Below are positions 1-64,000 of a stretch of DNA of 64,000 nucleotides, in pieces. Source of the DNA: an archaeon GW2011_AR15 (GTDB taxonomy: Archaea; Nanobdellota; Nanobdellia; Woesearchaeales; GW2011-AR15). A model generated the notes under the pieces. That model made no database searches. It was not told the DNA's origin and saw nothing but the letters and a program-made list of their open reading frames with translations. The translations under genes were made by a program, and so were the position numbers. The stretch spans positions 416,001 through 480,000 of the forward strand of contig CP010425.1 of assembly GCA_000830295.1 (NCBI GenBank), written 5' to 3'. The stretch's first letter is position 1. The number at the start of each line of letters is the position of its first letter.

Positions 1-1195
1 ACGGGTACATCAGGAGAAATACGAGTGTCGTCAGCTTTCCATACCTGAAGACTTTCTCATTTACCATCCTGTGCGAAAGTATAAATGTTATCGCTCCCAA
101 AAACAACATGAGGGCTGCAATGAGGAGCTTTGTGTAATCCCCGTCAAGTATATTAAATCCAAGGTTCAGGTTTGAAACTACTGTTGGCAGGTCGAAATTT
201 ATGGCATATATCCTGAAAATAGCATCATATGCTTTTTCAAGGAAATAATAAGTGTATATTGAAAACATGATGACTGCCAGGAACCCCGGCACTATTATGG
301 TCGGCATCTGTATAAACCCGAAGTCCCCGTATTCCCTGTTGAACCACATCTTCCTGTAATCCTTGCTTACTGAGTTGAATATTGAACCCTTATACCACCT
401 GTTTCTCTGCTTGTAAAGGTCCTTCAGGCCTTCGGGGGCAATTGTCCGGACTTCTGCATCTGTTGTCTGGATTACCCTGTAATGGTGCTTATGGAGCTTC
501 AGAGTTATCTCAAGGTCCTCTGTCAGGTTGGGATGGGAGAACCCGCCAAGCCTCCTCAATATTTCTGTCCTGTAGACTGAAAACGGGCCCGGAGCGACAT
601 GCACACAGTCAAGGTTGCCCATTATCCTTTTGAAGAATATGCTGAGGATATACTCATGCCTCTGGAGCTTCTGCAGGAAATTTTTCGGGGCGGCAACTTT
701 CATCATCGGAAGCACGCAGGCTATGCTGCTGTCCTCCCTGAAATAAGGAAGGAGCTTTTTCAGTGCCTTGGGCTCCGCATATGAATCTGCATCAAGAAGG
801 ACAAAAAAGTCCCCTTTTACTATCTTTAGTGCCCTATTCAGGGCAATGCCCTTGCCCTTCTCCCTGGTGCTTATTATTTTTATGTTTGTTTCCTTATACT
901 CTTTTTTTATTCTTCTGGCTATCTTAACTGTGTCATCGGTGCTGGCATTGACAGCAACTATAATCTCATATTTGTTTCTCGGATAGTCTATGGCTATGGC
1001 ATGCTCCATTGTCGATGCTATTACCTTTTCCTCATTGTGGGCAGGTATGACAAGGCTTACTTTCGGCTCATCTTTCGGCCTTTTTTTCGGAACCCATTTG
1101 TCCCCGTCAAGAAAATAGACAATCAGCCAGAATATATTGAGATACATCAGGAGTATGTAGATTATCCATAATATTGTGTCTGTAACAGTATTCAT
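1..1195 (-). CDS. Glycosyltransferase family 2, processive/cellulose-synthase-like (3' end runs off the window)
   Basis: Manual translation from ATG 1195: N-terminal TM helix, VSLVIPAHNEE, LTEDLE and QRNRW motifs, C-terminal hydrophobic helices. Absent from the ORF track because it is truncated. Confidence 0.85.
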   Translation of the reverse strand, partial: MNTVTDTILWIIYILLMYLNIFWLIVYFLDGDKWVPKKRPKDEPKVSLVIPAHNEEKVIASTMEHAIAIDYPRNKYEIIVAVNASTDDTVKIARRIKKEYKETNIKIISTREKGKGIALNRALKIVKGDFFVLLDADSYAEPKALKKLLPYFREDSSIACVLPMMKVAAPKNFLQKLQRHEYILSIFFKRIMGNLDCVHVAPGPFSVYRTEILRRLGGFSHPNLTEDLEITLKLHKHHYRVIQTTDAEVRTIAPEGLKDLYKQRNRWYKGSIFNSVSKDYRKMWFNREYGDFGFIQMPTIIVPGFLAVIMFSIYTYYFLEKAYDAIFRIYAINFDLPTVVSNLNLGFNILDGDYTKLLIAALMLFLGAITFILSHRMVNEKVFRYGKLTTLVFLLMYP

Positions 1196-1247
1196 GGGGC
1201 TAGTAAATAGGAAAACATATTTAAACCTAATTGCAGAGAATATAAAT

Positions 1248-2615
1248 ATGGATAGCAGGCTCCTGAAATACGGTCTTCCTGTATTGATTGCCCTTTTTAT
1301 TGCGCTGAAGATTCTGGATATTGGCGGAGTTTCATGGGACGATTCTGTATATATGGGTATGGGAAAATACCTGTTCTCTGGCGGAAACACCGGTCTGTGG
1401 GAAACAATAAGGCCCATCGGCCTCCCCAGCCTGCTTGGTTTTTTCTGGGCCCTTGGGGCTGACATGATAGTGGTCTCAAAAATCATATCCTTGCTGTTCA
1501 GCGCCGGCACCATAATAGCCGCTTATCTCCTGGCAAAAAAGATTTTCAATGAAACAGCTGCATTGCTGGCTGCGCTATTGCTCATGATGTCCCCTGTCTT
1601 TTTCAGCAGCTCGTCTGCAGGTCTTACAGAAATCCCTTCTGTGTTCTTTGCCCTGCTTGGAATATATTTTTTCGCTGAAGAGAAAAATTTTGCCGCAGGC
1701 GTGCTGGCAGGGATCTCCTTTATGTTCAGGTTTCCCATGGGGCTGCTGCTTGCTGCCCTGCTTGCATCTTCATATATCAAAAAAAAGAAAATCGACCGGG
1801 CACTCCTGTCCGGATTCTTCCTGGCTGTGCTGCCTTTCCTGATATTCAATTACATGGCATACGGCAACCCCATCACGCCGTTTGCAGATGCCGTCCTCCA
1901 CCAGGACAATCCTGCCTACAGCGTAATCTCAGACTCCCTCGTGTCACACATATACAACCTGTTTTATTATGCCATATGGCTGATACGGCAGAATCTTCTT
2001 CTGCTTTTCCTCATTCCCGGAATTTATCTGGTGGCAAAAAACAGGAAAGCGGATACTGTTATCATATGCTTTGCGCTGTTCATTGTATATTTTACTTTTA
2101 TAATAAACAAGCAGCCAAGGTTCATGCTCTCCTTCCTCCCTTTCGCATGCATCATTGCGGCATTCGGGATGGTTAAACTCTATCCTGCAATGAAAAAAAG
2201 AGTGAGGCATGCCGGAATAAGTCTGGTTTTGATATCGCTGATTCCTGCCCTGCTCATGCCCGGAGAATTCGGGCCAAACGGCCAGGAGGGCACATCTCTT
2301 GAATTTTACACTTATTTCAGAAAACATGGGACAAATCTCAGCATCCTAGCGACAACACCAATCCCGATAGCATATTCAGATGTGAAACTGGTGCATTTCT
2401 ACAACAATGTCGATGAAGCAACAGAAATCTATGAAAAGGAAAAAAATAATGTGGGCTATATCATGTACACCTCTGAATTCTATCCCTGCCCTGATGACAT
2501 ATGCAGAGGAAAAAAGCAAGAGCTGTTTGAGTCAATAAGCAGCCAGAATGAGCTTATCTATTATAAGGAAGGGAAACAGGGATATTATATTTTCAGGACT
2601 TATACCCCCGGATGA
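1248..2615 (+). CDS. GT-C fold membrane glycosyltransferase (ArnT/PMT-like, GT39/83)
   Basis: Multi-TM protein with WDDSVY loop, RPIGLP, TEIPS and KQPRFML motifs; ATG 1248 preferred as start. Confidence 0.8.
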   Translation: MDSRLLKYGLPVLIALFIALKILDIGGVSWDDSVYMGMGKYLFSGGNTGLWETIRPIGLPSLLGFFWALGADMIVVSKIISLLFSAGTIIAAYLLAKKIFNETAALLAALLLMMSPVFFSSSSAGLTEIPSVFFALLGIYFFAEEKNFAAGVLAGISFMFRFPMGLLLAALLASSYIKKKKIDRALLSGFFLAVLPFLIFNYMAYGNPITPFADAVLHQDNPAYSVISDSLVSHIYNLFYYAIWLIRQNLLLLFLIPGIYLVAKNRKADTVIICFALFIVYFTFIINKQPRFMLSFLPFACIIAAFGMVKLYPAMKKRVRHAGISLVLISLIPALLMPGEFGPNGQEGTSLEFYTYFRKHGTNLSILATTPIPIAYSDVKLVHFYNNVDEATEIYEKEKNNVGYIMYTSEFYPCPDDICRGKKQELFESISSQNELIYYKEGKQGYYIFRTYTPG

Positions 2616-3537
2616 ATTTCTTCAGGCCTTCCTCAATCGTAGTCTGAGGGACATACCCAAGAATTTTCCCTGCTTTGCTTATATCTGCGTGCGTCGCCAC
2701 CACGTCTCCCTTGGGCATCTGCTTTTTTGCTATTTTTGCTTTTTTTGAAAGTTGTTTTTCAATCAGGCTGATGAATTTCTTCAGTTCAACCGGGTTTCCG
2801 TTGCCAAGGTTGATTATTTCAAATTTTCTGCTTTTTTCAACTGAAAGAAGAATGCCCCGGACAACATCATCAACATAAGTGTAGTCTCTCTTTGAATTTC
2901 CATCTCCATACATATTCACAGGGTGGCCTTTGTCTATTGCCTCGGTAAATCTGTAGGGTGCCATGTCCGGCCTTCCTCTTGGCCCGTAGACTGTGAAGAA
3001 CCTGAGGCAGGTTATATTCAGGCCGTATGTTTCGCTGTAAAATTTGCACAGCATCTCCCCTGTTTTTTTGGTGATTGCATACGGGCTCTCCTGGCTCTCT
3101 GTGATGTCTGCCTCTGAAAAAGGCATTTTTTTGTTTGCGCCGTAGACGCTGGATGAGGAGCTGAATATGAATGTCTTTACGCCGTGCTTTCTTGCAAGCT
3201 CAAGAAGGTTTATTGTCCCGAGGATGTTAACTTCTGCGTAAAGCAGCGGATTGTCAAGAGACGGCCTCGCGGCTGCCCTGGCAGCAAGGTGGACTATTGC
3301 ACTTATGTCTTTGTTTTCCCCGAAAACTTTTTCCAGTGATTTTCCGTCTGTTATGTCTGTTTCAGCCAGGATGAAATTTTTACTGGCTAAATTGCGCTCT
3401 ATGTTCTTCCTTTTTTTTTCTGGCGGGTAATAATCATTGAAGTTGTCAAGGCATATGACTCTCTCGTTCTTCTTCAGAAGGGCATCACATGTGTGGCTGC
3501 CTATAAATCCTGCTCCGCCGGTAACAAGTATTGCCAT
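2593..3537 (-). CDS. NAD-dependent epimerase/dehydratase (UDP-glucuronate 4-epimerase-like)
   Basis: TGGAGFIG, SSSSVYG, YAITK and RFFTVYGPRGRPDMA motifs. Confidence 0.9.
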   Translation of the reverse strand: MAILVTGGAGFIGSHTCDALLKKNERVICLDNFNDYYPPEKKRKNIERNLASKNFILAETDITDGKSLEKVFGENKDISAIVHLAARAAARPSLDNPLLYAEVNILGTINLLELARKHGVKTFIFSSSSSVYGANKKMPFSEADITESQESPYAITKKTGEMLCKFYSETYGLNITCLRFFTVYGPRGRPDMAPYRFTEAIDKGHPVNMYGDGNSKRDYTYVDDVVRGILLSVEKSRKFEIINLGNGNPVELKKFISLIEKQLSKKAKIAKKQMPKGDVVATHADISKAGKILGYVPQTTIEEGLKKFIRGYKS

Positions 3538-3538
3538 T

Positions 3539-3880
3539 TTACCTTACAACAAGGAAGCATCCTGCTATTATAAGCATTATGCCGAGCCACTTCATGCCGG
3601 TCATCTTTTCTTTCAGATACTTTACAGAAAGCAAGGATACAAAAATGTAAGTTATGGTACTTAAAGGATAAATAACAGATAGATCGCTGAACCTGAGTGC
3701 AAATATGTAAAGAAGCATGGAAAGCCCGAACAGGAACATGCCGAATGCTGCCGGCATGCTTTTCTTTATTTTCCTGGGGTCGAGGGAAAAGTCGAGAGAG
3801 CCTTTTTTCATGAATATTGAGCCGTATGCTGCAAGTATCTCTGCAGGTATCAGGGCAAGAATTGAGTATATGCTTATCAT
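3539..3880 (-). CDS. Small DMT/EamA-SMR membrane protein (ArnE/ArnF-like)
   Basis: 113 aa, 4 TM helices, DLSVIYPL...LKEK..KWLGI pattern. Confidence 0.75.
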   Translation of the reverse strand: MISIYSILALIPAEILAAYGSIFMKKGSLDFSLDPRKIKKSMPAAFGMFLFGLSMLLYIFALRFSDLSVIYPLSTITYIFVSLLSVKYLKEKMTGMKWLGIMLIIAGCFLVVR

Positions 3881-4239
3881 TTTCTGCTCTCCTTTGCCGC
3901 CCTATGCTTCCTTGTTATGAAAATAACTCCTGTAAGTATCAGCGCATTCCCCGCAATCCTGGCAGGAGTGATGCTTTCATTGAGCAGGAAATAGCTTATC
4001 AAGGTAACCCAGACCAGCGAGAGTGATATCATCGGGTATATCATGTTGAGCTCGCCGTGCCTCAGTGCAAATATCAGCACGACTGCTCCTCCGGCATAAA
4101 GCACAATCCCTATCAGAAGGCTGATGTTGATTATGCCTGCTATCGGTATCTGGCCTGTGCCGTCCTTCAGGAAAAACTGGCCGGCTGCTGTGAAGAAAGT
4201 GGTCAGGAGTGCCAGCAGAATGCCTTTGTGATGTTTCAT
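3877..4239 (-). CDS. Small DMT/EamA-SMR membrane protein (ArnE/ArnF-like), paralog of its neighbour
   Basis: 120 aa, 4 TM helices, GQFFLK and GELNMIYP...LNESIT pattern. Confidence 0.75.
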   Translation of the reverse strand: MKHHKGILLALLTTFFTAAGQFFLKDGTGQIPIAGIINISLLIGIVLYAGGAVVLIFALRHGELNMIYPMISLSLVWVTLISYFLLNESITPARIAGNALILTGVIFITRKHRAAKESRK

Positions 4240-4240
4240 T

Positions 4241-7027
4241 TTACCAGCTGATCTTCCATGTTATAATCCTCTGGCCTGATATGTCAGTAACATCATGGAA
4301 TTTCCTGAAATGCGTGAGTCCCTGGCCGTCGAGGTAGAACATCCTTGTGAACATGCTGCCTACAAGCTCGTCTTCCATTACCAGCAGGGAGCTTTCTCCC
4401 ACAAGCACGATGCTGTAAGCCATAGTCTCTCCGCTGTATTCTTTTATCCTGAACTGCCCGTTTTCAACATAGCCGAATCTCTTCGGGTGTATTGTCTGGG
4501 TGCTTGTCACTATTGATGCGTCTTTTGATGCGAGGTTTACAGTGAGAGGAAGCACTCCCCCGTCTGTCGTCTGGAGGTTGCATCTCAGTGTGCTCTCATC
4601 CTGCTTTGCACACCCTATCTGGCCGCCGTAGCTTGGCCACGGAGCTATCCAGCTGTTTATCTGGCTGTCAGTGCTGAGCGAGCTTATCTCGTAATAAATT
4701 GACTGTGCTTCCTGCTCTGTATAGCCGAATTCCTGGACCAGTGCTGCTGTGAAATTGGGAAGTTTTTCTGTCTGAAAATAACTGTATATTTTTGCCCTTT
4801 CAAAATTCCAGCTGCCGAAATGCGCCCATACCGGTGCCTTGCCTACCATGTCCTCGCTTGTTATGAAATAATCCTCAGGAGGCTGGCAGAACATGTATGA
4901 CAGTATCTCATCTGCCTTTTCTTCAGAAGCTGTTTTCATCAGGTCTGCCTTTACAGCTGCACTGTCCATCTTCAGGTATCTGTAAATCAGATTCACGGAA
5001 TCATATGTGTCACCGGTGAGCTTTGTTATTTCCTGTTCTGCTTTTGCTCCGCCGCAGTCAAGCATCCTCAGGATTCCAACTGAAAGCTGCTCGTCATCTG
5101 TCAGCAGGGCATTGCCCACCCAGTGCGCCTGCTGCTCGTTCTGCGATGCACCGTCGCTTGTGACCCGCCTGTCTGCAAAATACTTGAACCAGTGGCCGAA
5201 ATCCCACCACGAATTTATAATCGCATCAGGCTGGGACTCTGCTTTTATTTTTTCAAGGGATTCAACCCATGCGTCATTGACTCCGGGGGCGTATGAATAT
5301 GATACGGCTATGCCGTTTTTTACGGGCTGTATCAATACCAATGCTATCAGAAGAATGAAGACTGCCTTCGGGATTGTCTCCGACATATCAAGGGATTTGC
5401 CCAGCATTGATGACATCTTCTCTGCTGCTGTGCCGAAAAAGACGCCGAATGATACTGCAAATACAGGCGCTATCAGCACGATAAACCTGACTCCCTTTGT
5501 TATTGCATATAACGTTGCCATCAGCCAGATAATTGTCAATATGGAATGTGCAGGCTCAAGCTCGTACTTGTAATACCATGAGAGTATAAAGCCTGCAAGC
5601 ATGGGAACCACAAGCAGCGCCGCAAACATTATGGTGCTGATGCCTCCTGAGCTTGCGCTTCCTACGATAATCATGAAATAAAGGGCCGCTCCTGCAAGAT
5701 ATGCCGCTGTCAGCATTGAATGGTTTTTATTTTTGAGGTTGACAAAGGACAGTGTTGCGCCCATCAGCGCAAGTATGAAAAACAATGCTCCTCCGAGGCT
5801 GACGATTGCCTGCCCGACATCTGCGGAATTAAGCTCTGCAACTGTTGTATATACGTTCGGCCAGAGGCTCCCTCCTTTTGCAGCATCCTTGAGATTGACT
5901 ATCCTCAGCGGGTTTGTGAACGATTGGATGAATTCCCCTGCATTGCCAAAGACAGCAAGAGAGATAAATGTCACAACTATATAAACCCCGAGAAGCATGA
6001 GCATCCTGCGGATGTTTTTGTTTGAGGCTATCTCCTTGATGTCTCTCTTCTTATCTATAAACTCGTATACTGCGATATATCCGATATATATTCCAAGTGC
6101 AAGTATTATGAAAAGGAACATGAACCACCAGCCTGACCATGCAAAGCTGTAGGCCCCGAGGAGCAATCCTGCAACAGCTGAAAATATCATTGTTTTTTTC
6201 TGGTCTTTCGAGTCAAAAGCATATACTGCAAAGAGCATTACCAGCAGCGGAAAAACCGCATTCACCATGTCATTGTCAGAGCCGAGAGACCTGCTCAGCA
6301 CTGTCGGATTGACTGCTATCAGCAGCGCTGCGATGAGGCCTGCAATGTCCCCCGAAAGCTTTTTTCCGACCAGGAATGCTGCAATTATGGCTATAAATGA
6401 GAGGAAAATAGGAGTATAGAATCCTGCCTTGAGCAGGTTCATGCCTGGGTCAAATATTCTCATGAACTTATATATGAATGCTTCAAGGTAAGGGTAAAGG
6501 TTCTGGGTTGCGGGAAGGCCGTTGGGCGCATTCATGTGGTTGTCATATGCAACTCCGTCCCTGTACTCATCTGCCAGCTGGCCTGTGTCAACTATGTTCC
6601 TTGCATACCTGAGCCAGAAATAAGAATCAATATCCCCCAGATATGTTGTGCCTGAATCATCCCTGTATAATGCCCTTATCTGCTCTGCATGGCCGGCTAT
6701 CAGCGCCTCTATCTGCGACTGCTGCTGGGAAACCACTGTCTGCAGCTGCTCATTTATCATGGCTTCCTTGCTCTGCTGCGGCAGATTCGGATATTGCGTG
6801 TCAACCTGTGCCTGGATGTTCCTTGCTATGTTATTATATATGCTCTGCCTGGCCTGGTCTTCTGCCATCGGCAAATGATAGGGCATCATCCTTATGTAGG
6901 CTGAAAAAAGCATTATTAAAAGCAGAAGGGCATACACCCCGTATTTTTTTGCTGAGCTGCCTGAAAATATCTTCTTAAGTGACGAGAAGTCAATAGCCAT
7001 GTCTGAATCTTCTTTATCTTTAGCCAA
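4241..7027 (-). CDS. aglB: Oligosaccharyltransferase AglB (STT3)
   Basis: DIDSY, DND, TVAE and WWDFG motifs; multi-TM N-terminal domain plus soluble C-terminal domain. Confidence 0.95.
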   Translation of the reverse strand: MAKDKEDSDMAIDFSSLKKIFSGSSAKKYGVYALLLLIMLFSAYIRMMPYHLPMAEDQARQSIYNNIARNIQAQVDTQYPNLPQQSKEAMINEQLQTVVSQQQSQIEALIAGHAEQIRALYRDDSGTTYLGDIDSYFWLRYARNIVDTGQLADEYRDGVAYDNHMNAPNGLPATQNLYPYLEAFIYKFMRIFDPGMNLLKAGFYTPIFLSFIAIIAAFLVGKKLSGDIAGLIAALLIAVNPTVLSRSLGSDNDMVNAVFPLLVMLFAVYAFDSKDQKKTMIFSAVAGLLLGAYSFAWSGWWFMFLFIILALGIYIGYIAVYEFIDKKRDIKEIASNKNIRRMLMLLGVYIVVTFISLAVFGNAGEFIQSFTNPLRIVNLKDAAKGGSLWPNVYTTVAELNSADVGQAIVSLGGALFFILALMGATLSFVNLKNKNHSMLTAAYLAGAALYFMIIVGSASSGGISTIMFAALLVVPMLAGFILSWYYKYELEPAHSILTIIWLMATLYAITKGVRFIVLIAPVFAVSFGVFFGTAAEKMSSMLGKSLDMSETIPKAVFILLIALVLIQPVKNGIAVSYSYAPGVNDAWVESLEKIKAESQPDAIINSWWDFGHWFKYFADRRVTSDGASQNEQQAHWVGNALLTDDEQLSVGILRMLDCGGAKAEQEITKLTGDTYDSVNLIYRYLKMDSAAVKADLMKTASEEKADEILSYMFCQPPEDYFITSEDMVGKAPVWAHFGSWNFERAKIYSYFQTEKLPNFTAALVQEFGYTEQEAQSIYYEISSLSTDSQINSWIAPWPSYGGQIGCAKQDESTLRCNLQTTDGGVLPLTVNLASKDASIVTSTQTIHPKRFGYVENGQFRIKEYSGETMAYSIVLVGESSLLVMEDELVGSMFTRMFYLDGQGLTHFRKFHDVTDISGQRIITWKISW

Positions 7028-7084
7028 ACTTTTCCCCCAGAAACCGTAAGAAGTGCATCCTATATAAAGATTATGGATTATTGC

Positions 7085-8515
7085 TTATTTGCCCATGAAT
7101 TTCCTGACAGCTGGGTTGAGGTCGTACATGTGCTCCCTTGCAATATCTTCATAGAGCTTGTATATAATCATCACAGTAAGAAGTATACCTGTTCCCCTTG
7201 ACAGTGCTCCCATCAAATCTGCTGTTGCTGCCAAAAACCCGACAACAATCCCGCCCATCACTGTAAGCGGCATTATGTATCTTGAAAGAATCCTCTCGAG
7301 TATTCTCTTGTCTTTCCTGAAACCGGGTATCTGCAGGCCTGAGGACATCATCTGCCCGGCAAGGCTCCCTGCATCCTGGCCGGATGTCTGGACCCAGAAT
7401 ACTGAGAACAAGACAGCGCCCCCTACCATAAGCAGGATGTAAATCAGCGAGTTGAGCAGTGTAGGCCATATTATTGCCCACTGGCCCCCGCTCTGTATCA
7501 GTGTCTGCACAAGGTTGGGGCCGCTGAGGACTGCCATCAGCCCGACAGGGACATTGCCCTGAACAAATCCCCCCAGGACAGGCAGCGGGTTTCCTCCTGT
7601 CCAGTTCTGCAAAAGCCTTACCCACAGCTGCATTGTTGCGAATAATGATGCGACCAGGATGACCGGCATGTTGCTTGTGTATATGAACTGCAGAGGCCAC
7701 CTTATGCCGTGCCCCCTTATCCTGCCGAATGACAGCGGGATCTCAACCTTCATTGCCTGCGCATATATTGCTATTGCAAATACAAGAAGGGTTGCTCCTA
7801 TTGTTATCAGGCCGAGCATTGCGCCCTGTCCGTCTCCTGATGTCAGGGAGGATATTGTTCCCCATAAGGTTCCTACAATAGGCCCCTGGTAAGCAGGCTC
7901 CCAGATAAGGTTGCCTGTCGTATCTGTAAATGAAAACAATCTTATGAATATCTGCTTGCTGATTCCTGCGGCGATAAATAATGAGATGCCGGAGCCGAAT
8001 CCCCACTTGCTTACAATCTCATCCATGAAAAGCACGATAAGCCCGCCCAGAGTCAGCTGGAACACCAGAAGGAATTTCATCTGGGTCATTATCCCTGCTG
8101 CCATTGCCGGCGGGGCGATTCCTCCCATGAAAACATAGATGAATGCCTCAAATACTATGAAAAACATCGATACCAGCTTCTGCACTCCCTGGTAATGCTG
8201 CTTCCCCTCATGGGTTGTCAGGTCAAACTTCAGTATTCCTGCGCCGTTAAGAAGCTGGAGTATGATGGATCCTGTAACAATAGGCCCGATTCCCAGCGAA
8301 AGCAGGGAGCCGAACTCTGCCCCAAGAATGATTGAAAGGTATTCAAACTGCGCAAGGGTATTCTGGCCCAGAGGCCATAACGGGATCATTCCGAGCACAA
8401 AGAATAGTACAAGGACAATCAGCGTCCACTTGAGTTTTTCATTGAAAGAAAGCCTTTTTTGTTTCGGAGATGCAACTTCTGGAAGGTTCAGTATTATGTT
8501 GTCTAAGACCCCCAT
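7085..8515 (-). CDS. secY: Protein translocase SecY
   Basis: LGIGPIVT, KWGFGSGISLFI, YTSNMP, GTGILL motifs; follows rpl15. Confidence 0.98.
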   Translation of the reverse strand: MGVLDNIILNLPEVASPKQKRLSFNEKLKWTLIVLVLFFVLGMIPLWPLGQNTLAQFEYLSIILGAEFGSLLSLGIGPIVTGSIILQLLNGAGILKFDLTTHEGKQHYQGVQKLVSMFFIVFEAFIYVFMGGIAPPAMAAGIMTQMKFLLVFQLTLGGLIVLFMDEIVSKWGFGSGISLFIAAGISKQIFIRLFSFTDTTGNLIWEPAYQGPIVGTLWGTISSLTSGDGQGAMLGLITIGATLLVFAIAIYAQAMKVEIPLSFGRIRGHGIRWPLQFIYTSNMPVILVASLFATMQLWVRLLQNWTGGNPLPVLGGFVQGNVPVGLMAVLSGPNLVQTLIQSGGQWAIIWPTLLNSLIYILLMVGGAVLFSVFWVQTSGQDAGSLAGQMMSSGLQIPGFRKDKRILERILSRYIMPLTVMGGIVVGFLAATADLMGALSRGTGILLTVMIIYKLYEDIAREHMYDLNPAVRKFMGK

Positions 8516-8517
8516 TT

Positions 8518-8991
8518 TTACTCTTTGTCTGCCTTTTCAGGCTCTTCAGATGATGCTAAAAGCGTGACCTTTCCTCCGGCTTCCTCAACCCTTGCAACTG
8601 CATTTTCTGTTGCAGAGTCGACGGTTATGTGAAATTTAAGGCTGACATCCCCTTTTGAGAGCAGCTTCCTGTAGCCGAGCTTTGAAAGGTCTATTTCATA
8701 GGCATCCTTATTCTTTGATGCCTCCCCTCTTTTTACAAATGATTCAATCTCTGTCTGGAGTATGCTAAGGTTCATTGCCTTTATATGCTTTTTCAGCGAT
8801 GTAAACCCGTGCTTTCCCAGGACCTTCTCTCCCTTGGTAACCTTCATTATCTTGAAGTCTCCCCTTTTTCCTGATCCGGACTTTCCCCTTCCGCCCCTGT
8901 GGCCTGCGCCCCTGTTCTTTTTCTTGTGGCCGTGGCCTCCTGTTGGCTTGGCTGCCCTTATCCTGGATCTCTTGGTTCTTTTTGTCTGCAT
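8518..8991 (-). CDS. rpl15: 50S ribosomal protein uL15
   Basis: KKNRGAGHRGGRG, GKHGF, KLLSKG; operon position. Confidence 0.95.
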   Translation of the reverse strand: MQTKRTKRSRIRAAKPTGGHGHKKKNRGAGHRGGRGKSGSGKRGDFKIMKVTKGEKVLGKHGFTSLKKHIKAMNLSILQTEIESFVKRGEASKNKDAYEIDLSKLGYRKLLSKGDVSLKFHITVDSATENAVARVEEAGGKVTLLASSEEPEKADKE

Positions 8992-8992
8992 G

Positions 8993-9490
8993 CTACATCA
9001 TTCTCTTTATCAGGTCATTTATCTTGGCTGCCCTGTAGCCAAGCGCCCCGTTCTTTGAGAAGGACATCTTGACTCCGTTGTTCCCGTATCCTTTCCTGGG
9101 AGGAGACAGCCTGAAATATTTCCTGTATTTTTTCTTGTTATGCGTAAAATACCTTCTGTACTGTATCTTCTTCTTTGAATCCTCTGTCCTTTCAGTGAAT
9201 TCTTCCCCTCTTTTCTCTATCATTTCCTGGTGCACTTCATCTGATATCTCCCCCCATGTGACATAATCCTTCGCCCTCCTTATCATGCCGAGGTTTGAAG
9301 GCGTTGCATCTATCACAACGCACCAGTTCTTGTTGTAGAGGTTGAGCATTTTCAGTGTCTTCTGGGCATCCGGGGCCATGCCTATCCCGCCCCTTACCCT
9401 GACTACTGCAATCTTTCCGGAAGCTGGCTTTTCCTCTTTCACAGCCTTTTTCTTTTCTGCCGGCTTTCCTGCTGCTTTTTTCTCATCCAT
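8993..9490 (-). CDS. rpl30: 50S ribosomal protein uL30
   Basis: AVVRVRG, DYVTWGE, FRLSPPRKG. Confidence 0.95.
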   Translation of the reverse strand: MDEKKAAGKPAEKKKAVKEEKPASGKIAVVRVRGGIGMAPDAQKTLKMLNLYNKNWCVVIDATPSNLGMIRRAKDYVTWGEISDEVHQEMIEKRGEEFTERTEDSKKKIQYRRYFTHNKKKYRKYFRLSPPRKGYGNNGVKMSFSKNGALGYRAAKINDLIKRMM

Positions 9491-10286
9491 TCTTCTTTTC
9501 CTCCGGCCTTTCAGAAATGCTCAGTATTTTGTAATGCTTCTCCTGAAGCTTTGTTGTGGTAAGTGTCTTAAGAGCCCTTTCAGCTGCTTTTATAAGGTTC
9601 AGCTTTGAGGTTGTCTGGCCGTTTGTCTGCGACCATACATCCTTTATCCCTGCCAGGTCAAGTATCCTTGCTATTTCCCTGTCGACCTTAAGCCCTGTTC
9701 CCTTGGGAGCAGGCATGAGTATAAGCTCTGCTGAGCCGCACTTCCCTTTTATCTTGAACGGCAGCGAGTGGGCTTCTCCGCATCCGCATTCCCAGCTTCC
9801 GCATCCCCTTCTTATCTTGAAAACATTGAATTTTGCATTCCTTGCTGCCTTTTCCCTTGCAGGCACAGTCTCTTTTGCTTTTCCATATCCAAGGCCTATT
9901 ATCCCTTTTCTGTTTCCCACAACTGCAAGTGTTGCGAACCTTGGCTTGTTTCCCTCTTTTGTCTTTTTCTGCGTCTGCCTGAATACCCTTCTTTTTCCTC
10001 CTCCAAACTTTCCCTTTGCCTGGCCTATCTGGAGAAGGTCTGATTCTATGTCCGGGAGAAGCACGTCAATTATCTCTTTCTCCATTATGACCTCTCCCCG
10101 GTCAAGGATGGTGTAGATGTCCCTCAGCTCACCTGAAGCTACTTTTTTCCCAAGCCCTGTCCTTGGTGTCCATACCAGCTCCTCTACTTTTTTATCTCTT
10201 GCTGTTTTCAGGGTTGCCTCATCCTCAAATTCTGCTATTGCCTCTATCTCTTCCACTTCCTCAGGTTTTGTTATTTTCTTAGCCAT
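9483..10286 (-). CDS. rps5: 30S ribosomal protein uS5
   Basis: WTPRTGLG, RGCGSWEC, PAPKGTGL. Confidence 0.97.
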   Translation of the reverse strand: MAKKITKPEEVEEIEAIAEFEDEATLKTARDKKVEELVWTPRTGLGKKVASGELRDIYTILDRGEVIMEKEIIDVLLPDIESDLLQIGQAKGKFGGGKRRVFRQTQKKTKEGNKPRFATLAVVGNRKGIIGLGYGKAKETVPAREKAARNAKFNVFKIRRGCGSWECGCGEAHSLPFKIKGKCGSAELILMPAPKGTGLKVDREIARILDLAGIKDVWSQTNGQTTSKLNLIKAAERALKTLTTTKLQEKHYKILSISERPEEKKNG

Positions 10287-10287
10287 T

Positions 10288-10863
10288 TTATTTTGACGAT
10301 GCTATCTTCTCCTTTGTTTTTTCAAAAGCCTCCTGCATCTTTGCAGGGTCCTGCTTGTTCTTTACATATGATGAAAATAATCTGTTGAATCTCTCAGTGT
10401 CTGACTTAAGCAGTGCTGCATAGTCTGCAATGTGCTTTCCTGAAAGCCTGTCTGCCTTTGGCGCAATCTCTTCTGAATATTTTATCTTCAGGCCTGCGTC
10501 TGCTGCTCCCTTGAGGACTGCGAATATCCTTGAGCCCGGGATTGGCGTGTGAAGCCCTATGTCCAGTATTGCCTCTTTTCCTTTTGCTGCATGGCCTATC
10601 ATATACCCTACAAGGTATGATGCGGGGATGTTTCCTGTGTTGTATCCCCATCCGTGCTTTTCAAGGTTTCTTGAATGGGATGATGCTATCACCCTGTCGC
10701 CGTCAGGATGGTATTCTATAAGCTGTGCAACGATGTTCTTGTTGAACCTTCTTACCACAAGCCTCGGCGTCCTTGACTTCAGGAGGATTATCCTTTTCCT
10801 GTAATCTGTCTTCCCTTCCCTCTTTCTCCTGTACTGGACTGTGGCTATTTTTTTGTGTACCAT
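10288..10863 (-). CDS. rpl18: 50S ribosomal protein uL18
   Basis: RRKREGKTDY, RLVVR, LKGAADAGL. Confidence 0.96.
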   Translation of the reverse strand: MVHKKIATVQYRRKREGKTDYRKRIILLKSRTPRLVVRRFNKNIVAQLIEYHPDGDRVIASSHSRNLEKHGWGYNTGNIPASYLVGYMIGHAAKGKEAILDIGLHTPIPGSRIFAVLKGAADAGLKIKYSEEIAPKADRLSGKHIADYAALLKSDTERFNRLFSSYVKNKQDPAKMQEAFEKTKEKIASSK

Positions 10864-10864
10864 T

Positions 10865-11320
10865 TTACTTCTTTGCCTTTATGAGCCTGTGCTCTGTTAT
10901 GTATAGCTTGATGTGTCTCCTGCTTCTGAAAAATCCGCCCTTTGCTTTTTTGTAAAGCCCCTTGTATGCTTCCTGCTCAAGCATCTTGGCGTCTTTCAGC
11001 TCCTTGAGGAACTTCCTCTGGAGCCTTATCTTGTTCATCCATTTTTTCTTGCTTGAGCCCCTTGCATTTGCAGAGCCCTTCCTTGAGCCCTGGCCTTTCC
11101 TTCTTCCCTTTGACTTCTGCTTCTGGTGCTCTTTTGCCCTGCCCCTTGATATTCCCTTGTTTTTCTTTACTGTTATTGCTCCGTCCTTCATAAGGGCCCT
11201 GACATCTGCCCTTGTTATGGCTTCCTTTATCTCGTCCCTTCTTGATTCGTCAATGATGACTTTCTTGCGGGATCTCTTCGCAATCTTTGCTGCCAGCCTT
11301 TTTTGTATTGTTGATTTCAC
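10865..11320 (-). CDS. rpl19e: 50S ribosomal protein eL19
   Basis: QKRLAA, AITRADVR, GRRKGQGSRKG; GTG start. Confidence 0.96.
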   Translation of the reverse strand: MKSTIQKRLAAKIAKRSRKKVIIDESRRDEIKEAITRADVRALMKDGAITVKKNKGISRGRAKEHQKQKSKGRRKGQGSRKGSANARGSSKKKWMNKIRLQRKFLKELKDAKMLEQEAYKGLYKKAKGGFFRSRRHIKLYITEHRLIKAKK

Positions 11321-11324
11321 TTGA

Positions 11325-11879
11325 TTACACCTTCTGAGTAAGCAGTTTGTCTATCTCCTTTTTTTCTGTCTTTTTCTTTTCTTCTTCAGACACGTCTTCC
11401 TTGACCTTGTCATCTATGTTATCCTTCTTCCCTGCTTTCTCTTTTTTCTCTTCCTTTTTCTTCTCTGCTTCTTTCTTGAGCTTCTTCTTTTCCTGGAGCA
11501 TGCCCTCTTTCTCTGATATGTATTTCTCAGGGTCTGCAAAATTATGTATGCTTATCTTGTGCTTTATCAGCTCCTTCATTATGGGCAACTTCTTTTTCAG
11601 GCCGAGCTTTCCTGAGACTACTGCTGTGTGCTTTTTCGGGTCAAGCTCTTTTACCTGGGCAAGGGAGTTCACAACGACTACTTCCATGCCCCTGTATTTC
11701 CCTCTCTGGGATCTTGCGTTGCCGTATCCCGGCTTCGGTATGACCCTGTTTATCATCATTATCCTTATCTTTGAATCGATTCCCCTTGGCTTCCTCCATG
11801 TATTGGCAAGCCTCTTCTTCTTATGGATGTCCTGCCTGTTGAACTTCCTCCTTTTCCTTGCTGGCTGGGGCGTTTCCAT
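11325..11879 (-). CDS. rpl32e: 50S ribosomal protein eL32 with a charged C-terminal extension
   Basis: FNRQD, WRKPRGIDSK, PKPGYG. Confidence 0.93.
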   Translation of the reverse strand: METPQPARKRRKFNRQDIHKKKRLANTWRKPRGIDSKIRIMMINRVIPKPGYGNARSQRGKYRGMEVVVVNSLAQVKELDPKKHTAVVSGKLGLKKKLPIMKELIKHKISIHNFADPEKYISEKEGMLQEKKKLKKEAEKKKEEKKEKAGKKDNIDDKVKEDVSEEEKKKTEKKEIDKLLTQKV

Positions 11880-11884
11880 TTTCT

Positions 11885-12433
11885 CTAAATCTGCTCTCCT
11901 TCTTTTTCTATTATGTATATGCCGTCCTGGAATATCCTCCTGTCGAAGCCCGGCCTCCTTGTTGCCTGCTCGATGTCAGCTGCAACCTGCCCTGCCTTCT
12001 CGATGTCAGGGGACTCCACTGTGATTGTGCTTCCGTCAACTTTTACTGCTGCGCCCGGCATAAGATTAACCTTTCTCGGAATCTTCTCGCCAAGGAAATT
12101 CTTTATCTCAAGCCTGTTGCCTGAAACAGAGACTGTTATGGGAAAGTGGCCTGAGCATACCTTCAGCTTGTATACATATCCCTCTGTGACTCCCTTCATG
12201 GCATTCCTTATATGGGCCTTGTATGTCTTCAAAACTGTCTTGTCCTTCCTTGTGTTGCCTGATGCTGAAAGCGTTATCTGCCTGCCTTCAAGCTTTATCC
12301 TGGCTTTCGGGCTGTTGAATTCTCTCACAACATTGCCTTTCGGCCCGCTTACAGTAAGGGATGTGCCATTCAGGGATGCGTTTGCTCCCTCGATGACTTC
12401 TATTTCCTCTGTAAGTGCTTTTTCTTCGGTCAT
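11885..12433 (-). CDS. rpl6: 50S ribosomal protein uL6
   Basis: GPKG, HFPITV, NFLGEK, DRRIFQDGIYI; ATG 12433. Confidence 0.96.
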   Translation of the reverse strand: MTEEKALTEEIEVIEGANASLNGTSLTVSGPKGNVVREFNSPKARIKLEGRQITLSASGNTRKDKTVLKTYKAHIRNAMKGVTEGYVYKLKVCSGHFPITVSVSGNRLEIKNFLGEKIPRKVNLMPGAAVKVDGSTITVESPDIEKAGQVAADIEQATRRPGFDRRIFQDGIYIIEKEGEQI

Positions 12434-12434
12434 T

Positions 12435-12827
12435 TTAGTAAACGTATGCAATTAGCTTTCCTCCAAGCTTTTTCTTTATTGCCTCTTCCTGTGTCATCAG
12501 CCCCTGGTTTGTTGACACAATCAGGAAACCGAATCCGAATGCCGGAAGGTATCTTTTTTCAAATTTCTGGTATTCTTTCAGTGTGACGCTGTGCCTCGGC
12601 CTTACTACTCCTATCTTGTTTACAGCCCCAAGCAGGCTTATCTCTATCTCTCCTCCTCTGCCGTTTTCAATGACCTTGTATTCCCCGACATAGTTGTTTG
12701 CTTTAAGCAGGTCAAGCACAGCCCTTATTATCTTGGAGTTATTCCTGACTGTTATCTTCTGCTTCCCTTTTTTCTCCTCTATGTGGATGTGGGAAAGCAC
12801 GTTTGCCAATGGATCGTTTAAGCTCAT
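12435..12827 (-). CDS. rps8: 30S ribosomal protein uS8
   Basis: DPLANVL, EKRYLPA, IVSTNQG. Confidence 0.97.
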   Translation of the reverse strand: MSLNDPLANVLSHIHIEEKKGKQKITVRNNSKIIRAVLDLLKANNYVGEYKVIENGRGGEIEISLLGAVNKIGVVRPRHSVTLKEYQKFEKRYLPAFGFGFLIVSTNQGLMTQEEAIKKKLGGKLIAYVY

Positions 12828-12847
12828 TTTGTTCTCCTGTCTATCAA

Positions 12848-13084
12848 TCAGTTATATTTCTTGAACCCAAGTTTTGTTGCTATGTCCCTGAAGCAGCACC
12901 TGCAGTATCTCAGGCCGTACTTGCCGACAAATCCGCCTACGCCTGTCCTACCGCATCTTGTGCACTTTGCCGTGTGCCTTCCGCATTTCCTTTCCTTCGG
13001 AAGGTTGTATTTCTCAAAGCGCTTCAGCTTCTGCGGCTTGTTCTTAAGCTGGCTTAGCATTTTCCTGGGATCTGAAGTTGTCAT
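12848..13084 (-). CDS. rps14: 30S ribosomal protein uS14 (Zn type, N-terminally extended)
   Basis: CTRCG...YGLRYCRCCFRDIA..LGFKKY. Confidence 0.95.
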   Translation of the reverse strand: MTTSDPRKMLSQLKNKPQKLKRFEKYNLPKERKCGRHTAKCTRCGRTGVGGFVGKYGLRYCRCCFRDIATKLGFKKYN

Positions 13085-13596
13085 TATTCTTCCTCCGTTG
13101 TAACATTGAATTCTTTCTTGAAATAATCCATGCTGTCCTGCTGTGTTATATGGTGGCTTTTTCCCAGCTTCCTGTTCAGCTTCTTCCTGTATTTCACCCT
13201 GTGGCCGGGCCTTGACAGCGTTATTGTAACCTGGAAGCCTATTATGCCTATGGCTGAGTCGTACTCAAGCCCCGGAATATCTATATACTCGTGGATTCCG
13301 AATGCCACGTTTCCGTTTGAGTCAAATGCTCCCGGAGGCAGCCTGTTGTCCTTTGCCTTCAGCAGCCTCTTCAGCAGCTCCCTGGCATGCTCCCTCCTTA
13401 TTGTTATCTTGCATCCTATAGGAAGGCCCGGACGGACTCCCCAGCCAGGTATTCTCTTGTCTGTGATAGTCTTTACAGGCTCGATGCCGGTTATATTCTT
13501 CAGCAGCTTCATGCCCTTCTTCAGCTTTTCCTGGTCTGTGCCGGCCCCTACATTTAGGGTAAGTTTCTCTATCCTTATCTCTCTCATAGGGTTCAT
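13084..13596 (-). CDS. rpl5: 50S ribosomal protein uL5
   Basis: MNPMREIRIEK, FGIHEYIDIPG. Confidence 0.97.
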   Translation of the reverse strand: MNPMREIRIEKLTLNVGAGTDQEKLKKGMKLLKNITGIEPVKTITDKRIPGWGVRPGLPIGCKITIRREHARELLKRLLKAKDNRLPPGAFDSNGNVAFGIHEYIDIPGLEYDSAIGIIGFQVTITLSRPGHRVKYRKKLNRKLGKSHHITQQDSMDYFKKEFNVTTEEE

Positions 13597-14282
13597 TCTT
13601 TAAATTTCACCACAGGTTCTTTTTTCCCGACTACATATACGGATTCTCTCGGCGTCTCGAATTCCTCTTTCTTTGTCTTTATCTTCACAAGCCCAGATGC
13701 TGAAACATTTTCTATGCTTCCGTGCTGGCCTGTGTGGCTTCCGCTTGTAAGGAAAGCATAGCTGCCTTTCTCAAGCTTCAGCGTGTCCCTGATCTTATAG
13801 TCAGGAAGCGAAAGCACTGCTGAATCGCCTACTGCGAATTTGCCATCTTTCACAATAATGTTCTTGCCGTCATACATGTTAAGCTGCATCTTTCCGCCCT
13901 TCAGCACTGTCTTCCCTATTATCTTTGATACCTTAAATGATGATTCTTTCTTGTCTATCTTCTGGAGGCAGAGCTTCTCTGACTCGTTTACAAGCAGGAC
14001 ATATTGCTCGTCTGAGACGGGTATGGAAAGCACGTCCATCAGCCCGAGCGGATATTTTGGGTCTTTTACCCTTCTTCCGTCTACAAGGATTTCCTTGTCG
14101 TTCATGATTGCCTTCACTTCTTTCATTGTCCTTGCATCCTTCAGAAGGTTCTTGAATACCAGTCCCATCGGCATGCACTCATGCATCGGCTTTCCTGGAA
14201 GCGGCCTCAGTGAAAACTTGGTTGTCTTTCTCTTTACAGGCCATGATGCCGGTGCATTCAGTGATTTCAGGTGGTTTGCCAT
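13593..14282 (-). CDS. rps4e: 30S ribosomal protein eS4
   Basis: HLKSLNAPASW, VDGRRVKD, GLMDVL. Confidence 0.96.
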   Translation of the reverse strand: MANHLKSLNAPASWPVKRKTTKFSLRPLPGKPMHECMPMGLVFKNLLKDARTMKEVKAIMNDKEILVDGRRVKDPKYPLGLMDVLSIPVSDEQYVLLVNESEKLCLQKIDKKESSFKVSKIIGKTVLKGGKMQLNMYDGKNIIVKDGKFAVGDSAVLSLPDYKIRDTLKLEKGSYAFLTSGSHTGQHGSIENVSASGLVKIKTKKEEFETPRESVYVVGKKEPVVKFKE

Positions 14283-14283
14283 T

Positions 14284-14655
14284 TTATTTCTTCAGCCTCT
14301 CCTGCCTTTTCTTGTCGTTCAAGTTCAGCTCTGTTATCATTATGTTTGAGACGTGCACTGATTTTCTCAGCTTGGTGCCGTCTGCCTTCTGGATATCTAT
14401 CCCTATAACATATACTTTTGAATTTTTTACATCTACTTCTTCAACTTTTCCTGCCCTTCCCCTGAACTGGCCTGCCATTATGGTGACCTTGTCCCCCTCG
14501 GCAACCCTCACAGTCCTTTTCTTGTGCTTCGCGCTAAGGGGTTTTGCAAGGTGCGCCTTAAGGAATCTCCCTTTTACATGGAGAGGGGCAGCCAGCCTGT
14601 ATAGCCTCTGCTTTGCCGGCTTCACGCTTGATTTCTGTGTTGTTGAAAATTTCAT
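14284..14655 (-). CDS. rpl24: 50S ribosomal protein uL24
   Basis: KPAKQR, APLH, GDKVTIMAGQF, HVSNIMI. Confidence 0.95.
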   Translation of the reverse strand: MKFSTTQKSSVKPAKQRLYRLAAPLHVKGRFLKAHLAKPLSAKHKKRTVRVAEGDKVTIMAGQFRGRAGKVEEVDVKNSKVYVIGIDIQKADGTKLRKSVHVSNIMITELNLNDKKRQERLKK

Positions 14656-14714
14656 TTTTTTAAAAATACCCGGTGTTTTTGAAATTTGAAAATTGTTTTA
14701 TTTTCATTTTTGCC

Positions 14715-15116
14715 TCATAATATTATGCTTGCAACCTTTGCGACTGCAGGCCACCTTTCTGTTGCCTCTTTTGCAATCGGCCCCTTGAATATTGTTCCCT
14801 TGGGGTTTCCCTTGTCATCCTTCAGCACAACTGCTGCATTGTCTTCAAATTTCACCCTTATGCCGCTGGCTCTCCTGTATTCCCTTTTCTGCCTCACTAT
14901 TATTGCATATACCATCTGCTTCATCATGTCCGGCCTTCCCTTCTTGACAGCCGCCCTTACTATATCCCCGACTCCTGCTGCGGGCTTCCTGTTCTTCACT
15001 CCCTTGTAGCCGTATACTGAAATCAGCTCTATCACTTTCGCTCCTGAGTTGTCGCATGTCGGAACATTGGCTCCGACCGGAAGCCCCCTTGTGACCCTAG
15101 CCCTTACTGCTTTCAT
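14715..15116 (-). CDS. rpl14: 50S ribosomal protein uL14
   Basis: CDNSGAK, FEDNAAV, KGPIAKEA. Confidence 0.98.
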   Translation of the reverse strand: MKAVRARVTRGLPVGANVPTCDNSGAKVIELISVYGYKGVKNRKPAAGVGDIVRAAVKKGRPDMMKQMVYAIIVRQKREYRRASGIRVKFEDNAAVVLKDDKGNPKGTIFKGPIAKEATERWPAVAKVASIIL

Positions 15117-15384
15117 CTTTCAATACCTCTACAACCACGAATTTTTTTGTCTTGCTTATCGGCCTGCACTCTTTTATTATTACTGTGTCTCCCTCTTTTG
15201 CGTCCATCTCAGGAGGGTTGTGCGCTTTCACCTTGCTCCTCTTGTCATGGTAACGCTCGAATTTCGGGACATATACTCTCCTGTTCCATTCTACTGTGAC
15301 AGTCTTCTGGGCCTTGCTGCTTACAACCTTGCCCTTGAATGTCCTTCCTCTTGTTTTCAGTGTGGTTTTTTTCATTTTCAGCAC
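15097..15384 (-). CDS. rps17: 30S ribosomal protein uS17
   Basis: GKVVSSKAQKT, PKFERY, ECRPISKTK. Confidence 0.96.
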   Translation of the reverse strand: MLKMKKTTLKTRGRTFKGKVVSSKAQKTVTVEWNRRVYVPKFERYHDKRSKVKAHNPPEMDAKEGDTVIIKECRPISKTKKFVVVEVLKDESSKG

Positions 15385-15599
15385 TCTTTGATCCTGTCCT
15401 CAGGCCTTTTTGCTATTTTTTCTCCTTCGATTGTTTTTCCGTTGATTTTGATTTTTGATGTTTTCTTGATGAATTTTTTTATCTTGTTTTTTGTCTCCAA
15501 ATGAAGCATGTTTTTTGTTTCATTGACGATTGTTCCCTTGTGCGTCTTTCCGCTGCTTTCTGTTATCTCCGCCTCCTTCCCTATCAGCTCTTCTTTCAT
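15378..15599 (-). CDS. rnp1: RNase P protein Rpp29 (short form)
   Basis: ELIG, GTIVNETKN, RPEDRIK motifs; canonical position between sui1 and rps17; ATG 15599. Confidence 0.85.
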   Translation of the reverse strand: MKEELIGKEAEITESSGKTHKGTIVNETKNMLHLETKNKIKKFIKKTSKIKINGKTIEGEKIAKRPEDRIKEC

Positions 15600-15898
15600 C
15601 TGACCCTGATAGTCTCCTCGGGGAAGCCCAGCTTTACCAGCTCCGCAAACACTTTCTGCTTGTGGTCGCCCTGCAGCTCGATTTTCCCGTCCTTGAACGT
15701 GCCTCCGCACGCAAGGGTGTTCTTCAGCTTCTTCGCCAGGTCCTTAAGGTCGATCTGCCTGGTGTCGATGCCTTCAATCATCGTGTGAAGTTTCCCGAAC
15801 TTCTTTTTTTCTGTATAAACCGTTATCTCCTGGTTTTCCTTTGCGATGTTTTCGCAAACGCAAAGTTCTTTTGGAAGCCCGCATGTGTTACAAATCAT
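15596..15898 (-). CDS. sui1: Translation initiation factor aIF-1 (SUI1)
   Basis: CGLPKELCVC, LACGGT, IELQGDH. Confidence 0.96.
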   Translation of the reverse strand: MICNTCGLPKELCVCENIAKENQEITVYTEKKKFGKLHTMIEGIDTRQIDLKDLAKKLKNTLACGGTFKDGKIELQGDHKQKVFAELVKLGFPEETIRVR

Positions 15899-16077
15899 TT
15901 TTTCAGCTGTGACATTAGCCTCGCAATATTTTTTTTGACCAGTCCTGCCTGCCCTGGGCTTTTCAGTGTTGTGCCTGTTGCAACCTGCGTGTTTATTTTT
16001 ATCAGTTCTTTCTGCAGCTCCAGCAGCTGCGTTTCAAGTTCCTCACTGCTTTTTCCTTTCAGCTCTTTGGATTTCAT
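15895..16077 (-). CDS. rpl29: 50S ribosomal protein uL29
   Basis: ELK..S.EEL...L.EL.KEL and KKNIAR patterns; operon position. Confidence 0.92.
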   Translation of the reverse strand: MKSKELKGKSSEELETQLLELQKELIKINTQVATGTTLKSPGQAGLVKKNIARLMSQLKK

Positions 16078-16874
16078 TCTTTACCTTCCTTCTTTTTCGC
16101 TGCCCTTGCTTTCTTCGGCTTGGCTTCCTTTGATTCAGGCTCTTCTGCCTTTTTCTTTGCTGCTTTTTTCTTTGTCTTATCTTCTTTTGATGTTTCTTTT
16201 GTTTCTTCAACTGCTGTCTTTATCTCTGCTTCTGCCTCTTTTGATTCCTCTTCTTTGACTTCTTCAACTGTTGCCGCGTCCGGCCTGAACCTGATATCAT
16301 CAGGCAGCCTTACTCCGGGAGGCATGATGCTTACCTTTATCCCTACAATCCCTGATTTCAGGTTTGCTATTGCATATGCTGTGTCAACTATTGAGACTGC
16401 TGCGTCTCCGCACTTCTTGATATAGCCCTGGTAGAACCTCCATGTCTTTGCCCTTGCGCTCGGTATCTTGCCTGAGATGAGTATCTCGATTCCCAGTGCG
16501 CCTGCTGCCAGTGCATCCGTCATTACCTTATGGCCTATTCCCTTGAACCTCATTGTGCCGTATTTCTCAAGTGAGATTGCTATTTTTTCCGCGATTGCCG
16601 CAGCAACTAAATTCTCATTCTGTATCTCTGATATCTCTATCTGCGGGTTCTCCAGGCTGAACTCGTTCTTCAAATCTTCTGTAAGCTTCTTGATATTTGC
16701 GCCCCCGCCCCCTATGACAAGTCCGGGCCTTGACGCGTAGATTACTATTTTTTCTCCCAGCGGAGTCCTCTGTATCTTTGAGTGGCTCAGCCCGACTCCC
16801 TTAAGGTTTTCCCTCAGGTATTCCTTTATCTGGAATTCCTTCTTCATCCTTGATATGAAATCGCGCTCAATCAT
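16074..16874 (-). CDS. rps3: 30S ribosomal protein uS3
   Basis: RTPLG, RPGLVIG, ISGKIPSARA. Confidence 0.97.
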   Translation of the reverse strand: MIERDFISRMKKEFQIKEYLRENLKGVGLSHSKIQRTPLGEKIVIYASRPGLVIGGGGANIKKLTEDLKNEFSLENPQIEISEIQNENLVAAAIAEKIAISLEKYGTMRFKGIGHKVMTDALAAGALGIEILISGKIPSARAKTWRFYQGYIKKCGDAAVSIVDTAYAIANLKSGIVGIKVSIMPPGVRLPDDIRFRPDAATVEEVKEEESKEAEAEIKTAVEETKETSKEDKTKKKAAKKKAEEPESKEAKPKKARAAKKKEGKE

Positions 16875-17383
16875 TTTTTATCCTTTTTCTCCTGCTTTGC
16901 TTCTTTCTTTTTTTCAGCCGGTTTTTCTCCAGCTTTCTTTTCTGCTTTTGGCTTTTTTTCCAGCAGCACGACCTGGATGTGGCTCCTCTTCATCACAGAC
17001 CTTTTTTTTCTCCCGTACCTTGCCGGCCTTGATGCCAGGTGTGCGGAAATGTGGTATATTATTAAATATTCGGTGTCGAGGCCCTTGTCTTTTGCGTTTG
17101 ATTCTGCGCTCTTGATTATTGAGAGGATCTCCTTTGCCGCGCTTACAGGATATTTCCCTGCAGCCATACCTTTCTTGTGGGCTGTGTCCTGGTTGTACCT
17201 TTTCATAGGCACTGCCCTTTCCAGTCTTGTTACCTGCTCAAGCATCAGCTTTGCCTTTTTTACAGGCATGCCCCTGATCATCCTTGTTATCTCGACAGAC
17301 TGCTTCGTGGATATGCCCAGCGAATTCCCGTAGGCCCTTGCCACGTTTTCCCTGTCTGTCTTGAATGCATAATTTACTGTCAT
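16871..17383 (-). CDS. rpl22: 50S ribosomal protein uL22
   Basis: ISTKQSVEI, GKYPV, SAESNA. Confidence 0.96.
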   Translation of the reverse strand: MTVNYAFKTDRENVARAYGNSLGISTKQSVEITRMIRGMPVKKAKLMLEQVTRLERAVPMKRYNQDTAHKKGMAAGKYPVSAAKEILSIIKSAESNAKDKGLDTEYLIIYHISAHLASRPARYGRKKRSVMKRSHIQVVLLEKKPKAEKKAGEKPAEKKKEAKQEKKDKK

Positions 17384-17384
17384 T

Positions 17385-17765
17385 TTATCTCACTGACACC
17401 CCTGCGCTGCTCCTTGTTGCCCCTATTCCCGGAGCGCTGTGGTGCACTCCCCTTCTTGTAAGGGCGAACTCGCCAAGGAAATGGCCGAGCATCTCTCCTG
17501 TTATCACAACATCTGCAAATTCCTTCCCGCTGTGGACCTTTATTGTCTTTCCCAGCATTTCCGGGATGACTACCATGTCCCTGCAGTGGGTCTTTACCCT
17601 GTCTCCTGCCCTTATCTTCTCCAGCAGCAGCTTCTGCTGCTCTGTGAAGCCCCTTTCAAGGCTTCTTCTTGCCCTTGAAGGTATGTGTTTCATGAAGTCC
17701 TTTAGTGAAAGCTTCTGCACTTCCTCTATTGTCATTCCCCTGAATGTGAATTCTTTCTTTGCCAT
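17385..17765 (-). CDS. rps19: 30S ribosomal protein uS19
   Basis: KTHCRDM, GHFLGEFALT, PGIGATRSS. Confidence 0.97.
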   Translation of the reverse strand: MAKKEFTFRGMTIEEVQKLSLKDFMKHIPSRARRSLERGFTEQQKLLLEKIRAGDRVKTHCRDMVVIPEMLGKTIKVHSGKEFADVVITGEMLGHFLGEFALTRRGVHHSAPGIGATRSSAGVSVR

Positions 17766-17767
17766 CT

Positions 17768-18469
17768 TTACCTCTTCATACCCGTCCTTCTCGGCCTTAT
17801 CTTACCTACTTTTGCTCCCGGAGGCGCGTTCTTGTCTGCGATTGTAGGCTGGCCTTTCTTGGATGACCTGGATGTACCGAATGGATGGTCGACTGCGTTC
17901 ATGGACTGTCCTGATACCTTAGGCCATAGTTTGTTCCTTGCCTTCATATAATGGTATTTCCTTCCTGCTGTCAGGAATGGCTTTTCTTTTCTTCCTGCTC
18001 CTGCAATCATGCCCACTGTTGCCCTGCATTCTGCATGGAATGTTTTTTCCTTCTTTGAAGGAAGCATGATTACCACGTCATTGTCCTTTTTTGACAGCAG
18101 CCTTGCAAAGCATCCGCTTGACCTGACGAACTTTCCCCCGTCTCCCGGCCTGCCTTCTATATTAAATAGTGCCGCTCCTATCGGGATGTCTTTCAGGTGG
18201 AGTGTGTTGCCGTTCTTCGGCTCTACGCTTCCTATGTTTACTGTGTCGCCTGTCCTCATGCCTTCTGCGGCAATGACGTATGTCTCTTCTCCTGAATCAT
18301 ACTGTATTTTTGCAAGCGGGCTTGAGTGGCCCCTGCATTTTATGAAATCAATAATTTTTCCGAATGATGCCCTTTGCGGGTATGATACTTTTGCCTTGTA
18401 CTTGAAGCTCGGAGCCCTGTATGTCGGGCTTCCCTTTCCCCTTGCCTGCTGTATCAGATTCTTTCCCAT
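17768..18469 (-). CDS. rpl2: 50S ribosomal protein uL2
   Basis: QARGKGSPT, GDGGKFVR, MNAVDHPFG. Confidence 0.98.
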   Translation of the reverse strand: MGKNLIQQARGKGSPTYRAPSFKYKAKVSYPQRASFGKIIDFIKCRGHSSPLAKIQYDSGEETYVIAAEGMRTGDTVNIGSVEPKNGNTLHLKDIPIGAALFNIEGRPGDGGKFVRSSGCFARLLSKKDNDVVIMLPSKKEKTFHAECRATVGMIAGAGRKEKPFLTAGRKYHYMKARNKLWPKVSGQSMNAVDHPFGTSRSSKKGQPTIADKNAPPGAKVGKIRPRRTGMKR

Positions 18470-18476
18470 GCTGTTC

Positions 18477-18725
18477 TCACATTATCCCCAGTTGTGTTGC
18501 CAGGTCGATTGCGGGCGTCTCGTCTGAAAGCTTGACGTATGCCTTTTTCCTTCCTTTAGGGTCAATGGTTGTGTTTACCCTTGCCACCTTGACTTTATAC
18601 AGTGATTCGACTGCTTCCTTTACCTGCTTCTTTGTTGCTGACCTCTCGACTATGAATATCAGCGAGTTGTCTGACTCCATCAGCCTTATTGTCTTCTCTG
18701 TTGCAAGCGGGTATTTGATTATCAT
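18477..18725 (-). CDS. rpl23: 50S ribosomal protein uL23
   Basis: PLATEK, VNT, KKAYVKL. Confidence 0.96.
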   Translation of the reverse strand: MIIKYPLATEKTIRLMESDNSLIFIVERSATKKQVKEAVESLYKVKVARVNTTIDPKGRKKAYVKLSDETPAIDLATQLGIM

Positions 18726-19615
18726 TCTTTAACCTTCTTTACTGCAGGCTTTTTTACCGCAGGTTTTTTGGCGGGCTTCGGCTCTGCCTTTTTCTCTTCT
18801 TTTACCGGCGAGTCTGTAAATAGCCTCAGCTCTGCAATTTTCTTTATGCTGCCTTCTGTGTATAATGTAAGCCTGCCCATGTCTGCTCCCGGGGCAAGCA
18901 CTTCCGCGTTTAAATTGGCGACTTCAACAACTTCCACTCCCGGGATGTTGCATGCTGCCCCGATAAGGCTGCATTTCCCTGAAACAACTATTAGCGGGCC
19001 GATTGCCTGCTGGTATGGCCTTCCCCTTCTTTTTGCGTTCCCTGTTTTTGAGGATCTCCTTGCTGCCCTCTCAAGCTCTTTTTCAAGCCCAAGCTTGGCA
19101 AGCATGTCAAGAACCTCTTTTGTTTTCTTCATATCTTCTGCTGAGTTCTCAATAACTAATGGATATTCTGATACTACGTGGCCCCTTGCTGAGACAAGCT
19201 CCTTTATTACAGATGCTGCCATTGCAGACCTTATTGCCTTCCTTCTCTCTTTCCTGTTCAGCTTCCTGTAGATAACTTTCTCTGCCTGAGGGGGGTGGGC
19301 TTCCCTTCCGCCCCTTGTGTTGGGGTTTGTGGCTCCCATCCAGTTGAACCTTGTTCCCCTGTGGCTCATTATTTTTCTTGAAACCCTGGATATTCCTATC
19401 CCGTATGCGCCCTTATAATGCCTTCTCCTTCTTGATAGCTTTGATGAGTATTTTTTTCCTGCTTCAGGGTCTGTCCCGTATGGCTGCTTTTTGTGGCTGT
19501 GTATTGCCAGGACTGCCCTCTTGATTAAGTCATCCCTTACAGGCTCCTTAAACTGGCTTGGCAAATCTATGTTCCCTTTGCCTTCCCCTGCTTTTGTTTT
19601 GAGTATCGCTTTCAT
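18722..19615 (-). CDS. rpl4: 50S ribosomal protein uL4
   Basis: RDDLIKRAV, GGREAHPP, LAPG..GRLT. Confidence 0.97.
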   Translation of the reverse strand: MKAILKTKAGEGKGNIDLPSQFKEPVRDDLIKRAVLAIHSHKKQPYGTDPEAGKKYSSKLSRRRRHYKGAYGIGISRVSRKIMSHRGTRFNWMGATNPNTRGGREAHPPQAEKVIYRKLNRKERRKAIRSAMAASVIKELVSARGHVVSEYPLVIENSAEDMKKTKEVLDMLAKLGLEKELERAARRSSKTGNAKRRGRPYQQAIGPLIVVSGKCSLIGAACNIPGVEVVEVANLNAEVLAPGADMGRLTLYTEGSIKKIAELRLFTDSPVKEEKKAEPKPAKKPAVKKPAVKKVKE

Positions 19616-19616
19616 A

Positions 19617-20597
19617 TTATATTCCCTGCATCTCGTGCAGGCTTATTTTTTCTATTGTCGGAAGAGACTGCTTCTTGTTGGACCTTACTGCCAGCTGCAT
19701 GACCACAAGGCGCTTCTTTGCCCCTGCAACCCCGCCCTTGACTAAGGCTGCTGCGGTCTTCACATTGCCGTATCTTATTATGCCGCCCTTGAATTTTATC
19801 TCCTCGGGCTTTACTATTTTGAATAGCTGCTTGTTGTATTCTGTCCTCTGGTGGTAGCCCATCTTTCCTGCATGCGCGACCCTCCACATTACCTGGCCCT
19901 GGCCTCTCCATGCTCCCAGTGATCCCGGGTTCCTTATGGATTTCTCGGACTTGGCCTGCCTTATGTGGATGCCGAACCTCTTTAGCGGGCCCTGGAACCC
20001 TTTCCCTTTTGTGAATGATTTCAGGTCCAGCATGGTGCCGTCTGCAAATACAGAATCTATTGATATCTCCTTTCCTATGTTGCTTTTTACAAATTCAATC
20101 TTGTCTTTCACTTCAGTGCCGCCTATGCCGATTTCCGCCATGTCGGGCATTTTCTTTCCTATGCCTGTTGCTGCAGGCTGTGAATATACTAACACCCTTG
20201 CATCGTCGTATTCCTCAGGGTTGATTTTCTCCAAAGTGTGCGCTTTCTTTGGCAGGCTCATTCTTTTCTCCAGATTCTTGTCTTTTGACGCCAGGATTAT
20301 TTCTGTCTTCAGCTTCAGGTCTACGCCGTCTTTCTTGTATAGTCTCAGAGAAGCAATCTTTACAGGGGGGCACTCGATTATTGTCACAGGGAATGAGACT
20401 TCCTGTCCTTTAAGGTGGGAATGCTTGCTGGTCTCTGTTGTCTGGACATGCGTCATACCTGCCTTGTATCCTAAGAAGCCTGTCAGCTTTACATCCTTTG
20501 ATTCTGCATAGGACCTGATCCTCGGAGTGCTTCTCTTAGACCTGACTCTAGGCCAGAACTGCATTGACCCTGCTCTTGGTTTTCTTACTGTTGGCAT
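19617..20597 (-). CDS. rpl3: 50S ribosomal protein uL3
   Basis: PRAGSMQFWPR, GYKAGMTH, TKGKGFQG, GYHQRTEYNK. Confidence 0.98.
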   Translation of the reverse strand: MPTVRKPRAGSMQFWPRVRSKRSTPRIRSYAESKDVKLTGFLGYKAGMTHVQTTETSKHSHLKGQEVSFPVTIIECPPVKIASLRLYKKDGVDLKLKTEIILASKDKNLEKRMSLPKKAHTLEKINPEEYDDARVLVYSQPAATGIGKKMPDMAEIGIGGTEVKDKIEFVKSNIGKEISIDSVFADGTMLDLKSFTKGKGFQGPLKRFGIHIRQAKSEKSIRNPGSLGAWRGQGQVMWRVAHAGKMGYHQRTEYNKQLFKIVKPEEIKFKGGIIRYGNVKTAAALVKGGVAGAKKRLVVMQLAVRSNKKQSLPTIEKISLHEMQGI

Positions 20598-20745
20598 TTC
20601 TAATATCCCTTATTTTTCTTCAAACAGACCTATTCTTGGCTTCTCCTCAGAAACACTCTGAGCAGCCTTTTCAGGTCGCATTAAGCATGTGAAGTGCGTG
20701 CTTAGTATAACTTCGGAATTATAAGTGGTTTATAAATGTTGTGGA
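20598..20745 (-). promoter_or_regulatory. rpl3 operon promoter and structured ~110-nt 5' leader
   Basis: TTTATAAA at 20729-20736. Nested stems GACCT/AGGTC, GGCT/AGCC and CTCAGA/TCTGAG (20627-20677), plus a second hairpin at 20682-20704. Confidence 0.55.
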
Positions 20746-20819
20746 TGGAGGAGTTTTGCCTTAAAAGTCTACAATAAGTAAGACTTATTAGGCAGATTTC
20801 ACACTTATTGGGCAAAAAA

Positions 20820-21155
20820 TTATTTATCAAAAACTGATTTAAGCTTGTTCTCAATAACAATTTTAGTATCTCCTTGCGTAATTATAACATTATTATTTAT
20901 TATTATCTCAATTGGTTTCTTAGTTTTTGACTTTGTTTTTTCAAAGAATCGAATAATATAATGTGCTACTAACTCACTAGCTACACCAACACCAATAACA
21001 AAAATCAGATTAGTAGCTACTTCTTTAAATTTAAGGAAGCTTTCTTGAATTCTACCATAAACACGTAAATTTTCTATTGAGTTAAGGTTTTCAACTAATT
21101 CACTTACTCCAAAATCATCTACCCCCCCAATCCTAACGTCTATTTCTCCAATCAT
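20820..21155 (-). CDS. Hypothetical protein with one hydrophobic segment
   Basis: 111-aa ORF co-oriented directly downstream of the MTase-Mrr gene. Confidence 0.6.
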   Translation of the reverse strand: MIGEIDVRIGGVDDFGVSELVENLNSIENLRVYGRIQESFLKFKEVATNLIFVIGVGVASELVAHYIIRFFEKTKSKTKKPIEIIINNNVIITQGDTKIVIENKLKSVFDK

Positions 21156-21188
21156 TTTCAAATGCTTTTAATTTATATCAAAAATAAT

Positions 21189-22394
21189 TTATTCTTCTAC
21201 TTTTCCATCTATTAACTCCTGGACTGTCCTTAGAATAATAGTAATTCCTTTTTGATTTTTAACTCTAGCTACTTCTTCATATGCTCCCTTTGCAAATGAA
21301 AAAGCGACTATATATCCTTTCTTTTTATGGACTCTGTCCATAGCTGGTTGAAAATTATCTATAACATTCCGTCCTACACCTTCGCTTTGTTTAACCTGTA
21401 TAGGATAACCTCCAGATATTTGAGGAGTAACCCCATCTATTCCCATATCTCCTGATTTTGTTCCACTAACATTGCCAAGAAATTTATCAACAACAACCCA
21501 ATTTTGAAAATCAAAGGGGTTTAACTTCTGAACATATTTTAAATCTACTTTCCCTTTGATAATTTGTGGGCTTACTCCCAAATCTTGCCTTAATCTTCTT
21601 GCCATAACTTTACAGGCAGTGGGACTTATATCAATACCAATCCACCTTCTTTTAAGTTTTTGAGATACAACTAAAGTGGTTCCACAACCACAAAAAGGGT
21701 CTAAAACTATACTACCTTCATTTGAAGAGGCTTTAATTATTCTTTTTAATAATGGTTCTGGTTTTTGCGTTGGAAACATTTGTTTTATTGGTGGAACTCT
21801 ACCAATATCCCATACATCATCCATTGGAACCCCCTCAGAGTCTTCTTTTGACATTTTGGCAGGAATTCTTTTACCATTATCATCATAACCTGAAATTATT
21901 TTTGCATTTCCAAATCGCTTTAAGGTTGATTCTGACCTTTCCATAAACATCTTATTGAATACCCTTTTGTCATTATCTGTCTTTGAATAGAATAAGAGGA
22001 CATCATGATTTCGTTGAAATTGTTGCCATCCTCCCGACCATTTTCTATAATGCCATATTATCTCATTTCTAAAATTATTTTCTCCAAAAATATTATCCAT
22101 TAATATTCTTAGATGTGCGTCGGCGTGCCAATCACAATGCAAATATATACTACCTGTTTTTTTAAGGATTCTATTACATTCCCTTAATCTTGGCTCCATC
22201 CATGTTATATAGTGCTCTATTCCCCCTTGCCATCGGTCTTGAAATGCTCTAAGTTCAGCACCATCTTTCCATATAACTTCATAATGTCTATTAGAGAAGA
22301 AAGGTGGGTCTAAATAAATTAAGTCAACGCTTTCACTTGGAAATTTGCTTAATATCTCTAAGTTATCTCCTTCATAAATAGCATTTACTTCCAT
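21189..22394 (-). CDS. Beta-class N4/N6 DNA methyltransferase fused to an Mrr-like endonuclease domain
   Basis: DPPF, PTQKP and DPFCGCGTT motifs; C-terminal FQNWVV..GDMGIDG..IQVKQ; ATG 22394. Confidence 0.88.
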   Translation of the reverse strand: MEVNAIYEGDNLEILSKFPSESVDLIYLDPPFFSNRHYEVIWKDGAELRAFQDRWQGGIEHYITWMEPRLRECNRILKKTGSIYLHCDWHADAHLRILMDNIFGENNFRNEIIWHYRKWSGGWQQFQRNHDVLLFYSKTDNDKRVFNKMFMERSESTLKRFGNAKIISGYDDNGKRIPAKMSKEDSEGVPMDDVWDIGRVPPIKQMFPTQKPEPLLKRIIKASSNEGSIVLDPFCGCGTTLVVSQKLKRRWIGIDISPTACKVMARRLRQDLGVSPQIIKGKVDLKYVQKLNPFDFQNWVVVDKFLGNVSGTKSGDMGIDGVTPQISGGYPIQVKQSEGVGRNVIDNFQPAMDRVHKKKGYIVAFSFAKGAYEEVARVKNQKGITIILRTVQELIDGKVEE

Positions 22395-22482
22395 TAATGT
22401 ATTCGTTATCGTCTTAGTTATATAAATTTTTTCAAAAATGAACGGGAGCAACACAAAATTTATATTAAATTCCTACTAGATT

Positions 22483-23385
22483 ATGTTCAAAATAAAGAAA
22501 ATGGAAGAAATTATCTCACAATTGCCCAAATCTAGAGTGAAAATAGTCTCAAAAAATAAAACTTCTCATGTTTTGGTTAATGGAAATTCACTAAAATTAA
22601 TGAAAAATATGCCGGAGGAAAGTATACACTTGATAATAACGGACCCTCCATATAACATTGGATTGGATTATGGAGATGAGTATAATGACAATAAGTCTAA
22701 AAAGGAATATTACCGGTGGTGTGAGGAATGGTTAACTGAATGCGCAAGAATTCTACATAAGGAGGGAAGTTTTTATCTGATCAGTTACCCTGAGATAAAT
22801 GCCAGATTACTACCATTTATTGAAGATAATTTAAAATTAAATTTTCAGAGATGGATAACTTGGCATTATCCAACCAATATTGGACACTCAAACAAGAATT
22901 ACACAAGAAGTCATAGGTCAATACTATTTTTTACAAAATCAAGAAAATATGTTTTTAACAGAGAAAAGGTGTTACAGGCCTATAAAAATCCTGAGGTTGG
23001 TAAAATCAAAGATAAAATCAGAGAGGGTTCTATAGGAAGGGCCGCATATGATTATCTTGAGAACAAAGATGTTCTAGAAATGCAGGAATTAGAGAAACTG
23101 CAGGAAAGATATTATGATATTCAAAAGATAAATCTCCTAAAAAATGTATCAAAAGATAGGGTTGGATCACTAAAAAAAGGAGACAAGGACCACCATCCAT
23201 GCCAATTACCATTACCACTATTGGAGAGGCTTGTTAAGGTTAGCAGCAAAGAAAAACAAATTTTATTTGACCCATTTGCTGGAACATTTACACTCGCAAA
23301 AATTGCTTCTGATTTAGAAAGAAATTCAATAGGGATAGAGCAAAACCGATATTTTGTGAAGCTGGGAAGAGAGAGATTAGAATGA
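22483..23385 (+). CDS. Beta-class N4/N6 DNA methyltransferase
   Basis: TDPPYN, HPCQLP, DPFAGT, SIGIE motifs. Confidence 0.9.
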   Translation: MFKIKKMEEIISQLPKSRVKIVSKNKTSHVLVNGNSLKLMKNMPEESIHLIITDPPYNIGLDYGDEYNDNKSKKEYYRWCEEWLTECARILHKEGSFYLISYPEINARLLPFIEDNLKLNFQRWITWHYPTNIGHSNKNYTRSHRSILFFTKSRKYVFNREKVLQAYKNPEVGKIKDKIREGSIGRAAYDYLENKDVLEMQELEKLQERYYDIQKINLLKNVSKDRVGSLKKGDKDHHPCQLPLPLLERLVKVSSKEKQILFDPFAGTFTLAKIASDLERNSIGIEQNRYFVKLGRERLE

Positions 23386-25148
23386 AACAAAAATATTCAG
23401 CTAATGATGAGTTAAAAACCTTTGCTCAAAATCTTGGATTTAAAATATTTTTATTTGATGATATTATTACACTTGGCCCAGAAATTAAACTTAGAGAACA
23501 AAGCAAAAGCTGTGAAATAGATGCTATTTTGATATATGAGAATTTAATTATTTTAGTTGGTATAACTAAAGGGGATTCTACAGGAACGAAAAAAGAAATA
23601 AACAAGTTTTTTGAAAGATTGGATAAAGTATATTATACAAAAGATATGAAGTTAAATTTAGAAATAAACACTTCAAATAAAGAGGCAATTAAAAAAAATA
23701 TAATTAAGGCGAATATTTTGTATGAAGAACTTGAAAAAAATATTAAAGAAATTGAAAAAAATTATGAGCCAAAATTAACTAAGCTTTTTTTCTGCCCGAG
23801 ACATAGTCTAGATGAATTAAAATTAAGAGATAGAAGCTCCTCTGGTGAATATATTATAGACAAAGATGTGAATGGGTATTTTATTGCGGTTGTAGACAGG
23901 TTAAACACAAAAGTTCTTTTTAATGATTTTATGTATTTTTTAAATATAAAAAAAGTGGATTTGGAAAAAAAATCACCATCCAAAACAAAGAAACCCGGAA
24001 AAACATCACCTTACAGTCATGTAAGCAGGATGGAACTTGAGAAAGATAAAAGTATAATGTATTCATTTGCGGTTAAAGTAGAAGAAATAGTAGATTTTAT
24101 CACTGTTCTAAGAGTATCACAAAAATATAATAAGAAAGGGTTCCAAAGGATGATAAAGAAGAAAAGATTAGATAAAATTAATGATGGGTACCTAAATGAA
24201 AATGAAACATTTCCAAATAATGTTATTTTGACTCTAAACCCAAAAATATACCTAAATGAAAATGAGTTCTATGATAGAAATGAAAATGAGTTTAGATTTC
24301 TCGATGAGTTTAATTCATTGTATGTGATTGATGGTCAGCATAGAATTTTTTCCTTTATTAAAGGGGAAAAATTGGATAGGCCTGTGTTAATTTCTTTAAT
24401 TTTCTTTAAAACTGGAAATGATGATGAGAAAGCACTCAGTATGGATAGAATGTTTTATGAAATAAATAAAAAACAAGAAAAAATTGATCCGAATTTAAGT
24501 TTCATTCTTAAGGCGAGGATTGATCAAGATTCCAATGAAAATTTCTGGTATGGTGTGTTTGATAAGTTAAAAGAAGATATATTGGGCAATTCTTATTCTT
24601 TTAAAGAAACAACAATTAGAGATAAAGAGAAAAAAAGTATAGTGAGCCTAATAACGTACGGTGGTGTATTCGCACTAAATGATACAAAAAAGAAAAAAGG
24701 AATAGAGCTGTTTGGTCTCAAAAAATTTTATTCAGAAGAAAAACAAAAGAATATAGAGTTTGTTATTTGTTTTTTAAACAATTATTTCAAAATTATAGCT
24801 AAAGTTCTGAATAAACAAAATATAGATGAAAAAAAATTAACTGTAAGAGATATAGGTGCACTTTTGAGATTAATTAAACATTTCTTATTGTCTAAAAAAG
24901 AAGAATTAAAACTTTTAGGAGAAGTTAAAAATATAATAAAAAATGAAGAAAATAAAGATCTTATCAACTATTTAGAAAAAATATTGAACTATATACCATT
25001 CAAGGAGGTAGTAATGTTAGAGTATGGGTCAAGTAAGTGGGCAGCAATAGAAGGATATATGCTTAAAAAAATTAATGATATTGATCAACGTTTTGGCAAT
25101 AAAATTTTGCTCTCAAAAAAAGGACTTGAAGTATATAACCAAATATAA
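23382..25148 (+). CDS. DGQHR domain protein (DndB/ParB-like) with a degenerate N-terminal PD-(D/E)xK-like region
   Basis: GFQRMI, FPNNVIL, VIDGQHR and FYEINKKQ motifs; ATGA overlap with the upstream MTase. Confidence 0.88.
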   Translation: MKQKYSANDELKTFAQNLGFKIFLFDDIITLGPEIKLREQSKSCEIDAILIYENLIILVGITKGDSTGTKKEINKFFERLDKVYYTKDMKLNLEINTSNKEAIKKNIIKANILYEELEKNIKEIEKNYEPKLTKLFFCPRHSLDELKLRDRSSSGEYIIDKDVNGYFIAVVDRLNTKVLFNDFMYFLNIKKVDLEKKSPSKTKKPGKTSPYSHVSRMELEKDKSIMYSFAVKVEEIVDFITVLRVSQKYNKKGFQRMIKKKRLDKINDGYLNENETFPNNVILTLNPKIYLNENEFYDRNENEFRFLDEFNSLYVIDGQHRIFSFIKGEKLDRPVLISLIFFKTGNDDEKALSMDRMFYEINKKQEKIDPNLSFILKARIDQDSNENFWYGVFDKLKEDILGNSYSFKETTIRDKEKKSIVSLITYGGVFALNDTKKKKGIELFGLKKFYSEEKQKNIEFVICFLNNYFKIIAKVLNKQNIDEKKLTVRDIGALLRLIKHFLLSKKEELKLLGEVKNIIKNEENKDLINYLEKILNYIPFKEVVMLEYGSSKWAAIEGYMLKKINDIDQRFGNKILLSKKGLEVYNQI

Positions 25149-25220
25149 ACTAGATAATTATTTCTTTTTTATTAGGAGAGTCTTCAACCCCACAACATCT
25201 ACATCCACAACCAAAAACCT

Positions 25221-25646
25221 CTATCTCCGGATTAATCCCTCCAGAACATCAATACTATGCCTAAACTCCGGCTCATTCTGCTCAAGGTAAGAAGGCTCTA
25301 CAAATATGCCGTCATAATTGATCCTGTTTCTTATGTTTTTCAGCTGATGAACTGTAAATGACTCATACTCATATTCCGGATATGTTTCTTTAAAGAAAGA
25401 TATCAGGCACTCGTGATTGCCGGATTTAAGGCCGTTTTTCAATAATAGAGCTGTCAGCAATTCTCTTATTGTTTCATAATACATAACAGCAATTATCGAC
25501 GATGTCTCCCTGTCTTTTTTGATCTGCTGTATTGACTTAACCCTGGCCTTTGAAACTTTTAATATAGATATAATTTTGTCTTTATCAGGTTCCACTTTCT
25601 TAAGAAATTCCTTTTTGCACCTTTCATAGTGTATGATTTCCCTCAT
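25221..25646 (-). CDS. HEPN domain protein (putative toxin)
   Basis: YYE.IRELLTALL..G.K..NHECL and RNRINYDG; overlaps the MNT gene. Confidence 0.7.
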   Translation of the reverse strand: MREIIHYERCKKEFLKKVEPDKDKIISILKVSKARVKSIQQIKKDRETSSIIAVMYYETIRELLTALLLKNGLKSGNHECLISFFKETYPEYEYESFTVHQLKNIRNRINYDGIFVEPSYLEQNEPEFRHSIDVLEGLIRR

Positions 25647-26140
25647 AACCTACCGTATAAAGGTATGCCGTTGATAATATTGTTTCTTAGTTCCTCGGAC
25701 AGTTTCCGGAAATCCGGCTCAAAGAACAAGTTAACCCTGTGGTTAAGTGCTCTCTCAAACTTTCCTAAATTAACTTCTTTTTCGTTTGCCATGATATACA
25801 GATCAATGTCGCTCTCTTTGTCATATTCCCCTTTTGCCACGCTGCCGAATAAGACTATTGCTTTGGGGTATATGCTCTCTGCAAGGGCCTGTATCAACCC
25901 TGAGCTGTAAATCTTTTCTATAAGAAAATGCTTTTTATACACCTTATACAGCATATTTTCGGTGGCAGCCACATATTTATCATACGGCTCGTCTTTTTTC
26001 CTTATTACTATCCCCTGCTTTACCAGCTCTTTTAATTTGCCTGAAGCGGTTGTTTTGGGCGTTTTAGTTAATCTTGCAACTTGCCTCAGGTAGAATTCTT
26101 TTCCCGGGTTTTCATAGAATAGTTCTGCTAACTGTCCCAT
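25643..26140 (-). CDS. HTH + minimal nucleotidyltransferase (MNT antitoxin)
   Basis: N-terminal wHTH (YLRQVAR...LKELVKQGIV); FGSVAKGEYDKESDIDL is a GSX10DXD motif. Confidence 0.9.
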   Translation of the reverse strand: MGQLAELFYENPGKEFYLRQVARLTKTPKTTASGKLKELVKQGIVIRKKDEPYDKYVAATENMLYKVYKKHFLIEKIYSSGLIQALAESIYPKAIVLFGSVAKGEYDKESDIDLYIMANEKEVNLGKFERALNHRVNLFFEPDFRKLSEELRNNIINGIPLYGRL

Positions 26141-26180
26141 TTTTAGTACATTTGTCCCATAGTTGGGACATATATTTAAA
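26133..26180 (-). promoter_or_regulatory. Tandem palindromic operators and TATA box of the MNT-HEPN operon
   Basis: TGTCCCA-N4-TGGGACA at 26153-26170, degenerate copy TGTCCCA-N4-TAGTACA at 26133-26150, TTTAAATA adjacent. Confidence 0.65.
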
Positions 26181-26400
26181 TGTTTGTAAAAAAATATCCT
26201 AAATTACTAAGATTATTGCAAAAACATATTATAAATACAAAGTTCTAAACTGTTTAAACCTCCTCTTTCCCTGTTCGTCCCGCAGGTTCTCATTTTTATC
26301 TAAAGAATACTCCTCTATCATCTTTCTATATTCAAACACATTCAAAAACATACATCAAATCCCAACAATCTTTAAATATCAGCCTATCCAATAAAATCAC

Positions 26401-26550
26401 ATGAAATGCCCACATTGTAATAAAATAATTGAATCTAAAGAAACTAAACTAGTTAAGAAAATATATGAATTAGCTATTCAAGGCAAAAAAGACGAGATAA
26501 ATGAAAAAATGGTTCCGCAATTGGAAGAATTAAAACTATCTGTTGAGTAG
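26401..26550 (+). CDS. Small hypothetical protein (49 aa, N-terminal CPHC)
   Basis: MKCPHCNKIIE...LSVE; TTTAAATA at 26371-26378, about 23 bp upstream, suggests a leaderless transcript. Confidence 0.45.
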   Translation: MKCPHCNKIIESKETKLVKKIYELAIQGKKDEINEKMVPQLEELKLSVE

Positions 26551-26575
26551 ATTCTACCCGACCAGCACCCTCTCC

Positions 26576-26944
26576 TTAGCCCCTAACAAACTCAACCCCG
26601 TCAACATTCTCAAAGTCTTTGTCGCCGGTAAGGAACTTCACGCCGTTCTTTACAGATAAAACATAACCCAATGCATCAACATAAGAGATATTACTGCCCT
26701 GCTTATGCTTAAAATAATTGGCATTGATTATATCTGTTTCACCAAATTCAATCATAAACCCTCTAAGTTCATTGAAAAACATCAGCGCATTTTCTTTCCC
26801 GAATTCTTTCATGGTTGAATAATGTAGCTCCATAAGATTGAGCAGCGTAGTAACAACTTTTGCATCCTTGTATTTTTCATAATTTTTAGAGCCTTTTATT
26901 ATCTCTATAAGGGCATACGTGTCGAAAAAATAAGCTTCGCTCAT
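26576..26944 (-). CDS. vapC: PIN domain toxin VapC
   Basis: FFDTYA, NLME, SYVDA and LTGDKDF motifs; ATG 26944. Confidence 0.9.
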   Translation of the reverse strand: MSEAYFFDTYALIEIIKGSKNYEKYKDAKVVTTLLNLMELHYSTMKEFGKENALMFFNELRGFMIEFGETDIINANYFKHKQGSNISYVDALGYVLSVKNGVKFLTGDKDFENVDGVEFVRG

Positions 26945-26986
26945 TTTTACGGACTCTCCGCTTTGCTGCGAGTGTCGAAAAAATAA
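26919..26986. repeat. 15-bp direct repeat GTGTCGAAAAAATAA flanking a 38-bp GC-rich hairpin insert
   Basis: Exact copies at 26919-26933 and 26972-26986. Confidence 0.85.
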
Positions 26987-26987
26987 A

Positions 26988-27212
26988 CTATTTCCATCCT
27001 TCATCTATATCATCCATTATTTCTTGTGTAGATTTATTCCAGCCCTTTCCTGACCCAAATAATCTCTCAAGAGACTTTCTGCTCTGTTTTTCATCTATTA
27101 TTATCATCTTCACTCTCCCTTTCAGATTATTCCTTTCCACTGTTTCTTTCCTTAATCTTATCCCAAATGAGTTGCCCCATCTCTTGACTTCTCCTTCAAT
27201 TTCAACTGACAT
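26988..27212 (-). CDS. vapB: AbrB/MazE-family antitoxin
   Basis: VKRWGNSFGIRL motif; directly upstream of the PIN gene. Confidence 0.85.
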   Translation of the reverse strand: MSVEIEGEVKRWGNSFGIRLRKETVERNNLKGRVKMIIIDEKQSRKSLERLFGSGKGWNKSTQEIMDDIDEGWK

Positions 27213-27215
27213 ATA

Positions 27216-27232
27216 ATTATACAATGTATAAT
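27216..27232. promoter_or_regulatory. Palindromic operator of the vapBC operon
   Basis: ATTATACA-A-TGTATAAT between the TATA box and the ATG. Confidence 0.55.
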
Positions 27233-27338
27233 AAATATTTAAAGTTATCGGGGATAGGATTTAAGACAGGAAAAAATTAATAAGTTTATGCAGGAATTTT
27301 CCGAAAATTATTTATATTCTCAACCCATATATTAAACA

Positions 27339-27695
27339 ATGGTCAAGACGACAAGACACCATCGTTCTGTCATGTTTCTCAATCTCGTTGCATTAGTAAT
27401 TGTCCTCTTGGGATTAATATTAACAAGCAGATTATCCCACCCGACAGCCCACCTGGTAAGGATAACAGAAGGCAACAGCTTAGATTCTAAATTATTGAAA
27501 ACAGAAGACAGCTCGGCAATCATCTTCGAGACAGAGGACCGCAACACAACAACATACATACTCTCAACTTACCTAAACCACAGGAAATCAAATTACAACT
27601 CATTTATCGCACTGGCATTTTTCATAGCTGTTTTAACTTTCATCTATTTCATGTCTAAATTATATGTTTCTTACAAATCAGAGAAAACTATATAA
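27339..27695 (+). CDS. Hypothetical membrane protein (2 TM)
   Basis: 118-aa ORF with N- and C-terminal hydrophobic helices. Confidence 0.55.
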   Translation: MVKTTRHHRSVMFLNLVALVIVLLGLILTSRLSHPTAHLVRITEGNSLDSKLLKTEDSSAIIFETEDRNTTTYILSTYLNHRKSNYNSFIALAFFIAVLTFIYFMSKLYVSYKSEKTI

Positions 27696-27718
27696 ACCAA
27701 CCAATCCAAATCAGTTAA

Positions 27719-28570
27719 ATGGTCTTCGAGGACTTGATTGACCCTGCCAACGCAGAGTCCCATCCAAGAGCTGTCTTTCTCCACAGCGTTATATACGTCT
27801 CTTTGGGGCTTTTTTTAGGATGGTGGATATTCGGGGAGTATGCCTCTTTAGTTGCAGTATTCCTGACGACAATGGCTGCCATCCCCCTGATGCACAGCAT
27901 AATAAGGATAGAGGAAAAGAAAGATACAGTAATAGGTTCTGAAAAGAACCTGCTGAAAGAGCACTCAAAGGCCCTGAATGTCTTCATGGCATATTTCATA
28001 GGCGCGACGCTGACATTTGCCTTCTGGTATATAATACTGCCGCGGGACCTGAGCACTGCCATGTTCAATGTCCAGGAGAGCACCCTGACTGCGCTGGGCG
28101 TCCAGGTCACCGGGTTTACCTTTGCTGATTTCAATACCTTCCTATCCATACTCGCAAACAACCTCAAAGTCCTGCTTTTCTGCATACTGTTTTCCTTCCT
28201 TTACGGCGCGGGCGCGATATTCATACTCACGTGGAACGCGTCTGTCATAGGCTCGGCAATAGGCGTTACAATACTGAAGGGGATGGCAGAATTAGGGTTA
28301 AGACTCCACGAGAATTTCAGCCTGAACCACCTGACCGTGATTTCATACGGCCTGCTGAGATATACAGTGCACGGCATCCCTGAGATACTTGCCTATTTCA
28401 TAGCAGGGCTGGCAGGCGGGATAATTTCTGTTGCAGCAATAAGGCATGACTTCAGGACAAAAAGATACAGGCAGATAATAACAGATGCTTCTGTGCTGCT
28501 GCTGCTGAGCTTCATAATACTGGTTCTCGCTGCGTTCTTAGAAGTGTACGTGACGCCGGTATTATTCTAG
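27719..28570 (+). CDS. SpoIIM/DUF95-family membrane protein
   Basis: ILANNLKV, WNASVIG, HGIPE and AAFLE motifs. Confidence 0.85.
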   Translation: MVFEDLIDPANAESHPRAVFLHSVIYVSLGLFLGWWIFGEYASLVAVFLTTMAAIPLMHSIIRIEEKKDTVIGSEKNLLKEHSKALNVFMAYFIGATLTFAFWYIILPRDLSTAMFNVQESTLTALGVQVTGFTFADFNTFLSILANNLKVLLFCILFSFLYGAGAIFILTWNASVIGSAIGVTILKGMAELGLRLHENFSLNHLTVISYGLLRYTVHGIPEILAYFIAGLAGGIISVAAIRHDFRTKRYRQIITDASVLLLLSFIILVLAAFLEVYVTPVLF

Positions 28571-29179
28571 TATCTTCACGCGGCCCGGGGAAATTTCGAA
28601 AATCTCGCCCTCTCCTATGAGGTCCTGGATTATTTTCTCGGAATTCTGTATCCTTATGTGCTTGACTATCTCTGAAATGTCGACGCCGCTGCCCTTATCC
28701 ATTATCGCGATTGCATTGAGTATCTTCTGGTAGGGACCTGTCTGTATCTCCTCATCTGCACCCTCTGTCTCCACAGGCAGTTTCGGCGTAATTTTTTTCT
28801 GCAGCTTCAATTCCATGCTGTGCACCTTGTGCCATTTCTTGTCGCTCTTTACAATGACCTCAGGCACAACATATATCTCATTATTGCTTTCCCTGACCCT
28901 GCCGATGACCCTCATTATCTCGCCCAGGCCCGGGTCTGAGGCCAGCTTCTCAAAAGACCTCACTGTTATGCTGCCTGAGCCGTCATCAATAAGAAAAGAC
29001 GCCCCGTTCTCAGAATCAGAGACAGAAACAACAAGCCCTATAATATTTACGCGGGAGATTTCGCCATATTTCGTGAGGACGCCGCTCGGCTCCCAGCCGG
29101 GCCTCTTTATGTAGGTGCCTTTCAGAATTTCAGCTACAGGAACTTTTCTTGCAACCTGCCTCTTGAACTGCTCTGCCAT
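28562..29179 (-). CDS. OB-fold plus C-terminal winged helix protein (RPA2/RPA32-like)
   Basis: RVNIIGLVV..IDDGSGSI OB pattern; C-terminal GEIFEISPGR wH. Confidence 0.75.
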   Translation of the reverse strand: MAEQFKRQVARKVPVAEILKGTYIKRPGWEPSGVLTKYGEISRVNIIGLVVSVSDSENGASFLIDDGSGSITVRSFEKLASDPGLGEIMRVIGRVRESNNEIYVVPEVIVKSDKKWHKVHSMELKLQKKITPKLPVETEGADEEIQTGPYQKILNAIAIMDKGSGVDISEIVKHIRIQNSEKIIQDLIGEGEIFEISPGRVKILE

Positions 29180-31197
29180 CAAATCTTGGAGATATAGCCC
29201 TTCTTCGGCTCGTATATGTCTCCTGACCTCTTCAGTTTCTCAATGACTTCCATTACCTGGTCCTGCGAAAGCCCTCTTGAGGAAGCCTCTATGAATATGT
29301 CTTCAATGGCTACTGTCCTGCCTGATTTCACTTCAATCTCGGTTATGATTTCCTTGACCTGGACGATGTTGCCCCTTTCAGTTGCAGTGACGCCCGATGT
29401 AATCCTGTCAATGTCGAATTTCCCTGTCTCAGGGTCCTGGCCTATCTGGCTCAGGCAGTAATGCACAAGCTCGATTGCTCTTCTTGCATCTTTTCTCGTT
29501 ACCTTGTCAGAAAGCCTTACTTTCGCGGATGCCTCTGCCAGCCTTACAAGCGCCTCAAGCTGCCTCGGCGATATCGGGATGGATTTCACCCCGCCGTCAT
29601 CGCTTCCGGCCTTTCTCATGTCAACATAGTATTTCTTTATCTCCTCGTTGGCTGCCGCAGTAAGGGTAGGGTGGACAGACTGTCTTGCATATGCAAAATA
29701 TTTTTTCAGCATGTCTGTTGATATCTCTGAGACTATCTCGGTCTTCTTTGTATGCAGGTCAAGGATAAATGTGGCCATCTTCTCATCTTTAACCTCGTCA
29801 GGCAGGTCCTTGATCGGGAAAATCAGGTCAAACCTGTTGATAAGCGTTGAAGGCAGGTCAATCTGCTTCCCTATTACTTCATACGGGTCGAACCTCCCGA
29901 ATTTCGGGTTGGCTGCCGCAAGCACTGTTGTCTCAGCCCTCAAAGTTGCCTGGATATTCGCCTTGGAGATTGTAACTGTCTGCTGCTCAAGGGCCTCGTG
30001 CATCGCGCTTGTGTCTTCCTTGCTCATCTTGTCAAGCTCATCTATGCAGCACAGGCCGCCGTTTGTCAAAACCAGGGCCCCTGCCTCAAGGGCATATCCC
30101 CTGATAAATTCATCTTTCACAACTGTTGCAGTGAGCCCTGCCCCTGATGCGCCTTTTCCTGAAATATACCTTGACTTCGGCACTACCTGTGATATCCTTT
30201 TCAATAGCTGCGATTTCCCTGCTCCGGGGTCGCCCAGCAGTAATATGTGCATGTCCCCCCTTGTCCTTGAGCCTTTCTGCCTTGATTTTTTCACTCCGCC
30301 CATTGCCTGCAATACCAACGCCTCCTTGATTTTTGTGTGGCCGTATATCGTGGGCGCAATTGATTCGACAATCTTTTCAAAAACATTCGGGTCTTCTGCA
30401 AGCTTCTTTATCTGCTCCTGCTCTTCCTCGGAAACATTCAGATCGAGGAAATCCTCCTCTATAGGCTCAATGTAGTTTGCCTCTATCATCAGGTCAAACC
30501 TTGTGAGCTTGCCGCCCTCTTTTGCAGGTATGGGGACTTCCTTCAGCACGCCGTTTATTATTATCTTGCTGCCGGGGTTTGTCCTTTTCTCTGACATCGG
30601 ACTCACCAAGTCTGATTTCAGGAAAACATCCAGTCTTTTGGGCTGCTCCCCTCCGTCAAGGTCTTCAGGGGCCTCCTCAAGGACTATCTTCTGCGCATCC
30701 ACAAGTTCCTTGCTCAATAGCCTGAATTTCCCCTTCCTCCCGCAGCCGCACCTTGAAGGCTCCTTGAATTTTGAGTCGAGCTGCAATACAGTTATTATAT
30801 TGCCGCAGCTGGGACATTCAAACCTTGCGCTTGTTACCTGCGGCCTTACATCGGACTTCTGCCTGACAAGGCCTTTTGTGCTGATGAACTTATTGATATG
30901 GCTGCTCCTGACGTCCTTTATCATGATAGAAGTTGTCTGCGGAAGGTTCTTCACCCTCAGCCTGAAATTCTTTATGTCGCCCTCAAGCTCAAACTGCTCC
31001 AGCGCCAGCTCTCCTGCCTTCAGCACCTCTTCTGTATTCTCAAGCATCTCCTCGGAAAGCTCCGGATCGTGCATCGCCAGCAGGCCGAAATCTACTACGA
31101 GGTGCTTCTCCCCCTTCCTCACCTTCTCGGAAAGCTCTGGGAGGTGGTTCTTCTCCAGGAATTTCTGGAATCTTTTGATTATCGCAGTAGGCTCCAT
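29179..31197 (-). CDS. mcm: Replicative helicase MCM
   Basis: Zn finger, GDPGAGKS, IDELDKM, AAANP; no intein. Confidence 0.98.
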   Translation of the reverse strand: MEPTAIIKRFQKFLEKNHLPELSEKVRKGEKHLVVDFGLLAMHDPELSEEMLENTEEVLKAGELALEQFELEGDIKNFRLRVKNLPQTTSIMIKDVRSSHINKFISTKGLVRQKSDVRPQVTSARFECPSCGNIITVLQLDSKFKEPSRCGCGRKGKFRLLSKELVDAQKIVLEEAPEDLDGGEQPKRLDVFLKSDLVSPMSEKRTNPGSKIIINGVLKEVPIPAKEGGKLTRFDLMIEANYIEPIEEDFLDLNVSEEEQEQIKKLAEDPNVFEKIVESIAPTIYGHTKIKEALVLQAMGGVKKSRQKGSRTRGDMHILLLGDPGAGKSQLLKRISQVVPKSRYISGKGASGAGLTATVVKDEFIRGYALEAGALVLTNGGLCCIDELDKMSKEDTSAMHEALEQQTVTISKANIQATLRAETTVLAAANPKFGRFDPYEVIGKQIDLPSTLINRFDLIFPIKDLPDEVKDEKMATFILDLHTKKTEIVSEISTDMLKKYFAYARQSVHPTLTAAANEEIKKYYVDMRKAGSDDGGVKSIPISPRQLEALVRLAEASAKVRLSDKVTRKDARRAIELVHYCLSQIGQDPETGKFDIDRITSGVTATERGNIVQVKEIITEIEVKSGRTVAIEDIFIEASSRGLSQDQVMEVIEKLKRSGDIYEPKKGYISKI

Positions 31198-31224
31198 TCT
31201 ACAAAAAAATATGAAAAATAAAAA

Positions 31225-31764
31225 TCAGTTTACTTTTTTAAGGTTGGCTATGAGCATGTCCAGTGCCTTGTGCACTTCCTTTTCGCTCTTTGTCCCTGTG
31301 CAGACAATCTTTCCGTTGCTGAACAGCAAAAAAGTAGCCTTTGCCTCATTAAGCTTGTAGACAAGCCCGGGAAACTGCTCCGGCTCGTACTCTGTGTTCT
31401 CCAGCTTCATTGCCAGGACATTGAGGTTTAGGTCCATGCCTATTGATCCTGATGCAACAATGTTCTGCACCGTAATTACAGGCGTTACCTTGATGTCGAT
31501 ATTTATTTTCTTCAGGCTCTTGATTATCTTGTCAATGGACTCATGGACTTTTTCCATGCTCCTTGCTCCTGTGCAGACAACCTTTCCTGAACTGAAAATC
31601 AGTGCAGATGTCTTAGGGTCCTTTATCCTTATGACCAGCCCGGGAAACTGCTCCGGATTGTACTCTGTATTGCTCAGAGTGGCAGCCATTTTTTCCAACG
31701 GTATGTCGTGCTCAAGGCTTGTAGAAACGACTATGTTCACAACTTCAATATTTTTTTCTCCCAA
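31225..31764 (-). CDS. tbp: TATA-binding protein
   Basis: Two repeats of NIV..EY.PEQFPGLV..LFS.GK.VCTG; TTG start after a GGGGTG SD is likely. Confidence 0.97.
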   Translation of the reverse strand: MGEKNIEVVNIVVSTSLEHDIPLEKMAATLSNTEYNPEQFPGLVIRIKDPKTSALIFSSGKVVCTGARSMEKVHESIDKIIKSLKKINIDIKVTPVITVQNIVASGSIGMDLNLNVLAMKLENTEYEPEQFPGLVYKLNEAKATFLLFSNGKIVCTGTKSEKEVHKALDMLIANLKKVN

Positions 31765-31986
31765 ATATAACACCCCCTGTTGTTTATAAGGAGAACCTGG
31801 GGGTATTTATAAAGCTTTTTAAATAGAATACGGAAGGCAGGGATCACTCTTCCTTGGCCAGCATTTTCCTGACAACGCCGTAAGTTACAATAACGTATGT
31901 CCCGAATGCCGGGATAAGCGAGCTTCATCCTGCGGAAAACCAGGCAAAATACCTGGACAGAAAAATAAGAGAATTGTATAAATAAG

Positions 31987-32775
31987 TTATTTGATGAATC
32001 TCCACAGCTCTTCAACCATGTCAAATGCCGTGTAGCCGTAGCTCTTCTGCTTATACATGAACTCGCCCAGCCTGCCGTTTATATAAGCAGCCTCTTTTGC
32101 CGAGTCAAAAAGGTTTCCGGATTGTGCGAGGAATCCTGCGCAGATACCGGCAAGTATGTCTCCTGTCCCTCCCCTTGTCATGGAATTGTGGCCTGTCTTG
32201 TTCGTATGCCTCCTGTGCTTTGTGAATATTATGTCCTCCGGGCCTTTCAGGAGCATTATATTATTCCCCAGCTTTTCCTGCATTGCCCTTATGTTCGGCT
32301 CCATATCAAGTTCGTCAAATTCCTTTTTGACAGTGTTCTCGTAAAGTATCCTGAATTCCTTCGGGTTCGGGGTAAGTATGCTGTTCGTGGGAACATCCAG
32401 TGCAATCACCTTCAGCGCATCTGCGTCTATCACAAAAGGCTTTTTTATGTCCCTGAGAAGCTTGAGCACGAATTCCTTTTTCTCTCCGAGGCCGGGACCA
32501 AGCAGCACAACGTCGTAATGTTCGCTCAGCGCCGCAATCTCCTTGGCATGCGTGGGCGCAAGCTCCTCTCCGAGGAATTTCCTTGTCATCAGGTCAGGCG
32601 AATAGCTGTTTATCTGCCATGCCACCCTTTCAGGGGCGCAGACTGTTACAATGTCAACCCCTGTCCTGAGTGCGGCTATTGCTGCAAGTGCCGGAGCTCC
32701 GACATATTCCCTGCTCCCCCCCACAACAAGGACCTTTCCGTTCTGGCCCTTGATGTCTTTTCGCGTTATTCTCAT
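31987..32775 (-). CDS. nnrD: ADP-dependent NAD(P)H-hydrate dehydratase
   Basis: GKVLVVGGS.EYVGAP, GPGLG, IDADAL, GGTGDILAG. Confidence 0.93.
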   Translation of the reverse strand: MRITRKDIKGQNGKVLVVGGSREYVGAPALAAIAALRTGVDIVTVCAPERVAWQINSYSPDLMTRKFLGEELAPTHAKEIAALSEHYDVVLLGPGLGEKKEFVLKLLRDIKKPFVIDADALKVIALDVPTNSILTPNPKEFRILYENTVKKEFDELDMEPNIRAMQEKLGNNIMLLKGPEDIIFTKHRRHTNKTGHNSMTRGGTGDILAGICAGFLAQSGNLFDSAKEAAYINGRLGEFMYKQKSYGYTAFDMVEELWRFIK

Positions 32776-32809
32776 GCTGTACCCTTCCTGTTATTTTCTG
32801 CAATATAAA

Positions 32810-34189
32810 TTATTTGCCCTTATTCTTTAAAGAGTCCCTGTACGCCTTCCTCATGGCCTTCTGCTCGTCTGTAAGCCGCCTTGATTTTTTCTTGTTCTGC
32901 TCATATAGTGCCCTTGCATAGCTGACGGGATTCTTGTATCTCATCATTATTGTCTCGTTGTCCGCAATTCCCAGGTCCCTGTAATACCCTGTGTTATAAT
33001 TTGGCGGAGGCACAATCTCCTTGTTCTGTTTCATATATCTCAGCTGCCCTGTTATGTAATTCTCCTTCAGCGGCTCCGGGTTCTTCTTGTTCCACTCAAT
33101 AACTAATTCCTCGATGTTCTTGTCAGACCATCCTGAAGACCTGAGGAAATTTATCAGTATGAATAGAAACCTTTTCTTCCCGTCCTTCAGGCCTGCCAGT
33201 CCTTTTTTTATGCTCTCCGGAAAATAATCAACGGGAATTGCCTGCTCCGGGAGCTCGTAGCTCTTCTTTTTTGCAGTCTTTGATTCGCGCTCATAAAGCC
33301 TCCTGTAAATCATGTCTTCCTTGTCATAGTCAAATGCGCTTATCACGAGCTGCAGCGCCTCATTCTCCCTTGCCTTTGAAGCATCCAGGAACTGCCTGTC
33401 TGCATTTTTCATGTTTTCCGGGGATGCTGATTTTTTCTCGAATGCCATTATTGCATCTGCATCAATAGGCAAGGACACAAGTTCGGATTTTTCATGCAGG
33501 CTGTACGGGCACCTGTACATGTGCCTTGATGAAATAAGGAGCGTGTCGAGCTCGATTATTGAAAGCGGATCGAATTTCTCCTGCCTTTTCCCGGTTGCCT
33601 TCTCTATGCTCTGCAGGGTTGTCCTGAATTTCCTGTCAAAGATGACTTCTTTGCCTTTTGTCTCGATGAGGTTCTTGGAAATATAGCCGACAAGGTAGAT
33701 TGCAATCCTCCTCGGGCCTTCCGGGAACCATTCTTTTATGTGCACATTATTGACTGCCTTGGGGAATGCCTCGAACGGCACGCCTATGTGGAATCCCTTG
33801 TTGCCTGAAAATTTGCATCCGATTGCAGTTATGCCATGCAGCCTTAATGCTTTCACAAAAAGGTACGCTGTAAGCTTTGAGTAGGTCCAGTTCGGGCAGT
33901 CAATGTCCAAAACAAGGTCCCAGCCTTTCCTCAGGCTGTCAAGCTCGGCCTGCCTCATTTCCGGGCTCAGGCTCAGCGGGTTCATCCATCTCTCCTCTGA
34001 AATATGAAAACTTGTTGCGCCTTTTTTTACGGATTCAAGGATATCATTTTCATAGACTAGCACGTCCGGCCTCTTGCCGAATCCTGTGCCGTACCTTATG
34101 CCTACTTCCCTGCCCTTTGCGGCATTCACTATGGCCTTCTGCACGTCCCTTCTCTTGTAATACAAAAGGCGCCTGCTTATGTCGAACAT
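32810..34189 (-). CDS. priSL: Fused DNA primase PriS-PriL(CTD), DPANN type
   Basis: DLVLDID and SGNKGFH catalytic motifs, RCPYSLHEK, helical C-terminal domain ending KNPVSY. Confidence 0.88.
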   Translation of the reverse strand: MFDISRRLLYYKRRDVQKAIVNAAKGREVGIRYGTGFGKRPDVLVYENDILESVKKGATSFHISEERWMNPLSLSPEMRQAELDSLRKGWDLVLDIDCPNWTYSKLTAYLFVKALRLHGITAIGCKFSGNKGFHIGVPFEAFPKAVNNVHIKEWFPEGPRRIAIYLVGYISKNLIETKGKEVIFDRKFRTTLQSIEKATGKRQEKFDPLSIIELDTLLISSRHMYRCPYSLHEKSELVSLPIDADAIMAFEKKSASPENMKNADRQFLDASKARENEALQLVISAFDYDKEDMIYRRLYERESKTAKKKSYELPEQAIPVDYFPESIKKGLAGLKDGKKRFLFILINFLRSSGWSDKNIEELVIEWNKKNPEPLKENYITGQLRYMKQNKEIVPPPNYNTGYYRDLGIADNETIMMRYKNPVSYARALYEQNKKKSRRLTDEQKAMRKAYRDSLKNKGK

Positions 34190-34241
34190 ATTGCCTGATA
34201 ATATCCATAAATTTATATTATTTTAGTTGCTGGAATCGTTT

Positions 34242-34598
34242 ATGGAGGAAGCAGAGGAGATACTTGGGGAAATAGAGAGGCTGAAGGAATCGGGGAAAGC
34301 TGTCGTCGCCGAGGGCATAAAAGACCTTGCTGCATTAAAAAAGCTCGGCCTGAAAAACATATATATTATCTCCGCGCCCCTATTTGAGGTCTGCGAGAAA
34401 ATCGGGGAAAATAATGATGAGACAGCCATACTTACAGACCTTGACAGGGAAGGGAAGCTGCTTTACTCAAAAATAAAGGAAAATCTCACAAGGCTCGGCG
34501 TAAAGATTGACGACAGGCTTAGAGAAAGACTGTTCAGGACAAAGCTCGTGCACATGCAGGGCCTTGACACATATATTGAGAATTTAATGTCTTCTTAG
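34242..34598 (+). CDS. Stand-alone TOPRIM domain protein
   Basis: VAEGIKD and LTDLDREG motifs. Confidence 0.85.
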   Translation: MEEAEEILGEIERLKESGKAVVAEGIKDLAALKKLGLKNIYIISAPLFEVCEKIGENNDETAILTDLDREGKLLYSKIKENLTRLGVKIDDRLRERLFRTKLVHMQGLDTYIENLMSS

Positions 34599-36260
34599 CC
34601 TGACGAGGAGAAGATATGCTGCAATGACAGCAGCCAGCACAATGAAATATTTTGAATAGGCCTTTATTCTGCCTGCGGATGATTCATAGACAACACTCCC
34701 TGCGGCCTTATTCTGGAAAAGCTTTTCAGAAATCTCCTCTGGCTCCCGCGGCCCGGCTGTTTCTGTTTCCTCTTTCTCTTTTTTTTCTTTTATCTCCTCA
34801 GGGCATGAGGGGTTGTGGCTTATGTCAATCTTTTCAGAAGCATTCAGCCCAATCCCCTCAGCAATCAGGTCGTAGCTGCCCTCATTATATTTCCTGTTGC
34901 AGTTGTCTTTCAGCAGGATTGGAACTGTAACCGCATATTTCTGGTTGCTGCCATAGAGATTCATCGAGGAGACCTCGCTGACAGTGTTCTCCCCCTTTAC
35001 ATACAACTTGACTGCATTCTTCAGCGTATCCCCTTTTGTAATATCAAGCTTTATTTTTACAATATCGCCGAAAGCAGCGCCCGGAGGAATTTCACTTATG
35101 GCAATGCTGTCCGTGAGCCGGCTTTCTTCTGCATCCGCCCTGAAGACAACCAACTTCTGTGAAAAAGTATTATTGTTAATGTTGCTGCAGGCAACCTTCG
35201 TCAGGTTGGAATTTATTATAAATGCCTTTTCTGCCCCGCTGATTTTAGGGGTATATGATTTCCTGTTTGTGTTTGATGTAATTGCCCTCTGTTTTACAGC
35301 ATCTCCGAAAACATCCTCGACCCAGTATTCAATCTCAAAAGGGAATGTCCTGTTACTGACCCTGTGGGCTATCCCTATGCTCTCCCCTTCATCATAGACC
35401 TGCTTGTCTGTTTCCAGTTCCAGTGTGATATTGCAGTCAGCTTCTTCAGACGGGGAAACTGTTATTCTGCTGCAGAGCCCGTTGTTGCTGCTGTTTGTAT
35501 CGTTCGCGGACATATCTACAATCTTTCCGCACACGTCATAGCTTCCGAAACTGCCAAAGACAAACTCTGCAGCCGTAGTTGTATATGATTTGAAATCCGT
35601 TTCTTTTGTCTCCTCATATATTATTGTGGAGTTTTTTGAGATATTATAATATAATGTTGCGTTTATCTGTTCGCTGAATTCAGGATAGTCAGTATTCTCC
35701 AGCATGAAAAGCCTGTAGTTTATGTTTGTAAAGATATCTTCAGGAAGGAGGAGGCTCAGGACAATATCGGGAATTTCACGGACAGGCTCGTGATAAAAAA
35801 TGTTCTCTGCTCCTGGCGTCGGCTCTGTCTCTATCCATGCTGAGCCAATCAGGGAGAGCGATTTCCCTTTTCCTGTTTCTGCTGAATATGACATGTTGTC
35901 TATTGTACTGTTTTCTTTCTTTATCCTTATCTCATCTGCTGAATTTCCAAGCCCGTTGCCTATTGAATTGTCATCAACGCAGAGCATAACTGCCGAAAAA
36001 TTCAGTGTGCTGTCCTGGTCAGCTATTATTATATGTGTGTTTTCCTGGATAATGTACTCACAGGCTGCATTCCCGCAGCAGATTATCTGGTCTGTATTGA
36101 GATTGTCAGAAAGCTCAAGCCCGCTCATGTTGTAGCTTTCATTTGTATAGAGTTCAATCCATTCATTCCCGTCTTCAGGATTGTACATGACCTCTGAAAT
36201 GTAAATGGCCGAGGCAGCATCAAGGCATACAAAGAGCAATATAATGTAGCACAGTTTCAT
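34584..36260 (-). CDS. Secreted lamin-tail-domain surface protein with a C-terminal membrane anchor
   Basis: Signal peptide; ISEVMYNP..NEWIELY, GLGNSADEI, PTPGAEN; many NxS/T sequons; C-terminal TM. Confidence 0.8.
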   Translation of the reverse strand: MKLCYIILLFVCLDAASAIYISEVMYNPEDGNEWIELYTNESYNMSGLELSDNLNTDQIICCGNAACEYIIQENTHIIIADQDSTLNFSAVMLCVDDNSIGNGLGNSADEIRIKKENSTIDNMSYSAETGKGKSLSLIGSAWIETEPTPGAENIFYHEPVREIPDIVLSLLLPEDIFTNINYRLFMLENTDYPEFSEQINATLYYNISKNSTIIYEETKETDFKSYTTTAAEFVFGSFGSYDVCGKIVDMSANDTNSSNNGLCSRITVSPSEEADCNITLELETDKQVYDEGESIGIAHRVSNRTFPFEIEYWVEDVFGDAVKQRAITSNTNRKSYTPKISGAEKAFIINSNLTKVACSNINNNTFSQKLVVFRADAEESRLTDSIAISEIPPGAAFGDIVKIKLDITKGDTLKNAVKLYVKGENTVSEVSSMNLYGSNQKYAVTVPILLKDNCNRKYNEGSYDLIAEGIGLNASEKIDISHNPSCPEEIKEKKEKEETETAGPREPEEISEKLFQNKAAGSVVYESSAGRIKAYSKYFIVLAAVIAAYLLLVRLRRH

Positions 36261-36367
36261 GCAGCCTTGCCATAGAAACATCATTTTATAGACTGATGCG
36301 CATTTTCCGTTGTTTTTCCGCAGGAATAAAAAGCTTTAAAAATATCTGGAGTCTTATTGTGAATAGG

Positions 36368-36964
36368 ATGGGGTTTTTTGACAATTTAAAGAAAAGAGAT
36401 AGTTCTCCTGGTAAAACGCCGGAAAAAGAGGAGTTCAATGAGCTTCCTCCGGCTCCGCCGGGATTAAAAAAGATTGAAGCGGAGAAGCCTGTGGAAATGC
36501 CTGAATATTATGCTGACACAGAGGAGGAAAAAAATGTTTTCACGGATTCGCCTGTGCAGGAGGATGTTGCTGAAAGCAATGCTGAGATAATAAAGGATGA
36601 CAGGCCGAAGATCAGTGTTCCCGACAGCCTGCCTGACATTGACATCCCTGTGCCTCCTGATATTGAGGAAATCCCTTTTTTCAGGAATGCTGCAGTTGCA
36701 AAGCCTGCTGCAGAGCTGCCTGAATTCGCAGTAAAGGAAATAAAGAAGGGGCCTGTCTTCGTAAGGACTGATGAATACAGCGGGATGCTTTCCGGCATAG
36801 ATTCAATGGAAGGCGTGATGAAGGAGGGGCAGGAAACAGTATACCTGCTGAAGAACCTGAAGAAGAATGCCGATACTGTGCATGAGAAATACTTAAATAC
36901 GCTGGAAGATATACAAAAGAAACTTATGTATGTCGATCATCTCCTGTTTGAATCAATGAAGTGA
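36368..36964 (+). CDS. Hypothetical protein: amphipathic N-terminus, Pro/acidic linker, C-terminal coiled coil
   Basis: MGFFDNLKK start at 36368; C-terminus aligns with the next gene. Confidence 0.75.
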   Translation: MGFFDNLKKRDSSPGKTPEKEEFNELPPAPPGLKKIEAEKPVEMPEYYADTEEEKNVFTDSPVQEDVAESNAEIIKDDRPKISVPDSLPDIDIPVPPDIEEIPFFRNAAVAKPAAELPEFAVKEIKKGPVFVRTDEYSGMLSGIDSMEGVMKEGQETVYLLKNLKKNADTVHEKYLNTLEDIQKKLMYVDHLLFESMK

Positions 36965-37197
36965 TGAAAATGGAAAAGGAAACTAATGTGTTTGTGAAAA
37001 TCTCTGAATACAATGACCTGCTTGATGTCATCGCCCTTATCAACGAAAAAGTGAAGGAGGCAAGGGAGATACTTGCAAAGATATACGACCTCAAGAACCA
37101 GGAGGATGCTGAGCTGGACCACTGGAAAAACTCGCTGGACGATGTTGAGAGAAAGCTGAAATATATCGACCAGGCGCTGTACCGCCCGAAATACTGA
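36964..37197 (+). CDS. Hypothetical coiled-coil protein
   Basis: VFVKISEY followed by heptads; start overlaps the upstream stop. Confidence 0.8.
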   Translation: MKMEKETNVFVKISEYNDLLDVIALINEKVKEAREILAKIYDLKNQEDAELDHWKNSLDDVERKLKYIDQALYRPKY

Positions 37198-37199
37198 GA

Positions 37200-37520
37200 A
37201 TGGCAGATAAGGATTTTTACGTCGGCATATATGAGCCGGAGGATGTGAAGAGGAATGTTCTTGAAAGCTCAAAAGAGATTGTGTCCTCAATGCAGTCCTA
37301 CAGGAACCTTGAGTCAATAAGGAATGCCAAGGTAAAGGAATACGAAAACCTGAGAAAAGTGATGGAAGAGATTGATTACCTTCTTGCAAAGTTAAAGCTA
37401 AAGATGCCGAGGGGTGTGAGAAAATCCCACGGTTCTGTGAAAGACGACTTGTCTCCCGGCGTGAGGAAGCTGGATAAGGAGCTGGATGAGCTTGAGGACA
37501 GGTTCTCCAAAACCGGCTAA
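37200..37520 (+). CDS. Hypothetical coiled-coil protein
   Basis: FYVGIYEP followed by heptads; 2-bp gap from the previous gene. Confidence 0.8.
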   Translation: MADKDFYVGIYEPEDVKRNVLESSKEIVSSMQSYRNLESIRNAKVKEYENLRKVMEEIDYLLAKLKLKMPRGVRKSHGSVKDDLSPGVRKLDKELDELEDRFSKTG

Positions 37521-37552
37521 AATATAAATATGATTTCACCTTCTGTTTGCCC

Positions 37553-38227
37553 ATGAAGACCTTTATTGTTATTGCCGCATTCAATGAGGAAAAGAAGATA
37601 GGAAAAGTCCTTGACAGTCTTCTGGCGGAAAAATGCGGAAATATTGTTGTTGTGGATGACGGCTCTGCAGACAACACAGCAAAAATTGCTGAATCAAAAA
37701 AAGTCCATGTGCTGAAGCATTCCCTTAACCGGGGGCAGGGCGCTGCGCTTAAGACGGGCATTGATTATGCCCTGCAGGAAGGCGCTGATATTATCGTGAC
37801 ATATGACGCAGACGGCCAGTTTCTCCCTGAAGATATAGAAAAGGTTGTTGCGCCTGTAAAAAGAAAAGAAGCTGATATTGTCCTTGGCTCAAGATTCCTC
37901 GGAAAGGCAGTCAACATGCCGTTTTCAAAAAAGATTGTGCTGAAGCTCGGTGTCCTTGTCGTTTTACTGCTTTACAGGATCAAGATAACAGACTCGCAGT
38001 CAGGGTTCAGGGCACTGTCAAGAAAGGCAGCGGAAAAGATAAAGCTCACAACAGACAGGATGGAGCACGCCTCTGAATTTTTCTGGGAGATAATGAGGAA
38101 CAGACTTAAATACAAAGAGGTCCCCATAACTGTAATATATGATGACTATTCCATTTCCAAAGGCCAGAAATGGACAAAGAGCATAGAATTGGGCCTGAAG
38201 ATGCTGTTCAGGAGGTTTTTGATGTAA
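37553..38227 (+). CDS. GT2 polyprenol-phosphate glycosyltransferase (DPM1-like)
   Basis: AFNEE, VDDGSAD, NRGQGAAL, DADGQ, DSQSGFRA. Confidence 0.92.
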   Translation: MKTFIVIAAFNEEKKIGKVLDSLLAEKCGNIVVVDDGSADNTAKIAESKKVHVLKHSLNRGQGAALKTGIDYALQEGADIIVTYDADGQFLPEDIEKVVAPVKRKEADIVLGSRFLGKAVNMPFSKKIVLKLGVLVVLLLYRIKITDSQSGFRALSRKAAEKIKLTTDRMEHASEFFWEIMRNRLKYKEVPITVIYDDYSISKGQKWTKSIELGLKMLFRRFLM

Positions 38228-38228
38228 A

Positions 38229-38564
38229 ATGATAACAACAATACAGATAATCGTGCTTGTTTTTGTCGTGTTTGCCGCCAGCAGGGTAATACTGAGGGCC
38301 AAGGACAAAAAGATTTCAGTGACTGAGCTGTTCTTCTGGCTCGCTGTCTGGGCCGGGCTGACGGGTGTTGTTTTCTTTCCTGAGCTTACTGCCCCTGCTG
38401 CCGCGTTCCTCGGTGTAGGAAGGGGGATTGATGTAATAATATATATGAGCATCGGGCTGCTGTTCTATCTCATATTCAGGCTCTATGTGAAAATAGAAGA
38501 GCTGCAGCAGGACGTAACCGCTGTTGTAAGGAAGGAAGCAATAGACAGGAAGAAAAAGAAGTGA
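38229..38564 (+). CDS. DUF2304-family membrane protein
   Basis: 3 TM helices, FFP..GVGRG.D pattern; usual partner of DPM1-like GT2. Confidence 0.8.
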   Translation: MITTIQIIVLVFVVFAASRVILRAKDKKISVTELFFWLAVWAGLTGVVFFPELTAPAAAFLGVGRGIDVIIYMSIGLLFYLIFRLYVKIEELQQDVTAVVRKEAIDRKKKK

Positions 38565-38617
38565 TTGCTTTCTTTGAAACCATAATCTTTTAATTCATGC
38601 TGTCTTACCCGCTATCC

Positions 38618-39064
38618 ATGAAATGCCCATACTGCGGCTCTGAGAGAAGCAAGGTTGTTGACAAGAGAGAGACTGAAGAGGGTGCGGCAACAAGGAGAAG
38701 ACGGGAGTGCCTTGAGTGCGAAAAAAGGTACACAACTTATGAGAAGATTGAGACGGTAATCCTTACTGTAAGGAAAAAGAGCGGGGAGATTCAGGCATTT
38801 GACAGGAACAAGCTGAAAACTGGGATAATGAAAGCCTGCGAAAAGCGCCCGATATCCGCAGGGCAGATAGATGATATTGTATCTGATATTATTTTTCACC
38901 TGCGGAACAAGGAGAGCACTGAAATAACCTCGGCGCTGATAGGCAGGCTTGTAATGACACGGCTGAAAAAACTGGATAAGGTTGCATACATAAGATTCGC
39001 CTCTGTATATAAGGATTTCAAGGACCCTGAAGAATTCCAGGATGTTGTCAGCAAAGTGAAATAA
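38618..39064 (+). CDS. nrdR: Transcriptional repressor NrdR
   Basis: MKCPYCG..RRRREC..C.KRYTTYE, ATP cone, DKVAYIRFASVY. Confidence 0.95.
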   Translation: MKCPYCGSERSKVVDKRETEEGAATRRRRECLECEKRYTTYEKIETVILTVRKKSGEIQAFDRNKLKTGIMKACEKRPISAGQIDDIVSDIIFHLRNKESTEITSALIGRLVMTRLKKLDKVAYIRFASVYKDFKDPEEFQDVVSKVK

Positions 39065-39086
39065 AGTTCTGTTACCCTTACTTTTT

Positions 39087-39119
39087 CGAAAAACTTTATA
39101 AAGAATTAACAATTGTTAA
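39087..39119 (+). promoter_or_regulatory. BRE/TATA and perfect 14-bp palindromic operator of the HTH-suf operon
   Basis: CGAAAAACTTTATAAAG followed by TTAACAATTGTTAA (39106-39119). Confidence 0.7.
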
Positions 39120-39125
39120 CTTTTT

Positions 39126-39476
39126 ATGGATACTCCGCAGGAGATTGAGGTGTGGTTTATACTTCCCGGCCTGAGAAGGGAATTTGTGGTTGCCCTCAAA
39201 AGGCAGGGCATTGCGCAGAAAAAGATTGCCAGGCTGCTGAACATATCAGAGCCGGCAGTAAGCCAGTATCTCAGCAACAAGAGAGGGGCAACAACATTCA
39301 ATGATGCCCTCCATAAGGAGATAGACGCTTCTGCAGGAAAAATCATTGCAAAAAAGAGCGATTTCAGGACAGAGCTCCAGAAAATGCTCAGGATAATCAA
39401 GAAAACAAGGTTCATCTGCGGTGTCTGCCACGAGCATCTGGACACTGAGGATGACTGTGAAGTATGTTATGTATGA
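39126..39476 (+). CDS. Archaeal HTH transcriptional regulator with a C-terminal Cys motif
   Basis: PQE..LPGLRR, QKKIARLL.ISEPAVSQY...KRG, CGVCHEH..CEVC. Confidence 0.85.
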   Translation: MDTPQEIEVWFILPGLRREFVVALKRQGIAQKKIARLLNISEPAVSQYLSNKRGATTFNDALHKEIDASAGKIIAKKSDFRTELQKMLRIIKKTRFICGVCHEHLDTEDDCEVCYV

Positions 39477-39494
39477 AACCAGGAGGTTTTTAGT

Positions 39495-40256
39495 ATGTCA
39501 GAACTGAAGATTGAAAATTTGCATGTCAGCGTTGAAGGAAAAGAGATTCTTAAAGGCGTAAACCTAGTAATAAAGAAAGGGGAGATACACGCCCTGATGG
39601 GCCCGAACGGCTCAGGAAAGAGCACGCTGTCATTTGCGCTTATGGGCCACCCGAAGTATGAGATAACGGGCGGGAAAGTCACGCTGGACGGAAAGAACCT
39701 TTTTGAGATGGAAGTAGATGAGAGAGCCAAGGCAGGCCTCTTTCTAAGTTTCCAGTACCCGAGCGAAATCCCGGGGGTCTCGCTGGCAAATTTCCTGAGG
39801 ACTGCATACAATGAAGTGAAATACCCGGATTCTGAGAAAAAAGTCAATATTGTTGATTTCATGAAGCTGCTCTACGGGAAAATGGAGCTTTTGAAGATGG
39901 ACAAGGAGTTTGCAAAAAGGCATCTCAATGTAGGATTTTCAGGAGGGGAGAAGAAGAGGACTGAGATACTGCAGCTTGCAGTGCTTGAACCCAAGTTTGC
40001 AATCCTTGACGAGACAGATTCCGGGCTGGATGTTGACGCGCTGAGGGTTGTGGCAGCAGGAGTCAAAAAGCTTGTAGGCCCGCACCTGGGTGTGCTTGTG
40101 ATAACACACTACCAGAGGATACTGCACCACATCAAGCCGCATTTTGTCCACATACTTGTTGACGGAAAGATCGTGAAGTCCGGAGACTACAGGCTGGCTG
40201 AGGATGTTGAGAAGTCCGGATATGAAATCTATGAAAAAGAAAAGGTGGCTGCATAA
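39495..40256 (+). CDS. sufC: Fe-S assembly ATPase SufC
   Basis: [35 protein letters not shown]. Confidence 0.97.
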
Positions 40257-41671
40257 TGGCACAGGCAGATGCAGAAGAGGTAAAGAATTTCCTGGGAACT
40301 GAATACAGGTATGGGTTCAGCGACCCTGAGAAATTTGCATTCAGGACAGAAAAAGGACTGAGTGAAAAAGTTGTAAGGCAGATCTCAAAAATAAAGAAAG
40401 AGCCTGAGTGGGTGACGGATATGAGGGTAAGGGCCTATAAGCATTTCATGGAAAGACCTATGCCGAAATGGGGGGCTGACCTGAGCACAATAGATTTCGA
40501 CAATATATATTATTACGGCAAGCCTGAGGGAGAGCAGACAAAGGATTGGGACAAAGTCCCACAGGACATCAAAAAGACATTTGACAGGCTTGGGATTCCT
40601 GAAGCAGAGAAAAAATTCCTGGCAGGTGTCGGAGCGCAGTATGAATCAGAAGTTGTATACCATAATCTAAGAAAAGATCTTGAGAAGAAAGGCGTCATCT
40701 TCCTTGACATGGACGGCGGGCTTAGGGAGCATCCGGAAATTGTGAAGAAATGGTTTGGCAAGATAATACCTTTCAACGACAATAAGTTTTCAGCCTTAAA
40801 CACTGCTGTCTGGTCCGGCGGCTCATTCATCTATATCCCTCCGGGAGTCAGGGTGGACCTTCCGCTGCAGGCGTATTTCAGGATAAATGCAAAAAACATC
40901 GGGCAGTTCGAGAGGACACTGATAATCGCTGACAAGGGCTCATATGTCCATTATGTAGAGGGATGCACTGCGCCTGTATACAGCACAGACTCGCTGCACT
41001 GCGCAGTGGTTGAGCTTGCCGCGCTTGAAGGGGCCACAATAAGATACACTACAATCCAGAACTGGTCCTCAAATGTATACAACCTTGTTACAAAGAGGGC
41101 TTTCGCTTACAAGAACGCAAGGGTCGAATGGATCGACGGGAACCTTGGAAGCAAGATAACCATGAAATATCCGGGAGTTGTGCTGCTTGGCGAGCACGCG
41201 CATGGCGAAGTCATTTCAGTTGCGTTTGCAGGAAAAGGCCAGCATCAGGATGCGGGCGCAAAAATAACCCACCTCGCCCCAAATACTACCTCACAGATAA
41301 TCTCCAAGTCTGTTTCAAAGGACGGCGGAAGGACAACATACAGAGGGCTGCTGAGGGTTGCAAAGGGATGCAAGAATGTGAAAAGCTCTGTTGTCTGCGA
41401 CGCACTGATACTGGATCCGAAATCTGCAACAGACACTGTCCCTTATATGGAAGTGGAAGAGAAAGATGTTTCAATAGGACATGAGGCCTCTGTCGGCCGT
41501 GTCTCAGAAGAGCAGTTGTTCTATCTGATGAGCAGGGGCTATAGCGAAGAGCATGCCCTCGGCATGATTGTAAGGGGATTCATGGATGCCTTCGTAAGGG
41601 AGCTTCCGATGGAATATGCTGTCGAGCTTAACAGGCTGATTGAGCTGAACATGGAAGGCTCTGTAGGATAA
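40256..41671 (+). CDS. sufB: Fe-S assembly protein SufB
   Basis: [38 protein letters not shown]. Confidence 0.97.
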
Positions 41672-41673
41672 AA

Positions 41674-42834
41674 ATGAAAGGAAAAAGCACAGAAGGAAAA
41701 AGAACTGAGGCACTGAGCATTTTCCAGAAGCTTCCGATGCCCTCACCCAAAGAAGAAAGCTGGAAATATACTGACGTGCGTGACCTTAATCTCCAGGAAT
41801 TCGGCCCGGCCGCCCAGAAAATAGAATTTCCCGGCCTAAGTGATGAGCTTAAAGAAAAAGGCGTTATTTTTACTGACATAAAAACAGCAGTGGAAAAGCA
41901 TAAAGAGCTGATGGAAGACCATGAGCCGCTTTCCCTTATCTCCCCTGAAGAAGACAAGTTCACTGCAATGCACGGTGCATTCTGGAATGACGGCGTGTTC
42001 ATCTACGTGCCGAGGAATGTCTCCCTTAAGATGCCGCTGAGGAATATTTTCAGAGGAAGCGGAAGCGGCGGAGTGTTTTCGCATACTCTCATCATTCTTG
42101 AAGAGGGCGCAGGTATAGATTATATTGAAGAGCACTACTCAGAAAAATTTGAAGGTGTGTGCCTGAGGAATGATGCTGTTGAGATCTTTGCAGGGCCAAA
42201 TTCCCGCATAACCTTCCACAATTTCCAGAAATGGGAAGATAATGTGATGAACTTCACTTACTGGAAAGCCCGGCTTGCAAAAGACGCAAGGGTAAACTGG
42301 ATACTTGGGCAGTTCGGCGGAAAATTCAGCAGGGTAAAAATAGATTCTTTCTTCGACGGCCCGGGCTCAGAGTCAAAAAACCTTGGCGTTTTTTACGGAA
42401 GCGGGGAGCAGCACTTTGATTTCACTACAAATGTCCACCATCTTGTTCCAAATACAACAGCAGACATACTTATGAAGGGTGTGCTGGACGGGAAGGCAAG
42501 CTCTGTCTACAGGGGAAAGATAAAGATAGCCAAAATCGCGCAGGGCACAAATTCTTATCTTTCAGACCATTCGCTCATCCTCAGCAATGGCGCGGTTTCG
42601 CATTCAATACCCTCTCTTGAAATAGACGCGAATGATGTAAAGGCAAGCCACGGCGCAACACTAGGCAAGCCGGATGAGGAGGAGATATTCTATCTCATGA
42701 GCAGGGGCTTAAGGAGAAAAGAAGCAGAGAGACAGATAATTTTAGGCTATTTTTCTCCTGTAACAGATAATATCATGTTTGATGATCTCAGAGAGAAATT
42801 CAACGAGGCACTGCATGACAAGGTTAGAGGATAA
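41674..42834 (+). CDS. sufD: Fe-S assembly protein SufD
   Basis: EESWKYT, PSLEIDANDVKASHGAT, FYLMSRG. Confidence 0.93.
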   Translation: MKGKSTEGKRTEALSIFQKLPMPSPKEESWKYTDVRDLNLQEFGPAAQKIEFPGLSDELKEKGVIFTDIKTAVEKHKELMEDHEPLSLISPEEDKFTAMHGAFWNDGVFIYVPRNVSLKMPLRNIFRGSGSGGVFSHTLIILEEGAGIDYIEEHYSEKFEGVCLRNDAVEIFAGPNSRITFHNFQKWEDNVMNFTYWKARLAKDARVNWILGQFGGKFSRVKIDSFFDGPGSESKNLGVFYGSGEQHFDFTTNVHHLVPNTTADILMKGVLDGKASSVYRGKIKIAKIAQGTNSYLSDHSLILSNGAVSHSIPSLEIDANDVKASHGATLGKPDEEEIFYLMSRGLRRKEAERQIILGYFSPVTDNIMFDDLREKFNEALHDKVRG

Positions 42835-42841
42835 GATAAAT

Positions 42842-44074
42842 ATGTATGATGTAAAAAAGATCAGGGGAGATTTTCCGATACTGAAAAGAACAGTCCATGG
42901 AAAGCCACTTGTTTACCTTGACAATGCAGCAACCACACAAAAGCCAAAACAGGTAATAGATACTATTTCTGATTACTATACGCAGCATAATGCAAATATA
43001 CACAGGGGCCTGCATACGCTTTCGCAGGAAGCCTCTGACATGTATGACAATGCCCATGTCCTTCTGGGGAAATTTGTCAATGCAAGATATCCAATGGAAG
43101 AAACAATCTTCATAAGGAACGCAACAGAGGGGCTCAATCTTGTTGCGAATGCGTGGGGAAGGTATAACCTGAAAGAAGGAGATGAAATTGTAAGCACAGA
43201 GATGGAGCATCATTCTAATATTGTGCCCTGGCAACTGCTGAAGGAGGAAATGGGTGCTAAGCTTAAGTTTGTGAATGTAAGGGAAGACGGCACCCTTGAT
43301 ATGGAAGACCTCAGAAAGAAAATGTGCAGCAGAACTAAGATTGTTGCATGCGTCTATGCATCCAACATGCTCGGTACAATAAATCCTGTTAAAGAGATTG
43401 GCAAGATTGCGCATAAGTATGGTGCATTGTTTGTTGTGGATGCTGCGCAGGCTGTCCCCCATATGCCGGTTGATGTGCAGGAGATTGGCGCTGATTTTAT
43501 GGCCTTTTCAGGGCACAAGATGCTTGGGCCGACAGGCATAGGGGTATTGTACGGGAAAAAAGAGCTTTTGGAAAAAATGCACCCGTATATGGCCGGGGGA
43601 GATATGATAAGCGAAGTGAAGCTTGAAGGCTCAAAATGGAATATTCTGCCGTGGAAATTTGAGGCAGGGACGCCAAATATTGCAGGAGGAATTGCCCTGG
43701 CGGCTGCAGTGGAATATCTTAATGCATTGGGCATGAAAAATGTAAGGGCCCACGAAAAGGAGCTTATTGGATACGGGATTGAAACGCTTTCCAAAATTGC
43801 AGGGGTTGAGATATACGGGCCTCTTAATACCGATATAAGAGGCGGCGTGCTTACGTTTAACATAAAGGGGATTGACCCGGCTGATGTGGCGGCTGTGCTG
43901 GACAGTGAATACGGAATTGCAATAAGAACCGGCCATCACTGCGCACAACCCATCACCGAAAAGTTCGGGCTGAAATCCACGTGCAGAGCAAGCTTTTATG
44001 TATATAACACAAAAGAAGAAATTGATTTCCTTGCCAGTTCGCTTAAAAAAGTGAAGGATATTTTCAGAAAATAA
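42842..44074 (+). CDS. sufS: Cysteine desulfurase SufS
   Basis: YLDNAATTQKP, SGHKMLGPTG, RTGHHCAQP. Confidence 0.97.
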   Translation: MYDVKKIRGDFPILKRTVHGKPLVYLDNAATTQKPKQVIDTISDYYTQHNANIHRGLHTLSQEASDMYDNAHVLLGKFVNARYPMEETIFIRNATEGLNLVANAWGRYNLKEGDEIVSTEMEHHSNIVPWQLLKEEMGAKLKFVNVREDGTLDMEDLRKKMCSRTKIVACVYASNMLGTINPVKEIGKIAHKYGALFVVDAAQAVPHMPVDVQEIGADFMAFSGHKMLGPTGIGVLYGKKELLEKMHPYMAGGDMISEVKLEGSKWNILPWKFEAGTPNIAGGIALAAAVEYLNALGMKNVRAHEKELIGYGIETLSKIAGVEIYGPLNTDIRGGVLTFNIKGIDPADVAAVLDSEYGIAIRTGHHCAQPITEKFGLKSTCRASFYVYNTKEEIDFLASSLKKVKDIFRK

Positions 44075-45031
44075 TCAGTTCCCTATAATCCTGTCGTATA
44101 TTTTTCTTGCTTCTGTTTCATTCTCTGCCTTCACAAGCGCCCTTCCGTCTTCAAAGAGGGTTATACTGCCAAAATGAAGCAGGCCGTTAAACATTTTCAC
44201 TTCACCAAGTTTTTTCAGATTCTTTTCAACTGCAGCAAGGTCTTTTTTCCGCCCCCTTATCTGGTAGCTTCCCTTTTCGCACATCCTTACAAGAGAAGAT
44301 TTCCTTTCTCCTGAAAGATATTCATATTTTCCTGTGCAGGCCGGACAGTCCTTATTCTGCGCTACCTTTATCTTTGAAAAATCATTTTTCCAGAAATCTA
44401 TTCTGACAAGGTTTTTCTCATAGTCTTTCCCAAGAATGATTTTAATTGCCTCGTTTGACATTATGGCTGCAACCGCTGCTGTATTTGCGTTGAGCACCCC
44501 GACAGTGTCACATGTCTCCTCTGTGCTTCCTTTGAAAATGCACCGCAAGCACGCGCCTCCGTGTACTACATTAAATACATAACCCCTGTCTGAAACAGCC
44601 CCGCCGTAGACAAATGGGATTTTGTTTTTGAGGGCATAGTCATTAAGCAGAAACCTGCTTTCCATGTTATCTGTGCAGCCGAGAATTATGTCGGGGTTTC
44701 CTATCCCGCTGATATTTTCGAAAGTCATGTCGATATTCTTTGCTGTTATTTTTACTTCAGCATTTATTTTTCTCAGTTTCTCTGCTGCTGTTTCTGCTTT
44801 TAGTTTTCCGATGTCGGATTCATCAAACAATGACTGCCGCTGCAGGTTATTCAGCTCTATAAAATCCCGGTCTATAAGTATAAGGTTGCCGACGCCTGCC
44901 CTTGCCAAAAGTTCTGCCGCGACTGTTCCCAGTGCCCCCATCCCAACAACAGAAACTGTGCTTTCAGAAATTTTTTTCTGGCCGGCTTTACCTATGTTCC
45001 TGTACAGCTCCTGTCTTGAATATCTGTCCAT
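44075..45031 (-). CDS. ubaA: ThiF/MoeB/UbaA E1-like adenylyltransferase
   Basis: RYSRQ, GMGALG, NNLQRQ, CLRC, CDTVGV, CPAC; ATG 45031. Confidence 0.92.
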   Translation of the reverse strand: MDRYSRQELYRNIGKAGQKKISESTVSVVGMGALGTVAAELLARAGVGNLILIDRDFIELNNLQRQSLFDESDIGKLKAETAAEKLRKINAEVKITAKNIDMTFENISGIGNPDIILGCTDNMESRFLLNDYALKNKIPFVYGGAVSDRGYVFNVVHGGACLRCIFKGSTEETCDTVGVLNANTAAVAAIMSNEAIKIILGKDYEKNLVRIDFWKNDFSKIKVAQNKDCPACTGKYEYLSGERKSSLVRMCEKGSYQIRGRKKDLAAVEKNLKKLGEVKMFNGLLHFGSITLFEDGRALVKAENETEARKIYDRIIGN

Positions 45032-45104
45032 GCCGCAATGGAAAGCCGGCATGCTTTTTAATATATTGGATAGTTTTAAGAAGACTTTTGGATTCTTTTG
45101 ATTC

Positions 45105-45299
45105 ATGGATGTGTTTATTGACAAGGACAACAGGGAAATGAAAATAGAGTTCACTGGGGATGTAAAGGGCCTTCTTGAAAAGTTGAAAATAAACCCGGAA
45201 ACCGTGATTGTTGTAAGGGATGATGAGCTGCTGACAGATGATGTTGTGCTGAAGAATAATGATAAGATAAAAGTACTGAGCGTAATAAGCGGTGGATAG
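45105..45299 (+). CDS. Ubiquitin-like sulfur carrier (SAMP/ThiS/TtuB)
   Basis: 64 aa ending VISGG; abuts ttuA. Confidence 0.9.
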   Translation: MDVFIDKDNREMKIEFTGDVKGLLEKLKINPETVIVVRDDELLTDDVVLKNNDKIKVLSVISGG

Positions 45300-46175
45300 A
45301 TGAAATGCGGCCTTTGTGAGAAAAATGCAGTATTCGGGAATCCTGCATACTGCAAAGAGCATTTTTGCGGTTATATTGAGAAAAAAGTTCTTGGGACAAT
45401 AGAGAAATACAATCTTATAGAAAAGGGGCAGAAGGTCGCTGTCGCGGCATCTGGCGGAAAGGATTCACTGAGTGTTCTATATATTCTGAACAAATACGGT
45501 TATGGTGTAACCGCGCTGGCGATTGATGAGGGAATAAGCGGGTACAGAGACAGAACTTTGGCTACATTAAAAAAAATCTGCGGGGCGCATAAAATAAAGC
45601 TGAGAATCGTGAGTTTCAAGGGAAAATTCAGCAAATCGCTTGATGAGATACTATTCACAAACAGAGAGCGGCCGTGCACTGTGTGCGGCGTTTTCAGGCG
45701 ATACCTGCTTAACCTGCATGCAAGGGACTATGACGTGCTTGCCACAGGGCATAATATGGATGATGAAGCACAGGTTACACTAATGAATCTTATCAAAAAC
45801 AACCTTTCTGCAATGCAGAGGATGGGCCCGAGTGCCGGTGTTGTTTCCTCGGAAAAATTTACCAGACGGGTAAAGCCGCTGTATTTCTGCACTGAAAAAG
45901 AGATTATGACTTATGCCTTCATAAATAAGCTGACTGCAGATTTCAACGAATGCCCCAATGTGAGCAGGGCTTTCAGGCTTAGGGTCAGGGATATGCTGAA
46001 TGAGATTGAGCAGGAAGTTCCCGGCGCAAAAAAGAATCTCATTGAATGGTCGCTGAAAAGCAAAACCGGAATGAAGACAGGCGAAGAGGGCTTGAGAGAA
46101 TGCCGGGCCTGCGGCGAGCTTTCATCGGCTGACGTCTGCATGGCCTGCAGATATATGGAAAAAATAAGTGTATAA
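45300..46175 (+). CDS. ttuA: tRNA 2-thiolation protein TtuA/NcsA
   Basis: SGGKDS PP-loop, CTVC, TGHNMDDE, ECP, terminal Zn fingers. Confidence 0.93.
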   Translation: MKCGLCEKNAVFGNPAYCKEHFCGYIEKKVLGTIEKYNLIEKGQKVAVAASGGKDSLSVLYILNKYGYGVTALAIDEGISGYRDRTLATLKKICGAHKIKLRIVSFKGKFSKSLDEILFTNRERPCTVCGVFRRYLLNLHARDYDVLATGHNMDDEAQVTLMNLIKNNLSAMQRMGPSAGVVSSEKFTRRVKPLYFCTEKEIMTYAFINKLTADFNECPNVSRAFRLRVRDMLNEIEQEVPGAKKNLIEWSLKSKTGMKTGEEGLRECRACGELSSADVCMACRYMEKISV

Positions 46176-46176
46176 A

Positions 46177-46743
46177 ATGTTCATAGATGTATGCTTTCCA
46201 AAAAATAACGAAGAGGAATTCCTGAGAACTGCTGAGAGGCTTTCTATTGGTGGTTTGTGTTTTGTATATGGCGGGCAGGCAATGGGGCAGATAGTGCATG
46301 GCAAAATGCCGGTCTGGAGCGCCTCTTCCGGTGCTGCAAAAATCCCAGGTACATTATTCGGCCTTGTGCCCTTGTCAAGGAATATCTCAAAAGCAGGAAA
46401 GATTGTGTATTATTATATACCTGCAGAAGAAAAACCGCGGTTTCATTATCCGCTGAAAGAAATAAATCAGGTTGTCATGAAGGACCTGAAGATGCATGGC
46501 AGAATACTTGGGTTTTCATTTGCTTCTGTGCTTCATGGCTCTCCAAAGGATATTGAGAAAATAAGATTTGTTGCCGGATTGGCTGAAAAATATAAAGTAA
46601 AGACATTTTTTGCCTCTTTTGCCGCATCGCCCGAAGAATTGAGAAGTGAGAAAGAGATGCTCGGGGCTGCAAGAGCCATGAGGATGAAGTGCGGCATCGG
46701 GGTTCCTGAAGATTTTTTATCAGCAGACAACAAGAACTTTTAA
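46177..46743 (+). CDS. Divergent RNase P Rpp30-like protein
   Basis: AERL...LCF N-terminus, INQVVMK, ASFAASPEELRS pattern. Confidence 0.55.
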   Translation: MFIDVCFPKNNEEEFLRTAERLSIGGLCFVYGGQAMGQIVHGKMPVWSASSGAAKIPGTLFGLVPLSRNISKAGKIVYYYIPAEEKPRFHYPLKEINQVVMKDLKMHGRILGFSFASVLHGSPKDIEKIRFVAGLAEKYKVKTFFASFAASPEELRSEKEMLGAARAMRMKCGIGVPEDFLSADNKNF

Positions 46744-46768
46744 ATATGGTCTCTTTTTCCCTAAACAT

Positions 46769-47167
46769 ATGGATTACGACAAACTCCTTAAGAAAGCCAG
46801 GGAAAAGCTGCCTGACTCTGTTCTGAAGAAAGAGCGGTTTGAAGTGCCTAAGATAATGGGGCACCTGCAGGGAAACAAGACAGTGTTATCAAATTTCTCA
46901 CAGATAGCAACACATCTCAACAGGGATCCTGACTGGATGCTTAAGTATATACTGAAGGAGCTCGCAACACCCGGAGAGATGCAGAAAAACCTGGTTGTGC
47001 TTGGAAGGAAAGTCAGCGCATCAAACATAAATGAGAAAATAAGCGAGTTCGCCAGAAAATATGTCATATGCAAAGAATGCGGAAAGCCTGACACCAAAAT
47101 CAGCAGGCAGAACAGGATTATTTTCCTCAAGTGCAATGCCTGCGGGGCGCGATATCCTGCAATATGA
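46769..47167 (+). CDS. eif2b: Translation initiation factor aIF-2 beta
   Basis: ERFEVP, KELATPG, CKECGKPDT..CNACGA. Confidence 0.96.
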   Translation: MDYDKLLKKAREKLPDSVLKKERFEVPKIMGHLQGNKTVLSNFSQIATHLNRDPDWMLKYILKELATPGEMQKNLVVLGRKVSASNINEKISEFARKYVICKECGKPDTKISRQNRIIFLKCNACGARYPAI

Positions 47168-47454
47168 TCATAAAAAAACATGCCAGACAGGGAAAGCTTG
47201 TTCTTGCGATTTGCGACTCTGATATTCTTGGGAAATCATTTTCAGAAGGAGATGCTGTTCTCGACCTTAAATCCGAGTTCTACAAAGGTGAAAAGATGCC
47301 TGAGGAAAATATCCTGAAGCTTGTCAGGGTATGCTACATGATCAATGCTATCGGAAAAAAATCGACCGGGTTCCTGATAGAGAAAGAGATCATATCAAAA
47401 GAAGATATAAAAGAAATCGGCGGTGTTCCTTATACCCTTGTCCTTTTTGGCTAG
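47164..47454 (+). CDS. DUF424-family protein
   Basis: LAICDSDILGK, FYKGE, NAIGK, IGGVP. Confidence 0.85.
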   Translation: MIIKKHARQGKLVLAICDSDILGKSFSEGDAVLDLKSEFYKGEKMPEENILKLVRVCYMINAIGKKSTGFLIEKEIISKEDIKEIGGVPYTLVLFG

Positions 47455-50400
47455 CCAAACCACTTGCCCAGGCCTTCCTGCCTTTCCTTTTCCTTTCCAA
47501 GAACAGAGTCAACCTGCTTCTGCAGAAAATACAATGTCTGCATCAGGTAATCCGATACTTTATATTTTTCAGCGAGGCTTATTGTCGGCTGCAGATACTT
47601 AACTATGCTTCCCTCTGCCACTGTGAAGATTATCTTGCCCTGGCATGATGTGCACCTGCCGGCCAGCGGCGGCCTCCTGTATTTCTTATTGCATGATACG
47701 CACCTGAATCTCTGTGTTGAGAATTTTCTTAGGTTTCCCCTTATGTCCTTCAGGAAATGCTTTTCTATCACAAGCTGGGCAACGTCTCCTGTATTGACTG
47801 CGACTATCTTCTCAGCCAGGTCCATCTGCCCCATCAGCTTGTCCTGCATTGTGGGCAGAAGCTTATATGCCGACCTGAGTACTCCTGAATTTATATCTGA
47901 TATTTCATGCGTGTATCCCATGCCCTCATACTGCTCTTCTGTGTTGAGGACATCATCTATCTGGAGGATTTCAACCTCCCACGGATACTTGTATTCAAGG
48001 GCTGCCTCATACAGCTCAAGAGGATAGCTCCATGCAATGTCCATGCCGTGCACCTCGTCATCAACTTCTCCGGGCACAAGCAGGGAAGTCAGTACTAACG
48101 GAGCGTCCATTGTCCTTGAGCCTCTCTTGTCCGGAAGATATGACCTTGAAAAATTGAGGAATGCGTCAAGAAGAAGTATTACGCTTGCCTCGTCCCCATC
48201 GCAATTCCTCCTCATTGCTGCGTGGAACATGGGGTGGGTGAGCATGCCCTGTGTTTTTGAAAACCCTATTACCCTCCCGACTGTCCCTGCTGACGTATGA
48301 GGCGCAAGGCCGACAACAAGATGGCCTATGATGTCTTTTTTTGTTTTAAGGTTGTAATACGGCGGAAGCCTGTACAGCCTGGCCAGCAGCTCGTCTATAA
48401 AATTTGCTGTCCTGTACAGCATCTCATCTGCAGGCTCTTCTGCTGATTCCGGAGATCCGGGAAGAATCATATCCTGCGGCTTAAGCTCCGCTACCTGCTC
48501 TGCTGACTCCAGTTTTTTTCCATGGATGTCGTGCTTATATCCCAGCTTCTGCAGTTCTGCTATGCTTGTTCCTATTTCTTTCGGCCTGAAATGTGTTATA
48601 GGAAGCTCTATCATATCATACCTTGTTGTGCCGTCTTTGTTAACGTATATTTTATGTTTTGCGCGCAGGACGCCCTTGAGCAGATTTTCTGTAATGTGCG
48701 TTCTGTTGCTTGTTCCCCTTACGCCTTTTATCAGGTCCGGATAGATGGAAAGCCCTGCTCTTTCGAGTGTTTTTGTGAAGATATCATTTATGTCAATGTC
48801 TCTTTTCATGTATTCGTAGACCCTGTCATGCTGGCATTTTTCAGCTATTATCTTGCAGGTTTCGCAGTAATATCTCTTTCTGGTTTTTGTTGCGCAGGTT
48901 TCACAGACAGAGAAGATTGTTTCTTTGCTGCATTTTTCGCAGAAAAAGACAGGGAACTCTGCTGTTATTTTTTTCTTTTCAAATGCAGACTGCAGGCTCT
49001 TCAGCCTTCCTCCCTCTGCGCCGACAGGAAATAGGAAATGCGGGCTGCCTGTCAGCTTTCTCATTTTTGCCTTTTCCGGCCTGCCCATTCTTGCTCCGAT
49101 AAATGTGCCTCCCTTATCCATTATTTGAATTCCTGACGCTGCGGAGAGTATTTCCAAGGTTCCCTCTTCTTTCTTTAGCGCGTCTTTTATTTTCTCCTGG
49201 TTTTTTATGAAAAGCATGTAAACAGTATGGGCGTGCTCCTTTTCTATGACTATAAACTCCCTGTTCACCAGAAGGTGAGGCATGCCTATCTTTTCCAGGA
49301 TCTCTTTTTCTTTCTGGCTGTTGCCCAGTATTAATTTTGTTATTTTTTCATCTTCTTTTTTGACATTGGCAGAAGATATCCATTCTGACAGCGCAGAAAG
49401 CTCTTCTTTTGTGATGTTTTGCCAGAAATATGTGTAATCGGGATGAAGCGGTATCCTAAATTGTTTTGAGATCCTGAACGCCATCCTTGCGGATATTTTT
49501 ATTTTCATTGGGCTTTCGAACAGGTGCCTTATGTTTTCCGGTTCCGCGCCTATAATTTCCGCACACTTGTCAATATCAAGCGAACCAAAGAGTCCTACTG
49601 CCGCCTTTTCAAGGTCCTTTATCCACCATTCCTGGCAATATCCTGCAGGCACAAGCCTGTGCCCGTTCTCTGAAAAATCTCCGTAATTGAAAAGCACGTC
49701 CCCGAGAAACAGTATCTTGTCTATTTCCTCCGTCTTTACTTTATTTGAAGACAGCTGGAGCACTGACCCGTCTTTTATTTTTACTATTGGCCCGTCAATT
49801 GAGTCGCATGGCACAATTGCTGCTGCTTTTCCCGGCCTCTCCATTTTTAGCTGTGTGCCTGTCGCAATATAATTATTCAGAATGTCCATTGTCCTCGGGT
49901 GGATTGCTGCCGCTGCAAGCCCCGTCGTCCTTGTCCTCCCGTATCTGAGCCTAAGCCCCCCTACCCTCATGGGAAAAGACAGCACCGGACGGCCCGCAAC
50001 GAGATCTTCTATAAAAGTATAGTTGGGGGTTATCTTTGCCTTTGTTTCTGTTTTCTCCCCCTTTGCCTTTGCTTTTTTCTGGAGTTCAAGGAATTCTGTG
50101 AGGAAGCCCCAGTCAATGCCGAATTCTTTTCCCCATATCTGGAGCTGCTTGTCGATTTTTTTTGCCTTCTGTGCCATTCCCTCTGCAACAACAAGGCAAA
50201 TTCCCCCCCTTATCCTGTTTGTTTCGACTCTCTCAAGGTCCTTATAGTTTGAGACCTCAAAATCTTCTGTCGGGTCGCCGTTGATCTCTATCGGCATATG
50301 CTCTACCAGATATGTAATCTCTTCTTCTGACGGCACATACTGGAGATTGGTGACCCTGTCATGGTAGTCCCTTATTTCTATTGCTGTCCTCAGGATTTCT

Positions 50401-50957
50401 TTTGCTGTGGGGTCATACGGATAGTAGCCCATCTTTATTCGGACATAGTCCGCAATGATGACAGAAAAGGCCTCTGCTGTTCCTCCTGCTGCCCTGATTG
50501 GCCCGGCATAAAATGCAGAGAGATATTCCTTGCCGTCCCTTCTTTTTTTTATTTTAAGCTCTATAAATCCCTCCAGCGGCGCTGAAATAACCCCGAGGGT
50601 TATATACGCCAGGCCTACCCTGATTCCTGTTTCCATTGCCTTTAGTTTTGATTCGTGCCTGTAGAATTTATCCTGGGCAACTTCTTCTGCAATCTTCAGC
50701 GCAACCCTCCAGTCGAGCTGGCCGTATTTTTTTTCAAGCTGGACTATCCTCTGGGCAACTCCCGAGCCGAGTATCTTCGGAGAAACAGCACTTATCAGAC
50801 CTTCAACTCTCTGGGCAACTCCCTTTGCAATTGGTATGTCAACCTTTTGCTCAGGGTCAAAAGATAGTTCCCTCGCTTTTTTTGCAAGCTCGTATGTTTC
50901 CAGGACTCCTGAATCTATCCTGTCAAAGTATTCTGTCATCCCTTTTGAAGCGTTCAT
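47451..50957 (-). CDS. polC: DNA polymerase D large subunit DP2
   Basis: AGPIRAAGGT, LRYGRTR, RRNCDGDE, MDAPLVL, Zn fingers; ATG 50957. Confidence 0.98.
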   Translation of the reverse strand: MNASKGMTEYFDRIDSGVLETYELAKKARELSFDPEQKVDIPIAKGVAQRVEGLISAVSPKILGSGVAQRIVQLEKKYGQLDWRVALKIAEEVAQDKFYRHESKLKAMETGIRVGLAYITLGVISAPLEGFIELKIKKRRDGKEYLSAFYAGPIRAAGGTAEAFSVIIADYVRIKMGYYPYDPTAKEILRTAIEIRDYHDRVTNLQYVPSEEEITYLVEHMPIEINGDPTEDFEVSNYKDLERVETNRIRGGICLVVAEGMAQKAKKIDKQLQIWGKEFGIDWGFLTEFLELQKKAKAKGEKTETKAKITPNYTFIEDLVAGRPVLSFPMRVGGLRLRYGRTRTTGLAAAAIHPRTMDILNNYIATGTQLKMERPGKAAAIVPCDSIDGPIVKIKDGSVLQLSSNKVKTEEIDKILFLGDVLFNYGDFSENGHRLVPAGYCQEWWIKDLEKAAVGLFGSLDIDKCAEIIGAEPENIRHLFESPMKIKISARMAFRISKQFRIPLHPDYTYFWQNITKEELSALSEWISSANVKKEDEKITKLILGNSQKEKEILEKIGMPHLLVNREFIVIEKEHAHTVYMLFIKNQEKIKDALKKEEGTLEILSAASGIQIMDKGGTFIGARMGRPEKAKMRKLTGSPHFLFPVGAEGGRLKSLQSAFEKKKITAEFPVFFCEKCSKETIFSVCETCATKTRKRYYCETCKIIAEKCQHDRVYEYMKRDIDINDIFTKTLERAGLSIYPDLIKGVRGTSNRTHITENLLKGVLRAKHKIYVNKDGTTRYDMIELPITHFRPKEIGTSIAELQKLGYKHDIHGKKLESAEQVAELKPQDMILPGSPESAEEPADEMLYRTANFIDELLARLYRLPPYYNLKTKKDIIGHLVVGLAPHTSAGTVGRVIGFSKTQGMLTHPMFHAAMRRNCDGDEASVILLLDAFLNFSRSYLPDKRGSRTMDAPLVLTSLLVPGEVDDEVHGMDIAWSYPLELYEAALEYKYPWEVEILQIDDVLNTEEQYEGMGYTHEISDINSGVLRSAYKLLPTMQDKLMGQMDLAEKIVAVNTGDVAQLVIEKHFLKDIRGNLRKFSTQRFRCVSCNKKYRRPPLAGRCTSCQGKIIFTVAEGSIVKYLQPTISLAEKYKVSDYLMQTLYFLQKQVDSVLGKEKERQEGLGKWFG

Positions 50958-52375
50958 TTTGATTCGAAGTTTATCTTGGTTGTTTTTCTTGTCTGGAGGT
51001 CTATGTATATTGCCCATGCCGGCTGCGGCATAAGTCCCCTCCTTTCCTGGTATTTTGTCTGTGATATCCAGCAGGAGCAGTTGAGGAGTGTGACATTCCT
51101 GTAAGTATCGACAGATATCCTGTGAACGTGCCCGGTTGCGAGTATGTCCGGTACATCTTCTATTACAAGCGGGTCTCCATCATATCCCAGCTGATACTGT
51201 GTTGAGCCGTGTGTGGGGGCCAGGTGCCGCCTCTTTAGAAGGTATTTTAGAATGTTTTCTGTTGCCTCAAGGCCGCCTGCCTGCCTGATGGAATTGATGC
51301 TGGAAGCATAATAAGGGAAGGAAAACCCGTGGTAAAGCAAAATATCGATGCCGCTGAATGCCGCTGTCCTCCCTATGTTCACTATGCTCGGGCTGGAAAC
51401 GAGTATAATGTTTTCCTTTGATACAAGTTCCGGGATTAACTCTGACGGGAGTTCCGGCTGGGGCTCTGCTATTCTCACCGGGTCGTGGTTGCCGGGGCAG
51501 AGGATTATGGTAATATGCTCAGGAATTTTTTTTATGTAGTCGCTGAACTGCCTGTACTGCCCATATATATCTTCAACCTCAAGCTCTTTTTCCTGGCCGG
51601 GAAAAATTCCTATCCCCTCAACCAGGTCGCCGACTATGAAAAGGTATTTTATTTTTGATACCAATTCTTTCTGTGCTGCATCTCCTGTTTCTCCCCTTAT
51701 CCAGGAAATAAATTTTTCAAATTCTTTTCTCAGAAAAACCTGTGAGCCTATGTGAATGTCACTTATGAACACGGCTGCTTCTGCGTCCGGGCTTTTTTTA
51801 AGTTCTTTCGTGAGCGGAACGTCCGGCTGGACAATTGTGTTAAGGAAAATTATGTCGTTTCCTTTCATCCCTCCCACACCAACAACCTCATCCGGCGTCA
51901 GGTCTTTTGCCTGAGTGTGGAGGTCTTTGTTGTTTTTTGTGACAACTGCCTTTATAGTGCCTGTCTGGTCTTCCAGAACAAGCATGACATTGTCATTTTT
52001 TGTGACGCTAACATCCATTATCATGGCAATCAGTGAAACCTGTTCGCCTTCCTGGGCGGTCTTGCACTTTCTTATGGACATCGCATGCTCAAGCTCTCTC
52101 CTGCCCATAAGGATAGACTGGAGAAGTAGGTATCTGCTGTTATAAGTGTTGACAAAATCCATGAGGTCTTTTTTTGCGCTCTGTTCCTCATATGTTTTCA
52201 CAACCTCCACTTTTCTCCTGTGTGCCGGATGTTTTTTATCCTCTTTTCTTATTGGTGTTGTCTCGGTGGCGGGTTGGCCCTCCTGTTTTTCTGGGATGTT
52301 GCCAAGGTCTGCCTCGGTCATGTCTGGGCTTACCAGTATGCCCTTCTCCAGATATTCCTTTATTTTATCCCTCAT
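50954..52375 (-). CDS. polB: DNA polymerase D small subunit DP1
   Basis: OB fold plus SDIHIGS, GDLVEG, PGNHD, RHLAP, GHVH motifs. Confidence 0.97.
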   Translation of the reverse strand: MRDKIKEYLEKGILVSPDMTEADLGNIPEKQEGQPATETTPIRKEDKKHPAHRRKVEVVKTYEEQSAKKDLMDFVNTYNSRYLLLQSILMGRRELEHAMSIRKCKTAQEGEQVSLIAMIMDVSVTKNDNVMLVLEDQTGTIKAVVTKNNKDLHTQAKDLTPDEVVGVGGMKGNDIIFLNTIVQPDVPLTKELKKSPDAEAAVFISDIHIGSQVFLRKEFEKFISWIRGETGDAAQKELVSKIKYLFIVGDLVEGIGIFPGQEKELEVEDIYGQYRQFSDYIKKIPEHITIILCPGNHDPVRIAEPQPELPSELIPELVSKENIILVSSPSIVNIGRTAAFSGIDILLYHGFSFPYYASSINSIRQAGGLEATENILKYLLKRRHLAPTHGSTQYQLGYDGDPLVIEDVPDILATGHVHRISVDTYRNVTLLNCSCWISQTKYQERRGLMPQPAWAIYIDLQTRKTTKINFESK

Positions 52376-52376
52376 T

Positions 52377-53591
52377 CTACAAACCCAGGGCCTGTGTAAG
52401 AATCGTTTTGCATTTCTGCTTTATTGTACTCCCTATTTCTGATTTTATCTCCCTTGTCCTCCCGTATCTCCCCTTTGAAATTATAGTTGCATTTATGATT
52501 CCGAGCATGTCAAGTTCGCCGATTATATCTGATATCCTCCTCTGTGTAAGCGGCCTAAGATCTGTCTTGAGGCAGAGTTTCTTGTAAATTTCATAAACAT
52601 CGCCAGTATATACGCTCAGACTGTTGTTTTTTTCAAACATGAAAAGGATGCTGAGCAGTGCAACCTGAGACTGCTTTGGCTGGGTCTTTACTATCTCCAG
52701 AATCCTTTCTTTCTCTATTTTTTCCTCCGCATCGTCCAGGTGGTCTATTCTGACTTTTGAAATCCCTTTTCTTTCAGCAATCTCTCCTGCAACCCTCAGC
52801 AATTCCAGCGCCCTTCTGGCGTCCCCGTGCTCCCTTGCCGAATATGCTGCGCATTTTTCAATCACTCCTGCTTCAAGTGCATCATTTTTGAATGCCTGCT
52901 CTGCTCTTTTCTTCAGGATTTCCTTGAGCTGCACTGCATTGTATGGTGGAAACACGAGCTCCTCTTCGCTAAGCGAACTCCTCACCCTTGGGTCCATGCT
53001 TTCTGTAAATATCAGGTTGTTGCTGATCCCTATCAGGGTAATTGTTGTGGCGGAGATTTCCGTGTTGATTCTCGTCAGGTTGTAAATAACTTCGTCTCCG
53101 GCCTTTTTGATCAGCTGGTCTATTTCGTCAAGAATTATAATCACGTTCTTTTGCTTGGATTTCTCAAGAATCTTGAAAAATTTGTTGTATACCTCGTCTG
53201 TCGGCAGGCCGGTGTACGGCACCTCTTCTTCAAATTCTTTTATCAGCTGTGCAATCAGCCGGTATTCTGTGTCTGCAATCCTTTTCATCTTGCAGTTGAG
53301 GTATATTATTTTAAGCGGAATTTTTCTTTCTGTTGCAATCTGCTCCATCTTTCCGGAGACGTGCTTTATCGTAAGTGTCTTGCCGGACCCGGTCTTGCCA
53401 TAAATGAAGAGATTGGAGGGTTTGTCCTGCTTCAGTGCGGGCGCAAGGATGGCGGCAATTGTGTTTATCTGCTCCTCCCTGTGGATAACTGTTTCCGGAG
53501 TATATGATGCCTGAAGGGACTTCTTGTCCTTGAAAATAAGATTCTCATCAAGATACTTCTCAAAAAACCCCGCCAGCCCCTTTTGTGCCAT
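52377..53591 (-). CDS. cdc6: Orc1/Cdc6 replication initiator
   Basis: GKTGSGKT, LDEIDQL, DPRVRSSL, GDARRAL, GRYGRT; ATG 53591. Confidence 0.98.
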   Translation of the reverse strand: MAQKGLAGFFEKYLDENLIFKDKKSLQASYTPETVIHREEQINTIAAILAPALKQDKPSNLFIYGKTGSGKTLTIKHVSGKMEQIATERKIPLKIIYLNCKMKRIADTEYRLIAQLIKEFEEEVPYTGLPTDEVYNKFFKILEKSKQKNVIIILDEIDQLIKKAGDEVIYNLTRINTEISATTITLIGISNNLIFTESMDPRVRSSLSEEELVFPPYNAVQLKEILKKRAEQAFKNDALEAGVIEKCAAYSAREHGDARRALELLRVAGEIAERKGISKVRIDHLDDAEEKIEKERILEIVKTQPKQSQVALLSILFMFEKNNSLSVYTGDVYEIYKKLCLKTDLRPLTQRRISDIIGELDMLGIINATIISKGRYGRTREIKSEIGSTIKQKCKTILTQALGL

Positions 53592-53595
53592 TCGG

Positions 53596-53800
53596 GTTTC
53601 CAGATGAAATATAGGTTTATAAAGTTTTGTGTTCTCAATCTTTCGTGCCCCCCTCCCCATGTTTTCCTGTGGAACTCGCGTATTTGGTTTTTTTGTTTCT
53701 TGGTTTTTATTTTATTTATTTTTATTTTTCAATATAGTAAATAATATAATTTTAAGAATTCTTTTTTATTTTATACCCGTTCCAAAAGAAACCGGGGGGG
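53596..53800. promoter_or_regulatory. oriC: Replication origin oriC: inverted ORBs flanking an AT-rich unwinding element
   Basis: Minus-strand GTTCCACAGGAAAACATGGGGAGGGGGG (53648-53675); plus-strand GTTCCAAAAGAAACCGGGGGGG (53779-53800); AT-rich 53681-53775; mini-ORB TTTCCAGATGAAA (53597-53609); upstream of cdc6. Confidence 0.88.
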
Positions 53801-53949
53801 CCGGGCGGATGCCACCACTACCTAATGATAAATAACCTAAACCTTTAAATATAAACAATTGTTCACTTCCACTCTCACAGGCAGAAGGTTCAGGGAAGCC
53901 ACAAAGAAAAGGGAGAACACAGCAAAGAAAGAACGCGAGGGGAAAAAGA

Positions 53950-54723
53950 ATGATTGTTGAAAAAAAAATATTATCAAAACTAAAGGACTTTGGCCTTAAT
54001 TCATATGAAAGTAAGGTGTGGGTTGCTCTGCTCTCAAGGGGAGTTTCTACCGCAGGGGAGCTTTCTGACATTGCAAATGTTCCAAGGTCAAGATCCTATG
54101 ATGTTCTGGAAAGCCTTGAAAAAAAGGGATTTGTTGTGATGAAACTGGGAAAGCCAATAAAATATATTGCAGTGCCGCCGCCCGAGGCAATAGAAAGGCT
54201 AAAGAAGAGAGTTGCTGCAGAGGCCGAGGAGCACAGCAAGATTCTTGAAGAACTAAAGGACAGTGAGGTTATGTTACAGCTTACCTCTCTCCATACCGAC
54301 GGGATAGAGACACAGGACCCAAGCGAGCTGACAGGGAGCCTGAAGGGAAGAGAAAATATATACAACCACCTCGAATATCAAATAAAATCTGCAAAGAACC
54401 GCGTTGTTATAGCAACAACAGAAGAGGGGCTCAAAAGAAAAACAGTGGCACTCCTTAAGCAGATAAAAAAAGCAAAAGAGAGGGGAGTTGAGATTATGAT
54501 TGCAGCACCCTATACAGAAAAGACAAAGAAAGAAAGGGAAATGCTTTCAGAATATGCAGAGATGAAAAACATAACCATGCCAAGCACAAGGGCATGCATT
54601 GTGGACAACAAACAGGTTACGCTGATGCTTACAGACGACAAAGAGGTTCATCCGAGCTATGATCTTGCGATATGGATGAACTCGCCATATTTTGCCAAAT
54701 CTTTGACGTCGGCTCTTAACTGA
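53950..54723 (+). CDS. TrmB-family transcriptional regulator
   Basis: GLNSYESK, VPRSRSYDVLESLEKKG, C-terminal PLD-like effector domain. Confidence 0.92.
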   Translation: MIVEKKILSKLKDFGLNSYESKVWVALLSRGVSTAGELSDIANVPRSRSYDVLESLEKKGFVVMKLGKPIKYIAVPPPEAIERLKKRVAAEAEEHSKILEELKDSEVMLQLTSLHTDGIETQDPSELTGSLKGRENIYNHLEYQIKSAKNRVVIATTEEGLKRKTVALLKQIKKAKERGVEIMIAAPYTEKTKKEREMLSEYAEMKNITMPSTRACIVDNKQVTLMLTDDKEVHPSYDLAIWMNSPYFAKSLTSALN

Positions 54724-54756
54724 TTTTTCTCTTACTTTATTCTCTTTTTTCTTTAT
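54724..54756 (+). terminator. T-rich archaeal terminator-like tract
   Basis: Several oligo-T runs directly after the trmB stop. Confidence 0.4.
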
Positions 54757-54818
54757 CAAAAACTTTATATAGTCTATTCTTTAATTTATATTTAAAAACT
54801 CAAAGAGGTGCGCAAAAC

Positions 54819-55049
54819 ATGGTATTTTCATCAGGAGAACAGGTAATTTTAGCGGTCATAATCGGCACGCTTGCGGCAATAGTGTACAGTCTCAGAGTCC
54901 TTGTATTAATGGAAAGAAGGATTGCAAGGCTGGATGAAAATATTGAGAAGCTGGTTAAATCCGTGCTGAGAGAAGAACTGAAGATAGAAAAAGAAGAGCA
55001 AGTGATAGAAAAGGAACTGGGTAGAAAAAGAAAAATAAAGAAGAGATAA
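54819..55049 (+). CDS. Small membrane-anchored coiled-coil protein
   Basis: GAGGTG SD, N-terminal TM, heptad region, basic tail. Confidence 0.75.
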   Translation: MVFSSGEQVILAVIIGTLAAIVYSLRVLVLMERRIARLDENIEKLVKSVLREELKIEKEEQVIEKELGRKRKIKKR

Positions 55050-55050
55050 A

Positions 55051-55887
55051 ATGGAACACCAGGTAGGGAAAGAGCTCCTTACATACTATAACCAGGACAT
55101 TTCTGCAAAAGCAGGGCTTGAGACAATATATGCCCTTACACAGGAGGAAGGAATAGGGTTTGCAGAGCTGTTCCACGCCAGGGACGCGCTTTTGTCCAAA
55201 GAGCCGCACAATATTGTTCTCAGGAATATTACAGAGCAGTTTTTAAGCAAACTGTCCCGGCACAACCTTGGGCAGGAGGCGGGAGAAAAAAAACAAAGGC
55301 TGCAGGAGGCACTTGACGAAGCAGAGAAAAACGTCGCAATCCACGTATCAAAGAAGATAAAAAAAGGCAGCACCGCCTTTTTTCATTCATTGAACCACCA
55401 CCTTGTCTCTGCGGAAAAGCACACATCAAAGCACAAGAACTTCTGGGTAAATCTTGTTGATAACTATCCGCTGAACTTTGGGTCTCTCTTTCACAATTTT
55501 CTTCAGAAAAACAGAAAAAATTCAAAGCTCTTCTTTGATCTTGCAATGGAAAAGGCAGTAGCTGAATCAGACGCGTGCTTTCTTGGTGCAGATGCAGTTA
55601 CAAACAAAGGAAACTCAATCGTAAAGACAGGAAGTCAAATGGCTGCGGATATGGCGGCAAAGAACCGCGTGCCCCTCTATGTCTGTGCACCCTCATGGAA
55701 ATTTGACTTCAGGGGGGAAGCAGCCAAGCATTTTTTCAAAGAAAAAGAGATAAAAAACAGGCAGGGCCACATCTTTGAAGAGCTCCCGAAGAACAAGATT
55801 ACTGCCTATATAACGGAAAACGGAATTTTCAAGCCAGACCAGGCGTTCTCGGAGCTGAAAATCCATGGCAACCTTTTTAACTTCTGA
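55051..55887 (+). CDS. Divergent eIF-2B / ribose-1,5-bisphosphate isomerase family protein
   Basis: FLGADAV, KTGS, PLYVCAPSWKF, ITENGI. Confidence 0.75.
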   Translation: MEHQVGKELLTYYNQDISAKAGLETIYALTQEEGIGFAELFHARDALLSKEPHNIVLRNITEQFLSKLSRHNLGQEAGEKKQRLQEALDEAEKNVAIHVSKKIKKGSTAFFHSLNHHLVSAEKHTSKHKNFWVNLVDNYPLNFGSLFHNFLQKNRKNSKLFFDLAMEKAVAESDACFLGADAVTNKGNSIVKTGSQMAADMAAKNRVPLYVCAPSWKFDFRGEAAKHFFKEKEIKNRQGHIFEELPKNKITAYITENGIFKPDQAFSELKIHGNLFNF

Positions 55888-56260
55888 CCAGGGTATCAAA
55901 GTCCAGGCCTTTGTTTTCACACTCTTTTTTATGAAATACCATGTTCTGCCCCGTGTCCTCAAGGTCCTCAGGATTGACAAATACCCAGTCTCTTGAAAAT
56001 TTTATTGCGATCCAGGGCTCTGCCCCAAAATACTGTGAGAAATTGGACAGCTGCTTTATCTGGTCTTTCTGAAAATATTTTTTATCGGCTTTTGTTGCCT
56101 TTACTTCTATTGCCAGTCTTCTTATGCCGTTGCCTGCAAGAAGATCAGGAGAAGGAAAGTGCATGCTTCCTGAACCTGCAGACCGCATTGCTGCCCAGGA
56201 AGCACCCCAGAGCATGTTAAGAAGTTCTCTCTCAGCATTGCTGCCTTTTATCTTTGACAT
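55877..56260 (-). CDS. hjc: Holliday junction resolvase Hjc
   Basis: KGSNAEREL, RSAGSG, PDLLAG, IEVK. Confidence 0.95.
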   Translation of the reverse strand: MSKIKGSNAERELLNMLWGASWAAMRSAGSGSMHFPSPDLLAGNGIRRLAIEVKATKADKKYFQKDQIKQLSNFSQYFGAEPWIAIKFSRDWVFVNPEDLEDTGQNMVFHKKECENKGLDFDTLVRS

Positions 56261-56264
56261 ATTT

Positions 56265-57152
56265 TTAGGGCCTGATTTTCATGAAATCGTGCGCAATTCG
56301 CACATCTCTGAAAACAGTTTTTGCCTCTTCCAGCACATTTTCCGGAGTTTTATATCGCTGTGACAAGTGAGTAAGTATAAGCTCCTTTACCCCGGACCGA
56401 GATGCGGCTGTTGCTGCCTGCCTTGCAGTCATATGCTTATATTCCTCTGCTTTGTTCTCCAAATCCGAAGTAAAGGAAGCCTCGGAGATAAGAAGATCCG
56501 CGTCCTGTGCCAGATCATAGACCCCGTTGCAGAGCATAGTATCAAGCACAACAGCAATTTTTTTGCCTTCTACAACATAAGTTGTGTCTTTAGGCGACAC
56601 AATTTTTCCCTTCCACCTCACTGGTTTATTTTCCTGCAGTTTTCCCAGCAGCGGCCCATCCGGAATCCCAAGTTTTTTTATGACATTTGTCTTTATCCTT
56701 CTTTTATCCTTTTCTTCAATCCTGTAACCAAGGCACGGCATGCCGTGTTCAAGTTCCCTGGAAATGACAGAAAAGTCCCTGAATTTCAGTTCTGTGTTTT
56801 TTATTTCCTTAATCGAATGTTCAAACTCTATATTAAATGAAAATGCCTTAAACAGGTGTTCAAGCCTTTCTTTTGTCCCTTCCGGGCCGTATATCTCGAG
56901 CTTCCTGTCATAATCTGACGTGCCGAGCGTCTGCAGAAGCCCGGGGAGCCCAAGGACATGGTCTCCGTGCCAATGCGTTATGAATATCTTTGATATCCTG
57001 CCCGGCCGTATATCCGCTATTTTCAGCTGCCGTTGCGTCCCCTCCCCGCAGTCTATAAGAAGGCCTTCGCCATTATGAGAGATAAAAATAGACTGGTGGT
57101 TTCTTTCCTTTGTTGGCACCATGCTTCCTGTGCCGAGAAAAACAACTTCCAT
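56265..57152 (-). CDS. rnz: Ribonuclease Z
   Basis: LGTG..PT.ERN, DCGEGTQRQ, HWHGDH, THLSQRY. Confidence 0.97.
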   Translation of the reverse strand: MEVVFLGTGSMVPTKERNHQSIFISHNGEGLLIDCGEGTQRQLKIADIRPGRISKIFITHWHGDHVLGLPGLLQTLGTSDYDRKLEIYGPEGTKERLEHLFKAFSFNIEFEHSIKEIKNTELKFRDFSVISRELEHGMPCLGYRIEEKDKRRIKTNVIKKLGIPDGPLLGKLQENKPVRWKGKIVSPKDTTYVVEGKKIAVVLDTMLCNGVYDLAQDADLLISEASFTSDLENKAEEYKHMTARQAATAASRSGVKELILTHLSQRYKTPENVLEEAKTVFRDVRIAHDFMKIRP

Positions 57153-57270
57153 TTATGCAGGTAATGTATGTTTGTTTTTATATATTGTGAAGGGCAAGTT
57201 ATTATTTTCTATATAGAAAATAATTAATAAAATAAAATTCTTTTTATACCCGGCAGGGTTCCAGACATAT

Positions 57271-57825
57271 ATGCCAAAACAAAAAGAAGATCCGGGGCCA
57301 AGAGAACCAGTCATGGCAAAATTCTACAAAGGAGAGGTGTTGCTGGAAAAATCTCCGGCAGCCCTTGAATTATTTAACCAGAGCAGATACGGGGCACTGC
57401 GCGGGGAGAGGGTAATTCTTTCACCAATAGAAGGGCTATACCTTCTTGAAAAAGAGAGACTTGAAGTAACAGATGCCAGAAACCATAAGCTGGACTATGA
57501 TGAATATCTGAAAAAAGCAGCAAGGGCACAGCCGAATTTTCCAACAAGATATGCAGTGTTTAGGGATTTGAGGAACAGGGGATATATAGTCAAGACAGCC
57601 CTCAAGTTTGGAGCAGATTTCAGAGTATATGAAAGGGGAGTCAGGCCAGGAGACGACCATGCAAAATGGGTTGTTTATCCTGTCCAGGAAGGAGAAACCC
57701 TGACATGGTATGAATTTGCAGCAAAGAACAGGGTCGCGCATTCAACAAAAAAGAGGCTTCTGCTTGGAGTTGCTGATGAGGAGCAGGATGTTTCCTACTG
57801 GGAATGCCGCTGGGTGAGACCATAA
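57271..57825 (+). CDS. endA: tRNA-intron endonuclease
   Basis: DLRNRGY.VKTALKFGADFRVY, H, RVAHSTKK. Confidence 0.94.
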   Translation: MPKQKEDPGPREPVMAKFYKGEVLLEKSPAALELFNQSRYGALRGERVILSPIEGLYLLEKERLEVTDARNHKLDYDEYLKKAARAQPNFPTRYAVFRDLRNRGYIVKTALKFGADFRVYERGVRPGDDHAKWVVYPVQEGETLTWYEFAAKNRVAHSTKKRLLLGVADEEQDVSYWECRWVRP

Positions 57826-57858
57826 TCTTTATATAAGTACTTCACAATTTCTGAATGT

Positions 57859-58791
57859 ATGATTGACAGGAACAAAGTGCTTTCTATTGTTAAGCTAAAA
57901 GGGCCGGTGCTTCCAATGGAGGTTGCAAAAGAGGTCGGCAGCGACACGATTTTCACAGGGGCGGTCCTCAGCGAACTCCTTGACAAAAAACTCATCAAAA
58001 TAAGCTCTGCAAAAATAGGCGGAAGCCCGGTTTATTATGCAGAAGGACAGGAAGAAAGGCTCCACAGGCTCTATAATTATCTGAATGAAAAGGACAGGCG
58101 CGCATATGACCTGTTGAAGCAGCAAAAGATAATCAATGACTCAGAGGCAGATCCCCTTCTCAGAGTCGCGCTTAGGAGTATAAAGGATTTTGCAAAGGCA
58201 CTTGAAGTAAATATGGACGGGGAGAAGATAATTTTCTGGAAATGGTATTTATTATCTGGAGCAGATGCAGAAAGAATAATAAGGGAAAAGCTTGGTATCA
58301 GGCAGGCTGAGCCAGAAGAGAGGAAAACAGAAGAGCCAAAAGAATCAAAAAAAGAGCCAGAGCAGAGAAAAGCCCAGAGAGAAGAAAGGAAAGAGGAGAA
58401 AAAAGAGACCCTGCCTGAGAAGAAAGAAGAGCAGAAAAAGCTTGAGAAAGAGGATACAGATGAAGGCGGCCACGAGCTCCTTGCAGATGTAAAGAAAGTT
58501 TTCAGGGAGAAAGGGATTGAAGTTCTTGAAACCGCAGTTATAAGGAAGAATTCAGACATAGAGATGACTATAAAAGTGCCCTCCCAGGTCGGCAGGCTGA
58601 CATATTTCTGCAAGATAAGAAACAAGAAGAAAAGCAATGACAAGGACCTCAGCAGTGTCTATGTCGACGGCCAGGTAAAAAAACTCCCTGTATTGTATGT
58701 GACCACGGGGGAGCTGACAAAGAAGGCGCTTGAGAAATTAGAGAACGAATTCAAGATGATATCTGTACTATACCTGAAAAATGGGAACTAA
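57859..58791 (+). CDS. Conserved hypothetical protein (N-terminal wHTH-like, charged linker, C-terminal alpha/beta domain)
   Basis: 310-aa ORF overlapping the fen start. Confidence 0.8.
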   Translation: MIDRNKVLSIVKLKGPVLPMEVAKEVGSDTIFTGAVLSELLDKKLIKISSAKIGGSPVYYAEGQEERLHRLYNYLNEKDRRAYDLLKQQKIINDSEADPLLRVALRSIKDFAKALEVNMDGEKIIFWKWYLLSGADAERIIREKLGIRQAEPEERKTEEPKESKKEPEQRKAQREERKEEKKETLPEKKEEQKKLEKEDTDEGGHELLADVKKVFREKGIEVLETAVIRKNSDIEMTIKVPSQVGRLTYFCKIRNKKKSNDKDLSSVYVDGQVKKLPVLYVTTGELTKKALEKLENEFKMISVLYLKNGN

Positions 58792-59800
58792 CCTCAGCAC
58801 GATAATAGTGTCAAAAGAGATTACCCTGTCAGACCTTTCCGGAAAGCCTCTTGCAGTTGATGCATACAACCTTCTTTACCAGTTTATCACAACAATAAGG
58901 CAGCCGGACGGCACGCCTCTTATGGACTCCAAAGGGAATATAACAAGCCACCTTTCAGGCCTCTTTTTCAGGGTGACAAAGCTCATGAACAGCAACATAA
59001 AGCTGGCATTTGTGTTTGACGGAAAGCCGCCGGAGCTGAAGAAAGAAGAGATTGAGAGGAGAAAAGAGGTAAAGCAGGACGCCCAGAGGAAATATGAGAA
59101 GGCGGTTGAGGAAGAGGACATTGAGCTGATGAGAAAGTATTCGGCAAGGACAGCAAGGCTTACCCAGGAAATGATTGATGAATCCAAAGAGCTTGTTGCT
59201 GCACTGGGGCTTCCTGTAATCCAGGCGCCTTCAGAGGGAGAGGCGCAGGCATCATACATGGCAAAAAAAGGGGACGTATACGGCATAGTCAGCCAGGACA
59301 CAGACGGGATGCTGTTCGGCAGCCCTATAATTATAAAAAACCTCTCTATAACAGGCAGGAGAAAAATAAGGGAGGCATACCATAAAGTCCTGCCTGAACA
59401 GATTTCACTTTCCGACAACCTTAATGAGCTCGGGCTGGATCAGGAACAGCTTATCATTGTTGCGATGCTTTGCGGCACAGACTTCAATGTGGGAGGAGTT
59501 AAGGGGATTGGACCGAAAAAGGCGCTCGCTCTTGTGAAGAAGCATAAAAAGGATTTCAATAAGGTTTTTGAAGAAGCGAAATGGAGCGAGTTTTTTGAGT
59601 ATCCCTGGAAAAAAGTTTTCAGCACAATAAAAAATATTCCGACGACAGATGAGTATAGCCTGAAATGGGGGGCAGTTGACAGGGAAAAAATCTATGAAAT
59701 ACTTGTTGAAAGGCACGAATTCCTGAAGGAAAGAATTGACAGCTCAATTTCAGGAGTTTCAAAGAAACAGGCCCAGAAAGGCCTTTCAGACTTTTTTTGA
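58781..59800 (+). CDS. fen: Flap endonuclease 1
   Basis: DAYNLLYQF..IRQPDG, APSEGEAQA, GTDFN..GIGPKKA, C-terminal PIP box QKGLSDFF. Confidence 0.98.
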   Translation: MGTNLSTIIVSKEITLSDLSGKPLAVDAYNLLYQFITTIRQPDGTPLMDSKGNITSHLSGLFFRVTKLMNSNIKLAFVFDGKPPELKKEEIERRKEVKQDAQRKYEKAVEEEDIELMRKYSARTARLTQEMIDESKELVAALGLPVIQAPSEGEAQASYMAKKGDVYGIVSQDTDGMLFGSPIIIKNLSITGRRKIREAYHKVLPEQISLSDNLNELGLDQEQLIIVAMLCGTDFNVGGVKGIGPKKALALVKKHKKDFNKVFEEAKWSEFFEYPWKKVFSTIKNIPTTDEYSLKWGAVDREKIYEILVERHEFLKERIDSSISGVSKKQAQKGLSDFF

Positions 59801-59836
59801 ATTACTTTTTTAAATCCAGATATAGTTCTAGACAGC

Positions 59837-60844
59837 ATGCTTGCAGTAAAAGTCGAATTAAAAGATGCAGAGAAAGTAAAGAGAGAGATGATAGCCAAAG
59901 GCATATATGACAAAAATTACAAGCCAAAGAAGACAAAGACACACATTTTCTTTCCGGTCCAGGAAAAGCCAATGCCCCCGGCACTGAAAAAAGCAGTTGT
60001 CAAGACAAAGCTGAAAAAGACAGAACCAGAAGATTATAAAAAAATGCTCCTGGCCAGCATCCCAAAAGGTGTCAGTCTTCCCGCCTCATATGATATTGTC
60101 GGCGACATAATTATATTGGAGATAAAAGAGGACCAGGAAAAATACGAGAAGGAGATTGCCGGGGTACTTCTGAAAGCCCATAGGAACGTGAAGACAATCC
60201 TGAAGAAAGCCGGGATTCACGGAGGGGAATTCAGAACCCAGAAACTTAAGTGCCTTGCCGGAGAAAACAAAAAAGAGACCACATACACGGAGAACGGAGC
60301 AAGAATGAAGCTTGATGTTGAAAAAACTTATTTTTCATCCAGGCTTGCAACAGAAAGAAAAAGGATTGCAGCGCAGGTAAAAAAGAAAGAGAAAATTCTT
60401 GTCATGTTTTCAGGCATAGGCGTCTATCCCCTGGTTATATCCAAAAACACACCAGCCAGAAAGATAGTCGGGATAGAGAAAAACCCGGTTGCGCATAAAT
60501 ATGCAGAACAGAACCTGAAGCTGAACAAAGCAGTTAATATTGCACTGTATAAAGGAGATGTCAGGAAAATAGTGCCGAAGCTGAAAGAGAAATTTGACAG
60601 AATAATAATGCCCCTCCCGAAGGAGGCAGCAGGGTTCCTTGATGTTGCAGAGAAAGCATGGAAGAAGGGCACAATAGTCCATCTCTACGGATTCTCGCAC
60701 CAGGATAATCTGGATGAGACAGAGAAAGAAGTCAGAAAATTCTGCAAGGCTAACAAAATAAAGGCGGGGATAATCAGGACCATAACCTGCGGCCAGTATT
60801 CACCAAGAAAATATCGTGTCTGCGTGGATTTTAAGATAAAATAG
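59837..60844 (+). CDS. trm5: Trm5-family tRNA methyltransferase
   Basis: YDIVGDI, GEFR, YFSSRLATER, MFSGIG, DRIIMPLP. Confidence 0.9.
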   Translation: MLAVKVELKDAEKVKREMIAKGIYDKNYKPKKTKTHIFFPVQEKPMPPALKKAVVKTKLKKTEPEDYKKMLLASIPKGVSLPASYDIVGDIIILEIKEDQEKYEKEIAGVLLKAHRNVKTILKKAGIHGGEFRTQKLKCLAGENKKETTYTENGARMKLDVEKTYFSSRLATERKRIAAQVKKKEKILVMFSGIGVYPLVISKNTPARKIVGIEKNPVAHKYAEQNLKLNKAVNIALYKGDVRKIVPKLKEKFDRIIMPLPKEAAGFLDVAEKAWKKGTIVHLYGFSHQDNLDETEKEVRKFCKANKIKAGIIRTITCGQYSPRKYRVCVDFKIK

Positions 60845-60851
60845 AAAAGCA

Positions 60852-60920
60852 CATGCTCAGCAGTTACTACCCTTCTTCATCCTTGCGTCAGCGGGTGTTC
60901 ACCTAATCATCGCATGCATC
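60852..60920 (-). ncRNA. C/D-box methylation guide sRNA
   Basis: Minus strand: GCGAUGA (C) - UUAGGUGAACACCCG - CUGA (D') - AGGAUGA (C') - AGAAGGGUAGUAACUG - CUGA (D); AUGC/GCAU terminal complementarity; own TATA-like TTTTTAAAA about 20-25 bp upstream. Confidence 0.85.
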
Positions 60921-60948
60921 ATATGAGAATGAGTATTGTTTTAAAAAC

Positions 60949-62094
60949 TTAACCAAACATGTTCTTGTATTCCTTTGCTTCTGAATCTTCCTGTTCTTTG
61001 ACCTTCTCCACAGCCCTTACAAAATCACTCTCAGTAACCCTGTCCCTGTTGTCCCTTATTGCAAAATACCCTGCCTCCGTGCATACGGCCCGTATCTCTG
61101 CTCCTGAGAAATCATCCATCAGGCTGTAAAGCTTTTCCTTATTTACTGAATCGGTGCTCATATTTTTTGAATGTATCTTGAATATCTCTTTTATGCCTTC
61201 TCTGTCAGGCAGAGGGACATTCACCATCCTGTCAAGCCTTCCCGGTCTTGTTACTGCAGGGTCAAGTATATCCCTTCTGTTTGTGCAGCCTATTATCTTT
61301 ACATTGCCTAATGGCTCAAATCCGTCAATTTCTGCAAGAAGCTGCATGAAAGTCCTCTGCACTTCCCTTTCTCCTGATGTGCCGATATCAACCCTTTTTG
61401 CGGCAAGAGCATCTATCTCATCAATAAAAACAATTGAAGGTGCCTTTTCCTTGGCAAGCTGGAAAATTTCTTTCACAAGCTTTGCACCCTCTCCTATAAA
61501 TTTCTGGACGAGCTCAGAACCGACAACTTCTATGAATGTGCTGTCTGTTGCATTAGCGACTGCCTTTGCCAGGATTGTCTTTCCTGTTCCCGGAGGGCCA
61601 AACAGCAAAACTCCCTTTGGAGGAGTTATGCCAATCTTTTTGAATATCTCGGGCCTCTTAAGCGGAAGCTCAACAACCTCTTTCAGTTCCTGTATCTGCT
61701 TATCAAGCCCGCCGATCTCCGCGAAGGTAAGTTCGGGCTTTTCAAGTATTACAAAGCGCTCAACATTGAATCCCTTTGTGCCCTGTATTTTCCTCAGGAT
61801 ATTGAGATTCTTCTGGTCAACAAGCACGTTGTCTCCTGCCCTAAGCCTTCCGCAGGATTCTGAAATGCATACAAAGAACTGGTTGCCATTAGGGACTTTT
61901 ATGATGGCATTCTTGCCCATTATTTCCATTATCTCGCACATCATCAGAGGGGGGGTCCTGAACCTGTCAATCTCATTCTTAAGATGGTTGACGGTTTCCC
62001 TCAGTATCTTGTTCTCCTCTTCAAGGTCTGAAAGATTGGTAGAATAGGTAAACATCACATTGGATATTTCGTCTCCGCCGCTGTTGCTCCCCAT
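60949..62094 (-). CDS. pan: Proteasome-activating nucleotidase
   Basis: Coiled coil and OB domain, GPPGTGKT, FIDEIDA, GEREVQRT, RPGRLDR. Confidence 0.96.
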   Translation of the reverse strand: MGSNSGGDEISNVMFTYSTNLSDLEEENKILRETVNHLKNEIDRFRTPPLMMCEIMEIMGKNAIIKVPNGNQFFVCISESCGRLRAGDNVLVDQKNLNILRKIQGTKGFNVERFVILEKPELTFAEIGGLDKQIQELKEVVELPLKRPEIFKKIGITPPKGVLLFGPPGTGKTILAKAVANATDSTFIEVVGSELVQKFIGEGAKLVKEIFQLAKEKAPSIVFIDEIDALAAKRVDIGTSGEREVQRTFMQLLAEIDGFEPLGNVKIIGCTNRRDILDPAVTRPGRLDRMVNVPLPDREGIKEIFKIHSKNMSTDSVNKEKLYSLMDDFSGAEIRAVCTEAGYFAIRDNRDRVTESDFVRAVEKVKEQEDSEAKEYKNMFG

Positions 62095-62141
62095 CTTTAT
62101 CAAGGATAGAAAATATATTAATAAATCTTATGTATAAACTA

Positions 62142-63893
62142 TCAGAGGACAAAAGCCCCGGATTTTATTATCCAGTGCCTGTTTTTCTTTTTGTCTACGC
62201 CATAGATATCCAGTTTCTGCCTTGGAGAGTCTATGACAACATCCATATGATATTCTGTCGCGGCGTCTACTTCAAAACCAGAGCCAAAGGCGACATGGAT
62301 CATATTGGCAATCTTCTCATTGACTATCAGGTAATCGCACAGCCTGGCGCTCGGGCTTGTGTTTATGGCGAACTCACCGACGTGGTTAAAATTCCTTTTT
62401 TTCAGCTCAATTATTTCCTTATCCAGGGATTTGTTCTTTTCCTGCTCAAGGATGGTTTTCCACGCATCCCTTTTTCTTTTTCTGAAGGCGTCACCAACAA
62501 TTTTCGGGGCGCTGATTAATTTATAGCCGTTCTTTTCCGCCTCGACAATGAACAGATTGTCTTTGTCAAGCCTGTAGCTCCTGTCAACATTTATTATGAC
62601 ATCCCCAACAATCCTCCCGATAACATATGTTGGTGTTGTAAATGCCTCCCCGCCCGGGATATTGGCCATCATGCCGGTTTTCTTCTTCATTATTTTTAGT
62701 ATCTGCGGCTCGATAATGTATCTGGCGTCCGAATCGCTGTCCATTATAAGCCTTCTTGTCCCGTCTTTTTTCACTAAGCCGACTTCGAAATCACAGCCGT
62801 TTTTTATGTTGCTCCTGACGACAATTTTTTCACATTTTTCCATGATTGCAGCGATTTCCCTGTTCCTTGCCCTCATCTTCTTGTAGTCGACAAGTGTGCT
62901 GTCAACAAAGATATCAATCGGGACAGTAGAGGTGAATGCCAGTCTTGTCCTCGGCGGCCTCGGGTCAACCATTGCCTGCGGATACCAGTGGAATTTGTAT
63001 ATTATCCCGCCGGGAGAATTCCATTTTGTCTTGAGGTCCGGGCTCGGGTATCCAATCATTTCTCCAAAAAGATGCTTTCCGTGGTATCCTTTCCCTGAAA
63101 TAAAGAATGAGGCCTCGTTTGTCTTTATCCTGTCAAGCCTAAGTGCCTTTGAAAGCTTCTTGTATGCTTTGAAGACAGGCAGTTTTATGTCTTTTGAAAG
63201 CTCCAGCCCAAGCAGCGTGGTTGAAAGCTCAGAGACCTTTTCAGGCACATCCCTGAGCCCGGACCTCGGAGTGGAGGCCTTTATTGATATTGATCTGCAG
63301 AATTTTGAAGAGAGGAACATGTCATAGGCAATAGCATAGGAATCCATGTAATCCTGCAGAGGGTGTGCCAGGAATTCCTTCTCCCTTATCAGCTCAAACC
63401 CTATTCCGAATTTCTCTGATTTCTTGATGGCAAACACATTTTCTACAACAGCGTCTGTTGTTTTCTTTAATTTTACTGCCATAAAGGGCCTGAACCATTT
63501 TGTTTTGTATGCCAGCTTCAGATCGCCCTCAAAACCTTTTGCTCCGACCTTCAGGATTAAATCCGGCTTTTCAAAAAACTTCTCCAGCCCCTTTATGTTT
63601 GCTTTGTCAAAGACCTCTCGCAGGGCTTTTTCAGCGGCTCCAGATTTCTTTGCCAGAAGGTTTTCATATGTTTTCCAGACATCAAACAGCACTTCATAAC
63701 CTTTGTTTTTGTAGCCCATTGAGACATGCATGTCCATCTTGAGTTCTGATGCTGCCCTGGAAAAAGGGGCGAATGAGAAAAAGGCATCCCGGTTTATCTT
63801 GCCGCAGACAAAAATATTTTTTGCCTTTTCCTTTCCTAAGGCTTTTTTATAATACGCGACTTCCTTATCAAATATTTCCTTGTTATATCTCAT
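62142..63893 (-). CDS. Divergent M29 (aminopeptidase T)-like metallopeptidase
   Basis: C-terminal NIPGGEAF, GEFAI, NEK...HVAFG and HMDVV motifs; long unrecognised N-terminal half. Confidence 0.65.
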   Translation of the reverse strand: MRYNKEIFDKEVAYYKKALGKEKAKNIFVCGKINRDAFFSFAPFSRAASELKMDMHVSMGYKNKGYEVLFDVWKTYENLLAKKSGAAEKALREVFDKANIKGLEKFFEKPDLILKVGAKGFEGDLKLAYKTKWFRPFMAVKLKKTTDAVVENVFAIKKSEKFGIGFELIREKEFLAHPLQDYMDSYAIAYDMFLSSKFCRSISIKASTPRSGLRDVPEKVSELSTTLLGLELSKDIKLPVFKAYKKLSKALRLDRIKTNEASFFISGKGYHGKHLFGEMIGYPSPDLKTKWNSPGGIIYKFHWYPQAMVDPRPPRTRLAFTSTVPIDIFVDSTLVDYKKMRARNREIAAIMEKCEKIVVRSNIKNGCDFEVGLVKKDGTRRLIMDSDSDARYIIEPQILKIMKKKTGMMANIPGGEAFTTPTYVIGRIVGDVIINVDRSYRLDKDNLFIVEAEKNGYKLISAPKIVGDAFRKRKRDAWKTILEQEKNKSLDKEIIELKKRNFNHVGEFAINTSPSARLCDYLIVNEKIANMIHVAFGSGFEVDAATEYHMDVVIDSPRQKLDIYGVDKKKNRHWIIKSGAFVL

Positions 63894-64000
63894 TTTATTA
63901 TCACTAGCTCCTTTTTTGACTTTGTCAATATCTTCAGCCTGCTATTCTTCAGGACAACAGTGTCCTCCACCCTTATCCCGTATTTTCCCGGAAAATAAAG
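63890..64000 (-). CDS. M24 Xaa-Pro aminopeptidase, C-terminal part (5' end outside the window)
   Basis: Manual translation LYFPGKYGIRVEDTVV...LTK. Confidence 0.75.
   Translation of the reverse strand, partial: LYFPGKYGIRVEDTVVLKNSRLKILTKSKKELVIIK

Follow-up and report, generated by a model that had tools for sequence, protein, structure and literature searches.

GmrSD and BrxU, which are among the described systems closest to the locus reported here, are modification-dependent, and DpdB is an ATPase helper of a modifying enzyme and is not known to act as a nuclease. In the passages of the literature available to us, a motif relationship has been drawn through the GmrSD-type DGQ(H/Q)R signature together with QR and F..N motifs (Machnicka 2015, PMC4619093), DndB is presented as a negative regulator that depends on ATP and acts on the modification or regulation side (PMC10853773), and in vitro binding of both ATP and GTP is reported for a DndB-like protein (Kaljevic 2025 preprint, bioRxiv 10.1101/2025.10.10.680097). 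According to sources likewise available in part, HNH, PD-(D/E)xK or HEPN domains are frequent fusion partners of the ParB-like domain COG1479/DUF262/DGQHR, which is linked with restriction-modification (R-M) (Makarova 2013, PMC3632139), ParB is named among the nuclease folds of m6A R-M systems (Iyer 2016, PMC4738411), and fusions of the ParB-CTPase fold with an N6_N4 methylase are frequent in phages and prophages (Kaljevic et al. 2025, bioRxiv 10.1101/2025.10.10.680097).

Here we examine a conserved pair of genes, about 2.7 kb long, in a window of 64,000 nucleotides from the archaeon GW2011_AR15 (contig CP010425.1, positions 416,001 to 480,000), in which a DNA methylase gene precedes the gene for a 588-aa DGQHR protein. 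The pair is probably an uncharacterised kind of R-M system.

Results

A methylase gene overlapping a DGQHR gene

The first gene of the pair (Table 1) encodes a methylase with a DPPY motif at residues 54-57 and FDPFAGTFT at 262-270, matched by the PADLOC model MTase_II at 3.3e-56. Homologues begin near Met7, so that the true start is possibly Met7 (22501). Judged by sequence, the specificity is probably for adenine-N6 (m6A); the NCBIfam adenine methylase model PRK11524 scores 156 bits, below its cut-off of 292 bits. Ten orthologues of 53-61% identity adjoin DGQHR homologues.

Table 1. Features of the pair, its predicted protein domains and the surrounding island (positions within the window)
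Feature	Position	Strand	Basis
Low-GC (26-37%) inserted island with the pair and other defence/addiction genes	20598..27718	.	GC profile; relatives' flanks
Second methylase fused to Mrr_cat restriction-endonuclease domain	21189..22454	-	
Beta-class N6/N4 DNA methyltransferase, 300 aa	22483..23385	+	PF01555 E 4.8e-49
588-aa nuclease-like / DGQHR (ParB-Srx fold) / helical protein	23382..25148	+	TIGR03187; AlphaFold2 model
N-terminal domain, residues 1-192, restriction-endonuclease-like (PD-(D/E)xK) fold	23382..23957	+	Structure search
ParB/Srx-fold core, residues 215-365, putative nucleotide-binding	24024..24476	+	Structure matches; invariant motifs
Helical C-terminal region, residues 366-588	24477..25145	+	TIGR03187 to residue 485; structure matches; conservation

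The second gene encodes a member of the DGQHR domain family TIGR03187 (73.8 bits against a cut-off of 58.85, residues 224-485), and 66 homologues of 39-59% identity were found, the full-length ones of about 590 aa. The first-pass annotation had described an ATGA overlap of the two reading frames, intact DGQHR-family motifs, a PD-(D/E)xK-like N-terminus in which the expected Glu is replaced by Gly, and a long helical C-terminal domain, and all of these were borne out. The methylase stop (TGA, 23383-23385) overlaps the start of the downstream frame (ATG, 23382-23384), and the motifs FQR (254-256), FPN (277-279), IDGQHR (316-321) and FYEINKKQ (358-365) are present, their FQR, FPN, DGQHR and F..IN..Q residues being invariant in 27 aligned family members. 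The AlphaFold2 model of the protein (pLDDT 86.4) predicts an N-terminal PD-(D/E)xK-like fold, a ParB/Srx core and a helical C-terminus, the last taking up the final third of the chain.

Searching PDB sequences with the protein itself or with two profiles (A1 and A2) gave matches at chance level only, and the whole model gave none by Foldseek at E <= 0.001; the fold assignments below come from domain-wise and VIA-align searches. No relative was found in the viral contigs searched. A protein-atlas look-up returned other DGQHR clusters of about 580-614 aa and NERD/Mrr_cat proteins, as leads only. A complex predicted for the methylase and the DGQHR protein (from alignments A3 and A1) scored 0.00 and carries no weight either way.

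A strain-specific island

The pair lies in an island bounded by the genes for ribosomal protein L3 and a SpoIIM-like protein. Here these two genes are separated by 7,121 bp; in all five relatives compared, four from the same genus and one from the same family, the distance is 168-229 bp. The 588-aa family profile was not found in the five same-genus genomes searched or, overall, in 39 of 40 relatives. The island is a horizontally acquired, strain-specific insertion. Neither convincing direct repeats flanking it nor a tRNA gene within the window was found. A search for sequencing runs listed 20 of DNA and none of RNA.

The pair's companions in the island are HEPN-MNT and PIN toxin-antitoxin pairs and, divergently oriented only 30 bp away, another methylase, which carries a fused restriction-endonuclease domain of Mrr_cat type. 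This neighbour qualifies one part of the first-pass annotation, which had found no dnd, dpd or canonical restriction gene in the window: a restriction-type nuclease domain is close at hand. No match to DndC, DndD or DpdA (NF041059) was found in the whole 1.16-Mb genome (96.8% complete).

Conservation of the pairing

Searching from the DGQHR gene recovered 17 loci of the family, three of which (L010, L012 and L018) have no upstream sequence, leaving 14 that could be scored. A PF01555-type methylase is adjacent in all 14: it lies directly upstream on the same strand in 12, is divergent in L016 and in L017 is separated by a small gene, complete and encoding a BglII-like nuclease (PF09195, E 8e-27). 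In the search from the methylase the best 80 of 236 relatives were kept, and among the 20 loci of at least 42% identity that the count covers, a DGQHR-type gene lies immediately 3' of the methylase in 13, identified by the family HMM in 11, by TIGR03187 at 69 bits in L027 and by N-domain similarity in L026, where the protein is truncated. The 4-bp ATGA-type overlap is found in the window and in nine of 25 loci measured (L003 and L039 being counted once). The conserved methylase-DGQHR operon that the first-pass annotation would lead one to expect is thus present far beyond chance. The retrieved loci come largely from CPR bacteria and DPANN archaea and are a biased sample.

These counts bear on whether the adjacency means anything at all. 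Two unrelated mobile genes may travel together by chance; defence islands juxtapose unrelated genes, and the methylase partner has been swapped several times. Yet the pairing holds in 14/14 and 13/20 loci, in both archaea and bacteria, with reading frames that mostly overlap or abut, and the partner after a swap is always a PF01555 methylase, all of which makes a meaningless adjacency extremely improbable.

The remaining methylase-first loci are informative about the slot that the DGQHR protein occupies. Other large defence-type proteins adjoin the methylase in five of the 20: co-oriented and downstream, a GHKL ATPase similar to the BbrUII/HgiDII restriction family (L036; 80.8 bits, cut-off 550), a ResIII helicase resembling dnd-type/PLD-type restriction enzymes (L034; 382 bits, cut-off 600) and an SMC/DndD-like ATPase (L025), and convergently a second GHKL ATPase (L037) and an AIPR protein (L041). 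No partner was evident in the other two. These arrangements support the conclusion that the DGQHR protein fills a slot held by large ATPase, helicase and abortive-infection-type proteins beside the same methylase clade. Moreover, the DGQHR gene was never seen without a methylase, while the methylase sometimes occurs without a DGQHR gene, an asymmetry that would be expected if the DGQHR gene were a toxic restriction gene. As in Type II and Type III R-M systems, a cognate methylase is adjacent to the candidate restriction gene. A conserved methylase beside a fast-evolving nuclease is the usual R-M pattern; across loci the methylases are 50-60% identical and the DGQHR partners as little as 22-32%.

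An all-against-all comparison of neighbours found no conserved third gene, and the large neighbours (two ResIII types, a Type ISP-like and a Type IIG-like protein, ribonucleotide reductase and a TIR-WD40 protein) are mutually unrelated. Those of R-M type are ResIII helicases in L003, L006, L008 and L009, the Type ISP-like protein in L028 and the Type IIG-like protein in L029. Several loci have the pair on its own amid housekeeping genes, for example L030, with ribonucleotide reductase genes upstream, and L027, with a vitamin transporter. In four loci, methylases from two further PF01555 clades (B and C) accompany DGQHR proteins that are closely related. Co-phylogeny of the DGQHR proteins with these clades was considered and rejected, the tree joining L004 with L017 and L002 with L016.

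A predicted nuclease fold with an altered active site

The N-terminal domain was compared with 48,161 PDB representatives, as an unbiased list and without Foldseek. The matches include AF1548 (Z 9.0, 115 residues aligned, rmsd 3.2), N.BspD6I and the small subunit of R.BspD6I (both Z 8.0), Cdn1 (7.4), FokI (7.0) and Can2 (7.0), and PD-(D/E)xK nucleases make up almost the whole top 30. The modelled domain may therefore be assigned to the PD-(D/E)xK fold class, which at these moderate Z values does not denote close kinship. A profile of the domain run against 1.84 billion representatives returned 28 matches, all from its own family or fragments of it, and no other architecture.

Residues N8, D26, D27, D47, N54, K134, D160 and Y166 are invariant in the family. 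The catalytic D ... (D/E)-x-K triad is incomplete: D47, within EIDA (45-48), is invariant, and the residues aligned to E-x-K, within LVGITKG (58-64), are G60-I61-T62, followed by K63. Among 27 aligned family members position 60 is Glu in seven and a small residue (G, S or A) in 20, and the canonical Lys position is Thr. Diverged superfamily partners have Glu in the G60 column in 11 of 12 cases and mostly keep D...E-x-T; L028 alone reads D...E-C-K. Given the replacement of the canonical Glu by Gly and Lys by Thr, cleavage by the 588-aa protein would need a rearranged site. A relocated nuclease site, formed perhaps by the invariant D26/D27, K134 and D160, is possible.

One alternative is that the DGQHR protein is no nuclease but an accessory or controller of its methylase or of nearby R-M systems. 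By binding DNA and NTP it would regulate methylation, help it along, or adjust the activity of some other restriction enzyme, in the manner of DpdB or of DndB, a repressor modulated by ATP that limits modification. Its DGQHR domain fits such a role, since DndB is a negative regulator dependent on ATP (PMC10853773); so do the degenerate triad of the 588-aa clade, the order methylase, BglII-like nuclease, DGQHR gene in L017, and the frequency of R-M genes nearby (ResIII, Type ISP-like, Type IIG-like and the window's own methylase-Mrr fusion). Against this, a 190-residue nuclease-fold domain with nine invariant polar residues has been kept throughout, most diverged partners retain D...E-x-T/K, the same slot is held by large ATPase, helicase or AIPR-type proteins in five of 20 methylase-first loci, the pair is solitary in several genomes and no third gene is conserved. 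To our knowledge, PF01555 methylases also do not normally need a helper. We consider a controller role rather unlikely.

The ParB/Srx core and the helical C-terminus

The central part of the model (residues 215-367) matches proteins of the ParB/Srx fold, namely PadC (Z 8.2), ParB with CDP (8.1), Caulobacter ParB (8.0), Noc (7.9) and sulfiredoxin (6.6); SspE aligns to residues 220-365 with Z 4.2. Its invariant residues include, besides FQR and FPN, E309/N311 and the DGQHR signature (317-321).

The DGQHR model extends to residue 485 and takes in the first part of the C-terminal region, which can be aligned with the helical, DNA-binding portions of KorB (Z 7.6 over residues 215-508) and of pNOB8 ParB (ParB-N, Z 6.0 over 220-553). 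In the last 100 residues or so, R489, G492, A493, F501, S551, W553, E557, F571 and G572 are invariant and H500 nearly so. No Rx4-6H motif of HEPN type was evident by eye in the C-terminus, where R496-x3-H500 is found.

The pair may instead serve addiction or abortive infection through an effector that leaves DNA uncut. The enzyme of ParB/Srx fold would then degrade or deplete nucleotides, or otherwise arrest the cell, upon a lapse of methylation or upon infection, and the nuclease-like domain would be a sensor or dimerisation unit. Conflict proteins of the ParB/Srx superfamily have been proposed to degrade nucleotides (PMC10853773, in the part available), the catalytic Glu of the N-domain is lost, and the island is rich in toxin-antitoxin pairs. 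The resemblance of the helical part to the DNA-binding region of ParB/KorB argues against such a module, however, as does the conserved link to a DNA methylase, which implies that the state of DNA is read. We regard it as quite improbable.

Discussion

We think it reasonably likely that the pair is an R-M-like module in which a ParB-fold nuclease, gated by nucleotide, serves as the restriction subunit. Host DNA would be marked by the small methylase of beta class, probably an m6A enzyme, and the 588-aa protein would be the restriction or effector subunit, in logic like GmrSD, SspE or BrxU, built from an N-terminal FokI/BspD6I-like domain of PD-(D/E)xK fold and a switch of DndB (DGQHR) type. 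The ParB-fold and helical parts would bind DNA and an NTP, by analogy most likely ATP or GTP, and NTP binding or hydrolysis would gate the attack of the nuclease domain on DNA not bearing the mark of the methylase. For the pair we thus infer NTP binding, DNA cleavage, sensitivity to methylation, likewise an inference in the first-pass annotation, which had the DGQHR NTPase sense unmethylated DNA, and a defence phenotype. Counting against a restriction subunit are the changes of Glu to Gly and of Lys to Thr, and the presence of another candidate nuclease in L017. It also counts against this reading that the characterised DGQHR proteins, DpdB and DndB (for the latter, PMC10853773), act in modification or regulation and are not known to act as nucleases.

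The swaps between methylase clades, and a DGQHR tree that ignores methylase type, count against it as well, since neither sits easily with an enzyme that recognises a specific sequence and is tied to a single methylase. A bolder proposal, which we hold to be unlikely, sees in the 588-aa protein a new class of restriction enzyme, with a nucleotide-gated DNA clamp of ParB type in place of the helicase motor found in Type III enzymes. The protein would load on DNA, NTP binding would close the clamp, and sliding would follow until the FokI-like domain fires on meeting, or failing to meet, the mark of the adjacent beta-class methylase. Such a clamp would explain why methylase clades are swapped always within PF01555, and why the module is common in minimal CPR/DPANN genomes.

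If the R-M reading is true, the pair represents a compact type of R-M in which the restriction subunit uses a nucleotide switch of ParB/DndB type, a fold whose known roles are in chromosome segregation and the regulation of DNA modification. DGQHR function would then extend beyond the Dnd and Dpd systems, the idea of the ParB fold as a molecular switch would reach DNA cleavage, and a defence module would be recognised that belongs, among the retrieved loci of a biased sample, largely to CPR bacteria and DPANN archaea.

Comparison with described systems

The first-pass annotation had called the locus a candidate new two-gene defence system. A conserved, mobile pair free of dnd and dpd genes does exist, and it corresponds to no system named in PADLOC-DB 2.0, the only match there being a weak DpdB domain, but the claim of newness was overstated, for the association of the ParB fold with R-M is already in print. 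We did not find the pair itself in the literature on DGQHR and DndB-like proteins, in the parts available to us; the supplements may list it. The available passages of Makarova 2013 and Iyer 2016, supplements aside, do not contain the 588-aa family, nor where it occurs or that it is regularly paired with a methylase of beta class. The phage ParB-CTPase/N6_N4 methylase fusions likewise link ParB/Srx and PF01555 folds functionally, but they are single proteins, have no nuclease domain and are considered to act in anti-defence, whereas the locus examined here comprises two genes and has a fold of DGQHR type plus a nuclease-fold domain.

With DndB and DpdB the 588-aa protein has in common the DGQHR domain and a gene next to that of a DNA-modifying enzyme. 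The PADLOC DpdB model matches residues 222-337 (E 2.3e-10), and the scores fall far below the family cut-offs for both DpdB (NF041060, 40.4 against 300 bits) and Dnd (TIGR04172, 45.1 against 450), in a genome without DpdA, DndC or DndD; Pfam DndB (PF14072) gave no match to the protein at E <= 10. It differs from both in its additional nuclease-fold N-domain and in having a methylase as partner.

Type III (Mod and Res) and BbrUII/HgiDII systems resemble the pair in the succession of a PF01555 beta-class methylase and a large subunit combining NTPase and nuclease, and the methylase clade found here also partners a GHKL ATPase and a ResIII helicase. However, the methylase, of about 290 aa, is a small stand-alone protein, and the large protein lacks an SF2 helicase or GHKL module, its presumed NTP switch being a ParB/Srx fold. 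No helicase or ResIII domain was found in the 588-aa protein, and ResIII genes are only occasional, non-homologous neighbours.

GmrSD, BrxU and SspE are like the 588-aa protein in uniting a ParB/Srx-fold nucleotide switch and a nuclease domain in one polypeptide encoded in a defence island, and in reading the modification state of DNA, as the 588-aa protein would. Pfam found neither GmrSD_N (DUF262) nor DUF1524 in the protein; the similarity, to SspE, is at the level of fold only. The nuclease-like domain is here an N-terminal PD-(D/E)xK fold, against a C-terminal HNH (DUF1524) in those proteins, and the signature is DGQHR, against DGQQR. Finally, in contrast to GmrSD and BrxU, the 588-aa protein has a methylase of its own and would presumably be blocked, not triggered, by modification.

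Conservation of the methylase-DGQHR pair

The 300-aa methylase and the 588-aa DGQHR protein of GW2011_AR15 form a real, conserved and horizontally acquired two-gene module. A word-indexed search recovered 66 family homologues of the 588-aa protein at 39-59% identity, the full-length ones being about 590 aa long, from sources that include Atribacteria and Heimdallarchaeia. DNA context was obtained for 17 family loci, three of which lacked upstream sequence, and a PF01555-type methylase gene was adjacent in all 14 others: directly upstream on the same strand in 12, separated by a small gene in locus L017 and divergent in locus L016. Orthologues of the window enzyme (53-61% identity, DPPY) account for ten of the 14 methylases; the remaining four carry SPPY and fall into a second clade (L002, L017) or a third (L004, L016). 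Sixteen DGQHR proteins were placed in a maximum-likelihood tree, the fragments L012 and L018 being left out; here L004 groups with L017, and L002 groups with L016, each pair well supported. This topology crosses the methylase clades, indicating that the partner was exchanged repeatedly, always for another PF01555 enzyme.

The converse scan, starting from the methylase with one genome per species, took the best 80 of 236 relatives, and 20 loci (at least 42% identity) were examined; these were largely from CPR bacteria and DPANN archaea, one being on the same contig as family locus L003. A DGQHR-type gene of 514-595 aa lies immediately downstream in 13 of the 20, its product being 22-32% identical to the window protein and the accompanying methylase 50-60% identical to its counterpart. 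The pairing proposed in the first-pass annotation is thus conserved in both directions of search. Another large defence-type protein is the partner in five loci (methylases 44-57% identical to that of the window): on the same strand downstream, a GHKL ATPase similar to the BbrUII/HgiDII restriction family (L036), a ResIII helicase that weakly matches dnd-type and PLD-type restriction enzymes (L034) and an SMC/DndD-like ATPase (L025); and, convergently, a second GHKL (HATPase_c_3) ATPase (L037) and an AIPR protein (L041). These five loci suggest that a single methylase chassis serves different types of effector. No evident partner was seen in the other two of the 20.

In most pairs the methylase and DGQHR frames either overlap or directly adjoin, at distances of -38 to +27 bp (exceptions L002, L038 and L017), and in the window they overlap by ATGA, as had been read from the sequence at first pass. 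The window methylase is a PF01555 enzyme of the beta class (E 4.8e-49). Its DPPY motif occupies residues 54-57 and its AdoMet motif, FDPFAGTFT, lies close to the C-terminus; among NCBIfam models it is matched best by one for adenine methylases, at a score below cut-off. Its start may be 22501, because homologues begin near Met7.

Genomic setting

The pair lies in a stretch of 26-37% GC between flanks of 45-49% in a single-contig archaeal genome, of which the window covers positions 416001-480000. The flanking genes, 7,121 bp apart here, are separated by 168-229 bp in all five relatives compared (four congeners and one from the same family), which identifies the 7.1-kb stretch as an insertion. 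The insertion point lies immediately 5' of the ribosomal protein L3 gene, in a short intergenic region between divergent genes. The 588-aa family profile found nothing in five of five same-genus genomes searched and, across 40 relatives, one match to a bare DGQHR domain only. Neither a tRNA gene nor an integrase was seen at the island, and its borders carry no convincing flanking repeats.

Features of the island, its flanks and genes beside related pairs (homologue loci carry the prefix L)
Position	Strand	Feature	Remark
19617-20597	-	Ribosomal protein L3 gene	Left flank
20598-27718		Island
20820-21161	-	ORF without matches, 113 aa
21189-22454	-	PF01555 methylase fused to Mrr_cat nuclease domain
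22483-23385	+	Methylase of pair, 300 aa
23382-25148	+	DGQHR protein of pair, 588 aa
25221-26140	-	HEPN-like/nucleotidyltransferase pair	PADLOC candidate PDC-M05
26576-27224	-	PIN toxin gene with small upstream ORF
27719-28570	+	SpoIIM-like gene	Right flank
L013:7821-8258		GIY-YIG-like	E 3e-4, below cut-off
L014:7758-8489		Staphylococcal-nuclease-like
L015:3516-4481		HhH-GPD-like	Below cut-off
L017:4326-7776		SPPY methylase, BglII-like endonuclease and DGQHR protein in a row	Mu-type transposase gene downstream
L042:3815-4906		GmrSD_N (DUF262) + HNH protein	Saccharibacteria contig; directly upstream of pair

Other defence-type genes share the island. The methylase-Mrr_cat protein, a divergent neighbour of the pair, has a DPPF motif, Mrr_cat at C-terminal residues 331-415 (E 1.8e-5), a top PADLOC match to an MTase_II model (residues 22-374) and a start likelier at Met21 than at GTG 22454. 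This protein could be a single-chain R-M enzyme in its own right. L005, L006, L008 and L009 likewise have a second methylase close to the pair. The HEPN-like protein (141 aa) and the wHTH-nucleotidyltransferase (165 aa; Polbeta/NTP_transf_2) match the two halves of PDC-M05 (E 0.001 and 1.7e-16) and constitute a HEPN-MNT toxin-antitoxin-type pair. The PIN-domain protein (142 aa, E 1.6e-8) and the overlapping 78-aa ORF before it, which has no family match, are probably a VapBC-type pair.

Among the pair loci compared there is no conserved third gene, and neighbours vary (other R-M systems, ribonucleotide reductase, a vitamin transporter), so the pair looks self-sufficient. In the most divergent family branch (L013, L014 and L015, about 40% identity) the gene directly 3' of the DGQHR gene differs and is DNA-acting each time. 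The gene order in L042 sets two different ParB-fold nuclease architectures side by side. In L017 the DGQHR gene accompanies a complete ordinary Type II system.

Architecture of the 588-aa protein

The 588-aa protein matches no Pfam-A family and scores 73.8 bits against the DGQHR domain model (curated cut-off 58.85) over residues 224-485. The QR, FPN, IDGQHR and F..IN..Q motifs picked out at first pass are all present, without variation across an alignment of 27 family members. An AlphaFold2 model built on this alignment was confident at full length (pLDDT 86.4, pTM 0.76), as were residues 1-210 modelled alone (pLDDT 85.9). When this N-domain was compared with 48,161 PDB representatives, independently of Foldseek, PD-(D/E)xK nucleases headed the list: AF1548 (Z 9.0), the N.BspD6I nickase and the R.BspD6I small subunit (both 8.0), Cdn1 (7.4), and the FokI cleavage domain and Can2 (both 7.0), then BstEII, NucS, Card1, Bax1, HamA, Hjc, MspJI, SduA and others. 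Further structural comparisons agreed with this ranking of the fold class. Because these Z values are moderate, the modelled N-domain is assigned to the PD-(D/E)xK nuclease fold class and not to the kin of any single match. Residues 215-365 correspond structurally to the ParB/Srx nucleotide-binding domain (PadC Z 8.2, ParB-CDP 8.1, Noc 7.9, sulfiredoxin 6.6, SspE 4.2), and the helices that follow align with KorB (215-508, Z 7.6) and pNOB8 ParB in the helical, DNA-binding part of these proteins. The last 100 or so residues are also predicted to be helical, in keeping with the long C-terminal helical domain proposed earlier, and contain invariant R489, G492, A493, F501, S551, W553 and E557 and a nearly invariant H500.

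Polar residues invariant in the N-domains of the family are N8, D26, D27, D47, N54, K134, D160 and Y166, with K161 invariant in a smaller sequence set. Aligned N-domains of far more diverged DGQHR proteins beside orthologous methylases carry D47 ... E-x-T, with the textbook D ... E-C-K in one (L028), and this comparison shows D47 ... E-x-T to be the ancestral pattern. The window protein has G60-I61-T62-K63 at the E-x-T place, so the first-pass annotation was correct that Glu had been replaced by Gly. Position 60 is G in 15, S in four, A in one and E in seven of the 27 aligned members. The canonical triad is therefore incomplete in the window protein's clade, where a rearranged active site is possible; the FDD motif (D26, D27) is peculiar to the 588-aa family, and D160 and Y166-F167 are common to the diverged partners too.

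Role of the 588-aa protein

The module is probably an uncharacterised variant of restriction-modification, with a mechanism that we infer. We favour, with some reserve, a restriction or effector subunit, NTP-gated via the ParB-type domain, for four reasons: the DGQHR gene was never seen without a methylase and the methylase was seen without a DGQHR gene; the methylase's downstream slot is otherwise occupied by large proteins of ATPase, helicase or abortive-infection type; the DGQHR partner diverges far more quickly than the methylase; and the protein combines a nuclease fold with a nucleotide-switch fold, as do GmrSD, BrxU and SspE. NTP acting through the ParB-type domain would gate this subunit, which may have no fixed sequence specificity of its own, given that its partner methylases come from three clades. 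Type III enzymes follow a sliding model, and a bold possibility is a Type III-like logic in which a ParB-type sliding clamp replaces the helicase.

Three observations speak against a restriction subunit and leave weight with two other roles: the catalytic Glu is missing in the window protein's clade; in L017 the methylase and DGQHR genes already flank a complete gene for a BglII-like nuclease (PF09195, E 8e-27, 204 aa); and characterised DGQHR proteins lie on the modification or regulatory side, passages of PMC10853773 describing DndB as an ATP-dependent repressor. An accessory or controller role is accordingly an unlikely yet sizeable alternative, and a non-cleaving abortive or addiction role a distinctly less probable one.

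Comparison with known systems

DpdB is an ATPase helper of DpdA. The 588-aa protein shares the DGQHR domain with DndB and DpdB but is neither of them: it scores far below their equivalog cut-offs, and no match to DndC, DndD or DpdA turned up in the genome (1.16 Mb, 96.8% complete), which extends genome-wide the absence of these three noted for the window. PADLOC-DB 2.0 gave the pair only generic methylase matches and a weak DpdB domain match.

The novelty claimed at first pass calls for some restraint. No description of the specific pair was found in passages of the literature on DGQHR, DndB-like and DndB/methyltransferase/ParB proteins. The general link between the ParB fold and R-M is already in print: passages of Makarova 2013 (PMC3632139) tie the COG1479/DUF262/DGQHR ParB-like domain, often fused to HNH, PD-(D/E)xK or HEPN, to R-M systems, and passages of Iyer 2016 (PMC4738411) count ParB as one of the nuclease folds that occur in m6A R-M systems. 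The preprint by Kaljevic et al. (2025) describes fusions of the ParB fold to PF01555 as common in phages, reports in vitro binding of ATP and GTP by a DndB-like protein, and shows that replacing P-motif arginines with alanine in such proteins abolished binding. GmrSD, BrxU and SspE likewise join a nuclease fold to a nucleotide-switch fold, but with other domains: the 588-aa protein falls outside the GmrSD/SspE family, for it has no DUF262 or DUF1524 match and carries a different nuclease in a different position.

Follow-up and report, generated by a model that had tools for sequence, protein, structure and literature searches.

A box C/D sRNA between trm5 and pan, conserved across an archaeal order, is predicted to guide 2'-O-methylation of the 23S rRNA A-loop in place of RlmE

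The convergent genes trm5 and pan are separated by 104 bp in the window (by which we mean the whole 64,000-nucleotide stretch of DNA that was analysed), with the stop codons of trm5 (TAG, 60842-60844) and pan (TAA, 60951-60949) at the edges of the gap. Between the two genes, on the minus strand, lies a box C/D sRNA of 67 nt (window 60917..60851). The host genome is a single contig of 1,157,790 bp, 96.8% complete, with one 23S and one 16S rRNA gene. The features of the locus are as follows.

59837..60844, plus strand: trm5, Trm5b-like tRNA m1G37 methyltransferase (NF047730, 263 bits against an equivalog cut-off of 600; Pfam TRM5-TYW2, 144 bits)
60949..62103, minus strand: pan, proteasome-activating nucleotidase, upstream of the sRNA and on the same strand (NF003069, 496 bits against a cut-off of 500)
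60939..60947, minus strand: TATA-like box TTTTTAAAA, its centre at about -26 relative to the start of the stem
60912..60917, minus strand: 5' half of the terminal stem, GCAUGC, pairing with the 3' half over 6 bp
60904..60910, minus strand: C box AUGAUUA, matching RUGAUGA at 6 of 7 positions
60892..60903, minus strand: D' guide GGTGAACACCCG (RNA GGUGAACACCCG), 12 nt, of which N2-N12 pair with the organism's own 23S rRNA at 2568-2578
60888..60891, minus strand: D' box CUGA
60881..60887, minus strand: D'-C' loop CGCAAGG, 7 nt, a short hairpin in many homologs
60874..60880, minus strand: C' box AUGAAGA, a 6 of 7 match
60861..60873, minus strand: D guide AGGGTAGTAACTG (RNA AGGGUAGUAACUG), 13 nt, of which AGUAACU pairs with own 23S 2454-2460
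60857..60860, minus strand: D box CUGA, its GA invariant in 58 of 58 homologs
60851..60856, minus strand: 3' half of the terminal stem, GCAUGU, pairing with the 5' half
60838..60848, minus strand: two T-runs, TTTT at 60848-60845 and again at 60841-60838, which probably form an archaeal terminator and lie across the stop codon of trm5 on the opposite strand

The RNA thus has the parts by which archaeal C/D sRNAs are recognised, namely a kink-turn C/D motif closed by a terminal stem, an internal D'/C' motif and guide spacers of about 12 nt. An earlier note on this DNA had placed C, D', C' and D boxes here, and both its coordinates and its boxes proved correct when the gap was read on the minus strand. 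The guides of 15-16 nt that it described are in fact 12 and 13 nt long; its target string for the D' guide takes in the complement of C-box bases. No match to the sRNA was found in Rfam at gathering thresholds (the best sub-threshold score was 24.5 bits, for sR1, RF01152, against a gathering threshold of 45), and the fold energy of the RNA was not unusual (z = -0.17), as expected for this class of RNA.

A BLAST search found full-length relatives in 12 of 40 related genomes (E 2.6e-6 or better), and in an alignment of 17 copies (A1) all six stem pairs were 100% paired, five of them with compensatory changes. The covariance model built from this alignment was used for genome searches and detected the sRNA in 130 genomes of a sample of 151 spread evenly over the order (E <=0.01; the 130 include one genome flagged as unpublished, G150, which enters into no other count) and in 101 of the 116 high-quality ones. 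It was also detected in 102 genomes of a 151-genome sample of the phylum (E <=0.001), 6 of these being from other orders of the class. Judged by these searches, the sRNA is a core gene of the order. The pattern of the family was present in at least 119 public stretches, and the contig titles among the 80 matches listed included Woesearchaeota, Nanoarchaeota, Nanoarchaeia, 'archaeon' and Nanobdellota, as well as 'uncultured Methanosarcinales' on third-party assemblies. The DPANN-like host proposed earlier is therefore borne out, as judged by the titles of contigs carrying the same RNA among the matches listed. In five sRNA-negative genomes a pattern for the A-loop guide was no commoner than its reversed control, and the six contexts viewed did not resemble an sRNA.

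A second, larger alignment (A2) was made from 60 matches, from 60 loci, that were given to the model, and its 58 full members (all except the paralog L030 and one partial duplicate) are the homologs counted here. The terminal stem was 95.8% paired in A2 with compensatory changes at all 6 pairs. Position 6 of the C box paired with position 1 of the D box in 51 of 59 sequences (UA in 31, GC in 15 and CG in 5), which is the covariation expected of the second stem of a kink-turn; the window copy is among the 8 unpaired sequences, with U at C-box position 6 and C at D-box position 1. The UGA of the C box was invariant in all 58 homologs, as were the D' guide core GUGAACAC, with N1 and N12 varying, and the GUAACU of the D guide, with N1 free to vary. 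Seven members (L019, L080, L088, L094, L099, L103 and L106) have a shortened middle without recognisable D' or C' boxes and have kept GUGAACACC together with the D guide, suggesting that pairing of the A-loop guide may matter apart from methylation. Tandem second or partial copies were seen about 70-90 nt upstream of a full copy in several genomes (G056, C49:5440-5489 and 5561-5630; G071, C26:21318-21382 and 21468-21538; G117, C14:40119-40172 and 40258-40326).

The D' guide pairs at 11 of its 12 positions, in contiguous Watson-Crick pairs from N2 to N12, with positions 2568-2578 of the organism's own 23S rRNA (context GGGGUGUUCACCCAU), and alignment to E. coli rrlH places the A at N5 of the guide opposite own U2571, which corresponds to E. 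coli U2552. The duplex was calculated at -22.4 kcal/mol, against -15.8 kcal/mol for the next best site in either rRNA (a gap of 6.6 kcal/mol), and it has both the 9 or more base pairs with rRNA and the Watson-Crick pair at N+5 by which guides are judged. The prediction that this guide is complementary to helix 92 of the organism's 23S rRNA, with U2552 at N+5, therefore stands on 11 contiguous pairs, although the target string given with it, CGGGUGUUCACCUAA, has to be replaced by GGGGUGUUCACCCAU, which is what the 23S rRNA actually reads. In the host 23S gene (C1:1039966-1042873, minus strand) helix 92 is closed by a G.A at positions 2570/2576, where E. coli has C2551-G2557. The helix-92 form UGGGG-UGUUC-ACCCA, or a covarying one, was present in all 20 related 23S stretches printed, that of the RlmE-positive genome G032 included.

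For the D guide the earlier note had suggested 16S rRNA near U1126, but a 16S partner is not credible and the site lies instead in 23S rRNA at E. coli 2435-2444. In 23S rRNA the guide fits best at AAGUUACUCCGG (own 2453-2464, E. coli 2434-2445, within E. coli 2434-2446, which we take to be the 3' strand of helix 74), where AGUAACU forms 7 bp with E. coli 2435-2441, one guide base bulges and GG pairs with CC at 2442-2443, and N5 of the guide is opposite own U2457, that is, E. coli U2438. The duplex of this particular copy is weak (-10.8 kcal/mol against -10.6 kcal/mol for other sites in 23S or 16S rRNA), which makes methylation of U2438 doubtful here, and the commonest form of the D guide in the family reaches -13.2 kcal/mol at the 23S site against -10.2 kcal/mol elsewhere. 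The best alignments to 16S rRNA carried two or more internal mismatches or loops, and those to tRNA (39 ARAGORN calls, as precursor and spliced forms) reached at most 8 Watson-Crick and 2 G-U pairs with mismatches, so both were rejected as targets.

It is the relatives that settle the target of the D guide, on comparative grounds. Within the order the guide reads AGUAACU and the 23S rRNA reads AAAAGUUACUCCGGGG (AGUUACU) in 23 of the 24 order 23S loci that could be read, the exception being G021 with AAAAGCUAUCCCGGGG (AGCUAUC). In the sister order five sRNAs have the guide AGUAGCU, and the 23S rRNA reads AAAAGCUACUCCGGGG (AGCUACU) in all three of those genomes that were read. This compensatory change between guide and 23S rRNA at N4 indicates that the D guide addresses E. 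coli 2435-2444, with U2438 as the predicted N+5 nucleotide. Most homologs, including the window copy, have one extra A or U in the D guide that must bulge. Bulge-free D guides occur in G132 (where the spacer is 12 nt long and CCGGAGUAACU gives 11 contiguous bp with 23S rRNA), in G173 (GGAGUAGCU, 9 bp contiguous to 23S rRNA) and in G189. The targets of the two guides are 114 nt apart in one domain of 23S rRNA.

Several further observations were made around this guide. The best near-matches to it genome-wide, 12/13 and 11/13 and each with a central mismatch, are at two intergenic CAGTTACAACCC sites (C1:1084458, plus strand, and C1:79139, minus strand), each followed by a T-run. ARAGORN called 19 tRNA genes in the whole genome without an intron search and 39 with one, none in the window; some of the calls are dubious and many of the introns are long or oddly placed. 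A second type of sRNA with the same D guide AGUAACU was seen in L025 (genome G025) and L030 (genome G033), near locus positions 1500 and 860 respectively. Its D' guide, UGUUAUUCCCGG or a form ending in CAG, can pair with the neighbouring 23S segment CCGGGGAUAACA (E. coli 2442-2453) with N+5 on G2446, making 11 Watson-Crick pairs and one G-U with the 23S rRNA of G025. A half-unit scan of the window's genome found no D' guide of this second type.

As a control for chance, the whole 1.16-Mb genome was scanned on both strands for the full C/D architecture, yielding 5 candidates, of which only the sRNA between trm5 and pan has an 11-bp rRNA match; the three other loci behind these candidates read as coding (two of these were viewed). 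In the half-unit scan (1396 unit-target tests) 11-bp rRNA matches were obtained 3 times with real guides and 4 times with reversed guides, so complementarity alone is not decisive. A relaxed scan for a kink-turn, stem, TATA box and T-run gave 23 candidates, and a second convincing sRNA was not found among them; such scans miss degenerate or intron-borne guides, and the genome may hold a second C/D sRNA of this sort. Neither the success of reversed guides nor the ordinary fold energy can rescue the idea that box-like motifs and an rRNA match have come together here by accident, which is practically inconceivable and is ruled out by homologs in 130 of 151 order genomes, by compensatory changes affecting the stem, the kink-turn and the pairing of guide with target, and by a conserved promoter. 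For the sRNA being real, conservation and covariation, as read from these comparisons, are decisive.

The promoter was visible across the 58 loci as an A+T content of 0.95-0.97 at -28..-25 from the start of the stem, together with a consensus resembling TTTAWA and, at -35..-32, a stretch rich in A, and a run of at least 4 T followed within 25 nt downstream in 36 of the 58. Both neighbours were seen in 30 loci, the sRNA being on the trm5 strand in 20 and on the pan strand, as in the window, in 10; a further 24 loci had a single neighbour within the 1.5-kb flank and 4 had neither. In this genome the sRNA begins 32 nt past the stop codon of pan and on the same strand, and might thus have no gene of its own, being a cleavage product of the pan 3' UTR. 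This origin is very improbable, as the TATA signal is held at a fixed distance in the 58 loci, the RNA lies on the trm5 strand, convergent to pan, in 20 of the 30 loci with both neighbours, and pan is not nearby in the genomes of the sister order. That either orientation is found between pan and trm5 argues for a separate transcription unit with its own promoter, and the description of the sRNA as a stand-alone gene is upheld by its anatomy, its TATA box and the promoter signal of the 58 loci.

The proteins needed for such an RNA to act were sought in the same genome. All three are encoded. The genes for fibrillarin (250.7 bits) and Nop5 (163.9 bits) share a strand, with about 540 bp between them, and a third gene encodes L7Ae (102.8 bits). 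Neither an FtsJ profile nor tblastn revealed a full-length FtsJ/RlmE gene in the genome. The only FtsJ profile matches (27.6 and 20.7 bits) fall inside proteins of Methyltransf_11 and RsmB/NSUN type, and the best tblastn match of five sister-order RlmE proteins (E 0.004) was at SAM-binding motifs.

One 151-genome sample of the phylum was searched for both the sRNA and FtsJ. FtsJ matches at E <=1e-8 occurred in 25 of the 151 genomes, 20 of them being full-length and of at least 150 bits (strong RlmE). None of these 20 RlmE genomes has the sRNA and none of the 102 sRNA genomes has a strong RlmE, counts in which related genomes are not independent samples. The best NCBIfam match of the strong RlmE proteins was rrmJ (233.7 and 166 bits for the two proteins tested, below the equivalog cut-off of 300). 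Overlap was confined to G107, with a 38-bit partial FtsJ match in a 302-aa frame, and G189, with an 84.7-bit FtsJ-like frame and a weak 32-bit sRNA match. Neither the sRNA nor an FtsJ match was found in 26 of the 151 genomes, most of family f44 being among these; in one f44 genome (G174) a run of N fills the trm5-pan spacer and leaves it unreadable. Among the families of the order, f47 and f14 at least have RlmE and lack the sRNA. The FtsJ-like frames of G189 (C3:110300-110842) and G192 (C2:46185-46709), of 235-241 aa and 84.7 bits, were unmatched by sister-order RlmE in tblastn (E <=1e-4) and may be a different FtsJ-family enzyme.

The two genes also share a position. Of 21 rlmE loci examined, 10 have rlmE in convergent orientation to trm5 at a distance of up to 1.5 kb, and in 7 of these the distance is at most 170 nt. 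The gene order in G032 is trm5, rlmE, one other frame and pan. In 4 of the 6 sRNA genomes of the sister order, trm5 is followed by the sRNA at a distance of 45-800 nt. This shared place beside trm5, taken with the non-overlapping distribution, bears out the earlier suggestion that the sRNA possibly replaces RlmE, and we read it as one gene having replaced the other, in either direction, at one locus. In the RlmE-positive genome G065 the slot after pan gave a 16.4-bit match (E 0.0084), its 5' half inside the coding end of pan, in which AAGUAACUU-AGGA is kept and the A-loop guide is absent; it may be a relic of the sRNA. The trm5-rlmE spacer of G032 (L264, 103-269) contains an 11-bp inverted repeat, GAAACCCGACA / TGTCGGGTTTC, enclosing GATGAGT, TGTTATT and GGTAACT motifs, and may be a degenerate guide RNA.

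The RNA at this locus is therefore very probably an independently transcribed archaeal box C/D double-guide sRNA, the D' guide of which would direct formation of Um2552 and so do the job of RlmE; its expression, its assembly into an RNP and methylation at either site are inferred. By analogy with the family, L7Ae would bind the C/D kink-turn and the C'/D' motif, after which Nop5 and fibrillarin would assemble. The D' guide would pair with the unfolded A-loop hairpin (helix 92), presenting U2552 at N+5 for 2'-O-methylation, and the D guide would pair with 23S 2435-2444, just 5' of the peptidyl-transferase ring, with U2438 at N+5, in a duplex that a bulged guide base would interrupt in most members, the window copy too. 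The sRNA would thus perform in this lineage what RlmE performs in related lineages, from the same neighbourhood beside trm5.

It is possible, though we think it unlikely, that one or both guides serve mainly as an assembly chaperone, keeping two elements of domain V, helix 92 and the helix-74 strand, either open or together during folding, with the bulged D guide not methylating. Such a role, which has been put forward for double guides (PMC4644070), would fit the 1-nt A or T insertion that is kept in the D-guide duplex in most of the 58 homologs, the retention of GUGAACACC in members without recognisable D' and C' boxes, and the placing of two targets 114 nt apart in one domain. The D' side, however, has a canonical CUGA and an exact N+5 A-U pair on a nucleotide that is nearly universally methylated, the D guides of G132, G189 and G173 are free of the bulge, and the non-overlap with RlmE is not easily accounted for if the RNA does not provide the methyl group. 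Methylation of U2552 guided by the sRNA thus remains the preferred reading. A more speculative extension, which we offer tentatively and would not favour, is that this reduced genome has kept all three C/D proteins for this single double-guide RNA, which would have displaced an ancestral rlmE in situ beside trm5, and that the conserved bulged D guide clamps the peptidyl-transferase centre during folding instead of guiding methylation.

Um2552 is among the most widely conserved modifications of rRNA, and this locus offers a natural example in which an enzyme and a guide RNA alternate among close relatives, with no overlap and in a shared gene position. The analysis also defines, for a large DPANN order that is uncultured, a core C/D sRNA that is easy to recognise, and if the 1.16-Mb genome holds no other canonical one, the lineage would be a minimal model for the retention of C/D machinery.

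Among known systems, sR1 of Rfam is like the present RNA in its box layout, which aligns end to end (positions 1-57 of 57), and unlike it in its guides, which are unrelated; with its score for sR1 below threshold, the RNA described here is not in any curated Rfam family. RlmE (RrmJ, FtsJ) has the same predicted product, Um2552, and is found in relatives that lack the sRNA, often beside trm5, but it works as a protein alone and at a late stage, on the 50S subunit, and its homolog is absent from this genome. According to one account, every species examined there carries an A-loop modification at U2552, at G2553 or at both (PMC7994747). In yeast the equivalent nucleotide, Um2921, is likewise RNA-guided, by snR52 with Spb1 as backup (PMC2584109), although snR52 is a eukaryotic snoRNA that coexists redundantly with an FtsJ-family enzyme, whereas here the two routes do not co-occur. 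Haloarchaea are described as having an RlmE homolog in place of an sRNA (PMC2584109). The sR25 of Pyrococcus abyssi is an archaeal C/D sRNA also predicted for the equivalent of E. coli U2552 (PMC2584109, citing Gaspin et al. 2000), and differs, in a likeness drawn by description only, in belonging to a hyperthermophile with dozens of C/D sRNAs.

Another parallel is with Nanoarchaeum equitans, a member of the same phylum, whose sR10 is a double guide with its D' guide predicted to target the first A-loop nucleotide and its second guide a site nearby in domain V (PMC4644070). The D' target of sR10 is given there as alignment position U2826, which we equate with E. coli U2552 since C2830 of that alignment is E. 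coli C2556, and its D guide is directed to U2880 (E. coli C2606), unlike the U2438 proposed here, the two RNAs being compared by description only. The same work predicts an sRNA guide for the first A-loop nucleotide in five of its seven archaea (PMC4644070). A search of the literature at the level of titles and listings found no description of C/D sRNAs of Woesearchaeota or of how RlmE and the sRNA are distributed. RNA-guided Um2552 is already known from these accounts (PMC4644070, PMC2584109), so this kind of sRNA is not new, and what the present analysis adds to it is the correct second target, conservation across an order, the non-overlap with RlmE and the shared position beside trm5.
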